This document shows positions 1-64,000 of a stretch of DNA of 64,000 bases, one piece after another. The DNA is taken from positions 69,378,001-69,442,000 of the forward strand of contig OZ024744.1 of the NCBI GenBank assembly GCA_964016885.1, read 5' to 3'. This stretch comes from Eledone cirrhosa. Lineage: Eukaryota. The number at the start of each line of letters is the position of its first letter. The first letter of the stretch is position 1. The notes below the pieces were generated by a model that was not told the DNA's origin, searched no databases, and was given only the letters and a program-made list of their open reading frames with translations. The translations under genes and the position numbers were made by a program.

Positions 1-124
1 TCTGATGGCGGTGATGTGAATCAAATTTCTCTGAAGAAAAAAATTTCTCTAAAAAAAAACCCCATTAAAACACTGTCGAAGTAGAGAGAGACATACAGGC
101 AGAGAGAGAGAGAGAGAGACATAC

Positions 125-217
<93 letters not shown>

Positions 218-1099
218 TGAAATGTAAACAAACCACCGACTTAACCACAATATACAGCTTAATCATGGTCTCAAACCATATTTTAAGAATAATTTATCCA
301 AATTCATGAAGTTATCATTAAATAACAAACGCCCGCTTCCCCGCCAACTGTGACGGAAGTATGGAAAAAACAGACGTCCTCATACGAAAAGTTATTCATG
401 ATGAAGCTGGAGACCGTATGAAAACATTTGATAACATATTAGGTAGTTAATTCCTGTCCGTATACAGCTATTACTTTGAGTTGTTTTCCTTCAGCCATAT
501 TACTGATGTCCATATTCAGTGTCATTAAATTCAATATGTAGCTCTATATAATGATCACTTGTATGTTTTACTAACTGAATAGAATGGACTTCATTGAGGA
601 AGTCTAACACGACAGAAGTGCATTTGCTGCTTTCACCAGTTGTCTTTAAAGACCAGAACCACTTCTAACTACATCTATAATGTCTTAAATTTCCATAAAT
701 TGATTTTATTGGAGTTATCTTTCTCACTTGTTATATTTTAAACATCTTCAGTTAATCAATTGTTTCTGAAGATAGATAGCAGAATAAATGTACCTTTTCG
801 AGGCTAATGGGATGGAGTTGAATAACTTCCATCGATCGGTCTACTCATCAATAATTTTGCTCTCTGAAACGATTGTAAAACAATGTATTAATGAACTACT
901 TCACCTTTATATTCTTCCATCGTTTAACATTATATATCACATATGTGAACACCTACTGTATTATGTGATATTAATAGGAATCTTATAACATTCGATTTTC
1001 AATATTTTATAGACATCTAAACATTTCAAGTTCTTTCCTTTGCACTCTTGGTTTTGTTTTACACACACGCTATTTTACTTTTTGTATAAATACTATAAA

Positions 1100-2055
1100 T
1101 GCTTTCAGCACGGTGCACAGAGTTATTCATGACGATCAGAACAAGTTTGTGTAAAGTTTTTTTCCCAGGGTACTCAATGAAGATCAAAGGCAGAGGCGCG
1201 TTGATGACAGCAGAAGGATGGTCGAGTGGATCACTTCGAATCCAAGTGTCTTTGAGTCTCTGGTAACTTGCAAAAAGAGCTGGGCTTACTGTTATGAGCC
1301 AGAGATCAAGAGACAGCGTGCTTAGTGGAAATATTCTGACTCTCCAAGACACAAGAAGGCCAGGCAAAGCAGGTCCATTGGGAAGCTCACGAAGATCCCA
1401 TTCGTGGGGAGCAAGAGCATTATCTACATCCACCGGGTCCCCTACGGCCAGATAGTCAACAATGAGCTCTGTGTAGATGTTTGGAGGTAGTTGAGAAAGA
1501 GATTTCATCGCAAAAGACCAGAACTCTTCAAGTCTGGTCAGTGGCACCTGCACCAGGACAATGTCCCTTGCCACAAATCCATCCTGGTGACCAACTACTT
1601 GGCCTATAAGGGGATCAAGACTGTTGCTCATTCTCTCTATAGACCAGACTTAGCCCCATGCGACTTTTGGATGTTCCCGAAGCTGAAGGAGAAGCTCGGC
1701 GGTATTCGCTTTGAGGGTGTGGAAAAGATGAAGGAGGTTGTGACAAGCACCTTGGAGACCTTCCTTTGGAGGACTAGAAGGGGGTTCTCCAGAAGTGGTT
1801 GAAGCGCTACAAAAAGTCGATTGAAGTTGGAGGATGCTACTTTGAGGGAGACTAAAGTTTTGTGTTGATCTAAGTTTTAAAGGTCTACAGGAAGTGTGGG
1901 GGGGGGGGGGGGGGGGCAGAAGTGGTTGGAGCGCTACAAAAAGTCAATTGAAGTTATAGGATCCTAATTTGAGGAAGACTGGAGTTTTGTGTTGATCTAA
2001 GTTAAATGAATGTCTCACTGATAAAAGGCTCAAAACTTCTTGAGTGTACCTCGTA
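1100..2055 (+). mobile_element. Mariner DNA transposon remnant (decayed D,D34D transposase, 3' TIR)
   Basis: Translated fragments STVHRVIHDD, PRVLNEDQRQRRV, YCYEPEIKRQ, WHLHQDNVPCH, YRPDLAPCDFWMFPKLK (YSPDLAP motif). Ends ...ACCTCG-TA. 3' part duplicated (about 1790-1880 and 1918-2003) around a G run. Confidence 0.9.
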
Positions 2056-2872
2056 TTTACGAACTATCTTCAGTGCACAGGATAATGAAATAACAGAGAC
2101 GGATAACAAAGCTTAGAAGATTACATCAAAATCTCGCAACGCAGAATCAAAGATTTAGACAGCATCGTGACCTGTATGATAGATAAAACAGTTCACAGTA
2201 CATCAACTACATCTTTAGAAATTAATGACTAAAATGTACGGAGATTTTCTACTCTAAATAAAAAAGGGGGGGGGGGGGGCTTAATAATTTCAAAACACGA
2301 ATTCCGGGCGTAGTTGGTTGTCGGAACAAAATACTTCAACGAGCTGGCACTAACCTACAAGTTAGCTTCTAGCCTACAATCTGTACACCGCGTGAACGAA
2401 GAAAAGGAACGACACCGTCAAAACTCCATCACTAATCTCAAGTCGATTCTGTCTATATGATCTGTATCGAATAGCTTCCTGTCAATAAAAGCACTGAACT
2501 CCGTGAAGTATAAATAAATAAATAATAAATAAATAAATAAATAAATAAATAAAATCAATGTATAAATAAATAAATAAAAACAAGAGACAGTAAACAAGAG
2601 ATATGACTTTATTACTAAAAGTTTGTTTTTAAAAAAATATTTTCAATATAATTCCCCACTTGTGGATGCTGGAATCGATGCTCTTTTTAAAAGTACATTC
2701 TCTACCAGTTGCATACAAACAACTGGTCATCCATCATCATCCTTGTAATAATTAAAAGTACATTGATTTTCTTTAATGTTACATTGTTATAAATGGTCAC
2801 AAAGGAATATTCAAAGGATACAGATTGTCTCTGCTTATATTTATTTTGGCATTAAATCAAATGTCATACGTG

Positions 2873-3030
<158 letters not shown>

Positions 3031-3129
3031 ATAAGAGATGTCAACATGAATGGACCTGTTATTTTTATTTAAAGACATTTTTTCAAATTCCAACCCGCCC
3101 GTACCCTCAATCTATCTTATTTCTCATTC

Positions 3130-3168
3130 TTTCGTCTGATGAAGGACTAGCGTCCGAAACGTTAAGAC
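3130..3168 (+). ncRNA. Minimal hammerhead-like motif in a short PLE-type tail
   Basis: CTGATGA-A-GGAC-TAGC-GTCC-GAAA-CGTT; ACGT palindromic stem III; stem I weak. Downstream tail resembles 51690-51765. Confidence 0.6.
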
Positions 3169-3273
3169 CCTCTTCCTGCTATATCAAGCGTTAACATAAT
3201 ATGTACCTTCCATATACTGTACCGATTGTGTTGTTATTTCTGTTTACCTTTTACATACATATATATGTGTGTA

Positions 3274-3344
<71 letters not shown>

Positions 3345-3345
<1 letters not shown>

Positions 3346-3538
3346 TTTCAAGCTATCATGGAACACCATTCTACAAAGAACTCCATATCTTGGGAACAGG
3401 AGAGAATGCAGGTTATGTTCCGGAGAGATCTTGGAAATGACTAAATCTAAGGACGATTTATTGAATAAAAGACAGGAACTGATTATAGTTTGTAATCACC
3501 GTATACGAAAAACATTTAAATACTATAAACCTAATTAA
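3345..3538 (+). pseudogene. Penelope-like GIY-YIG endonuclease C-terminal fragment
   Basis: LSWNTI..ECRLCSGEILE..LLNKRQELIIVCNHR parallels the C-terminus of the GIY-YIG ORF at 61068-61871 (LTWSKI..CNLCLSETLEI..LINLR..CRH). Confidence 0.75.
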
Positions 3539-4156
3539 ATATTCTAAATAGCAACTCACTATAATTCTATATAGCGTAACATTTGTTAGTACCCCTTTCC
3601 CCTAATTATACGCATTCATGCTTATTTCTTACCTTTTAATTTTTTAGCTTCCTTAGATTTATGCGTTAATGACTAAGGGCAACAAGGTACACAACCACCC
3701 GTAATTGCATGAGTAAATATGTATCTATGTATGTATGATATGTGAATATATATATATATGTGTGTGTATGTGTGTATATGCGAGTATATGTGTATGAGTG
3801 TTTATATATGTGTGTGTACATATATGTGTGTGTACATACATATATATATCTGTGTATAGGTGTGTATTTGTAAATGATTATATGCACATGTGTAGATGTA
3901 TGTATATGTTTGCATCTATTTATGTGTATGTATATTTTTAGTTGAGTATCAATATAACTATACCTCTATCTATAATGTGGGTATATGCACTTTGTGATCT
4001 ATGAAATTTATGTGTTTTGACTATGTCAACATGTATTTATCTGAGTTTGATTATTTATACATAGACATACTTGAAAGTATTTTAAGACGTATCATACGCT
4101 GTATTATACTAAGTACAATTTACCACACCGTACTATATTGTGTTACATTATATTAT

Positions 4157-4525
4157 GCGGTGGATTGGCAGTATCGGTAGAGGGTCGGACGCCATGCTTT
4201 CCAGCATAGTTACGTCCCTTTACTATCTGAGTTCAAATCCCGCCGAGGTTGACTTTGCCTTTCATCCTTACGGGGTCGATAAAATAAAGTACCAGTAATG
4301 CACTGGGTAATTGCTGGCCTTGTGCCTAAAGTAGAAACAATTATATTATGCGGTGGATTGGCAGTATCGGTAGAGGGTCGGACGCCATGCTTTGACGCAT
4401 AGAGTTACGGCCCTTGCCATTCTGAGTTCAAATCCCGCCGAGGTTAACTTTGCCTTTCATTCTTATAAAGTAGCAGTAATACACTGGTTAATTGCTGGCC
4501 TTGTGCCAAAAGTAGAAACAATTAT
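4157..4525 (+). mobile_element. Two tandem tRNA-derived SINE copies
   Basis: A-box-like TGGCAGTATCGG, B-box GAGTTCAAATCC, body TTTGCCTTTCAT, tail GGCCTTGTGCC..AGTAGAAAC. ATTATATTAT occurs before, between and after the copies. Confidence 0.9.
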
Positions 4526-4905
4526 ATTATATTATTGTATTTCTGTATTTAATTATCTTATTATAATTTTCATCTTTTAATATACTATCTTTCCTGGTCA
4601 TAACCTTAATTTATATTCACCTAAAAACTCCATACAACACAACTCAACATTTAATTTTTACATTCATTTTGAACTTCACTATACCAGATACATTCAACTA
4701 TCAATTTGACAATCCCTTTCTTCCTAATAGATTTTTTATGGCAATTTTGTTATTAACACCATTCAACCATTCCTTTCAAAGTGAATTATTTTTCATCTTA
4801 ACATCATATGGAATAAAACAATCTGATTGGTTAGTTCTTCAACTACCTCCAAACAAGGTCATAGAACTAAACATAATACTAATTTACTATTTGAATAGAA
4901 TTATT

Positions 4906-5045
4906 ATTGCTTTTGACAACAGCTGGTGATATGCATGTAAGTAAATATTCTCTTTATCTGATATTTTGTAACTAACCTTACATAGATCGATATCGAAGTA
5001 TAGTTACGATGTATTATCATCACCTAGAAACGATCGTAAAGCAGT
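4906..5045 (+). ncRNA. Type I hammerhead ribozyme candidate, U3-A8 core, about 105-nt stem II
   Basis: Stem I ATTGCTT/AAGCAGT; core TTGACAA (4913-4919) and GAAA (5027-5030); stem II includes GGTGAT/ATCACC; stem III palindrome ACGATCGT; GUA site. Lies downstream of, and on the same strand as, the PLE fragment at 3345. Confidence 0.6.
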
Positions 5046-5301
5046 GAAGTATATTTCTAATGACTTGATTTTTTATTTCAAAAAGCCCGAATTAGTACGG
5101 CTAGTAATTCGGGCTGTTAGTTTACAAACACACCGAGCATTATAATAAATGTTCGGTAAACCCATACGTACATATATATATATATGCATGTATGTATATA
5201 CATACTACTGTACGTCTGTATACATATATGTATGTACGTATACATACTTATATTTAAGTTTCAGCCGAACTAAGAGTGAGAAATTAAATTTCATTTTTTC
5301 C

Positions 5302-5349
<48 letters not shown>

Positions 5350-5354
<5 letters not shown>

Positions 5355-5527
5355 AACCAGTAAGACCCCGACGGCTGAGCTCAAGCCGTTTCGACGGCTA
5401 ATTCTGGACAGAATTAGCCGCCGAAACGGCTTGAGCTCAGCCGTCGGGGTCTTACTGGTTCCTATTACCCACTCTACTACTCTTTGGTGCGTTATGGTCC
5501 ACCTGGTTCCTTACCACATTTCCTTCG

Positions 5528-5530
<3 letters not shown>
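5350..5530. mobile_element. Miniature fold-back insertion in (TA)n
   Basis: Arms 5350-5406 and 5409-5465 (1 mismatch) plus a 65-nt tail; TA tracts on both sides; same family at 21068-21155. Confidence 0.85.
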
Positions 5531-5584
<54 letters not shown>

Positions 5585-5715
5585 CATATGCTTACATATT
5601 CATACTTACGGTAATTATTGATGCAATTCATTTCAAGCACTCTACGTACTTTTTCCACATGGGAATGACGGAGTATATTTAGCATCATCTGCAACTACTT
5701 CACATTTTCTTATTC

Positions 5716-5812
<97 letters not shown>

Positions 5813-5967
5813 TCTGTGGTCTTACAACAGCAAAGAAACATCAATGGAACATGGTTCATTTCGTCCTCCTCCTCCTCCTCCTCCTCCTCCTCCTCCTCCT
5901 CCTCCTCCTCCTCCTCCCCCCTCCTCCTCCTCCTCCTCCCCCCTCCTCCGCCTCCTCCTCCTCCTCC

Positions 5968-6015
<48 letters not shown>

Positions 6016-6682
6016 ACATCATGATCAACATCATGATCAACACCATTATCAAGCCTTTTACGTCTACTTTCTTGCTTGAATAATTTGGATGAATCCCCTT
6101 CATCACAGCGTATTGTCAATGGTATTGCGTTCTTTCAGTAACTCCATTGGAATATTCCGCATCCTGTGATCAGCTTCTTATAGCAATTTTGGCCCCATCT
6201 CTTTCAGGGATTATTCCCACTTACTTCTAACCCTTCTGTAACTATACACATACGTTATATGCCGTGACAGCGTACTCTTCTATGTTGGATATAACGGATG
6301 ATTGCTCTAATATCCTGTTTATTTTTTTCAACTCACCTTTACCTCATTCATGTACACCAGGATTTCCCACTCTTTTTTGCGTCATCACCCACTTTCACAT
6401 GGAAACATTTTCCACCGCCCATCTGTATAGTAAATAATCGATAGTATACCAAAAATGTTTAATAAATGTTTGTTACTGATTCTTTATTGCCTCCTGTTTT
6501 TGTGTTGTTTTTATATATATATATATATATATATATAAATATATTGTTGTTTATATATATATATATATATATAAATATATTGTTGTTTATATATATATAT
6601 ATATATATAAATATATTGTTGTTTATATATATATATATATAAATATATTGTTGTTTATATATATATATATATAAAAAAAAAG

Positions 6683-6862
6683 AAAATCAGTGTTGCGACG
6701 AATGGAATTTATTGAGCATATTACAATTGTTTCTCTGGCGACCAGCTCGAGGCACGATCGATCTGATGATCGAACCTGACTGAAAATCGCAAGGTCCTGT
6801 GAGAGCATCGAGTGCTCAAACGGCCTACTGCATACGGACACTTTAAGCATCCAACACCAATT
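6683..6862 (-). mobile_element. Short TA-flanked repeat, PLE-tail-like
   Basis: Shares AATCAGTGTT..AATTTATT..CATATTACA with 21250-21390 and 21430-21650; the minus strand has GAAACAATTGTA (HHR 3' half). Confidence 0.55.
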
Positions 6863-6865
6863 ATT

Positions 6866-6987
<122 letters not shown>

Positions 6988-7269
6988 CGTGCGTGTGTGT
7001 GTGCGCGTGTGTGTGTGTGTGCGTGTGTGTGTGTGTGTGCGCGCACGCGCGCGCGCGCGTGTATACTGGTTCTTTGCAAATCTCCTTTGAATGTTTATTT
7101 CGGGTAGCATATGTTGAAGTATCTTCTCAATACTCAACCTATATCGTCTACAAGAATTTACAATCGCCCACCATTTTCTGTTTACTTGCTCATTGCCTAC
7201 CCAACAATTGAAATTGCCCAGATGTGGGTGATATCACCCAGGTTTGGAAAACCTGACGGACACTAACAG

Positions 7270-7890
7270 GACACACCCATTGAAACAAATGTCATTTATT
7301 TTTTTCAGCTTCCGAATCTCCTCAACATTGGCTACCACGAAACATTGGACCACATACACAAACTCTATATAATCAACCTTTCACTAGAAGAGAGAATCTC
7401 TATTACCTCATCAAGGTAATAGTCCTTGGAACTTATGATCTTGGTAATAAAAGCCATCAAATAACTCCTAGGAGCCTTTCGGAGAAAATTCTTTTTAGTG
7501 GTAATCTGGTTGCTAGTTACTCCTGTATATTTGCCACATGCAAAGTCTACCTTCTCAGTCAGCCTGCCTGTAATCTCATCACCCCTTTTTTCTATACTCT
7601 TTGTTTATATTGACTACGCTGTAAGAAATTTTTACCTTCTTTTTTCCTGTACATTGAACTCAGCCATTTCTCTGATGGCAATAAGTGCCAGCCTTACTTT
7701 GAGGCCTTTTGTTTCCACATCAAGAATCTCTTCATTAGAATTCCTATAGATTCAGCCATATGAATTAAGTCATCAGTATTTAGCAGTTCCTACAGATAGC
7801 CGGTCTTAAACTTCTCCATTATAGACTGGAGAGCAGGACGGGGCTGAGAATCAAGTCTTTATGGTCACCAACCTGCATATTAAATTCCTT
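7270..7890 (-). pseudogene. Decayed RTE-type LINE reverse transcriptase fragment
   Basis: Minus-strand remnants resembling VGVHQGSVLSPLL, ELL(Y)(A)DDLI and GLKVRL..IR. Confidence 0.65.
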
Positions 7891-8394
7891 TATGAACTAA
7901 TAATTAGCCTAACGTAATAATATTTCAAAGCTTTTTTCTTTTCAAATCGGTGACGTAAATGCGCTGCTATCATTCTGAACACACTTTCCTCCTAACAACG
8001 CCTGAATTCCTCCAAATATATTGTTTTGTAAACTGAAACAAAAGACTGACTTTTGGATTTCTTCAGTACTATTTAAACAAGGCGCCTGGCTCACTTCTAG
8101 ATAATTGATATCATAATTTATTGCTTCCTTTACTCCAGTTTTTTCAGGCATGTATTTTAACTTTTATGGTTCTACATACAGTAGTATTCCACCACCATCT
8201 TACCCTTTTGTCTGGCTGGCTCTTTGCTCCAATCATGTGATCCGTGGCGGAAACTCACAGCTGCCATCTCTATGTCATTGTTTCCTTCTTCTTGTCATAG
8301 GCATCCCTAAAACTCTCTAAACCTATGTATTTCAGAGGAGTCTTTCATTTTACAAACCTTTCTTCCCCACCTTGCCTTTACTCTGTAATCATTA

Positions 8395-8520
8395 ATGACG
8401 TGCCTCGCGAGCTGGAATGGCTCTTTCAGCGCGTCTCCCTCACCATCGTCCGGGGAAACGCCTTTTCTATTCTGTCCGCCGGAGTCGCTAGGAGGTCAGC
8501 GCATGGACCCCCATAGTCAC
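8395..8520 (+). pseudogene. CRE-clade non-LTR retrotransposon 3' end fragment
   Basis: RELEWLFQRVSLTIVRGNAFSILS matches the FQRxSxxxxRGNA C-terminal motif of CRE/RLE elements. Confidence 0.7.
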
Positions 8521-8609
8521 AATAGAGACTGCGAGAGCGAGAGAGACGGAGGTAGTGACAGCAGGAGTTTGGTTCTTTTGTGTTCGTACCTGGTGTATAT
8601 ATGTGTATA

Positions 8610-8872
8610 CAAGAGAGAATGAGTCTAAAAGCTGTTTCTTGTACAGTAACTAGTTTACGTAATGCAGTACGTTTCTCATTGAGAGAATACTTAGTATTTA
8701 CAACCAACTGTCTATTCCATTTCATAAAGTGCACGAAGTCAATCTGGTTTGATTGTTCCCTTGATTGGTAGGTGATCAAGTGGCTGGTCGGATTTCTGAA
8801 GTTTGTGTTGGAACTGATGGTTTGATCATTTGCATCACAGAACTTTCGGAACACTGATCCCTTTTCATTCAT
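8610..8872 (-). pseudogene. APE endonuclease fragment of an RTE-type LINE
   Basis: NEKG..FRKFCDANDQTISSNTNF..HLITYQS..NQIDFV. Confidence 0.7.
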
Positions 8873-9738
8873 TGTACTGTTTCTGTAATCACAATATGCT
8901 TCAGAGTAGCCATTCTGGTGCCAACATATCTATTGATGTCACTAGCTAAAAATAATTAAATCGCTGACATTTGTTATCGAGATGAACTACAAGAGTTTCT
9001 CATTAGTCAGTCTCGATTTTGGTTACGTAAGCAGAGATAACAGTTTGTTGTGCTGCTTTCGACTAATCTAGGCTTAATTATTTTGTTGAATGCCTAAATA
9101 TTTATACTGGTCATCTTTATAATGATGAACAGCAGCTGTATTTAAAAACCTTTTCCTCAGATATATAGACGATGTGTGGGAACAAAGGAAATGTTCATAC
9201 CCGATAGCACAATGTGAAAAACCCTCACTCCAACTATTAAAATCACCCCTGTTTCACACAGCGGGTGCTGTAAATATATCATCAAAAGCCCAGAATATAA
9301 ATTGTCTGCAATATCAACAATTGACCGTGTATAGGTATCAGACCTGTCAACCTCTAAAAACCTAAACGAATAGTACCATGAAAATAAGTGCCACAAAACA
9401 GGGAGAAATGAGGCAAAATGGAGAGATTTTACATAATGAAAGCTATGCCAATTTTCATAAGAGAAGACATCTCTCACCAATCCCAAAGTGGGAGGGAGAT
9501 GTTCCCCGTCAAACGGTGAGAATTGACGGGTCTGAGGTATCCTTTCCTGAAAATCGGAGATTACTACTAATTTCGGCCGGTGTAATCTATCTTGGTTGTT
9601 ACATCATATCACACTTCAAAACCTATACTTTAGCACTCTTAGAGGTAGATAAACAGAATCTAGGATATAGTTTTAAAAATCTCTGTACAACTAAAGAGAG
9701 AGAGAGGGAGTGAGAGTGAGAGAGGGAGAGAGAGTGGG

Positions 9739-9849
<111 letters not shown>

Positions 9850-10147
9850 ACATCCTTAAACAACCTCTAAGGTGCCTAAGGTGCGATAATGAATATCGAT
9901 ATATTGGAAAGACATAACTTCTCCTAAAATGTCATCAGCATTTTATCTTCCTCACCAACACCCTGAAGTATATTGAATATCGTTTTGTTACTAAAACAAT
10001 ATGCAATACCATCTGTAGGAAAAAAAGAACTTCCCTAAGGCAAATATAAAAAAAAACATTTCTGATCTTTATCATATTCATTCATTCCAATACACTGAAT
10101 AATGTTAGAATATTCCTACTAGATATAAGCTGTGATCTAAAGCCTTT

Positions 10148-10399
10148 TCATCATCACCACACCATCATTGCCACCACAGTCGAATATTCCTGACAACGTC
10201 TCTCCACAATTCACGATTCCCATTGCTCCTGGCAACTGTTCCTTACTGAGGTTTGTATCATGTGAGACCAAAGCAGTCATCATCATCACCACATCATCAT
10301 TGCGACCACGGTCAAACATTCTTGACAACGTCTATCCACAATTCACGATTTCCATTGCTCCTGGCATCTGTTCCTCAACGAGGTTTCTATCGCGTGAGA
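10148..10399. repeat. Diverged 132-bp tandem duplication (2 units)
   Basis: TCATCATCACCAC..GACAACGTCT.TCCACAATTCACGATT.CCATTGCTCCTGGCA starts at 10148 and 10280. Confidence 0.85.
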
Positions 10400-10622
10400 G
10401 TTGATCGTTGAATGTTCGAGCCGGTCTTCTTGTATTGAGTCTCCCTAGAGTTGGTTCCCACATTAGAACACCCTCATAGTGAGATTTATACATGACGTTT
10501 ATTTTGCATAAACATATTGTATAGACCTTGATATACCACTCTGTTATAAATCACACTGTTAATTATTCCCATTAAAACCTCCAAATATAAACGTAACAGG
10601 TCTGATATAGCTTTATGAAGGA

Positions 10623-10684
<62 letters not shown>

Positions 10685-10686
<2 letters not shown>

Positions 10687-12020
10687 CGGCGATGAATTAG
10701 TTTTGCGAGGTTTTTGATATGAAATCGTGTGTCGAAACAAATATTGTTATATTTGGGGAGGGTCATATTTGTGTAATATTGCCAGAATTAATAACAGAAC
10801 ACACTCACTGTTTGGTTGGTTTTCGCTTTTCGCTTCTGTGTCTTTTATATCGGTTAATTTAATTTATTCGGTCCTCAATGTTGCCATTGACTGACCAACG
10901 GTCAAAAATAATACAGCTACAATATAGACACAAACACATATATATAGTTTATCAAAGTTCTTTCGTTGCACATCTGCAACATCGTCAGTGGTGCTATTGT
11001 TTCCTCCCGTTACATTGTATGTCTACGCCATCTTTATTTAGTCTGTTTATATATTTATTTATTAGTTTATTTTATTTTGTCTTCTTTGCGCATGCGTTTG
11101 CGTGTGTGTATAGTGTTTTGTTTGATGTGTGTTCGTGATTGGGTGACTGTGTATTGGTTAATGTATTCTATCTTTACTAGTGTGTGTTTATATGTGTTTG
11201 TTGTTATTGTGCTTGTGTATGTATTTATTTATTTATTTATCTATTTATTTATACTTCTCTTAGGTCAGTGTTGTTTGTTTGGGTGTTGTTGTTATTCCAT
11301 TCATTCTTTCTGTTTAGTCTTGGTCTTCTAATTTCTATTTCACTGGCCTCTCTGATTTCCCTATCTGCTGGGTCATTTCTATGTTTATATATTATTCTAA
11401 TTTCTATGTTGTCTATGTTACCGTCGTGTTGTTGTCTAGCATGTTCGTATAGTACTGAACCGTTTTTCGTCCTTTTAGTTCCCCCCAGTGTTGCTCTATC
11501 CTCTCACCTATGCTACGAGCTGTCTCGCCTATGTATGTTGTTGTCATGTTTCTGCAAGTACCCTCTGTACATCTTATGCTATAGACTACGTTTCTAGTTT
11601 TACAGTTTATCCGGGGGTTTACCTTACATATGATACATTTCCTATTAGTACAGTGGGTTTTCATAAAAGGGTAGGTTTTGCTGATCAGGGATTTTATGGT
11701 GGTTCCTGGCTTTTCTACCACCTTAATCTTTAAGTGGGTCTTTCTCAGGGCCTTTCTACACTGGTTAGCTAATTTCCCTCCAGGGGTAGCGTCCACAAAC
11801 ATGACACTCTGGTATCTCTGGTTGTCGTACCATGAGGTGTATCTGTATTATTTTTGACCGTTGGTCAGTCAATGGCAACATTGAGGACCAAATAAATTAG
11901 ATTACCGATATAAAAGACACAGAAGCGAAAAGCGAAAACCAACCAAATAGTGAGTGTGTTCTGTTATTAATTCTGGCAATATTACACAAATATGACGCTC
12001 CCTAAGTATAACATTATATA
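10685..12020 (-). mobile_element. 5'-truncated Penelope-like element with inverted terminal duplication, in (TA)n
   Basis: GIY-YIG region 11285-11842 (NVVYSIRC..YIGETARSIGER, frameshift, ..REIREA..LNRKNEW). Inverted arms about 10741-10916 and 11843-12018. TA tracts on both sides. Confidence 0.9.
10952..10992 (-). ncRNA. Hammerhead ribozyme motif in PLE 3' region
   Basis: Minus strand: CTGACGA-T-GTTGCA-GATG-TGCAAC-GAAA-GAAC-TT; perfect 6-bp stem II; same strand as the ORF. Confidence 0.75.
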
Positions 12021-12021
12021 T

Positions 12022-12230
<209 letters not shown>

Positions 12231-12260
12231 TTGAGTATATAATATATATGTATATATGTA

Positions 12261-12359
12261 CGGATCCTCAGTTCGGTCTGATTCAGACCGAACTGAGTAG
12301 GATCCGCATATGGTAAAACATTTGTTCGCCGTATGGTGAACTAACTCTTGTGGAACTAC

Positions 12360-12362
<3 letters not shown>
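12261..12362. mobile_element. Miniature fold-back in (TA)n, related to the 16293-16627 family
   Basis: Hairpin CGGATCCTCAGTTCGGTCTGA/TCAGACCGAACTGAG(TA)GGATCCG; tail TATGGTGAACTAACT shared with 16523-16537. Confidence 0.7.
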
Positions 12363-12418
<56 letters not shown>

Positions 12419-12513
12419 TTTATATATATATTAAAATATGTACAGTTATGGAGTTCATTTACCTATGAGATCTGAACTTTTAATTTTAAAATAGTCAGAA
12501 AGAGAAAAATATT

Positions 12514-12843
12514 GGTTTCTGATTTAGGCACAAGGCAAACAATTTTGGGGGAGGGGAAAGTTGATTAAATCGACCTCTGTACGTTACTGATGCTGTACTT
12601 CATCGACCCCGTAAGGATGAAAGGCAAAGCTAACCTCAGCAGGATTTGAAATGAGCTTGTAAGCCGTAAGCTTTTTCAAAACTTAGAACTTTTCTACCTC
12701 GATTATAAATTTACTTTAGGACGCTACGATATGTTGCTAAATTCTAAGTAAATAATTGTTTCTACTTTTGGCTCAAGGCCAGCAATTATCCCAGTGTATT
12801 ACTGGTACTTTATTTTATCGACTCTGCAAGGATGAAAGGTAAA
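12514..12843 (-). mobile_element. Two partial SINE copies
   Basis: Reverse complements of the SINE body and tail (GGATGAAAGG, GTTTCTACTTT, CAAGG). Confidence 0.8.
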
Positions 12844-13333
12844 CCACGCACACACACACACAAAAAAAAACAAAAAACGTTGATTGGTATCTTGTAAATT
12901 TAATCTGTATGTACAAGTGAAAATACGCAGACCTTTTCTGAAGTTCAATATGTAACTCTATACTTTAGTGTTGTTATCTAAATTCCAGTGATATAATTTC
13001 GTTTCTTAGATAGGGAAACCAGACGTACCCCCCCCCCCCCTATGGCGCATACTTTTTAATACATATATTTTTTTAATTCTTTTATTGTTTTACCTTATTT
13101 CAGTCAATAGTCTGCAGCCATGCCGAGGCACAGATTTAGAGAGATTTAGTCGAGCATATCGACCTCAATGAATGTTTTATTTTTTTTCACAGTCTGATGC
13201 TTATTTTATCAATATGCTTTTGTTGAACATAAACAAATACACATACACACACGGTATAGACATGGGTTTCAACACAATTTTCGTCCACCAAATTTCGCTC
13301 GCAATGGATTAATCAACTTGAAGTTAGAATATA

Positions 13334-13479
13334 CTAGCAGAATGGCCCGGCGCTGCTCGGGATGTGCTCTAGGGTTCTTATATATTTGATATATATTTAT
13401 CCTTATAGAGCCTCGTGAAATAAATACGTTTGTTTATATTTTGTTATTGTGTATGCAAAAATATCTGTACACGAATATA

Positions 13480-13575
<96 letters not shown>

Positions 13576-13698
13576 TAACAGATTAAAGTTTAAACAAAGA
13601 ATCGCCGCTTTCACCCTTAACGGGATCTTCTGAAACTAAAAAAAATTAATCTGTGAAGGCAGAAGTAAATATTTCGAAAAACGTTACACACACACACA

Positions 13699-13772
<74 letters not shown>

Positions 13773-14046
13773 TATATATAGATATATACACACACACATA
13801 TATAGCGTTATAATGTCGTAATGCAGACAGCTAGACATACAGACAGATATTATAAGGGCGCAACGTTATATCTATGTATCTATCTAAAAAAGAGAAAGAC
13901 TAAGAATTATAGAGAGAGATCGCTAAATCGCCTAATGCGGTCCCTAGGGCATTGAAAATTTGAAATATGTTTTGCTCAAAACACTCACAGGACCATAAGT
14001 ATTATAAGGGTGGTTCTCGAGTCAGTCAGACAGACAGACATTCTCT
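13334..14046 (-). mobile_element. Non-autonomous Helitron remnant
   Basis: Minus-strand 3' end has hairpin CCCGAGCAGCGCCGGG then CTAG|T; other end (13928-14046) matches 55963-56107. Confidence 0.75.
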
Positions 14047-14489
14047 GTGGTGGTTGCGATGGTGGTGGTGGTGGTGGTAGTGATGCTGTTGTTGTTGGTG
14101 GTAGTGGTGGTGATGGTGGTGATGGTGGTGGTGGTGATGATGGTGTTGTTGTTGGTGGTAGTGGTGGTGATGGTGGTGATGGTGGTGGTGGTGATGATGG
14201 TGTTGTTGGTGAGAGATGTTGGTTGTGATGGATGTTGGTTGTAACTGTGGAGTTGGTGATGGTGGCGGTTCTGGTCGTGGTAGACGTGACGGCTGTTGTG
14301 ATTGTGATGATGCTGGTGGCGGTGGTGGTGGTGATGTTAGGGGGGGGGGGCGTCATGGTGAAGATTGATTTCCTAATTTATTTTGTTTTGTCTCCATTGC
14401 TTTACGTAACACAACTGATAAAATCTGGGAAACGCCCTGAAGAAAATGAATTGTGGATCTAAGAAAACTCTACATATGTATGTAAATGC

Positions 14490-14555
<66 letters not shown>

Positions 14556-14570
14556 GTATATATATATATG

Positions 14571-14664
<94 letters not shown>

Positions 14665-14749
14665 CATATATATATATATACATATATATACATATATATA
14701 TACATATATACATATATATATACATATATACATATATATATGTAAATGC

Positions 14750-15352
<603 letters not shown>

Positions 15353-15386
15353 ATATGTATATATATATTTAGAAACACACAGATAC

Positions 15387-16230
15387 GCGGACACACACAT
15401 ATACATGAATGCATCCACACCCAACCGTGAGTTAAGGGTGCCAACCTCACCGATGTTGCTCAATGAATGACCGGGACAGACCAATCCGGTTGAACTAGAC
15501 TGAACCAGTATCAGAGTTAAAAATACATTATGAAGAGAGAAGAAACATTTAGATATAATTAGTAATAAAATGTATCATACCTAAACTGCTCCTAGATTCC
15601 TCGACTACGTAGTTTCGTGGCATAAACAAAAACAATACATCATAAACATATAGAGTCCTTGCGAGGTCTGCCGACTTATCAAGAGGATACCTAATTTTAC
15701 TAGCCTCAAGAACGCGTCTACACGACATGAGAAAGAATCCCAAAAGGCGGAGGGGGAGATAGTCACGCGATATAACCCCGAAGAAAATACTACGGAGGAG
15801 GAGGGGGTATTTATAAGAGGCTTAGCTCTGTTTCTCGACCGTTATATCGCGTGACTATCTCCCCCTCCGCCTTTTGGGATTCTTTCTCACGTCGTGTAGA
15901 CGCGTTCTTGAGGCTAGTAAAATGAGGTATCCTCTTGATAAGTCGGCAGACCTCGCAAGGACTCTATATCTTTATGATGTATTGTTTTTGTTTATGCCAC
16001 GAAACTACGTAGTCGAGGAATCTAGGCGTAGTTTAGGTATGATACATTTTATTACTAATTATATCTAAATGTTTCTTCTCTCTTCATAATGTATTTTTAA
16101 CTCTGATACTGGTTCAGTCTAGTTCAACCGGATTGGTCTGTCCCGGTCATTCATTGAGCAACATCGGTGAGGTTGGCACCCTTAACTCACGGTTGGGTGT
16201 GGATGCATTCATGTATATGTGTGTGTCCGC
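15387..16230. mobile_element. 390-bp-arm fold-back insertion between (TA)n tracts
   Basis: Near-identical inverted arms 15387-15776 and 15841-16230, 64-nt spacer. Confidence 0.92.
15925..16023 (+). ncRNA. Type I hammerhead candidate, U3-A8 core
   Basis: Stem I AGGT(A)TCCTC/GAGGA-ATCT; core TTGATAA; stem II GT(C)GGCA/TGCCAC with large loop; GAAA; stem III palindrome ACTACGTAGT; GUC site. Mirror copy 15594-15692 (-). Confidence 0.75.
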
Positions 16231-16292
<62 letters not shown>

Positions 16293-16293
<1 letters not shown>

Positions 16294-16627
16294 ACTGGTT
16301 GCACAACAGTTAGTTCACCATACCGAGAACAATTGTTTCACCTTCACCTTAGCGTATCTTCAGCTCGTAATGGGCATGGTTATACGGAACAGGAATGACA
16401 CCCATATGAACGCGCATGCGCAAAAACGGTCACTTCACTCAGGAAATACAATTGCCTGAGTGAAGTATAACTATGTCCATTACGAGGTGAGGATCCGATA
16501 AGGTGAAACAATTGTTCTCGCTATGGTGAACTAACTGTTGTGTAACCACTTCTACCAAACTCGTCCCATGGACTGAGTGCTCGACCACTACGGCACTACG
16601 GATATTACCTTCCCGTGTTCTACCACT
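16293..16627. mobile_element. Fold-back insertion with HHR (16324-16367, minus strand)
   Basis: Diverged arms about 16293-16385 and 16465-16550 plus tail to a TA tract. Minus strand CGAG-CTGAAGA..GAAA-CAATTG-TT-CTCG; the plus-strand copy has the core mutated to GTGAGGA. Confidence 0.75.
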
Positions 16628-16647
16628 ATATATATATATATATACAT

Positions 16648-16686
<39 letters not shown>

Positions 16687-16875
16687 TAATCTAAGTTTAT
16701 ATATATGTGCGTGCGTGTACATATATATACATAAATACATACACTCACACAAATGCTAACACACACACGCATATATATATACGTATGTATGTATGTATGT
16801 ATGTATGTATGTTTGTATGTATGTATGTATGTATGTATGTATGTATGTATGTATATATATATCTATAATATTATG

Positions 16876-16887
16876 AAGCTGAGCGTC

Positions 16888-16926
<39 letters not shown>

Positions 16927-17285
16927 TCTCTCTCTCTCTCTTTCACCCTCTCTATAATTTAACTGCTTTACTCTCTGTCTCTCTTCACTCTCTATATGAC
17001 AATACTATTTTACTTTCCGTAGAGATGAGCGTCGTATGTAAATTCGGTCAACATGTATGTATCCTACACACCTCCCTATAGTTTCTTACCTTTACTCTCT
17101 TCGGCGCTCCTCCCTCTCTATATAATAGACCATTCCCCCTCTCTATAACTGCTTTACTCTCTCTGTCGCTCTTCACTCTCTAATATTACAAAGCTGAGCG
17201 TCGTCTCTTTCTTTCTCTTCCCTTTTCGCCCTCTCTATAATTTAACTGCTTTACTCTCTGTCTCTCTTCACCCTTTATATGACAG
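16876..17285. repeat. Diverged local direct repeats
   Basis: AAGCTGAGCGTCGTCTCT..CCCTCTCTATAATTTAACTGCTTTACTCTCTGTCTCTCTTCAC near 16876 and 17191, with a partial copy between. Confidence 0.7.
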
Positions 17286-17374
17286 CAGGTAATACATACA
17301 TCAAAAGGCAACCCTCTTAGAGAGACAGAGAGTGAAAGAGACAGATTAGGAAAACTACACACACACACGCATCT

Positions 17375-17412
<38 letters not shown>

Positions 17413-17578
17413 AAACAGAAAAAGAGGGACGGGCAAGAAGGTAATAGATACATCTAAAATCATTTGGATACAAATATCATAAAATAATGGTTGCAGAACG
17501 AAAATACAGACAAATATAATAATGTATGTATCCCACACACTTTTTCTGTCGTCGCTCGCATAAGTACCCCCCCCCCCC

Positions 17579-17641
<63 letters not shown>

Positions 17642-19099
17642 ACACGGGAGAGCTCTGCTTGCTTATGCGGCGACGTCGTCGTCATAGTGTCTGTTACATC
17701 GGAGATCGGGGTAGTCAGCCCCATTCTAAAGATGATCTGTAGATAAGGTCATCATGCCATAAACCTTTTTATACGAAACCGCCTGAAACAGCTTGAAACC
17801 ACCTTTGTTTCTATGATATAAAACTATTTAAATAACGTGCTTATATTTATCTACAAAACTATTCATTATAATTTTATGTGAGAATTTTTGTTATGTTATA
17901 TTCCAAACACTAACGAAATAATGAATAAGTTAGTTGTATTACTAAATCCCTTCAATTTCTTGATTATTTTTCTGTATGATTTTAAAATAATAGGCACCGT
18001 CTGTCATTAGAAATATGGTACCGAAAGAGTTAAACATGCAAAGTTGGTGGGGTTATAAGATGATGGCTGGAGAGGTAAAAAAAAAAAATATATCAACTGC
18101 TATTTCGGTCGTTAGACTAAGTAGTTGGTTAAGGTGTGCGACCGTTAGTTCGAACTGGGTGAGTAGCAAGTGAAGTTTTTTGTACACTATACCAGTTTTA
18201 TTGGCCTCCTATACGATACCCAGTATATTTATGGGTAGCTGTGTGATCTTCAGGAGCGTCGTCAAGACCTGGATATCCATACAGACTCCACTCGAACATA
18301 TATATTTCTGAATCACATGTCCGTAGCAGCTCCCGTTATTGTCACAAATAGGACAAACATATTATGTTTGAGCCCCCAGATCAATATCAGTGCAATATAT
18401 TTAGCGGTAATTCTTGTATTCTATTTTCTCTGGGATAATGTTGCACTAGATGCATGCAGGCCTGTAACTTTCTCAATTTACCCTCTAACTTAAACCCAGG
18501 TTTCTTATGGTTTTCTTCAGTCGAGATAACAAGCATCCTGTCACACACCATCCAAAATGATTTCCAATTCTTTTGTCGAGGATATATCGAAATTCCTGAC
18601 GTTGATTGAAATCTAGGTAAATTTCTTGGGCGTAGAGGTATTACCGTTCTCGACTAAACTAGTCCATACATTCTTCTTTTCCTTGAATTGAGTAGATCTT
18701 TCTGAGCCACAATGTTTTCAGCATACTATGTTGTTGTTGGTGGGGTTGGCATTGCTTTCTGTACTGTATATACTGTTGTTTTTATTAAATTAAATTAATC
18801 TTTTCAACACTATTTCTTTTACTGTTATCTATTACGCCACTGTAAGTCATGTATATTTATTTAATGTTTACATTGTTATTTTGTTAATATAGTTTTCCAA
18901 TTGAAAATAATTGGGGAACGTATTTGTTTTCACTAGTGAGGTTACTGTTGCCACCACTGTGGTTACCACCCCTTCCCGCTACTTCTGAAACCATTTTGAA
19001 CTACGAACAATAATACAAATGGCTACCGTGCAAAAAATATAAACACACTTAAAAAACAATGTTTCACCGGACGTTCAAATAATCTGAATTAGTTGGCTG

Positions 19100-19410
19100 G
19101 TAAACGTGCCAGAAAAGTTGTTTTATTACGTAATCTAGCTACGAATTAACCTTTCGAGGAACCATGACGTAGACATCCGTTCGCTTGAATATTCAAGCAT
19201 AATTATAAAGGCTGACACCATTTTCCATGACAAAAATGACAATAGCGCATTAATTACCGACGTAATAATAACAAATGTGCAGAAGTGAGCTGAAAAATTT
19301 AAGGAATTACATCGACCTAGCTGTTCAATTAAAGGCAGTATGGTAATTAATGAATGCGTCTAACAACTCATTTGTAACGGGCATAACTGGAGTGATACAT
19401 AACCATTTCT
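19100..19410 (+). pseudogene. Highly decayed R4-type RLE endonuclease fragment
   Basis: Remnants resembling (P)DTIFHDK..ALITDV..EK..Y.DLAVQLKAVW..VTGITGVI. Confidence 0.5.
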
Positions 19411-19420
19411 ATTATTAAAC

Positions 19421-19610
19421 AGGGCGGTGGATTGGCTGTGTTGGTAGAGGGTCGGACACCATGATTTGCAGCATAGAGTTATGAGCCTTTATGATCTGAG
19501 TTCAAATCCCGCCGAGGTTAACTTTGCCTTTCATCCTTACGTGGTCGATAAAATAAAGCACCAGTAATACACTGGGGTAATTGCTGGTCTTGCGCCAAAA
19601 GTAGAAACAA
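19421..19610 (+). mobile_element. SINE with short TSD
   Basis: Full head to tail; flanked by TATTAAAC on both sides. Confidence 0.9.
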
Positions 19611-21067
19611 ATATTAAACTTAAAATATTTGTTAAACATGTTTCATCCTCGTTAACCTTCTTAATACTGAATATTTTTTGAAAATTTCCCTTGGCCAACC
19701 TTAGATATCCTTATGAACCCTGGATACCTTTGGGAAATTTTCCAAAGTTATCTACTTATATCTCGTACTAGCTAGCTCTCTATAGAATGTGAGAATTAAC
19801 TTGCTATCGATTACATAACCCATTTGGTTGACTGCAGTGAGTGCCCAAAGACATCCCAGTTATCAAATATCTAACCCCTGTTTGCGCTTGACCGAGGATT
19901 ACCGCATGCTGAAAGTTACAAACTGCGGCGGAAAGATGCGTCACAGAAATGTTGTCCACACTAACTGAGGGATAAAAACTCTACAGAAGTGTTCGTTTAG
20001 CATGATCCTATATACCATTAACCACTGTAGATAGAATTGGCAGCTGATAAACATCTAGGCCAGTGAAACCTGTCCTGTCCACAAAATCTCATAGAGTATA
20101 CGTTCCAATCAGGTCAAATATTTCCAAGTACTAGGCTCGACGGTCAACCAGTAATAAGCAATACATACGTTAACTACTTCCATCGAATCTTTCTCGGACA
20201 GTTTTCATTCAGCCCATTTCTATGTCAGATAAGTCACTCTGTTCACAGACACAGCCCTAAGTTTATAAACCCTCGAACCCAGTTGGAACTAACGGTCGCA
20301 CACCTTAACCAGCTACTAAGTCTAACGACCAAAACAGCAGTTGATCATTTTTTTTTTTTTGCCTCTCCAAAAGAAAAGAAAAATGGAAAAAGATGGAAGA
20401 CAACTTCGGAGGTGGTGACATGAGGTCCTTCAGAAGAAAATTATGGCTTGCATAATTATTACTGTTGCTGCTGTTGCTGTTCCTGAAGCGGTGGTGGCTG
20501 AGGTTGGCGTAGTCGTCAACGTCATCGTCGTCGTTGATGTTGATGTTGCTGCTGCTGCTGCAGCAGCAGCTGCTGTTACTGTTTTCACGACCCCACTCAT
20601 CGCAGCTCCGATGATAGCTGTAGCAGAAACATAAACAACTGTAATTTCCTTCATCTTCCAGTGCCAGAGGCCAACGAAGTATGGATATTGCGTACTACTA
20701 ACCCCCTACAATATACAAGAATAAATGTGACATCGAAAATTGCACTGCTAGCTCATAGAATATTTTGAACGCCAAGAGACATTCGAAATACCAGGTGATA
20801 AACCTTAGCTTTCCGTTTACCCACGACTGCAGTTCAGTCAAAGAGATGATCTTTGGGAAGACATCTCTGCCATGGGGCCATTTCTCATTCAAATTTATTC
20901 TAATACGATGTATTTATCAAGGACTTTATAATTTGAGGTCAAAGTGATGGACATGTAGTGTAGATACAAATATTAAAAAGTGTTGTTCATCTTTAAAGGT
21001 GAGGTCAATGAACACTTCTAAAGGGTGGGAAACTTTGAAACTCAGTAAATATATATATATACATATA

Positions 21068-21153
21068 TAACGAAGGAAATGTGGTAAGGAACCAGGTGGA
21101 CCATAACGCACCGTCGAAACGGTTTGAGCTCAGCCGTCGGGGTCTTACTGGTT

Positions 21154-21155
<2 letters not shown>
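21068..21155. mobile_element. Miniature inverted-junction insertion, same family as 5350-5530
   Basis: Reverse complement of the 5486-5530 tail joined directly to a copy of 5420-5463; TA tracts on both sides. Confidence 0.85.
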
Positions 21156-21238
<83 letters not shown>

Positions 21239-21391
21239 TATAAATAACGAGGAATCAGTGTTGCATCAAATCACAATTTATTAACATATTACATATGTTT
21301 ATACTCCGTCGATCAGCACGATGCAAGATCTGTTACAGATCGAACCCGACTCTGCATTCGAAGGGTCTCCAGATATGTTTTGAGTGTTGAA

Positions 21392-21424
<33 letters not shown>

Positions 21425-21427
21425 TGT

Positions 21428-21650
21428 ATAAAAAAACGAAAAATCAGTGTTACAATTGTTTCGCCGGCAGGTAGCTCGAGTCTCAGTGAGAAAATTTGCT
21501 CCGACGAATTGCATGTGTCCGAAGGAACTTGCAGCCGTAGAATCAGCCAGATCCATACAGTGATCATGTCTCGAGCTACTTGCCGGCGAAATAATTGTAA
21601 CACACGATAAACTGAGTCCAGATGCATAACTGATTTTTCGTTTTTTATAC
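21428..21650. mobile_element. Fold-back insertion in TA-rich cluster
   Basis: TGTTACAATTGTTTCGCCGGCAGGTAGCTCGAG versus CTCGAGCTACTTGCCGGCGAAATAATTGTAACA; outer AAAAAACGAAAAATCAGT versus ACTGATTTTTCGTTTTTT. Confidence 0.75.
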
Positions 21651-21734
21651 TATTCACACTCTGCTCTGTATGAATATTGAGTGCTAATTTTGGCATACCG
21701 CCTATGGAAGCACCATAGCTACCATTATACACAC

Positions 21735-21839
<105 letters not shown>

Positions 21840-22049
21840 TTGTGTGCGCGTACATCCCTTCATATTATGTTATTACTTTTTGTATGATACATTTTGTAAT
21901 CTACAATGAAGCGATTATTGTTATTGAACTTTGGTGGATCACAGTGGGTGCATACTAGCTGATTTCAATAGATGCTTAGCGTCTGTGCATGGGACAATCG
22001 CTGGTACTGCACGGTTTACCCTATAAACTTTAATCGTACATAACAAACT

Positions 22050-23500
22050 TGTTAGCTATTGTCTTGGCGGCTGTCTACTGCAACTGGCATCAAACTGTGA
22101 GCATTCCAATGAGTAGCGATGCTGCTGTTGTATGGTGTGAACATCAAAGTCATGATTGGTAACTTTAGGTCCATCACTCTGTTAAACACAATGCTAAAGA
22201 ATTTGGCAAAGTAACTTGCCAAGAAGTTGGAACTTGTTGTCAGTTGTTTAGTCAAAGATTTACAAACATGTGCAATCACTAACATATTTATTCACGGCAA
22301 CCAGCAACCAATTCAATACATCTTTGAGCGGATGAGCGCTAGATTTGTTTTCTGTGAAGCTCTGACCACTTTATGTCTAAAGAGAACGACGATGTCCTTC
22401 ATTATCTAGTGTTTGTGCTAAGAACAGTCGTACAGTATAATCTGCTCAGCCATCTACTTGGTGGTCAGCATATACGACGACCTACTAGAAACGTTTAGCA
22501 TTGGAAGTACGGTTTGCCAGATATTCATGCTCTCGTCCCATCTATATATCTTGGCATTGGAGACTTTGCTGTCAGCGTTGGGGACTCAGAGGCATACTCT
22601 ACTAGAACTATAATACAAAAGTTCCGTGTCTACGTACGCGATTGACGTCATCATCATGGTATTGGGCACATCAGAAATCAAGGGGGTTGGTGTCATTCTT
22701 GGTGATTAACAAAAGATAACGGGATCATGCATTAACCACGACTCGTAGGTAGGACTGCAATTCGGTACCTGGTGAGGCAAATGTATGTGGGATTGTGCTT
22801 TCTGTTGCAAAACTGAGGGTCCGGTTATGGTGCAGGGATCTGCTCCAGATAAGACCTCCTGGTGGACTATGTCACAAACAAGGTGGCCCATCTCAGTCAA
22901 AAGTAAGCGTAGAAGAATCTGTGTCAGAAACAGACGTTGGCAGCTAACGTTCGGTTATTTATTACTATCTGACTACCATGCTTTGGACCAGGTAATACTC
23001 CACTATATTGGTGTTCTTTTACTTCTTGTGGAAGGGAATGATCTCACAGATGAAAAGATCCATCTGCTGCGAATGTTTACTACAACGAGTTCTCGAGAAA
23101 CGATCGCTGATAAAGCACAGACACATACTGAAACTAATAGATCTGCATGGATCAATCGGAGAACGAGGCTGGAGATTAGGCAGCTGGATAGTTATCATAG
23201 TCCCACTGCAGTCTATGAGATGAATCGTATTGTTGGTTTAAGGTCAACTCTCGTAATATATACTAGGTTACTAAAAGATATGAGTGATGGTGACCTGGGA
23301 GTGGTCTGAGAGAACGTTCGGATCAGAAATTGTGGATAATTTCGAAAAGACCCGGGCCGGGCTGTGCTACAGGATATATTTTTCAGGTATCGCTGTGCTC
23401 GCAAGTAACCAAAGCTATCCGATATTGCCTGCAGTATGACGAAACAGTACGACCCATATTCGTTTAGTTTCCGGATTTTGTTGACGTGTGCGTTTTTAAT
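22050..23500 (+). pseudogene. Decayed L1/Tx1-type LINE RT region
   Basis: FRSITLLNT..LAK.LAKKLELVVSCLVKDLQTCAI and an AY(A)DD-like remnant near 22468; boundaries approximate. Confidence 0.6.
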
Positions 23501-23548
23501 TTAACAATAGTTGCCACGTCCTAGATGAATCCGGTCATCAATCAAGTT

Positions 23549-23692
23549 CAGTGATGGGCAAACTGCGGCCCGTTTGGCTTTTTTAAATGGCACACCTAAT
23601 TTCCGAATTGCCTTGAATGTTTTATTAGTGCGCCCACCTTATGATGAGCCACATCTCATGCAGCCCATTTCGAAAACGGTTGCCCATGTCTG
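23549..23692. mobile_element. hAT-type MITE
   Basis: TIRs CAGTGATGGGCAAAC/GGTTGCCCATGTCTG; imperfect 8-bp TSD ATCAAGTT/GTCAAGTA. Confidence 0.75.
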
Positions 23693-23948
23693 GTCAAGTA
23701 TAGTCTAATGTGAAGATTAGACTAGTAACTTTCTTTGACAAAGAAAATCGGGTAGAAAACTTCTCTCCGATGGCTATAGCGACAGAGGTGATATGTTGGA
23801 GGCAGTCAAACAGCATGAGGTCAGGTGGCGTTTTTTTTTAATCACAGGACGAGCAAGCTCTCATCAACTTCTCCAGATATTACTTGGGTTGGTGATCAAG
23901 GCGAAAATGGTGTGACTAGAGGGTTGACACGTATTATTAATTTCCTTG

Positions 23949-24165
23949 TGCGGTGGATTGGCAGTATCGGTACAGCATCAGCGGCTATGTTTTGCGACAT
24001 AAAGTTATTGCCCTTTACGTTCTGAGTTCAAATCCTACCGAAGTTAGCTTTGCCTTTCATCCTTGCGGGGTCGATAATATAAAGTACCAGTAATGCACAT
24101 GGGTCGATTTAATCGACTTTCCCCTCTCCCAAAATTACTGGCCTTGTGCCTAAAGTAGAAACAAT
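23949..24165 (+). mobile_element. SINE with about 17-bp diverged TSD
   Basis: Full SINE; flanks ATTATTAATTTCCTTGT/ATTATCAATTCCTTTGT. Confidence 0.88.
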
Positions 24166-24459
24166 TATCAATTCCTTTGTAAGTTGGATGTGAGAACAAG
24201 GAGAAAGGAATTGCCTTTAGATTAATCTGTGGAAGGTTCCTCGAATCACTTTATGTTTGTTTCTCTCCATGTTTGGAATCCGTTTTATGTTTCCTGTTTT
24301 GTTCTGTACTGTTCATTCTATTTAGTATTACTTATATAATCTTTATTGTTATTACTGATCTCCTTTACTAAATATAATACAGAAAAGTTTTCCTATGTAT
24401 TTCGCTTTTTTGTACAGGCCTCAACACATCCGGCCTTTTGGTCAAAGAAAACAAATTCT

Positions 24460-25148
24460 GAGCGTTAGACGCCATGCTTTGCAGCATAGAGTTATGGTTC
24501 TTTACGGTCTGAGTTCAAATCCAGCCGAGGTTAACTTTGCCTTTCAACCTTACGCGATCGATAAAATAAAACACTAGTAACGTACTGGGGTCGATTTAAT
24601 TGACTTTCCCCTCCCCTCACCCAAATTACTGACCTTGTGCCTATACTAGAAATCATCATCAGTATTATTATATATTTGCCTTTCATCCTTAAGGGGTCGA
24701 TAAAATAAAGTACCAGTAATGCACTGGTTAATTGCTGGCCTTGTGCCTAAAGTAGAAACAATTATAAGGGCAGTGGATTCGTAGTATCGGTAGAGGGTAG
24801 GACGCCATGCTTGGGACACATAGAGTTACGGCCCTTGCCCTTACGTGGTCGATAAAATAAAGTACCTGTAATGCACTGAGTAATTGCGGGCCTTGTGCCA
24901 AAAGTAGAAACAATTATTATTATTATTATTAAAGGCAGCGGATTGAGAGTATCGGAAGAGCGTCGGACACCCTGTTTCGTGGCAGAGAGTTACGGCTCTT
25001 TACTTTCTGCGTGCCAATCCCGCCTAGGTTAGCTTTGCCATACATCCTTACGAGATCTATAAAATAAAGTACCAGTCATGCACTGGGGTCGATTTAATCG
25101 ACTTTCCCCTCACCGAAAACTTGCCGGCCTTGTTCCCATTGTAGAAAT
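24460..25148 (+). mobile_element. Head-to-tail cluster of four full or partial SINEs
   Basis: Repeated ..TAAAATAAAGTACC..CCTTGTGCC..TAGAAA units separated by ATT repeats. Confidence 0.88.
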
Positions 25149-25189
25149 TATTATTATTATTATTATTATTATTATTGTTATTGTAGTTA

Positions 25190-25683
25190 TTGTTCTTTGA
25201 GTCTCAGTCATTGATGTTAGTTAACTGGAAAGTTTGTTGAAATGAATATCAAGCCACAACCTGCAGCCTCAGATATTCAGGACGTATCGGAGGGTTCTTG
25301 CTGTTCCCAGCAAGCATGCGTTTTGAAGCGTTCCAAAAAGCGTGGCGGTGCCAATTTTCTTTAACCATCCCTGGAAACTCCTTGAGATAGTACCTAGTGC
25401 GCCTATGACAATCGGGACCACTTTGACTTCATGGCAGTTCCAAATCCTTTTTACCTCCTGGTATCGGTTAATTTTAATAGTCCTGGTATCGGTTAATTTT
25501 CTCCCTCTCCTTCTCTTGCACTCTCGTGTCGAATGGACAGGCCACATCCACAATCAGGCACGATCTTTTTTCCTTGTCCAAAACCACCAGGTCAGGTCTA
25601 TTGTGTTCCAGTTTCTTGTCCGTCTGTATCCTAAAAATCCCACAGCACCTTCACCTGATCGTTTTCTATCACCGACTCTGGCT
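25190..25683 (-). mobile_element. R4/Dong LINE 3' fragment in (TAA)n
   Basis: VKVLWDF..RPDLVVLD..RYQEVKRIW..VVPIVIGALG..LQNACLLGTARTLRYVL; (TAA)n tracts at both ends, the known Dong target. Confidence 0.88.
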
Positions 25684-25808
25684 TTATTATTATTATTATT
25701 ATTATTATTATTGTTATTGTTATTATTATTATTATTATTATTACAGTTGCATTTATCTTGCTTTATGTTCATACGAGTTATCACCAAGTCACAACCAGTG
25801 ACCTCAAT

Positions 25809-25914
<106 letters not shown>

Positions 25915-26473
25915 GTGTCGTTGTTGCCGTTATTACTATTATGATGTTGTTATTGTTGTTACTGTTACTTTAGTAAATGTAACCTTACCAAAGTAAACTA
26001 TAGGAAGTATATGATTAATTCAGTCCACGCTCTTAGTTTGTTATTCAACAGACTATAAACTTTGTTTAGTAGCATCCAAGGTTAAATTAAAATTATATAC
26101 ATAATTTTTTTTCTAAAATTCAAAATCAGAAAGATTTAAAGAATATTTGATAAGTTATCTCTTTGATTGATCAAGCCAAATGTTGTTAATTAGTCATGTA
26201 CGTCTGATCATCGTAAATAATGTAATGGACATATGATAGCTTCCACAATCTACCTATCTTCCAAAATGTAATGGTCTACACCCAATTTTAACGCAGGCTT
26301 GAAAACAAAGAAACCTTAACTATGTATATACACGTTTGTAGAAGCATATAGACGTCATCGAATGCTTCTTATCAGTACAGAGTATTTAAAGTGCACGAAA
26401 CACTGTTTCATAAATCTTCCAAACTAAATCTTCCAAACTACGAGAAACACCGCCCTTCGGGCAGTATTCTCGG

Positions 26474-26555
<82 letters not shown>

Positions 26556-26616
26556 AATTAAAAAAATAAAAAATAAAAAATTAATTAAAAAAAAAATATA
26601 TATATATATATATTTA

Positions 26617-26922
26617 CATTTGTTCCCCGGTATTCGCGGAGGTTACATTCCTAGAGCACCTCCTAAGAGTGAAAAACCGCGAATATGGTCCATATATATG
26701 CCTATATACGTCAAAATATAACGTAAAATATGACGGTATATTGTTATTAATAATTTAGCGTTAAATATATATATATATATTGCCACGGAAAAAAGCCATT
26801 AAAAAATCGTGGAAGATATTTACGATTCCGCGAATATGCAGTGGTTTCCACGAACAATTATTAGTTATATTCTAAGGAAAATTCCGCGAATAACCGGGAC
26901 CGCGAATGCTGGGGGTACACTA
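26617..26922. mobile_element. Tigger/pogo-like MITE
   Basis: Imperfect TIRs ..TCCCCGGTATTCGCGG / CCGCGAATGCTGGGGGTACACT; repeated CCGCGAATA; TA context. Confidence 0.65.
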
Positions 26923-26941
26923 CACATATATATATATATAT

Positions 26942-27409
26942 CAAGTAAGTATGTTTTGAAACAGTGAGCGAGTTTGAAATTAGAAAATATATAGCTTTCA
27001 CCGTATTTTTAACTAAGGGAAATTTTAGCTTGATAACGGGGTTTAGAACCCTCAGATAAATGGAAAAAGATGAGTATTGACGTACATGTACGTCAATACT
27101 CATCTTTTTCCATTTATCTGAGGGTTCTAAACCCCACTATCAGGCTATATATTTTCTAATTTCAAACTCGCTCACTGTTTCAAAACATACTTACTTGCCA
27201 TTTAAACTCGCTAAGAATGTAGTTTCTAATTTGAATGGAAAGAGATGGGTGATGTGTTGGTGTAATGGTAGCACAGTGGTCGCGATAACCACAGATGTGG
27301 GTTCAACTCCCATGTACGTCAATACTCATCTTTTTCCATTTATCTAAACCCCGTTATCAAGCTAAAATTCCTTTAGTTAAAAATACGGTGAAAGCTATAT
27401 ATTTTCTAA
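26942..27409. mobile_element. Fold-back plus partial tandem insertion in (TA)n containing a tRNA-like domain
   Basis: Palindrome centred at 27086/27087 (arms 26942-27086 and 27087-27198, deletion in right arm); direct repeat restarts at 27311. Confidence 0.85.
27251..27321 (+). other. tRNA-like cloverleaf (Pol III A/B boxes), not a canonical tRNA
   Basis: Acceptor GATGTGT/GTACGTC, D stem GTGT/GCAC, anticodon stem GTGGT/ACCAC with loop CGCGATA (lacks U33 and purine 37), T stem GTGGG/CCCAT with loop TTCAACT. Confidence 0.75.
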
Positions 27410-27554
27410 GATATGTATATATATATATAATATAGTATAATTCAATATTATATAATAATTTTTACTAGAGGCACAAGGCCAGCAATTTTGGGAGGGGAGG
27501 GGGGAGGGAAGTCGATTAAATAGATCTCAGTGCATTACTGGTGCTCTATATATA

Positions 27555-27589
<35 letters not shown>

Positions 27590-27797
27590 CTCAAAGTAAA
27601 AGACATATATCATAAGAATGAAGGAGAATGTATTAGATGCATTTATCCGAAGAAAAACGTACTCAATGCTTAGAAATGCAATGTTAAATATTATAGTGGA
27701 GTTAATATTTAAGGAGAGTTAAGCGCAGTGATGAGCAGAGTGGGTATAATAAGAAATATATGGAGGAGAAAGCAAGATATTTAAAAACAAGATTTAA

Positions 27798-27904
27798 TTC
27801 TTACACAGTGTTTCGTCTTCAAGTACATTTACAATACAGTAGGTTGACATATATGTGTGTATATATACTATAGCAGAGATGCACTTATAAGACTCATCAA
27901 AGAA
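27798..27904 (-). ncRNA. Hammerhead candidate with long stem II inside an old fold-back (about 27780-28092)
   Basis: Minus: TTCT-TTGATGA-GTCTT..AAGTGCAT..ATGTACTT.AAGAC-GAAA-CACTGTG-TA-AGAA; partial inverted copy at 28009-28092. Confidence 0.65.
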
Positions 27905-28815
27905 AAATTATTGTCCTTAAAGATGTCACTGAAGGGATAGTCCAAGTCCGTACGACAGCAATGTAAGGCTACACATCCATGATACGTTTATTCTCTACTG
28001 TGGAATAATACACACATATATGTCTTCTTACTGTATTGTAAATATACTTGAGAATGAAACACTGTGTAAGAATTAAATTTTGTTTCTAAATATCTGGTCT
28101 ACGCACGTGGCTGCTCGCTAACCAGCGCGCTACTCTATATCGCTGTGTAATAGCTGTTGGCATTTAATGTCCGGATAAAGGTTTTAGGCACTACCACTGT
28201 TACTATCGCGATTTTCTCGCCATGGGACTTGGAGACTAGAGCCGAATGCTACCATTCCATTATACAGCGATGTGAGACTGCTTTTTCTAATAACCAATTT
28301 TTCACTATCTTATTAATTTGTGTTTGAGACACGTTGGCTGAAAGCTTATGACGGGAGCAGAACTATTTAATTTCTAATCTCCTCTCATCACGTAAATTTA
28401 TAAATCGGTGGCTGATCGGCGGACAGAGTTGTATCAGATCCCAGTTGCTAATCACTTTACTGTGTCGGCCGTCACAAGCAGTCATAGCCGGCATGGACTG
28501 GAGTCGAATTCTGTCGATGGATTGGTTATTGGTTAGGCGAAATCCGCGGATGAAGTCACATGCGCCGATTATGCATTGTTGCATAATATATGCGGACAGG
28601 AGGTGCAGTGCACTCTACTGCTGCATTAAATGTGGCAGAAACTCGAGTTCGGGAACTACTGTAGGTACACGTTTACGTGTGTTGTATTGAAGCGAATAAC
28701 TATGTGTGTACTCTGGGAGTGTATTTTACATTACCTATTGAGTACGCTGAGATGCAACCGGTCCTTCCATTGATACCTAGGTTGGGTCGTCAACTTATTA
28801 TTATATATATATATA

Positions 28816-29012
28816 AGTTTATCTCGGGTTCAATCAGGGGTAACCACAGTAAGTAAGGTACTCGATACATAGCAGAGTATAAATATTTAATATAGAAATG
28901 GCTTCTACAGAACTAGAACTGTTTCATTCGGGATAAATCATCAGGAAGCTCTGATGATTTCTCTCGAAATATAGAAATGGCTTCTCCTGTAGAAGCCATT
29001 TCTATATTAAAT
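28816..29012. mobile_element. Miniature fold-back family, copy 1 of 3 (others 45816-46012 and 50410-50596)
   Basis: Shared GTAAGTAAGGTACTC.ATACATAGCAGAGTATAAATATTTAA.ATAGAAATGGCTTCTA..GTTTCATTC followed by an inversion; TA-flanked. Confidence 0.85.
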
Positions 29013-29029
29013 ATATATATACTGTATGT

Positions 29030-32000
29030 ATTTAGGTTCTTCTGGTTTTATAATTTCACAAAGTTCTACCAATAGAGAGAGAGTCGGTTTCTAACATAGA
29101 CACAAGACTCTCTCATTGGAATTTACACACCAACTAGGTAGATATGTATGTATGCATGCATGTGTAGATATGGATGTTATTGTATGTGTGGATGCGTATG
29201 TTTTTAGTTGTATGTGTGCATATGTATATGCTTTGCATCTGTACATGTGTATATGCAGTTATTAGATGCAACATGTTTGGAATGTTTTACATATTTTTAC
29301 TGTTCCATTAATGGATTGTACTTGTAATTTCCTAACTAGGTGTGTTCTTTCTGTTCCTGTGAAGGCTAGCTTCTCAAGATTTGTATTGAGGCAGTTACTA
29401 ACATATCCCAGTGCCCCAATAATCACAGGCATAAATCTGAAGGTGTAATCAGGGTGGAGTATCTGCAGATTTCTCATCAGTTCTGCATAAATATTCTCCT
29501 TTTCACTAATCTTTGATATTATATTGACATCTGCTGGGCAGCTAGTTTCCACTACTATGCATGTTTTCTTCTCCCTGTCCCATATCATAATATCTGGTCT
29601 GTTATGCCTGCATTTTATTGGATTTTACTGGAACATTCCACCTGTACTCTTTCATATTATGTACATGGATGTCTTCCACATTGCTGTAGCTTTTAATGTG
29701 TTTATTATCGGGGCTATCTTTTTTACGAACTGCATTGTACAGTGTTTTGGCCACTACATCATGCCTCATAGGTAGATAGTACCGCGATGACATCTTTGGA
29801 CAGCTGCTGATGATATGGGTGATATCCTCGATGTTAGTCCTGCACAGTTTGCACTTGTTATCACATTTAGGTGTTTTGCCTGCATCCCGATCTCTTTTGT
29901 GAATCAGGTATTTCGTGTTAATCTCCTGTTCTTGGATTGCAAAAACGTATCCTTCAAAGTGGGAGCCAATATAGCGGTTGTTGGTCCAAGATAGACTACT
30001 TTCCTTATCTATATTACTCTCACTCTGGAGCTCCCTGGCAACATATCCATGCATGATTTTTTGCTGATAAGTATGTAGTTTTTCATCCATGGATTCACTG
30101 CGATACTGCTGAGCGACTTCCTTGGGTGTGAGTTTTGGATTATCACACAGGGAAATCTCTCGAGGAGTTCCTTCCCAACTCTCATGATCTTATCTGTTTC
30201 ATGCAGATAGACTTGCTCGAGAGACGGGCTCCTACGCTTCGAGGTTCGTAGATGTTGTCGGAGAGATATGATGCGACATTTAAATGTTGTCTGGACTGAT
30301 GTTAGGCCTCTGCCTCCCTGCTTACGTTTCAAGTAAAAGTGGTCTATGTCACTGTTGATGTGGAAGTTTCCGGTGTTGTTTAGTATTTTTCGAGTTCCAA
30401 CATCAACTGCTCGGATTTCGTCTATCGTCCAATTGAGTCCTCCAAACGTTGGTGTTAGGACAGGCACAGCAAACACATTGTGAGACTGTTTTTTTTTGCG
30501 CAGAGAGTTCCGATGACCAAATCTTTCTTAATCGGGTGTAGTATTCCCTGGTTACGCGTTCTTTATTACATATACCATTATAGGATATGTTCTCATCTAT
30601 CCCTAGGTATCTGTAGCAGTCCTCATTAGATATCGGTGAAACAGTTAGGCCATTGATGACAGTGTTGCTAGATTGGGTTGTTGTTTTTCCCCGCTTTACA
30701 GTCATGTATGAGCATTTATCTTGGCCAAACTCCATTCCTATATCCTTTGAGAACGTTGTAACCAGGTCAAGATTTTTCTTTATCCCATCCATGTTCTTGG
30801 CATAGAGTTTCAGATCGTGCACAAAGAAATTATGGGTTAGGTTCGTATTTCTGTCCTCCTGTGAGCCAATGAGGTATCCTTCACATTTCTTGAGCAGAAA
30901 GGACAAGGGGTTTAATGACAAGATGAATAATATCACAGAGAAACTGTCCCCCTGAAATATACCCCTGCAATATTTTATTTTATCAGTGAAAATAGAGTCC
31001 TCCCTCTCTGTCTATAACCTTAGGATAGTAGCCCAAGAAGAAGACAGCCTCTCTATGGCTCTGACAATAATGTCTGGGACTTTAGCAAGTTGGAGGACCT
31101 CTATCATCCAAGAGTGGGGAACAGAATCGAAAGCTTTCCTGTAGTCCAGCCAGACTGTAGCCATATTCCTCCTAAGTTGTCGCACCTCCGACATCTCAGT
31201 TTTGTTGATTAGGAGTTGTTCAGCACATCCCCAAACCCTTTCTTTCCAGCTGCTTGTTCATCTGTGATGATGTTATTATTTTCACAGTGATCTTGGCGGA
31301 ATCGGTTCAGGCAGGCTGTATACATCTTATACATCAGGTTCTGGCATGCAATGGGTCGGTAGTTTTTTGCCAAGTGGGTGTCTTTGTTCTTGGGGACCAG
31401 TAATGTTTGTGCTAATGTCAACCATTCTGGTATAAGTGTATCTCCTTTGTTGGTAGAGGTCAGTAAGATACCTCCGATAGAATGTCAATTTTTTTCTACC
31501 AGTAGCCGACAATCATGTCTCTTCCTGGTGTTTTCTTATCATGGAGTTTTTCCTATCACAGTCTCAAGGGTACCCTCACTTATTTCGTATGTTTTTGTTG
31601 AAGTGTAGGAGCAATCATTTTTTCAGATTTCTCTTAGCCACACTGCATCTTGGTTGAAATTCTTCTTTTCACCCCATATTTTGCTCCAAAAGGAATCTAT
31701 GTCTTTCTGGGATGGGGCCTCAGTGACACTTATTATTTTCCCCTTCATATCTCTATAGACTGATGTTTGGTTTCGTCTGAATCTTTTATTAAGCACTTTT
31801 CTCTCATCTACCTTCTTCAGGTATCGGCGTTTTTCGCTGACAACTCTCAATTCTTGTTTGAGGGTGATCAGCTTATATTGGAGAGTTCTGGTTCTACTGT
31901 TACCAAACATCGTCTCTATTTTATTTTTCACTCTTTGTTGGTGAGGAATGAGGTTTTTTTGTGTTTGTTTGCATGTAAGGAGCATTGTCACATATCCTAT

Positions 32001-33140
32001 GTTTTTTCGTAGGTCATCAATCTTTTTTTCTATTTTAATTATATATGATAGTATTTTTGGTGGTGTTCTGTTCTTGTTAATATCTCTGCTATCATCAAGA
32101 TAATGCTTCACTGTCGTTGCTAAGGCATATAAACAGGTGTTGATTTGCCAAAATGTTGGGGTTTTTATCCGTCGTAAATATTCATCCCCTATTTCGTCAA
32201 TAGCACGTAATATTTCATTATTTGGTCTTTTATTAAACATTGTCGTTTTAATACGTTCAACAAGAGAGATATTTATACATGAATTAATTTCTCTCTGGAA
32301 GATTTCGTTGAGGGAAAATTTCAATTGTTTATACTTTTGAATCGATAGTATTTTCCACAACAGTCGAGGTAGACTCGGATGGTACACGTGGTGTCAAATT
32401 TATTCGATTATTATTATTATTTCTTCGATTATTATTATTATCGATAGTGTTTTCCCCAGCATTTGAGGTAGACTTAGATGGTACATGTGATGTCAAGTTT
32501 CTTACAGGCATAGTTGTTTCAAGGCGCTGTTCGAACTGGCCGCTAGGAAGTCTAGTAGCATGGCGACCTGTAGCACGTGTTGTTGATAACATGTTTGTTG
32601 TGGGGGACTTACAATTAATAATATTTATCTTATTTTTACGTTCAACAAACATCGCTTGTTGGCGTAATTGTTTCGCTGTGAAATAATTTAGCTCTGGGTG
32701 TATTTCGTCCCAGTGTAGCTTCATTCTGTTCATATAGCCAATGGAGGGATTGTTTTTTGCCATTTTATAACAATTAAATAAATCATCATTAAGTTTGCAA
32801 CTCCAAGTGAAATGCGATTTATAATTTCGGTTTCTTCTGTAGCTACAACTGAATAAAGTTTGTTTACCTTCCTTGTTATTTGTCTTCGGTACTTCCATAA
32901 TTTTGTTGTTGATGTTGTGTTCAGCCATGCTGTTTGTAGCAAATCCTTGTAAAATGAATTATGTATTTAGTCGGATATCTCCACGAATTCGAATAAAAGG
33001 TGTCTTCAGAAGATATAGTTAGAAGAATAACCAGTTATTCAACATGACTGTAGTTGTGGCATTACTGTTGGAGATAGTATTCATCTTAAATTTAATAAAT
33101 AGTCTACCACGCTAAAATATGCGACTGATCTTGTTGACTG
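29030..33140 (-). mobile_element. Near full-length, frameshifted R4/Dong-type LINE (RT + CCHC + RLE)
   Basis: NYRPIACQNLMYK, WLDYRKAFDSVPHSW, GIFQGDSFS, FVHDLKLY, CKLC..HIISSC, RHD, PD(I)MIWD..ETSCP..MPVIIGALG; (TATG)n or TACATACA at the ends. Confidence 0.93.
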
Positions 33141-33562
33141 TATGTATGTATGTATGTATGTATGTATGTATGTATGTATGTATGTATGTATGTATGTATG
33201 TATGTATGCATGCATGTATGTCCAATCCAATCCAGGGCCTTCTCACTCCTGTTGGAAGAACTCCTCTCAGGCCGACATCGACTGCTTTTTGTTCGGTTGT
33301 CATTACGTGAGGAGTATAGCCTCTCACATGCTTCGCCAATTGCATGTTGATGAGGCCATTTGACCTATGGTTGGCGTGGTTTGTCGTTAAGAAGTTCACC
33401 TGCACTTTTAACAGCTCATGTATTTTGTATTGTTAGGGTTCGACTAAACCTCCTCATCCAGGTTTGGTGGGAGAGCCAGTTTAGGCGCCGACCACTTTAT
33501 TATGAAGCAGATTTTACTGAGTTACATGGTAGCACTAGCAAGCAGAAGTCTCACTTGACCAA

Positions 33563-33595
<33 letters not shown>

Positions 33596-33599
33596 CCAC

Positions 33600-36480
33600 C
33601 TCAATGTATATGGAGCTCAGTTCTGGCATGAGAACCCATTGTGTATTTTTAGATCAGACATACTTTTAAAATGTCGTCCGTATAAATTAGACTTTAGTTT
33701 CGGTGTAGCTTCAACTGCCTGAGTTGTCTGATCTTGATGAACCCTGAAATATCTCTTTAGACCTCCTTTAGATTTGCATATTTTGTGACACATGTGGCAT
33801 TGATATGTGTGAACTGATTGGTATGTTCTGAGGTCAGTAGGAAGTGTTCTACTGTGTGCTCTCATGTGAGAGTCCAGCTTTTGACAGGCAGATTTTGCCA
33901 CAAACTGTACAAGTAGAAAAAGTCCCATTAATTTCGTATTCACTTACTGGTTGTTTTTTCCTGATATTCCTCTTAATATTTACTTTCATTAATCTATTTT
34001 GCTCAAACGTTTTCACATCATCCCATATTTTTGAGCGCCAGCTAAAGCGATCCATTGCAAGCCTTTCCAAGTTATTTTTATTGATTCCTACATTCTTCAA
34101 GTTTTTCCCCAATGCATCCTTGAACCTTTCAGAATTTTCAGAATTATTGCCTGGATGGAACAAATAATAGATGCAGCTAATACGTCAGAGTAATTAGTGA
34201 ATGAATTCCATTTTATTTTTAGAATATGACGTAAACGTTTTTGGTGGAATCTTTCCAGGAGTCTAATGTGATATTTGTAACGTCGAACTTTCAGACGATT
34301 ACAGAAGAGAGGATAATACAAAAGCTCTATAAACAGATATTTTTGTTTCGATCTTGATGTCTTTGTGACCAAACCCGTGACTCTAAATTACCAAATGATT
34401 TTGCTGCCTTTTAAATCCTTAGAGATATTTCTGGATCCAATGCATCATATTTACTCATTGTGCTTCCATGATGTATTAATAATTGAACAACCTTAAGATA
34501 TATATTTTCAGTTGGTCCACAACTTGATCAAGGTCAAGTTGATATAAAACTACCGTTTTCTTTAAGTTTATGGTCAAACCAAATATATCACATACCGAAT
34601 CAAATGCAGAGATCAACTATTGCAATCCATGCTCAGTATGACTGACAAGGTCACAGTTATCAATATATAGAAAATCTCTTATTAGTGAAGTGAACATTTT
34701 AGTCTTAACTTTCATTCGTGATAAATTGAAGAAATTTCCTGTTGTATGAATTCAAGAAATTATTGAAGAAATTTCCTGTTGTATCTTAAATACACCCCTT
34801 CATTGTTGTTTTGGAAAACGTGAGAGAGCATGGCAGCAAAATATATTGCAGCAAAGAGAGTAGGTGCATCAAGGTCCCCCCGTTCCACACTATTTTCCAC
34901 TGCAAAAAGCTCAGTGTGTCTCCAAAGTTAACTCTGGATTTCATGTCTGTGTAGAGAGCTTTCAATAAATTCACAAACTTTTGAGGGCATTCAAATTTAG
35001 ACAAATACATATAACGAATGCCTTACTCAGATCAACGAAACAGTGGTAAAGGGCAATGCTCTGTTCAATACATTTTTCTTGCAGTTGTCTGATTGTGACG
35101 ATCATATTATTAGTGCCTCTTTTCGCACGAATACCACATTCTGACTCTGATACGACTCTTGGCACAATGAACTTATTAAGCCGTTTCAAAATAAAATAAC
35201 AACAGACAATAGAGAAATGTCCCTAAAATTATCACATTGGTCTTTGGTACTAGAATTGAAAAGGGTGACTAGTATAGCATCAACCCAGTCATGTGGTACT
35301 TCATCCTTCCTCCATCTATAGTGTATTAGAGTGTGTAAAAGTTCTACAATTTTCTCCTCTCCATGTTTGAGAACCTCAGGATTAATGCCATCCAGGCCAG
35401 GAGATTTATTGTTGTTTAATTTCTGTACAGCAGAAGTAATGTCATTTCTATTTGGTTCTTATACCATTTCATTTACAATTGTGGAGCTTTTCGATAATGT
35501 TTATGTTGACATTAGAGGGCCAGTAAGAAGTTCAGAGAAGTGTTCTACCCAGCAGTTCTGAATGGAGACAATATCAGTCAAAAATGACTGCAGTTCTTAC
35601 AGGTGATATTGAGGAGGATTGTGGACCATACACTTTTTTAATGTATGAGAAAAATGCCTTTGTGTCCTTGTAATTTACTGCTTCTTGTGCTTGTTTGGCT
35701 TGGTCCTACCACCATTGTTGTTTAATATTTCTCAAAGCATTTTGCACTTTTCTTTTTAGTCGCTTATCAGAGTTAATACAATTAGGACTGATTGGTTGAG
35801 AAAGAAGTTTTTGACAAAGATTTTGTTTGTCCCTAAGTAAGTCGCATATTTCAGAGTTTTTATCTGTAACCCAATCATTGGATCTCTTTGATCTCATACC
35901 TACTGATGCAGATGTTACCTGGAAGACTTTTATCTTAAAATATTCTCAAAGGTTGCTCGAGTCAAGTGTCACTATTTTCCGATGCATTAGGAAAATTGTG
36001 GACGGCATCGAAAGACTTGGAATTTGCCACATTAAGTTTCTTTGGTACTTTAGTCCCAGAGTGTCTAGTTTTTGGTATTATAGTTAGATTGAGTTTTGCC
36101 CTGACTAGCACTCTACTCCTCTCATGGAGCGCACACTGCATACGTATTTTGCATCACATTTTTAGCCAAGATGTAATCAATGAGGTGCCAGTCTTTAGAC
36201 CTTGGGTACATCTAAGTTGTTTAAACTTATCCTTCTGTTGAAAGAAAGTGTTTGCTATTACAAGTTGATGTTCAGTGAAAAAAGTGATGAATGAAATACC
36301 ATTTCGGTTACATTTTCCCACACCATGTTTACCCATGGCCGATCATGTCATGAGATCAGATCCGACCCTTGGGTTGAAGATACCCACAATTACCAGCTTA
36401 TCAGCAGCTGGCATAATTCTCCAAGTTCGCTGTATAATTGTTGAATAGATTCTTCCGGGTCTGAAGTTGTAGTAGCATAA
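33600..36480 (-). mobile_element. Decayed RTE-clade LINE (APE, RT, C-terminal C2H2-like fingers)
   Basis: GKHGVGKCNRNG..LVIANTFFQQK; ESECGIR..QLQEKCIEQ..FVDLSKAF; LERFHQKRLRHILKIKW; CTVCGKICLSKAGLSH; CHMCHKICKSKGGL. Confidence 0.92.
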
Positions 36481-36528
36481 ACATCTTCCTTTTTTCATAT
36501 GTAGACGACATGATGCTTACATATATAT

Positions 36529-36617
<89 letters not shown>

Positions 36618-38140
36618 GGAGAGAGAGGGGGGGAGAGAGATGAACAGCAGAATGTTCCTATCATGCAAGTGTTTCGACCCTTAACTCCTTCAACTTTAAG
36701 GAAGCCAGGCCACATCCAGGTCATGACTCCGAAATTTCCTTCTGCTGACGCTTTTTAACCACTTGATATCGGTAACTTTTGTACTTAAACCGTATGGAGA
36801 AGGGATATTTAATTTGTTGGAAATACAACAAATATAAATGTTTATAACTGATTCAGAGCACTCGACAAGTTTCTGGAGTAAATATTCAATGATATTAAAT
36901 AAATGGAAACTATATTCATAAAACCATATTTATTCTATTATATATATTTCAAGGGTACCAAAATGTTGGTACGCTATCATCAGATAAAATACAAAATGTT
37001 TTATAAATATTTGACATAACCAAGGATAATATACCCTAAAGGCTCAAGTTATCCATGGAAAGTGAAAGGAAGAGAAAAAACCCCAGATATTTAAAATTAT
37101 TAATATGAGTATACAAATGAGGTTTATGTAAAAGGGCTGAAAAAACGTTATTTTAAACGCTATGGATAATTTAAATAATTATGATAAGTTATTGTATGCA
37201 TAGGAAGGAAGAGAAAGGAATAACGTTAATTTGAGGGAAAAGATTATGAGTTATAATATTGTATATATAATCAAATAGATTATATGAAGAATTATGGTTG
37301 TAGGTATTTTTATCTTATTACATTAGAATAGGTTATGTGTATATAAATATCTATATATATAATAATAAGTTGCGTATGTATTGATTGTTTATATATCAAA
37401 TATGAGTTACGAAGGAAGTTGAAACTGTATTTTCAAGTTGTGAGAGTAGAATAATTTGTGGATTCAAAAAATGTTGTTCAACATTGAAAATGTTTTCAGA
37501 ATATTGTTAATTTAACGAAGCTATGTAGATTATAAAACAAAAAATCGTTAAAGAAGAAGGAAAAGGTAAAGGAAGACAACTTATAACTTTAATTTGGGGG
37601 AAATATATTCAGACATTTGTCTATATTATGTATATATTTATATGGAGAATTATGTTTGTAAGTATTTATCTTATTATAATAATATATAAATAATAGCATA
37701 TGTATTTTTATTAAAAGTATAATTTGTTTATGATATGAGTTACGAGGGAAGTTGATTTTGTGTTTATAAATAAATAAATAAATAGGTAGTTCAAGTTATA
37801 GGTGGTTGTTCGTAATATGAGTTACTAGGGAAGTTGATTTTGCATTTTATTTAAATAAATAGGTAGTTAAAATTGATAATGTTTTAAATTAAATTAACGG
37901 AGTTATGTATAAAAAGTTTTTATGATTGAAAAAAGGAAAGATAACTCCGATTTTTTTGCTAATCGTTAGTGTGGGATTAATTATTTAGTCTAAAGAAATA
38001 TGAATGTTTAAACATCGTCTTGAATAGGGTACAGTTTGTTAAAAGCAGTTAATGGTTATTAATCTACGTTTAAAAGTTAGCTTTAGAGGGTGTCATTGGA
38101 AAAATAAAGAATTAAGAAAAAAAAAAAATTATGATAAAAT

Positions 38141-38320
38141 AAAAAATTAAAAAATTAAAAAATTAAAAAATTAAAAAATTAAAAAATTAAAAAATTAAAA
38201 AATTAAAAAATTAAAAAATTAAAAAATTAAAAAATTAAAAAAATTAAAAAATTAAAAAATTAAAAAATTAAAAAATTAAAAAATTAAAAAATTAAAAAAT
38301 TAAAAAATTAAAATTAAAAT
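38141..38320. repeat. (AAAAAATT)n octamer array
   Basis: About 20 direct copies visible. Confidence 0.95.
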
Positions 38321-38581
38321 TAGAATTATATAGAAGTACATAAATATATATAAATATCTATACACATACATATATATTATAAGAAATTTTAGAGATATTA
38401 GGATTTAGAGATATTAATATATTAAAAGTATTAAAAATATAAATTGTTAAAGCAGATAGGATCATTATGGAGATTAATAGGAATATTATAAGTATATTAT
38501 AAGTTACATATAGTTCTGAATGTAGAATTTTGGCGATGTCTCCAAGAACTAAATATCTCTGTTCTGAGATTAATAGTGTCA

Positions 38582-38773
38582 TCTATATATGCTTAAACTT
38601 TAATCTGTTATTTTAATATATATATAATTATATATTCGTGTACAGATATTTTTGCATATAATAACAAAATATAAACAAACGTATTTATTTCTCGAGGCTT
38701 GATAAGGATAAATATATATCAAATATATAAGAACCCTAGAGCAAATCCTGAGCAACGCCGGGCCATTCTGCTA

Positions 38774-38774
<1 letters not shown>
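38582..38774 (+). mobile_element. Short non-autonomous Helitron-like element
   Basis: A|TCTATATAT start, 3' hairpin CCTGAGCAACGCCGGG, CTAG|T end; reverse complement of 13334-13590 apart from TA length. Confidence 0.75.
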
Positions 38775-38833
<59 letters not shown>

Positions 38834-40259
38834 CAAAAATAAAAATGCTGATGTTACATAAATCGTTTAATTATTATAATTATTTACACGGTTCTCCCAT
38901 GCAATCAAGAACTTTTTCATGCATTTGTTGTTATGAGAACGGTATGCTCAGATGAAACCCGATATGACTTTCTATGTACCAATCAAAGACTCCCCATAGA
39001 TAAAGTAAGTGATAATATCAAATAAATTATAAATGAGCAGACCTGGCGATCTTTGTCACAGTAAAAACATGTACCAACATCAATATCAACAGGATACATC
39101 AAATAATATATGTAGCAGCCAGGATGTTGATTTTGTTTTATAAATAAACAAAATAAAATCAGTATTCGTTCAACCACTTATTTATATAAAGATCTGAACT
39201 CATGTAAAATACATGGAAAACTTGCATACAGCAAGAAAATAAAAAATTATATATCTCCAACCGTAATAAAATCAACAACGAAAAGTCACAAATATGAAAA
39301 GAACAGAGAGAAAAATATTACAAAAATATATATACGAGAAAGAAAAAGAAGAAATTTTCGAAATCAAAAAACGCATGAAACAAGAGATCATGGCTAAATC
39401 ACAAATAATTCGTTAGAGTGAAAAAAGACAACGTCGTTTTGAATAAAACAAGTAACTGTAGGTCAACCCAAAGTAAAATTAAAACAGAAATCAATGCAAC
39501 ACCGAACAACAAGTAAAATAGAATTTTGTGAATGAGTATGAACAACGAAGGGATCTCCAGAGACAAATATATTCAAAGCAACAAGCACAGCTACTGAACA
39601 ATTGTGGGAAAAATCACAATTTACAAATTAGCCCAGAAGTCACAGATCGTTCGCTGCTGGAAATCAAAAGTAAATCATAAGATTCAAAATTTCTGCTTAA
39701 AATATCTAAAGGTACAGACAAAACATTTGAAAAGTGTATTCATAAAGTATTTGTTAACATATTCAATAATTTACTTAACAACCAAAAGCAACACACGAAT
39801 GGCCTAACGAAGAAAACATTATCTATAAATAAATGTGCACGAATTCCGTCCTTCGCACAATGTGAGTATATGTGTGTGTGTTTGTGTGAATGTGTATGTG
39901 TGTAAAAGGGAAGAAGTGGATGGTGAAAAAAAATATAGCGAAACTGCGGCTGGCGTTCTATTTGCTACGCAGTGTGTGAGTGTATGTGTATGTGTGTGTT
40001 TGTGTAAATGTATGTCTGTGTGTTGTGTGAATGTATGTCTGAGAGTGTGTATTTTTGTAAGTATGTCTGTGTTTTCACGTTTATATTTATATACTCATAC
40101 ATATAAATGTATGCATATGCACATACAAACACGTACACACATATACACATACGCGCGAGCGTCTTGATAAATCCTAGTCGTAAACAAAACCAAAACAATG
40201 ATTAAAATGTAAAACCCAAACACTACAGGTTTCACATTTGCCTGCTTACAGTAGATAAT

Positions 40260-40652
40260 TGTTTCTACTTTTGGCACAAGGCCAGCAATTTACAGTGTAT
40301 TACTGGTACTTCATTTTATCGACCCCGTAAGGATGAAAGGCAAAGTTAACCTTGGCGGGATTTGAACTCAGAATGGCAAGAGCCGTAACTCTATGCGTCA
40401 AAGCATGGCGTCCGACCCTCTACCGATACTGCCAAAATGGTTTCTTATATAGGCACAAGGCCAGCAATTTGGCGGGAGAGGAAAGTCAATTAAATCGACC
40501 CCAGTGCGTGACTAGTACTTTATTTTATCGACCCCGTAAGGATGAAAGGCAAAGTTAACCGCGATGGGATTTGAACTAAAAACTTAAAGGGCGGTAACTC
40601 TATGCCGCAAAGCATGGCGTCCGACACTCTACCGATACTGCCATTCCACCGC
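40260..40652 (-). mobile_element. SINE dimer bounded by one 19-bp TSD
   Basis: Two SINE units; CCTGCTTACAGTAGATAAT at 40241-40259 and 40653-40671. Confidence 0.9.
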
Positions 40653-41159
40653 CCTGCTTACAGTAGATAATACCTTTATAACGTTATTGCCAAGGACACC
40701 TAGTCACATGGAAATCTATTACTTCTAGAAGAATTGAAAGGATACAACAAAGATTCATACGGGTGTTAAAGATCAGTTATTGAACAATAAACTCATAACT
40801 GAAAGCTGTAGGGGAGAGAAAGAAAGGTTTAAACATAACACTGATTATCAGTAGCCTTTTGGTCAGGCTTTCTCTTTCATTGATCGCAGATCAATTAACT
40901 ATGAGTTGACTAGCAACAACATTGAGCAGTAATATCAAAAATGCTATGAATAAAGGGGGAAAATATAGAATCATATAATCGTTATATATCCCTCTTAGAA
41001 GAGGAATTTTTGAAGAGAATCTTCTCTCTTTAAACTAGAAAGTGAGATAAATGTGACAATAAATCATATATATGTATGAATTTAAGTTGTATGCTAAAGA
41101 TTTTATTTAACTTTGTAATTCTGGAAGGGTGTGTTTGTGGTTTACACAGATCCTTCGAG

Positions 41160-41500
41160 ATTCTTCTTATCGTGACCACAAGAGTGTCAGCTACAAAGCT
41201 AGGATAGATGTGGTTCAGCCACAGCTGAACACGTTGCTGTCCTTTCTCATTAAACTTTGACAAGTCCAATGCTGTGCAGGGGTGTTCCAGCAGGGACCAT
41301 ATCAGGAGGTGCTGCATAGTCTGTGGTTCGATGCCGCAGTCACACACAACGTCCCCCATCATTTAAATATCCCCATTTTGCAAGATTGGCTTTTGCACGA
41401 CTAACACTAGATCTTAATCTGTTGAGGCATTTCCACACTGCATAGTTTGTATCTGTTCCGGGGTGGGGCAGTGCCTCGCTCGCCTTTAGCTCCTTCGACA
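41160..41500 (-). pseudogene. Non-LTR retrotransposon 3' end with CCHC-like motif (clade uncertain)
   Basis: WKCLNRLRS..KANLAKWGY..CDCGIEPQTMQHLL. Confidence 0.7.
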
Positions 41501-43319
41501 TGATAAACAATTGAAACACTGTTACATACATTTTATAGATTCAGTCGGGAAATTGAAATGAATCCTGGATTAGAATAATGTGCCAAAACAACCTTGAAGA
41601 GAGGAATAGTTATTCAAACTAAACTACACATATCATGTTGGATAAAGTAACAAAGATAAGAGAATTAGACTAAACACAGATTTACGTATGCCTAATAATC
41701 AATGAACTAGATAAAGTACAACACATACAAACAAAAGAAAAGATTACGAAAGGATAATTTTCAGGCGCATTAGATTGAAATTGAGAATTGAATAGACATG
41801 ACTAGACACGATAACAAAAACATGATGACTACATTTAGAATGCATCACACAAAATCCGACCCAAGAAGAATATGTTTTTACCATGAATACAAAAACCTAT
41901 TATAAAGTATCTATTGTGAAAATACAAAATAATAAGAAACTAATACAAATAAATACCAAACCTGAGAAATGTGTATTTCTTAATTCACTTTTCCTTATTC
42001 CCTTTTCTACCGAAAATATAAAAGATTCTAAATTATGGCACACCTGAAAGGAAGCTGTAGAAAAAATGAATTGATTTAAAAAATACAAAAATAAAAGAAA
42101 GAAAATGAAACATGGATTTGACTTGTTTTATTAAGAGTTTTACAAGAAAATCCGCTACATAGCCAATACATGACAGGAATAAACAAAGTGAAAGTCGAAA
42201 GAGAAAGAAAAAAAAACGAATCCAGAACTCTTAGAGAAGTGCAGGACCCAAACTTGAGATTGAAATATTTTTCATTGTGGCTTGAAACCAAATCTTTGCA
42301 ACAAGAAACTATAAAAAGCCAAAAATGAAATACAGGGTAGACCAAAAGTCGCAATACATAGGAAGAATAATTCCCATGTAGAGCATGTTATATAAATAAA
42401 TTGTTTCTTATAAAAACATAATTATTTTTACTAGGTATCGGGACTTTTGGACCACTCTAGAATAAAAAATAATAGTTTCATTTATTGGCCACAGGGGCCG
42501 ATGTAGAACAAAATATAATAATCACTGTAGAATGTGTTAAGGTTATGACAAAAAGCCAATCACATTGTTTCTAGCTGCCAAGTCTTAGCCAAAGAGAATA
42601 TGATAGAGCTGTAGGTTTGTCTTCTTACACGGAAATGTATACGAGAACAGTTACACGATCTATTTTCCGGACTAACAGTTTTACCATAACTAGAGTAATT
42701 AAAATAGGCTAAGAATCCCTCTATTTACCGGGATTTGGAATGACACACGGTGTTACCTATAGTCACCCGCTAACATGATCCGACGAATCACTTTACACGA
42801 TTTAGTTTCTAACTTTGCCTAATAGCCAATGAGGGAACATAATCGTGGTTGCTCACTTGGTGCTACAGGTAGCAGTCAAATGTTATACGTATCACATCCT
42901 ATCACCTTAAAGAAAACCGAACATTTTGGATAGTGCAGCCTTATCTATAGCATATCTGACGGTATAACTAGGGCTGGGACGGTCTCGGCTTGAATGCCTC
43001 GTCAGCACAGACTTAAAGCTCAATAACACCTTCGGTAAAAGAAAAGCCCTAAAAAATTCACATATTTTAGTTGAGGGTATGTTGCTTTCGGCAGGTGTCA
43101 ACCCACTGCTGGATGAAAACCTCAGTTTTTCATTGCCAGACATTTTTCAGTCTCTCACTTGATGTTCGGTTAGGACCCAGAGGCGGAGAGTAAATTAGTT
43201 GGAAGTGGGGGATACTCGTTCGGGCGTCGCTTTCTTTCTATTTCCATAAAATCATTCTGTATGCCAAATTTAGTATTTCTGTATGCCAAATTTAGTATTT
43301 CTAGTTCTAAGCCAGTACA

Positions 43320-43979
43320 ATTGGAGACATTAATCCAGTATTTGTCCATCTTGTCACGGCACGTCTTTCATGGTCGTCCTAGTTTTCATATTTCCATCAT
43401 TCTTCACCATTCAGTGCGGTTTTCTGTCTGTCTGTCATTCAGCTAATATTTCCTACACACCTCCCCTTTCTCTTCTTAACTGTGTTAACAATATAGTCGA
43501 TCTTTGTCTGTTCTCATATAAATTAGTTCGTCTTTTTCTCTGTCTTATATATGTTATACTAAGCATTAATCTTTCTATATTGTGTTGGCTTGCTGTCAGT
43601 TTCCTCATCATATTTTCTGTATGAGACCACATTTCTGATCCATATATGAATACTAATGTTATGCATTTGTTTGAGTTTTATACAGACGGAGAGGTTTTGT
43701 TTCATAATGACGTTCTGCTTGTTGTTGAACTGACTCCAACATTTATTACAGTGAAGGAGGATGAAATAGAACAAACATATATATATATATATATATATAT
43801 ATAAGGCTGTATATATATAGTGTCTGTTTGTTCTATTTCATCCTCCTTCACTGTAATAAATGTTGGAGTCAGTTCAACAACAAGCAGAACGTCATTATGA
43901 AACAAAACCTCTCCGTCTGTATAAAACTCAAACAAATGCATAACACTAGTATTCGTATATGGATCAGAAATGTGGTCTC
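43320..43979 (-). mobile_element. RTE-type LINE fragment with 155-bp inverted duplication
   Basis: LVF.YGSEMWS and GRP motifs; arms 43623-43777 and 43825-43979 around a TA-containing spacer. Confidence 0.8.
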
Positions 43980-43980
43980 T

Positions 43981-44497
43981 CAGCAAAAATTAGAAATTAG
44001 TATCAGTGCTCTGAAATAGCGATGTATGTAGGAATGTATGTATAGTATATTTGATAATATACTGTATGTTTTGGCCGAGACAAAGTAAGTGACATAGTTA
44101 CTACTTTAAAACTCATAGCGAATGGTCTTCAAAATGTTTTTAAATAAACATACACTATATTATCAAATATACTATATATACATTCATACATACATCGCTA
44201 TTTCAGAGCACTGATACTAATTTCTAATTTTTGCTGGACCGGCAACTGCTCTGCTCAATCAGCTCTTAAACATCACTGGAATTATATAAGAATCCAGCTT
44301 CGATAAGTCTCGGCAGAAGCGGAGGGATAAGCAATCTTGATAACCGTTAACAAACGAGAAACAGCTGTCGGTTGCTTCCCTTTGTTTTTGCCGAGACAAA
44401 GCAAGTGACATAGTCACTACTTTAAAACTCGAAGCGAATGGTCTTCAAAATGTTTTAAAATAAACATACAGTATATTATCAAATATACTATACATAA

Positions 44498-44500
<3 letters not shown>
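43981..44500 (+). mobile_element. Retrozyme/PLE-type unit: inverted segment plus partial tandem (316-bp period)
   Basis: Inverted 43981-44071 versus 44146-44236; direct repeat from 44074 and 44390; ends in (TA)n. Confidence 0.85.
44307..44397 (+). ncRNA. Type I hammerhead candidate, U3-A8 core, very long stem I
   Basis: Outer 20-bp stem GTCTCGGCAGAAGCGGAGGG/CCCTTTGTTTTTGCCGAGAC (4 G-U); inner AAGCAATC/GGTTGCTT; TTGATAA; stem II CGTT/AACG; GAAA; ACAGCTGT palindrome; GUC site. Confidence 0.85.
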
Positions 44501-44563
<63 letters not shown>

Positions 44564-45308
44564 GGTAATAATAATATTATTTATACTTATATATACACTA
44601 TATATAATTATAAACAGGAAAGGTCAGTAATTCAAAAGTCAGTAAGAAAAATACATAAGATGTTTTACAGAGCTGGAATATAAATTACAGAATAATCAAA
44701 ATTAAACCGTTAGACTGATCTCTCCAGAACAACTGTAACCCTTGATAAGATTGTAATAGGACCAATATACAATCAATAGTTGTAGCTACTAATAAACATT
44801 TACTAAAATATAACCACTGTAATGGAAAGGAAAACCTTGATATTAATACTCACAACACATGCATATTTGAACATTACCGGAACAATTATCACATTACATC
44901 CACCATAAACTTCATAGAAACTGCTTTTCATACCCAAGCATCTCTGTCTGCTTAATATGCTTTTATACCTGTATTGTAATATGTGATACCTTTACCATAC
45001 TGTGATATATATGCTTAGTACCATTGCTTGTTTCTTACCTGGTTATTCTGTACATGCCTAATATCTCTGCACACTTTCTATACGCTTGCATATGTACCGC
45101 TAATGTCCTCATTTTGCGAGTAACTTTCTTCTTTAATTCCTCTATAATTGTTGTGTAATTCTTTTATAATCTTTGTCGCATTCAATGATTCTGACTACAT
45201 CATCTTCACTCTTTAAATATGACACTGTTAATGACAATACTAATATCTACGTATCTTTACAATTGTTCTGTGGAATAAGAAGTTAATTATATGTCTAAAC
45301 TTTGCTAG

Positions 45309-45355
45309 TGCTCCGATGATTCCAAACGAAAGTTTGGAAGAAACGATTGTCAGCA
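45309..45355 (+). ncRNA. Type I hammerhead motif (core CCGATGA, one deviation)
   Basis: Stem I TGCT/AGCA; stem II TTCCAAAC-GAAA-GTTTGGAA; GAAA; ACGATTGT; GUC site; followed by AATAAA and (TA)n. Decayed GIY-YIG-like sequence upstream at about 44600-44800. Confidence 0.75.
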
Positions 45356-45549
45356 ATAAAATGTTTTAAACATAATTTATATATATATATGTATATATAC
45401 ATATATGTATATATACATTGTGGGAATACGAAGAATGCAAGAACCTGGGGGAGTTTTCCTCATCAGTTGTCTACTGGGGGTCTCGGATATTTCTACGCTT
45501 TAAAGACAAGATACTTACCACCCAGGGCGTTTAATAACTGGTTAAGTTA

Positions 45550-45766
<217 letters not shown>

Positions 45767-46020
45767 GTACATATATACGTACATATATACATACATGCAT
45801 GTATGTATATTTGCGTATCCCGGGTTCAATCAGGAGCATCCACAGTAAGTAAGGTACTCAATACATAGCAGAGTATAAATATTTAACATAGAAATGGCTT
45901 CTAAACGACAAGAACTGTTTCATTCCAAGGAAATTGACCCTGGTGATTTCCTTGGAATGAAACAGTTCTTGTGCAGTAGAAGCCATTTCTATGTTAAATA
46001 TATATAATATATATAATATA

Positions 46021-46869
46021 TACAATTCTTGCCACCCTAGACACATTAAAATTAATATTCCCTACAACTTAGCCAAGAGAATCTGTACTATAGTCTCCAA
46101 TAAAAACATCTGTTACTTACGGCTACAAGAACTAAAGGAAACACTCATAAGCAGGGACTGCCCTGCATCACTAATTGACAATGAAATCCAACGTGCCCTG
46201 AAACTCAGTACCCAGGACCTTAGATATCCAAAAGCAAACCAACCGAAACTAAAAGCTCTTCCAGACATCTCCACACACAACCCCCTCAACAATGAGGCCT
46301 TTGACACCATCCTCCAGAACATCCCTATGTTACAGAAGTACCATAGAATGAACGAAATCTTTCGAACACACGATATCATAAAGAGCAAAAGACAATCTAA
46401 GTCAATGAAAAACATCCTAACACATGCCAAGGTACTACCAACGACAACAACGAAACCCACAGTAAAAAAATGCGATAGACCCAACTGTGGCATATACATC
46501 AACCTAATAGAGGGTTCGGAATTCTATTTCAAACAGGGACAACGTTTTATAGTAAAGCACAATTTCACATGCGCATCAGAAAACCTAATATATGTATTAA
46601 CTTGCTCAGGTTGTCGAGAAGAATACATAGGCCAGACTAAAAACAGCCTCCGCCAACGCATGACTGTCCATAGATCCCAAATTAAAATACGGCAATACAG
46701 GAAAATACCACTGAGTGAACACATTGATACCTGTGCCGCCCAAAATCATCCCAACTTCAGAATCTTTCCCCTCTACAAATGTAAAGATAATGCCACCCAC
46801 ACCCAGCGCATCAGCAAGGAATCTTACTTTATTAACAAATACGGACCCCGTCTAAACACTTCTCCCTAA
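46021..46869 (+). CDS. Penelope-like (Neptune-like) ORF, 5'-truncated: RT thumb, Zn-motif linker, GIY-YIG
   Basis: NSCHPRHIKINIPYNLAKRI; KKCDRPNC..HNFTC; NLIYVLTCSGCREEYIGQT..LRQRMTVH; ESYFINKYGPRLN. Open frame begins right after a TA run. Confidence 0.92.
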   Translation, partial: YNSCHPRHIKINIPYNLAKRICTIVSNKNICYLRLQELKETLISRDCPASLIDNEIQRALKLSTQDLRYPKANQPKLKALPDISTHNPLNNEAFDTILQNIPMLQKYHRMNEIFRTHDIIKSKRQSKSMKNILTHAKVLPTTTTKPTVKKCDRPNCGIYINLIEGSEFYFKQGQRFIVKHNFTCASENLIYVLTCSGCREEYIGQTKNSLRQRMTVHRSQIKIRQYRKIPLSEHIDTCAAQNHPNFRIFPLYKCKDNATHTQRISKESYFINKYGPRLNTSP

Positions 46870-47244
46870 GACGAACCCACAACATACACACGTCCACATA
46901 CATACCTACATCAACATACATCCTACATACATTTTAATCCACAAGTATCCCATACGGCAGGGCCTAATGGATTCCCTTGAAGTACGTACAATCTGGACAC
47001 ACTCACACTCACACACACCTTGGTGTTATGACAATACTATGCATCATTGCACCTCTTTTATTATTGAACATTCACGTGACTTCTACCGACCAATCAAAAT
47101 TATAGTGCTTATTCACGTGACATTCAACAACCAACCAAATCACGAACGCTCTATCTCAAAATTATTTTTGAAAAGCATTTGAAATGCGCAACCGGTAAAA
47201 AACTTAAAACTAACACTGAATACTAACCATTACTTATTACTCAT

Positions 47245-47427
47245 TGGTGGATTGGCAGTATCGGTAGAGGGTCGGACGCCATGCTTTGACGCATAGAGTT
47301 ACGACCCTTGCCATTCTGAGTTCAAATCCCGCCGAGGTTAACTTTGCCTTTCATCCTTACGGGGTCGATAAAATAAAGTACCAGTAATGTACTGGTAATT
47401 TCTGGCCTTGTGCCAATAGTGGAAACA
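47245..47427 (+). mobile_element. SINE with 13-bp TSD
   Basis: ATTACTTATTACT on both flanks. Confidence 0.9.
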
Positions 47428-47753
47428 ATTACTTATTACTAATTTATACTTATTCCTAATTAAACTATTTTTCACTGGAAAAATCTGTCAGCATTTTCTT
47501 TTCCTTTTTACTAATATATATATATATATTGGAGAGGAAGCACACAAGTTAGGATATATATATATATGAAAACTAGGAGAAAAAGACGATTATTAGGAAG
47601 AAAAATATTTTTTTCCCCTTTTTATTTTTTCTCTCTTTTTTTCTGGGTTAGAAAATGATTAAAACGAAATATTTTACTTTGTATGAAGTGTTAAGGTACT
47701 AGTTGATTTATTTATTACTTAACAATAGCATTTATTTATTTATATATTTAATA

Positions 47754-47801
47754 ATTGTCTATTACCGGTTTCAGCATTTTTATGCATTATCAAATGATAA
47801 T
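47754..47801 (-). ncRNA. Minimal hammerhead candidate, U3-A8 core, 3' of PLE ORF
   Basis: Minus: ATTATCAT-TTGATAA-T-GCAT-AAAA-ATGC-T-GAAA-CCGG-TA-ATAGACAAT; ACCGGT palindrome; GUA site. Confidence 0.7.
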
Positions 47802-48229
47802 AATATGTATTTGTGTAGAATGGTGGTGTTGGACATGTTAAAGAAATGGCGCAGAAAGAATAATATTATTTACAAACAAGGTTTATGAAGTGAAAAGAAA
47901 AAAGAAAAAAAGGAACGTAATGTGGAGCATAATAAGGCAATGTGAAAGAAAAAACAATGTTATTTACAGCATAGTTCTTGAAGATAAGCAAATCAAAATG
48001 TGTTAATATAGCAAGAGTGCTTAGTTGATCCATGATGGAGGCAAATGGTGGACTGGTTTCCCTTTTTAGAGAGTTAATATGCAGAGGGGGGGGGGGATGA
48101 TATTTAATTTATTTAAGAAAAAGGATGAGGTAGGGTGTATGGGAGGTAACTCTTTAGCGCGACATAGGTGTTTGTAAATGTTTCAGTGTTCGTTCCAGTT
48201 TTAGTTTAGTCCGAAGTTTAGTGCATTAA

Positions 48230-49385
48230 GTAGAGGTAGGAATTTGTTTATGAAATACGTTTCCTTATTGTTACGATGGATGAAAGTAGCGTTGTCTATG
48301 AATTTGTAAATGGGGAAAACATTTTAAAGTTTGGATGTTGGTTGGGTGCACAATTGGGATATGTTCACTAAACGCAATCTTTCTGTATTTCTGTATTTTG
48401 ATTTGTGATTTATGTACGGTCATACGTTGTCGGAGGCTGTTTTTTGTCTGTCCTATGTAGTGCTCTTTAGAACCTGAGCAGGTCAAAACATAGATTAGGT
48501 TTTCAGATGCACATATAAAGTTGTGTTTAACTGTGAAATATTGTCCTTGTTTAAAATGGAATGTTGAACTTTCTATTAGATTTATGCATATGCCTTCCGC
48601 ATTTTTTTTACTGTAGGGTTCATTGTGAGGGTTTGTTGGATTTTGGCTTGTGTGAGGATGTTTTTATGGATTTAGGTTATGGATTTTTTTCATTCTTGGG
48701 TCTCTTTTTAGTAAAGGAATGGTCTGGAGGATGGTGTCGAATGCCTCATTGTTGTGGAGGTTGCGTGTGGAGCTGTATGGTAAAGTTTTCTGTAGCGGTT
48801 CATTCCTGGGTTTGGGGTGTCTGAGTTCCTGGATGTTGAGTTTTAAGCACGCTGGAATCCATTGTTGATTAGGCATGGTTGGTAGTTTCTGCTGATAAGT
48901 GTGTTCTTTAATTCTTCTAGTCGTGTGTAGCATGTGTATTTATCTGAAACTATTGTGCAGATCCTTCTGGCTAGGTTATAAGGAATTGCCATTTAGGTAT
49001 GTCAAGGGTGGCACGAGTTGAATGGAAGGTATTGTTTGGAGTCTGTGCGTTTGTAGTATATGTCTGTTTCTATTTTGTTACTTGTTTTCTTGATGAGGAT
49101 GTCGAGGAAAGGGAGTTATTCATGGCTGTAATCCATTGTGAATTGTAAGTTTCTATTGAGTCCATTCAGAAGGGTTTTAAACTCAATCAGTCTTTCTATA
49201 CTTTCATGCCAGAGGATGTAGCAGTCGTCCAGATATCTCTTCCAGTTCTTTTCTATGTGTTGGTAGAAGTGGTTGCCGTATTTGTCTAGAACTTTGCGGT
49301 AGAGAATGGTTTCCAAATATCCCATGACAAGGTTGGCGTATGAGGGAGCCACTTTCGTGCCCATGGCAGTCCCATAGAGTCCCTC
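48230..49385 (-). pseudogene. Frameshifted Penelope-like RT and GIY-YIG, related to 46021-46869
   Basis: GTAMGTKVAPSYANLVMGYLE; WKRYLDDCYILW; LPFLDILI; YIGQTKNSLRQRMTVH. Confidence 0.92.
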
Positions 49386-49641
49386 CAACACAAATTATTT
49401 ACGGATACTCTGTGGGAGTTCACTACGGAAATGTTCAATCCAGAATTGTATTGCCTCATATTTGAAATTGAGTGGCGCTGTTTCAAGTGTTCAGCAATTT
49501 TTAGACAACTTAATCAGTGAAACAATTGTCAGACTGTAAATAGATCCCTTTTTTGTACTGTTGACCATGTTCTTCTTCATTTTTTCAATTATATATATAT
49601 GTGTGTGTGTATATATGTATATATATATATGTATATATGTA

Positions 49642-49744
<103 letters not shown>

Positions 49745-50681
49745 TAACAGAGAAAGCCTTAAGCTATACTCTGACTGGCTTCCGTCTCACTCAACAAACA
49801 TTGGGATATACCTTAGTATAATCCCAATTTTACGTTTGGGGTGCTAACTATGTGTATTTTGCGGATAGCCAGTTGTATTATTTTATATGAGACATAATTA
49901 AAATATATCTCCTTTTCCAAACAATTGTTTCATTATAAGTTTTCTACAAGTTGGGAGAATGTGTCCGGGTTATGTAGAAGCCTTCCCAACATTCCGTAGA
50001 AATATATGCAGGTGGGCACTTATAAATCATCAGTGGATGCCCGTCAAACATCGATATAAAAAAATTTTCTCTTACCGATGTTTTAATCCCATGTCAGCGG
50101 TTGTCTCTCTCCGTATCAGAATGACCGCCAAATTTGAAATTCCAGCAGTCTCAGAATGAGGAGTCTCACACTGTATATATATATATATACATATATTTAG
50201 ATGTATATGTATATGTGTATGAACATGTATATATATATATCAGGTTGGATTTAGTTTGAAATTTGAAACTGGTTAGACCATTTTTTAACAGAGTACTCGA
50301 TACTTGGGGTTGTAGAGTATGGTTATATTTCATATAGACCCGTTGAAACGGCAATAGCTCAGCGGTCGAGAGTCCCGACACTTTATAATATATATATATA
50401 TATATATATAAGTTTATCCCGAGTTCAATCGGTAAGTAAGGTACTCAATACATAGCAGAGTATAAATATTTAATATAGAAATGGCTTCTACAGAACTAGA
50501 ACGGTTTCATTCGGGAGAAATCATCAGAGCTCCCTGATGATTTCTCCCGAATGAAACAGTTCCACTCCTGTAGAAGCCATTTCTATATTAAATATATCTA
50601 TCTATCTCCATATATATATAATATGTTGATTTAACACTTCACTGCTCGCAAGTGTTTTTTAAGCTTCATATCATGTCTCCC

Positions 50682-50752
50682 TATTTTATCTGATGAGAAC
50701 GCAAATATCATCCCATGATGATATTTGTTTTTGAAATGCGCATAATAAAATA
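50682..50752 (+). ncRNA. Type I hammerhead ribozyme, homologue of 15213-15283
   Basis: Identical stems I and III and core; stem II CAAATATCATC/GATGATATTTG is a perfect 11 bp. Confidence 0.85.
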
Positions 50753-50782
50753 CATAGAACTCTTTTAACCATCTTTTGATCT

Positions 50783-50838
<56 letters not shown>

Positions 50839-50860
50839 GTGTGTGTGTGTGTGTGGGGGG

Positions 50861-50992
<132 letters not shown>

Positions 50993-51427
50993 GTATGTAG
51001 GTATGTACGTATGTACATATAAATCACGGGGTTTGGGTAACTATTACTATTTTATCATTTCTATTAATTACTCTTATTTTTTTGTTCGCATATTGTCGTC
51101 TACCCGCTATATCTAAGGAGTCTACCCTGACTCGGGATAATATTCCTGATCTCATCGAGTAGGCGTATAGGAGGACGGAATGATTCGATTTGTCTCTCCC
51201 TATGACAGTGTGATATCATTTTGATTTTGAAAATAGCACTAAAAAACCCGGATATCTTTTCGGATCAGTGAATTTTCTGATAGCTTTTTGCTTTATACCA
51301 ATAAACCACGACTCACTACCATTTTTTCCCACTATTCTTTTCCGACTACACTCTTCTTACCTTCTCCATCTCACCCCAAGAAATGGCCACGTGAATAGGC
51401 CTAGTTTCCTCTATATTTCTATTTCTC

Positions 51428-51550
51428 GTGGAGGCGTGTGGCTGAGTGGTTAGAGAATAGGATTCGCAATCATGAGGTTGTGAGTTCGATTCCCGGACCG
51501 GGCGATGCGTTATGTCCTTCAGCAAGACACTTTATTTAACGTTGCTCCTT
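51428..51550 (+). mobile_element. Second tRNA-derived SINE family, head region
   Basis: TGGCTGAGTGGTTAGA A box, GAGTTCGATTCCC B box, GTCCTT.AGCAAGACACTTTATT; related copy at about 63828-63990. Confidence 0.8.
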
Positions 51551-51912
51551 CTACCTGGAGTTGCGACCGATAGATAGTATTAGCAATTGGAAAGACCAAT
51601 GGAAACATTGTTTCCTCAGTCCGATTTGACGAAAGTCGATCGCTCCTTCCTTCTATTTCTTCTTTAATTTCTCATTCTATTTTCCTACTATATCAAGCGT
51701 AAAACTAATAATATATTTATTCATTGTACTGTGTCGTTTGGTTTGTTATTTCAGTTTGACTTTTGTAAACACACACACACACACATTTCCGAAGAAAAAG
51801 CAAAAGAAAAAAGTGTGCTCTATATATAATACAGAGCTATTTAATTAGAAAGTTAACTCATCAGATGAAATATTTATCTATAAATAAATATTTATTTTTT
51901 ATAATTAAATAT

Positions 51913-51978
51913 TTCATCTGATGAGCGAATTAGACGTATGTTGATATTGTCTAGGGTCCTGAAACCTATGGTAATGGA
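51913..51978 (+). ncRNA. Type I hammerhead candidate in short fold-back
   Basis: TTCAT/ATGGA stem I; CTGATGA; TAGAC/GTCTA in stem II; GAAA; ACC-TAT-GGT; GUA site. Inverted 20-mer at 51857-51876; ends near (TA)n. Confidence 0.65.
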
Positions 51979-52006
51979 GTAGTTATATATTGTGTTGTTT
52001 ATTTTC

Positions 52007-52093
<87 letters not shown>

Positions 52094-52299
52094 CAGAGTG
52101 TTGTAGTTTGCTTGAAGCATTGTTGACTAGGAAACACAAATTTAAATAATTTTGAAAACCATATAATGCTATAGAAAATTAAAATTGCCAAGATAACAAT
52201 AGAATCTTACCTTAGCAAATTTAATAATCCCAAATAGTTTAACAACCCATTATCAAGGGAGTATCCCTGTGAGGGACTTAAAGGATCGATCGGAGATGA

Positions 52300-52535
52300 T
52301 TTGCTGGGACTGAAAACTACTAAAAATTTCAACAAGACCCCACAGAAACACTTATAAATTTATTGGATCAGAACTGAGCTCAGTTCTGAACCCTGCCAAA
52401 AACTTCAACAAGGCCTGCTGGGACACATTTGATAATAGATTTACTGAAACAGAGTTGAGCTAGGGTTAAACATCACAACTTCAACAAGACCTGCTGGAAC
52501 ACCTTTCATTGTAGCTACATTTGACGAGAGCTGAC
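52300..52535. repeat. Diverged about 75-bp tandem repeat, 3 units
   Basis: TTCAACAAG.CC..ACAC.TT..GAGCT recurs near 52328, 52404 and 52480. Confidence 0.7.
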
Positions 52536-52616
52536 CTTTGTCTCAATAACAACGATAACATCAACAGCGGCAGAATGGTGCTTCAAACAAAAATACACGC
52601 AAATATCCTTTGTTAA

Positions 52617-52854
52617 TCCGTTAGCATTTACACTACTCGATATATACTATTATATTTTCATGTGATAAAGCCTTTCATGTGAAAGGCTTTATCTTACATA
52701 ATTATCTCACACACTCTCGAATCTATGAGATTTTGAGGTTATTTATTTTGAGAACAATACCTTAACGTCAGTATGAGCGGCAGGTTACAACCGATTTGAA
52801 CAGAAAGAGGTAAAACGATCCTGGACGGAAACCGCTGGTTTAAATGCTAAAGGG
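52617..52854. mobile_element. piggyBac-like MITE
   Basis: TTAA on both flanks; TIRs TCCGTTAGCATTTA/TAAATGCTAAAGGG; internal palindrome 52660-52699. Confidence 0.7.
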
Positions 52855-53169
52855 TTAATCTAATCAATAACTCTACCATATGTATACTGTAATTCTCCTA
52901 TATATACTAAAACGACGCCTATATTTCGTACTATTCGAGTTTGTTTATGAGGTTTTATCGCATTGCCCGTTTTTCGCCCTGTTTTATTTTCTGTATCTGT
53001 ACTTAATTCAGTATTTATATCGTTGCTTTTGTGCGTGTTTGAGTTTCAATAAAAGCGTGGGAATATATTTCTACTCTGGTCTAAACATTGTGAGTGGTTA
53101 GTCAATTATAGTTGCCGTTTCTTTATTGTAAAGTCTGATTTAAGACAGAGTGGTTAATAGTCTCGAAGA

Positions 53170-53203
53170 AGACGACAACAATGATGATGATGATGATGAT
53201 GAC

Positions 53204-53237
<34 letters not shown>

Positions 53238-53300
53238 GTCATGGTGATGATGGTGATGGTGATGATGATGATGATGGTGACGATGATGATGATGATGACA

Positions 53301-53336
<36 letters not shown>

Positions 53337-53528
53337 GTGATGGTGATGGTGATGGTGACGATGATGATGATGATGACGATGATGATGGTGATGATGATGG
53401 TGATGGTGATGGTGACGATGATGATGATGATGACGATGATGATGATGATGATGACGATGGCGATGATGATGATGATGACGATGACGATGATGATGATGAT
53501 GACGATGATGATGACGATGATGACGATG

Positions 53529-53560
<32 letters not shown>

Positions 53561-53760
53561 GGTGATGATGATGATAATGACAGCAAAGAAAAATAACAAA
53601 ATAATAGTTGTGGTGGTGGCGGTGGTGGTGGTGGAGGTGGCGACGATGACAAAGATGCTGATGATGATGATGATGATGACGACGACGACGACGACGACGA
53701 CGACGATGATGATGTAGATGATGATGATGATGACGATGACGATGATGATGATGGTGATGG

Positions 53761-53796
<36 letters not shown>

Positions 53797-53988
53797 CGAC
53801 AGCAAAGTAAAATAACAAAATAATAGTTGTGGTGGTGGTGGAGGTGGCGACGATGACAAAGAAACTGATGATGATGATGAATTGACGACGACGACGACGA
53901 CGATGATGATGATGGTTGTGATGTTGGAGTGATGATCGTCATGACGATGATGATGATGATAGAGCTGGTTGTGGCGGTGAGGAGGACG

Positions 53989-54028
<40 letters not shown>

Positions 54029-54043
54029 TTGGTGGTGGTTCTG

Positions 54044-54113
<70 letters not shown>

Positions 54114-54125
54114 CAGTAGTAGTAT

Positions 54126-54190
<65 letters not shown>

Positions 54191-54205
54191 TTGGTGGTGG
54201 TTCTG

Positions 54206-54280
<75 letters not shown>

Positions 54281-54281
54281 T

Positions 54282-54320
<39 letters not shown>

Positions 54321-54350
54321 GAGGAGGAGGATGATGATGAGGTGGTGGAA
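53170..54350. repeat. Compound trinucleotide microsatellite (GAT/GAC/GGT then AGT) with higher-order duplications
   Basis: Direct inspection; GACAGCAAAG.AAAATAACAAAATAATAGTTGTGG occurs twice. Confidence 0.95.
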
Positions 54351-54837
54351 GAGGATGTGGGGGTGGAAGGGGAGGGGAGAAGTAGCGAGAAGAGGATCGT
54401 GATGCTGTTTGTTGTTTTTTTGTTTTCTTTTCGGTGGTGATGGGTGGGGTGGGGTGGTTGTTTTTGCTATTGATGGGTGGCGGTGTTGGGTGGTTGTGAT
54501 GGCGATGCTGTTGAGTATAATGAGCATCATACATGTGACGTCTATAATGATAATTACTTACAACTGTGATGTTTACGTTTGTCCCAAAAGATTTAATAGT
54601 GCAGAAAACGTTTCGAATTGTGATGTGAAAAGTGGGCGTATGTAAAGCAAGGCGGATGTTCACCCGTAATTCTAGCTGTTGCCTTTACAGGTTAACACTT
54701 CGGAATAAATTAGTTGATCCGCTACGTGGTCTGTATATATATATATATATATAGTAATAATTATAAATTTGAAGACTAAAATCCAAAGAGGGCTCGATAA
54801 GGATAAATATATATCAAATATATAAGAACCCTAGAGC

Positions 54838-54984
54838 AAATATTTATTAAAATAACAGATTAAAGTTTAAGCAAAGAATCGCTGCTTTCACCCTTAACGG
54901 GATCTTCTGAGTTTCAGAAGATCCCGTTAAGTGTGAAAGCAGCGATTCTTTGCTTAAACTTTAATCTGTTATTTTAATAAATAT
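54838..54984. mobile_element. 72-bp-arm fold-back beside (TA)n with degenerate HHR-like motif
   Basis: Arms 54838-54909 and 54914-54984; CAGAAGA-T-CCC-GTTAA-GGG-T-GAAA; same sequence at 13570-13636. Confidence 0.75.
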
Positions 54985-54993
54985 ATATATATA

Positions 54994-55093
<100 letters not shown>

Positions 55094-55187
55094 GCTAAAA
55101 ATGGCAACCAAATATCCATCAAAATCATATTCTGTAAGACTTTAAAAAAGAAAAAAATGTATTCATTTTAGTTCACTTTAGATAATA

Positions 55188-56123
55188 CTGGCAGAATGGC
55201 CCGGCGTTACTTGGGATTCGAAACATAGATTGGCATGTTTATCCCTCCTTTCTGAAACAGTACAGAGAAGTACGGAATACCTCGGCCTCGGGATGGTGTC
55301 TACATTTTGTGCTTATAAAAAAAATTCGCCGTAGATTACCAGGAGTTTAACTTAATTGGCTGCCTGAGAGTAAAATGTTCAACTCACGAAAGCCAAGACA
55401 ATAGGTTTAACTAAAAAGCCATTCGACAAACCGAACATGTATTTGTTGTGCTATGGTACACTGAAAGCAATAGTTACAGAGCAGTAAGTATGTGGGACTG
55501 AAGTGGTGGAGAGCGTGAAAGAATTTAGTTGGATACTTTTAATGTTTATAGGCCCTAACGCAACCAAAATGCTAAACAATGCCGGCCCCGAGCAAAAGTT
55601 TGAAATCTTTTTCAGTCAAGAAAATTTCTGAAGCATAAGTAATGCATATGCAAATTTTTTAAAAAATTGGTTGGGTGTTTCTCGAGTTACAGGCCCTAAT
55701 GCAACCAAAATGCTTTTTAAAATCGGTTTTTCGCCTAATGCAAATTTTTTAAAAAATTGGTTGGGTACTTCTCGAGTTACAGGCCCTAATGCAACCAAAA
55801 TGCTTTTTAAAATCGGTTTTAGGGCAAAAAATGAGAAAATCTTTTTTGCTCAAAATACTTTAAACGACATAAGTAATGCAAATTTTGAAGAAATCGCCTG
55901 GATTATTGTTTCGTTTTGCCTAAAAAAAAAAAAGCCTTTAAAGCCTAAAATATGCGGTTTTTCGCCTAATGAGGTCCCAAGGGCATTGAAAATTTGAAAT
56001 ATTTTTTTCTCAAAACACTCACACGACCATAAGTATTACATGTGTAAAGTTTGAAAAAAATCGGTTACGTGGTTCTCGAGTTTTAGGGAGACAGACAGAC
56101 ATTCTCTATTTTAGATATATAGA
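55188..56123 (-). mobile_element. Non-autonomous Helitron with internal tandem repeats
   Basis: Minus strand A|TCTATATATC start, (TGTC)n, 3' hairpin CCCAAGTAACGCCGGG, CCAG|T end; about 90-bp internal duplication 55648-55820. Confidence 0.8.
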
Positions 56124-56416
56124 TGATCCTAAATATACTATGCGCTGAAAAAGAAAATAAATGATCAAATCTGAAACAAATCATGACATGAATATGTTGG
56201 TTTCTTGTAGAACTGAAGTTAAACGACAACAACCAAATTTCCTTCAAATAACACTTTACTCACTTGAAAACGGACAGACAAATTAGATGACTAGACATTT
56301 TTTCAACACGCTGACGTATATGTGTATATATATATATGTGTGTGTGTGTGCGTGTGTGTATGTAGATTGTACACGCAAGTGTAGTTAATGTTAAACGCTG
56401 TTTTCTAAAGGAAGGG

Positions 56417-56620
56417 GTGATGACGTCATCACATCTTCCTTCCTCAATCTTCTCTAGAGTGGGGCGTCATCACCTCTTCCTTCCTCTGTCATCTCTAGTG
56501 CGTGACGTGATCACTCCTTCCTTCCACAATCATCTCTAGTGCTTGATGTCATCATCTCATCCTTCCTCAGTTATCTCTAGTGCGTGACGTCATCACTCCT
56601 TCCTTCCTCAGTCATCTCTA
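56417..56620. repeat. Five about 41-bp tandem units containing TGACGTCA-like and TTCCTTCC motifs
   Basis: Consensus GTGCGTGACGTCATCACTCCTTCCTTCCTCAGTCATCTCTA. Confidence 0.85.
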
Positions 56621-57004
56621 TTGTGTGACGGAAGGACCGACGGGCGAATACCGCTCAACTTTATATATAGTTCATGGTGATGAAGATGAGGAGGAGATGA
56701 TGATGGGTTCTCCGCCGATTTCAACGATGAGCATCCAGTTGATTGATCAAATAAACGTCCAACTCGTGAATTAAGGTGTAAGGCAGGATTAGCAGGATAT
56801 ATGAGACCAAGCTGGAATTTCAAATAGCGGGCTTCTAGAGAGTTTTTGTCTACTCAGTCTTTTCACTCATAAGGCTTAGGTCAGCTCGATGCTACGGAAA
56901 ATTTACTTGTCCGGGATCCGTGGTTGCGAAACAAACTTCTTTAAACACTAAACCATTCTTGCGTCCACGTATTAGATAATTTAATGCTGATGTCTAATAT
57001 TGAT

Positions 57005-57192
57005 GTCTAGGCACAAATAAGAGGAAATAGCAAAAGCTGATTAAATCGACCCCGGCATTTAACTGATACTTTATGCTATCGGCTCTGGGGAGATGAAAAG
57101 CAAAGTTGACTTCAGCGGGATTTGAACTCAGAAAGTAAAGAGCTAGAACAAACACCATCTGACGCTCTAGCAAGCCTGCCAGTGCACCACCT
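57005..57192 (-). mobile_element. Old SINE copy
   Basis: GATTAAATCGACCCC..GATGAAAAGCAAAGTTGAC..GGATTTGAACTCAGAA. Confidence 0.75.
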
Positions 57193-59614
57193 TTAGATAA
57201 TTTAATATTAAATACAATATATCTACCAGTAATATATAACGGGAATAGATAACGAGAGGACTACGACTGAAATGTATTTGATCTCAGCCCTACACAATCA
57301 TGGCAACATCAATATCAACAAAAGCAGCAACAGCAGCAACACTAGTTTTTATAGTGAGAAGAGAAAAGACCAGCGAATCTGATGTATCTGACTAGATGGT
57401 GGGTGGTGTAGGGCAGACCATCACATCAGGGGAGGGAGTCAAAAGCTATTGACATAGCGGTTTTCAGAAATCTCCCTTTTTGTGGTGAAGAGTGCTTGTG
57501 TGATGGGGGGGGGGGGGGGGGGAATCTAACATGTCTGGTATTGTTACATTCAGAATTTCTAAATTTAGAATGTAATATTTTTTTCATATTCCTTTTAATT
57601 CATACTTTCCTTTGTGAGGGTCACTATTTTGTATATGTGCAAGAGTTTGATCTTTTTGTTTTGTTATTTTTTCTGCATGGTACATGTATAGATGTGCGGT
57701 TAAGATGTTGGCGCCACAACCACCAATTCCAATTTACAGCGTTGCATGTTTGGTTAAATATCCACTGACAGAGCTTCAAAATCAACCGAAACTTTGTGAG
57801 GGGAATTTGGTTAAAATGAAATGTGTGCAAGCCTGTCAGAGAAACCGTTTTTATTATTGTGCTAGTCGTCTGTCCCGCAATGTAAAACCACCAACAACAA
57901 TTTCAGAAATTCTGAAAAACGATATGGGTGCTGTCTCTCCTCATCTGACATAAGGACTAAGTCATGAAAAACAACTACTGTACAAGCGTCGGCTGGTATA
58001 ACGGAATGTTACAACAGCAAACCGCAAAAATATCAGTTGGAGACGGTTGCTTCTAACAGGGCCTGCTGGAAGGGGTGTTTGGGGACTCTGCCCCTCTCAA
58101 GAAGAAGAAGAAGAAGAAGAAGAAGAAGAAGAAGAAGAAGAAGAAGAAGAAGAAGAAGAAGAAGGAGGAGGGGGAGGAGGAGGAGGAGGAGGAGGAGGAG
58201 GAGGAGAAGAAGAAGAAGAAGAAGAAGAAGAAGAAGAAGAAGAAGAAGAAGAAGAAGAAGAAGAAGAAGAAGAAGGTAAACATTTAGATAACTGGATATA
58301 TTCCAATATGGCTGATAAATTCCAAACTATCTATCTATTTGTTTATGGCAGAGTTAGCGAATCTTTTTCCCCTAACCTTTTAGAGAATGTAATATATTTC
58401 ATCAACCATATCTCCGTAAAGTGTTTTATTACTTGTCTCACTAGCTCTTTTTGATCACCAACTGTAAGGAGTACTCGATACTTCCCATAGTCTGACATGG
58501 CTTACTAGCTCTATACGGACGTTTAAATTGAATAAATAAATAAATGTATAGCGCATATTTGGGTATTTCTGGTCTTTCAATATTTGACACACTTGACCAG
58601 CTGACTCAGAGTAGGTGAAAACCCTACTTGGTTCCCATTGAAACCGACCATGGATCAGCCTTTTTAATCCTCCATTGAAAAGTTGATCAAATATTAGGCA
58701 TTGGAAATGAAATTATTATTGTTGTTATTATTATTGTCGTTATTAATTATTATTTGGTGGATTGGCAGTATCTGTGAGCCCCCATTTGCTCATAATAGTG
58801 AGAGATGGGGAAAGCGGAAGAGACGGAGGCAGTGACTGTGAGATTTTGGTTCCATTGTGTTCAGACCGGTGTAAATATATATATTCGCTGAATAAATTTT
58901 TAATAGAAAAAGAAAAAAAAATAGATTGAGAAGAAAGACTGGAATGTAAAATAAGAAAATATAAAAACGGAAAAGGAAAGGAAAAGTAAGGGCTCTAGTG
59001 TCACAGAAGAATGGGGAGGGGGACGGGAGAAGGGGATGGGTATCTAGGCCTAGGGGGCAGCGGTAATGGGGCTGCGCCTCTCGGACAAGACTGCAAAAAC
59101 ATTCCCGCGGACAATGACCAGGAACACCCGCAACGACAGCCACCCCACCTCGCTGTGCTCCATCCTCAGACGGACACCACACAACATTAACTATTTCATG
59201 AACAACGTAGATATGTATTCTTATAAGTGAACAGAAGAATAAAACTTAAAACTTTGTTGTGATGGTGGGTGGATATGTGAGATTCGAGATTCTTCAAGTA
59301 GCTGTGGTTCTAACCGTTTATGGAGGAAAGGATTTAGGAATGTGTAAGTTAAATTCCAGTGTCAATCTGTGAGATTAATTGAAAAGTATATTTTCAACTT
59401 CGTATGTCTAAAGATCAGAAACGCCACGAATTATCGCAATCTTATAGTATTTATATATATATATATATATATAGTATATGTTCGTTGTTTACCGACACCT
59501 CAGTATGCAGATTGGAGCACTCGACGAAGTACGCAGGTTAGTTTGTTTAATCTGGAGTAATGTAAACTAAGTAAGTCAAACATGTAAAATGTGGCTTCGT
59601 TTATTATAAATTCT

Positions 59615-59667
59615 CTGCTATATATATTTCGGTGACAGCTATTATTGGTTGTGACCTCTTCAGGCAG
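59615..59667 (-). ncRNA. Type I hammerhead ribozyme in PLE 3' repeat
   Basis: CTGC-CTGAAGA-GGTCACA..TGTCACC-GAAA-TATATA-TA-GCAG; AATAAA follows. Confidence 0.78.
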
Positions 59668-61067
59668 TCCGAATTGGTGTGGAAAAGACAGGAACACACG
59701 TTATTGAAGTGTGTTCCACTCTGTCAATACATCGATATTTCCAGCTCCTGGGTGTGTTGTTAGTCCTCCGAGGAACTGCAATCATATGCGCTAGAACAAA
59801 CGAATTTCAGCGTCAGAGAATACGCTCGTATCCCATTGGTCAGTTGTCATACCACTCCTCAGTCGAAAGTCTATAGAAATTCTTCTGAGGCAGCTCAGCC
59901 TGTTATAGTTGTTTTCATCAGAATGTTTAAGTACAGCTGACCTCCTTCACTGTGTTGGTACTGGTAGTGGTGTTAAGAGGTCAGCTAGCAGGTCAACCTT
60001 AGTATGCTGCTGCTATGGTCTGAAGAATTTATGTGTGTAGACTGGCATCTATCCTGCCACCATTTCACGTGGTGGGAGAGGCCAAACAAATAAACAATGC
60101 GTGTGTGTTACAACCAATATCAAAAATTCAGAAAAATATAAACTGAAATAAAAAACCTGTGTCAGAATTGAGAAGTGTAAAGAATTACAATTCTTATTCT
60201 AGCATAGAGTACGTACGTGTGATTGTCCGTCAACGCACACCGTTGCGCGTGCACACGTGTAAACACAGGCTCGGGTGCATTCACCTATTTACGTCCACAC
60301 AGTCCAACAAAAGATGGGTGCGTTTTAAAAACAAATGATGTAAAAGTGGAGTGAAAAATAAAATACCAAAATCCCTGTGTGTCAAAATTCAGAAGTGTAA
60401 AGGACTACAATTCTTATTTCAGCATAAAGTACATATGCGTGTATGTTCGTCAACGCACACCGTTGCACGCACACACGCACAAAAACAGGCTCAGGTGCAT
60501 TCCCATATTACGTCTACACAGTCATACACACGCATACATTCACGCATACACACAGTTCCATATACGCTCGCATATGGATACACTCACACGGACACAGAGT
60601 CAAAAGTCATCGCTGAAGGTGGGGAGAGGGGTAAGTGGTGGTAATAGGCGCGTCCTATTTACTTGTGGTATTTATCACTGACTCATGCGTGTGAAGGGGG
60701 TCGGGTTCGAGGCAGGATATCCTCCGGGTATTCGGGTCATAAGCCGAGGTTGGGTGTTGGGCCCCGCTGGTCGGAGGTTGGGGCGACTGTTTGCACAGAG
60801 GATAGGACTCCACCGACGTACTTCGTCTATTTATATCATCTAGTCTCAGCTAACTTGAGTTCTGGTTAAGGAAGTGAGGGAGAGGGGTTGACCACAGCGG
60901 TGTGAGGCACGGTTCTGGCTGCTAGGTAGGTGTGTTGCTATAGGAGTCGATCGAGGCGGGAGTAGAGGTGGAGATAGAGGCGGGAGTAGGGTGTGGTTTA
61001 CCTTGGGTTGGGTGTGACGGGGCTGCTGTCTCTATAGCTTGAGGGAAGTTCCCATCCGAATGGGTTG

Positions 61068-61900
61068 TTATCCATATAGGTTGAGGGAAGTTCCGGCCCT
61101 AAAGTGTCTACATGTACCAAAGAAGTCGGTCCTGAGGTTTATTAGGCTACTCCCACCACTTAGTATCTCGAGGGTCTCGCTCAGACAGAGGTTGCAGTTG
61201 CCAGAACCTCCTCTATCAGGTGGCACTTTCCTGATTTTGGACCAGGTCAGAGAGTACAGGGTCCTGTCCAGCTTGACTTTCCAGATCAGTTCGGAAAGAA
61301 CCGTACTTTTCTTTTTGTCCTCCCTATTAAAGGAACGGCGATGGTTATACCATCTGTCTTTGAAGCTCGTTGATGTGGCTCCTATGTAAAGGTGCTCAGA
61401 GTTGGGTTTTTTTTCTCTACATCCGTATACTAAGTTCTTCATCAGGCATTCATTACTAAGGTAGTATAATGTGGGGATTCTGCAGTTGCAGGAGGTGGTC
61501 GACCCCTGGTTGCCTATTGTGGGGTTCCCGTTGCGTAGTAGAGGGTGGTCTACCCCTGGGCCCAGTGGCGGGTCCCTGGGTCTGTTTGGGTTCCCAGGGT
61601 GGGTTCCTGGTTCACCATTTCTTCCCTCCACATGGCTCTGCTGGGTGCCTATATTGTCAGCTGCTGGCTGTGTGTGGATTCTAAGTCTACTCCTATTGAT
61701 GCTAGCTATGTGCTGGGCTTCGTTGCGCGTGGTAGAATACGAGAGCATCACCGTGTGTCTGTTGAAGATTTTGTGGTATATGTGGTCCCTGGGGAAGCAT
61801 TTATATAGTGCTCTAAAGAATGACCGAGCCAGGCTGGTCTTCAGGCCCGCTAAGTAGGGTGGGTGTACCACGTAATATTTCCTAGTCTATTCCTATGTGG
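61068..61900 (-). CDS. Penelope-like linker and GIY-YIG endonuclease (partial)
   Basis: PPY..KTSLARSFF..FP..KIFNRHTVMLSYS; CNCR..CLMKNLVY..YIGATSTSFKDRWYNHRRSF..LSELIW..CNLCLSE. Confidence 0.9.
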
Positions 61901-63093
61901 GTGGGTTGAGCATGCTGTGGAGTGTTGGGGATTTGTTGGGTTGCTACTGGTTCCCGCATTGTTGCTTCCCCTTTGGGTGCTATCTATGTGTTTTGCTAGC
62001 TTCTCGGCCCGTACCTGTGGGATGGTGTGTGCCCACGCTGAGAGTTCTACAATAGGATGATTCCCCATCAGTTCCGCTTCGAGTCTTGCGGTTGGGGCCG
62101 TCGGGCCCGGGGTTGTTAGTATAATCCCTGAGACCATGGCTAGGCGTACGCGTCCTTTTGACCCTGTGTCCGTGTAAGTGTATCCACATGCGAGCGTATA
62201 TGGAACTGTGTGTATGCGTGCATGTATGCGTGTGTATGACTGTGTAGACGTAATATGGGAATGCACTTGAGCCTGTTTTTGTGCGTGTGTGCGTGCAACG
62301 GTGTGCGTTGACGAACATACACGCATATGTACTTTATGCTGAAATAAGAATTGTAGTCCTTTACACTTCTGGATTTTGACACACAGGGTTTTTGGTATTT
62401 TATTTTTCACTCCACTTTTACATCATTTGTTTTTAAAACGCACCCATCTTTTGTTGGACTGTGTGGACGTAAATAGGTGAATGCACCCGAGCCTGTGTTT
62501 ATACGTGTGCACGCGCAACGGTGTGCGTTGACGGACAATCACACGTACGTACTCTATGCTAAAATAAGAATTGTAATTCTTTACACTTCTCGATTCTGAC
62601 ACAGGTTTTTTATTTCAGTTTATATTTTTCTGAATTTTTGATATTGGTTGTAATACACACGTATTATTTATTTGTTTGGCATCCCCCATCACGTGAAATG
62701 GTGGCAGGATAGATGCCAGTCTACACACATAAATTCTTCAGACCATAGCAGCAGCATACTAAGGTTGACCTGCTAGCTGAGCTCTTAACACCACTACCAC
62801 TACCAACACAGTGAAGGAGGTCAGCTGTACTTAAACATTCTGATGAAAACAACTATAACAGGCTGAGCTGCCTCGGAAGAATTTCTATAGACTTTCGACT
62901 GAGGAGTGGTATGACAACTGACCAATGGGATACGAGCGTATTCTCTGACGCTGAAATTCGTTTGTTCTAGCGCATATGATTGCAGTTCCTCGGAGGACTA
63001 ACAACACACCCAGGAGCTGGACATATCGATGTATTGACAGAGTGGAACACACTTCAATAACATATGTACATGTCTTTTCCACACCAATTCGGA

Positions 63094-63146
63094 CTGCCTG
63101 AAGAGGTCACAACCAATAATAGCTGTCCCCGAAATATATATAGCAG
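63094..63146 (+). ncRNA. Mirror hammerhead in the inverted arm
   Basis: Same fold as 59615-59667 with one extra stem II mismatch. Confidence 0.72.
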
Positions 63147-64000
63147 AGAATTTATAATAAACGAAGCCAAATTTTACATGTTTGATTTAGGCTGCAGCCG
63201 TCTATAACATTTCTATTTTTTGCTTTATCTTCGATTAGTTCATTCGATTGCAAACATTCAGACCAGGGTTACGGTTTAAGGATGCTCTCTTGTTCCTCTG
63301 TTACTAGTTTTGGCAGTGCCTATGACCCTGACAAAGTGATAAAAATAATCTACAGTGTAATTTGATTTCTACGCTATTGAGCCACTTAATCCCAGCGTTA
63401 GGTGGAGTTCATAAGCACTTCCATCACATCCTAACGAATTGGTTTTATTTCCGTATTGCAAATCTATTTTCTCCACATGTGAGAGTCTGGAAACACTAAC
63501 TGGATAATGAGTAAAATAACACCAATAATAATCAGATACACCAAACACGTCATTTTAAATCTTTTGAACCAGAACAAATGCCACAAAGCATCCTGCCTGA
63601 CGCCGAAGCAATTCTCCCAATCCACCACGTTAGATTGCTTCTTTATTTATCGACCCCAGGAGAATGAACCGTAAAATCGACCTCCGCGGAATTTGAACTG
63701 GAATAAATACCGCAAGGTATTTCGTCCGATGCTTTGACACTTCTGCTAAACTTCTTAATGTCTTCAATATAAGAACCAGTCATGCTAGTGGTCTTGGCCT
63801 ACCCTGTGCCGTGAAGACTCATAACCTTTTGGTTAGGGTGTTTCACTTATGATTGCAAAGTTATAAGTTTGATTCCCGGTAGTATATTGTGGTCCTTGAG
63901 CAAGACACTTTATTCCACGTTGCTTCAGACCACGCAGCTGGAAAAAACAAATATTATTTGTACCTGTAATTTAAAAGGATGTGTCACGCTGATTCTTCTT

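Follow-up and report, generated by a model that had tools for sequence, protein, structure and literature searches.

In the part of the SM-alpha literature drawn on here (PMC6765202), SM-alpha and Sj-alpha are short non-coding tandem units with an apparent Pol III promoter, and the SM-alpha tandems are described as requiring the upstream unit to transcribe the next one; SM-alpha's helper is not named there. The initial annotation of the locus analysed here named the schistosome SM-alpha repeats as its closest analogue, and they are still the closest, sharing the unit type and the apparent promoter; the same source gives SM-alpha an active hammerhead, whereas none was found in the tRNA-headed family described below, in which a full cloverleaf sits on a long stem and a tail and a fold-back of the Penelope-like element (PLE) type could be seen directly. 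Metazoan non-LTR retrozymes, in the available parts of two accounts (PMC7229834; bioRxiv 10.64898/2026.07.22.740005), are non-autonomous units of 170-400 nt, dispersed and in tandem, with a type I hammerhead and circular RNA, and they have been proposed to be mobilised by PLEs or derived from them. The present units (259-290 bp) share the size, the lack of autonomy and the dispersed and tandem arrangement, but instead of one type I hammerhead per unit they have a tRNA head.

Non-autonomous passengers with pLTR-like and head-to-tail insertions, as seen here, are also known among the Chlamys PLEs, such as MRC1. The accessible text on this clade (PMC8557442) reports no canonical hammerheads and mentions, within its extent, only the tRNA for selenocysteine. 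It adds that MRC1-type elements generally have 3' sequence in common with an autonomous family, whereas no such sequence was found here among 66 PLE loci.

The window, that is, the whole stretch of 64,000 nucleotides of Eledone cirrhosa DNA that was analysed (contig OZ024744.1, positions 69,378,001 to 69,442,000), contains at 26942-27409 a damaged copy of a non-coding repeat family with units of 259-290 bp. The insertion consists of an inverted arm and a direct arm with (TA)n tracts on both flanks (Table 1), so that the proposed unit of roughly 260 bp in inverted and partial tandem copies could be mapped as described; the unit length of 259 bp was read from the tandem at another locus (L013). 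The outer end of the inverted arm, at 26942, is the 'long' 3' end, presumably made at reverse transcription (RT) start site 2, and that of the direct arm, at 27409, is the 'short' 3' end, presumably made at RT start site 1. Elsewhere in the window, broken LINE-like reading frames were recognised by eye at 29602-32958.

Table 1. Positions of the features in the window
Feature	Positions	Strand	Basis or remark
(TA)n target tract, left	26925..26941	.	Sequence
Inverted, 5'-truncated arm, unit positions 114-259	26942..27088	-	
Fold-back centre, 4-nt palindrome common to both arms	27085..27088	.	
Direct arm, about 1.4 units; two deletions, of 33 nt and 9 nt	27085..27409	+	
Hairpin A	27120..27135	+	Intact in first partial unit; copy in second unit damaged by the 9-nt deletion
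'Tail' segment, about 38 nt, between short and long 3' end positions	27159..27197	+	
Hairpin C, 3' strand	27172-27178	+	Inside the tail segment
Leader, purine-rich, 5' strand of acceptor extension	27234..27250	+	
tRNA-like cloverleaf, 71 nt	27251..27321	+	ARAGORN and Rfam
A box (D arm)	27258..27268	+	Sequence; consensus
B box (T arm)	27300..27310	+	Sequence; consensus
3-nt bulge, discriminator plus 2 nt, at junction of acceptor stem and extension	27321..27323	+	
Trailer, pyrimidine-rich, 3' strand of extension	27324..27340	+	
T5 run in trailer	27331-27335	+	10 nt past discriminator
Hairpin B	27360..27378	+	96% of cells paired across subfamilies
Hairpin C, 5' strand	27385..27391	+	Short 3' end lies in its large loop
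(TA)n target tract, right	27410..27432	.	
3' fragment of Neptune-like PLE family, candidate helper	45961..46869	+	GIY-YIG match

The genome searched comprised 3.0 Gb in 1,796 contigs. DNA searches returned 2,012 and 2,370 candidates, with 40 scored in each, and an exact 23-nt D-arm pattern gave 1,722 matches (295 for the window's subfamily, S1, and 1,427 for the others) and 0 in the controls. The locus is therefore not single-copy; a single copy was the first of two outcomes that the initial annotation had named as fatal to its own reading. The units fell into subfamilies of 259 bp (S1), 260 bp (S2), 290 bp (S3) and about 275 bp (S4, older), plus a type of 271-272 bp, with a mean divergence from the majority sequence of 2.6% in S1, 5.3% in S2 and 2.4% in S3. 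Versions like S2, S3 and S4 were present in contigs and reads of two organisms in public sequence runs, and a metagenome scan gave 0 matches.

About 500 surplus minus-strand matches to the D-arm pattern most probably stem from a 290-bp satellite on one contig (C28), where the S3 unit was found at four sampled points between 19.4406 and 19.653 Mb, a span of about 212 kb. This satellite is a retroelement-derived array of tRNA-like units. It extends from C28:19,440,625 to at least 19,653,000 (L324-L327) and contains higher-order repeats, whose period was six units at one of the points sampled. At other loci (L298 plus L198, at C1:131.4589-131.4658 Mb; L328; L329; L330), the arrays found range from about 5 to more than 30 units, and the C1 array retains the fold-back and both proper ends. 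One fold-back array of 26 units showed mostly star-like divergence, with a mean pairwise value of 15% and local duplications. Other arrays contained higher-order repeats and would therefore have expanded at the DNA level. For a rolling-circle origin of the arrays, as for circular against multimeric templates, these patterns point both ways.

A role of the unit as the pLTR of an autonomous element was considered and rejected, as two units lying 2.7 kb apart (L031) proved to be one interrupted copy. The interrupting insertion (L031:2276-4904), which splits a single family unit, is unrelated, has long direct terminal repeats and contains no PLE open reading frame. ARAGORN found no tRNA in 36 PLE loci.

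The mode of insertion was followed in a sample of 70 position-ordered S1 loci, from which, after removal of two duplicates and one long array, 61 insertions were parsed. Fold-backs with both 3' ends facing outward accounted for 43 of the 61 and single-orientation copies for 17; none (0/61) faced inward. Most outer 3' ends belonged to one of two groups separated by about 37-45 nt, and a long end was paired with a short one in 35 of the 43 fold-backs, where independent ends would give 19 (P 6e-7); the same pairing was visible in S2, S3 and S4. In this S1 sample, 77 of the 104 outer 3' ends adjoined TA-rich DNA, a target like that of Neptune, Naiad and Hydra PLEs, and target site duplications were unreadable inside the TA tracts. 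A 'tail' of 30-40 bp is described as common to PLEs and unique to them, and marks two internal RT starts (PMC11167929); tandem and inverted insertions with a preference for TA, associated with a CX2-5CxxC motif, are described for PLEs in the consulted part of PMC8557442. The family thus has the anatomy of a PLE passenger, with fold-back and tandem insertions, a one-sided tail and a (TA)n target. Its copy number, fold-backs and long and short ends strongly support the initial view of a non-autonomous, multicopy element mobilised by PLEs, and mobilisation by PLE machinery is very probable.

The second outcome feared in the initial annotation, that other copies would be standard SINEs, was not encountered either: none of the 61 S1 insertions was a SINE-type copy ending in poly(A), and neither a LINE-type 3' tail nor fixed termini were seen in the parsed copies, which end at two internal sites abutting (TA)n. 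As is generally known, tRNA-derived SINEs are non-coding repeats of high copy number headed by A and B boxes. The present family shares these traits, and probably an RNA start at the head, but it has no LINE-type 3' tail or poly(A); it has an internal Pol III terminator, two internal sites set its 3' ends, and its insertions are inverted and in tandem. A DNA-level element, whether a satellite or a Helentron- or MITE-like element, or else an ordinary LINE-driven SINE, would agree with the existence of large arrays with higher-order repeats. Against it stand the strand-specific RNA folding described below, the variable 5' truncation, the two-site 3' ends and the parsed copies free of fixed termini and poly(A) tails. 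This reading is largely refuted for dispersed copies and is highly improbable overall.

As for the tRNA-like part, the four-arm cloverleaf of the initial annotation was recovered by ARAGORN, which called a tRNA at 27250-27322, and by the Rfam model RF00005, which scored 27251-27321 at 44.3 bits (gathering score 29, E 4.7e-8). In S1-S3, both the A and the B box are almost invariant; position 58 of the B box is T in S4. The anticodon loops vary between subfamilies (CGA, GGA, GGC and others), so the cloverleaf is not a decoding tRNA; the window copy has G at anticodon-loop position 33. Identity of the unit to host tRNAs was 35-42/72 for tRNA-Gln and 38-41/72 for tRNA-Trp. Identity to seven tRNAs from viral contigs was 41-50/72, but these had been picked by the 23-nt pattern and their likeness is therefore no evidence of a viral origin. 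Eight viral-contig tRNAs with this D-arm pattern were seen in all (L208-L215), six of them Trp. A host tRNA-Gln cluster (L219-L225, C1:168.21-168.23 Mb) was observed to contain repeated copies with a CTA (amber) anticodon.

The extension of the acceptor stem proposed in the initial annotation, 27234-27250 with 27324-27340, was found to pair as stated, over 17-18 bp with 1-2 further pairs outside; 2 of 17 pairs are G-U. The preference for the plus strand deduced from these pairs was borne out by folding, which gave -43.7 kcal/mol for the plus strand (z -5.01, 0/200 shuffles as good) and -28.8 kcal/mol for the minus strand (z -2.77, 2/200 shuffles as good). The tRNA part alone was no more stable than its own shuffles (z -0.31). 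The duplex of leader and trailer reached -19.9 to -25.2 kcal/mol in the majority sequences of four subfamilies, compared with -0.9 to -9.3 kcal/mol in the flanks of 33 host tRNA-Gln and tRNA-Trp genes. Between subfamilies, the stem varied by G-U changes on one side and, in S4, by a lengthening on both; no clean base swap was seen across them, and a C-A mismatch at position -5 was frequent in S3 (16/38). In a check for an ADAR footprint, A>G changes numbered 13/907 in the stem and 46/9526 elsewhere, a figure driven by variants common to sub-lineages.

The 5' ends of the arms were counted among those that reach tRNA position +10. In S1, 24 of 87 arms ended between +10 and -7, compared with 6-13% in later 17-nt bins (P 1e-4, for a bin picked post hoc). 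In S2-S4, 20 of 98 did so (P 0.008; S2 13/47, S3 4/38, S4 3/13), a test that included two S2 arms, L267 and L275, from the discovery sample; S3 alone showed no enrichment. Both arms ended at the head in 8 of the 43 fold-backs and one arm alone in 3. About three quarters of the arms extended beyond the head. Over 182 heads, 6 stops lay in -16 to -9, 19 in -8 to -2, 33 in +2 to +10 and 7 touched -1/+1. A local upstream edge therefore appears near -8 (19 versus 6 stops, P 0.003); against the global background, itself inflated by indels, the 19 stops, including a few false ones at internal indels, do not significantly exceed the 15.7 expected (P 0.24). A second cluster of eight arm 5' ends was observed at unit positions +77 to +80, just ahead of T5, and could reflect either pausing of RT at the tRNA body or microhomology to the leader. 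An apparent peak of 5' ends at unit position 53 arose in part from a base private to the reference copy, and the count was repeated with a majority reference.

Because the arm 5' ends pile up at the head, the RNA probably begins there, as in SINEs. The initial annotation had contrasted the family with SINEs for its internal tRNA, which holds for the DNA insertion and probably not for the RNA. From the positions of the stops, the transcription start zone would be -8 to -4, at about 27243-27247 in the window. In rodent SINEs, Pol III starts 11-15 nt upstream of the A box, and the ends upstream of +1 are compatible with such a start. T5 sits where host tRNA genes carry T4-T13 terminators, and the S4 majority has two T7 runs. 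The claim that the element is Pol III-driven is thus favoured by the A and B boxes, the terminator-like T5 and the 5' ends at the head, but is weakened because T5 must be read through, and the T7 runs and altered B box of S4 and the many arms that extend beyond the head also count against it; transcription by Pol III from the tRNA-like head is moderately supported by these sequence features.

The same data bear on a different reading, in which PLEs would mobilise the family from transcripts made by Pol II or by host read-through. The tRNA gene and its terminator would then be a captured relic whose fold serves only for stabilisation or protein binding, and RT pausing or junction microhomology would account for the cluster of 5' ends. 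Under Pol II, the T5 and T7 runs and the B-box change of S4 would be harmless, and the many arms that pass the head and the lack of a cluster in S3 would be expected. The arms, however, co-terminate at the head (8 versus 3), an RT pause would be expected at the 3' entry of the stem rather than at its 5' exit, and the near-invariance of both boxes in S1-S3 counts against a relic. We regard it as improbable.

Processing by RNase P or RNase Z instead of a ribozyme had also been suggested in the initial annotation. Cleavage by RNase Z is disfavoured, since no arm of the position-ordered S1 sample started at +72 to +76 and a paired trailer is reported, in the part of PMC8457004 drawn on, to inhibit this enzyme. 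The same part describes MALAT1 mascRNA and MEN-beta menRNA, which share with the family a tRNA-like fold, a purine-rich leader/trailer extension and a bulge at the junction; these, however, are single-copy lncRNA ends with a shorter extension and with the bulge 5' of a cut that RNase P is proven to make, whereas the family is a mobile repeat and only a putative RNase P substrate. An alternative was therefore weighed in which PLE mobilisation is kept and the tRNA fold, acting as an RNase P substrate as in MALAT1/mascRNA, would do the hammerhead's job in retrozymes: RNase P would cut once per unit, RNase Z would be blocked by the leader/trailer stem, and the unit-length RNAs, with their ends kept close by this stem, would be ligated into circles.

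For this alternative, the extension stem is retained in all subfamilies, and bulged extended acceptors are said in the cited part of PMC8457004 to promote RNase P. A share of the arm 5' ends may lie at +1: stops at -1/+1 occur in 7 of the 182 heads, and a +1 end with a single base of microhomology could also account for the six at -1. Read-through of the terminator would be unnecessary, and arms of up to 655 nt as well as the star-like 26-unit fold-back array would fit circular templates. The ends upstream of +1, however, do not come from an RNase P cut, and many clean junctions lie at -8 to -2, where such a cut could not produce them. Moreover, it is the 3' side that carries the bulge, the base at -1 is paired in S1, S2 and S4, A58 is missing in S4, and the higher-order repeats of the arrays point to expansion of DNA. 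RNase P ends (5'-P, 3'-OH) also differ from the RtcB substrate used by retrozymes, which counts against it as well. Taken as a whole, this alternative is unlikely but has to be kept in sight; its stricter form, in which a mascRNA-like RNase P substrate has replaced the hammerhead and the circles are reverse-transcribed by a Penelope-like enzyme, is somewhat less credible.

Downstream of the cloverleaf, three hairpins (A, B and C) were found, conserved folds of which B and C may form the RT-start module. In 23 natural copies from all subfamilies, 87.5% of the cells of the proposed structure were paired, compared with 39-50% when the partners were slid; two-sided changes occurred in 24 cells, a covariation count that is inflated by related sequences. 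The closing pair of hairpin B was G-C in 67 copies, A-T in 9, G-A in 8 and A-C in 6, and pair 148:183 of hairpin C was T-A in 65 copies and C-G in 8.

Whether a ribozyme resides in the unit was approached with several searches. The hammerhead core CUGANGA was absent from both strands of every subfamily majority, and no hammerhead half-core, including the U3-A8 variant, was found on the sense strand, in agreement with the original remark that no convincing core was present. No Rfam ribozyme was detected at E<=10 or, in a further search, at E<=1. An HDV-like fold was absent from the sense strand by our own descriptor, a tool used without a positive control, which matched only the antisense strand of S4 (0/60 shuffles). 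A self-cleaving ribozyme that these searches failed to recognise would make the family a true retrozyme, and its size, its tandem habit and the conserved hairpins A-C match retrozymes as described in the consulted part of PMC7229834; given the empty sense-strand and Rfam searches, we consider it very unlikely. In other parts of the window, a hammerhead-like core (CUGAUGA...GAAA) followed by a long hairpin was noted by eye at 28950-29000, within a repeat that resembles, again by eye, the segment 45812-45995. Another element of about 120 nt in (TA)n, with 2,715 candidates, carried only half a hammerhead (GAAA, stem III and GUC) in the loci inspected (L331-L355), among which no full-length parent was seen.

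The enzyme that could mobilise the family was sought among PLEs. A Neptune-like PLE family (family B), with a 3' fragment in the window (Table 1), is the candidate helper. Its full unit of 4,734 bp (L093) encodes RT plus, at the C terminus, a GIY-YIG domain with a CX4CX2C motif, an instance of the TA-associated CX2-5CxxC motif, and many copies are intact. Each of its 11 two-ended copies (11/11), lying in (TA)n, paired a short end with a long one, the two differing by about 39 nt. This pattern, which matches that of the tRNA-headed family, also identifies the tRNA strand of the unit as that of the RNA. Family B is young, with a median of 0.34% from its own majority in its best 29 matches, a biased sample. 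When the unit was compared with 66 PLE loci (about five families; more than 10,000 candidates exist in the genome), no significant similarity was found, and family B is a putative partner.

At L093:5799-9451, two frames were observed in family B, an upstream one of 455 aa that matches nothing in Pfam and, in -1 phase, one of 784 aa for RT/GIY-YIG; their overlap of about 67 nt is suggestive of a programmed frameshift. One full family B unit lacked CUGANGA and any canonical hammerhead core. In the window copy (27159-27175), the short 3' end is followed by an AACT(C/T)G motif, a possible RT determinant. It stands at the same place in S3 and in two families of Neptune-like PLEs; in S2 and S4 it is changed. 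A second GIY-YIG PLE fragment, with a weak Pfam match, lies at 61068-61886 in the window.

The reading that we prefer, with a probability of roughly 0.55, combines a Pol III start, read-through by a minority of transcripts, Neptune-type priming at two sites and head-to-head joining of the cDNAs, with no cleavage. Pol III would initiate about 4-8 nt ahead of the cloverleaf; the majority of transcripts would end at T5 and a minority would continue into the next tandem unit. A PLE protein would recognise the module of hairpins B and C and nick (TA)n on both strands, and two cDNAs would be primed inside the RNA at two sites about 40 nt from each other, giving one long and one short outer end. The cDNAs would then be joined head to head at their stops, often the RNA 5' end, to give the fold-back. 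RNA cleavage would be dispensable because PLE RT starts internally, and hammerhead cleavage was found to be unnecessary in vitro (PMC11167929). Tandems would be obligatory because the segment from the long end to the next head can be copied only from multimeric or circular RNA, and the whole unit would be regenerated only from copies with at least two tandem heads. The leader/trailer stem would form in the downstream units of a multimer and most likely protects the tRNA-like domain from RNase Z, which would cut the promoter off the RT-start module.

The family is like the retrozymes and SM-alpha in its working, without the hammerhead that defines them. Searches of the open-access literature turned up no earlier description of a PLE passenger with a tRNA head; Repbase or Dfam may list the family under another label. 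SINEs generally borrow the enzymes of LINEs, and a tRNA-type head combined with PLE-type ends would extend the SINE strategy to another class of retrotransposon. The finding also suggests that small PLE passengers do without a ribozyme. In practical terms, the family offers a natural substrate of 259 nt with two mapped RT-start sites and hairpins kept in at least four subfamilies. With a young and intact candidate enzyme in the same genome, the RNA feature recognised by a PLE RT becomes directly testable, and the formation of fold-backs and tandems and the purpose of the hammerhead could be tested with the family as well.
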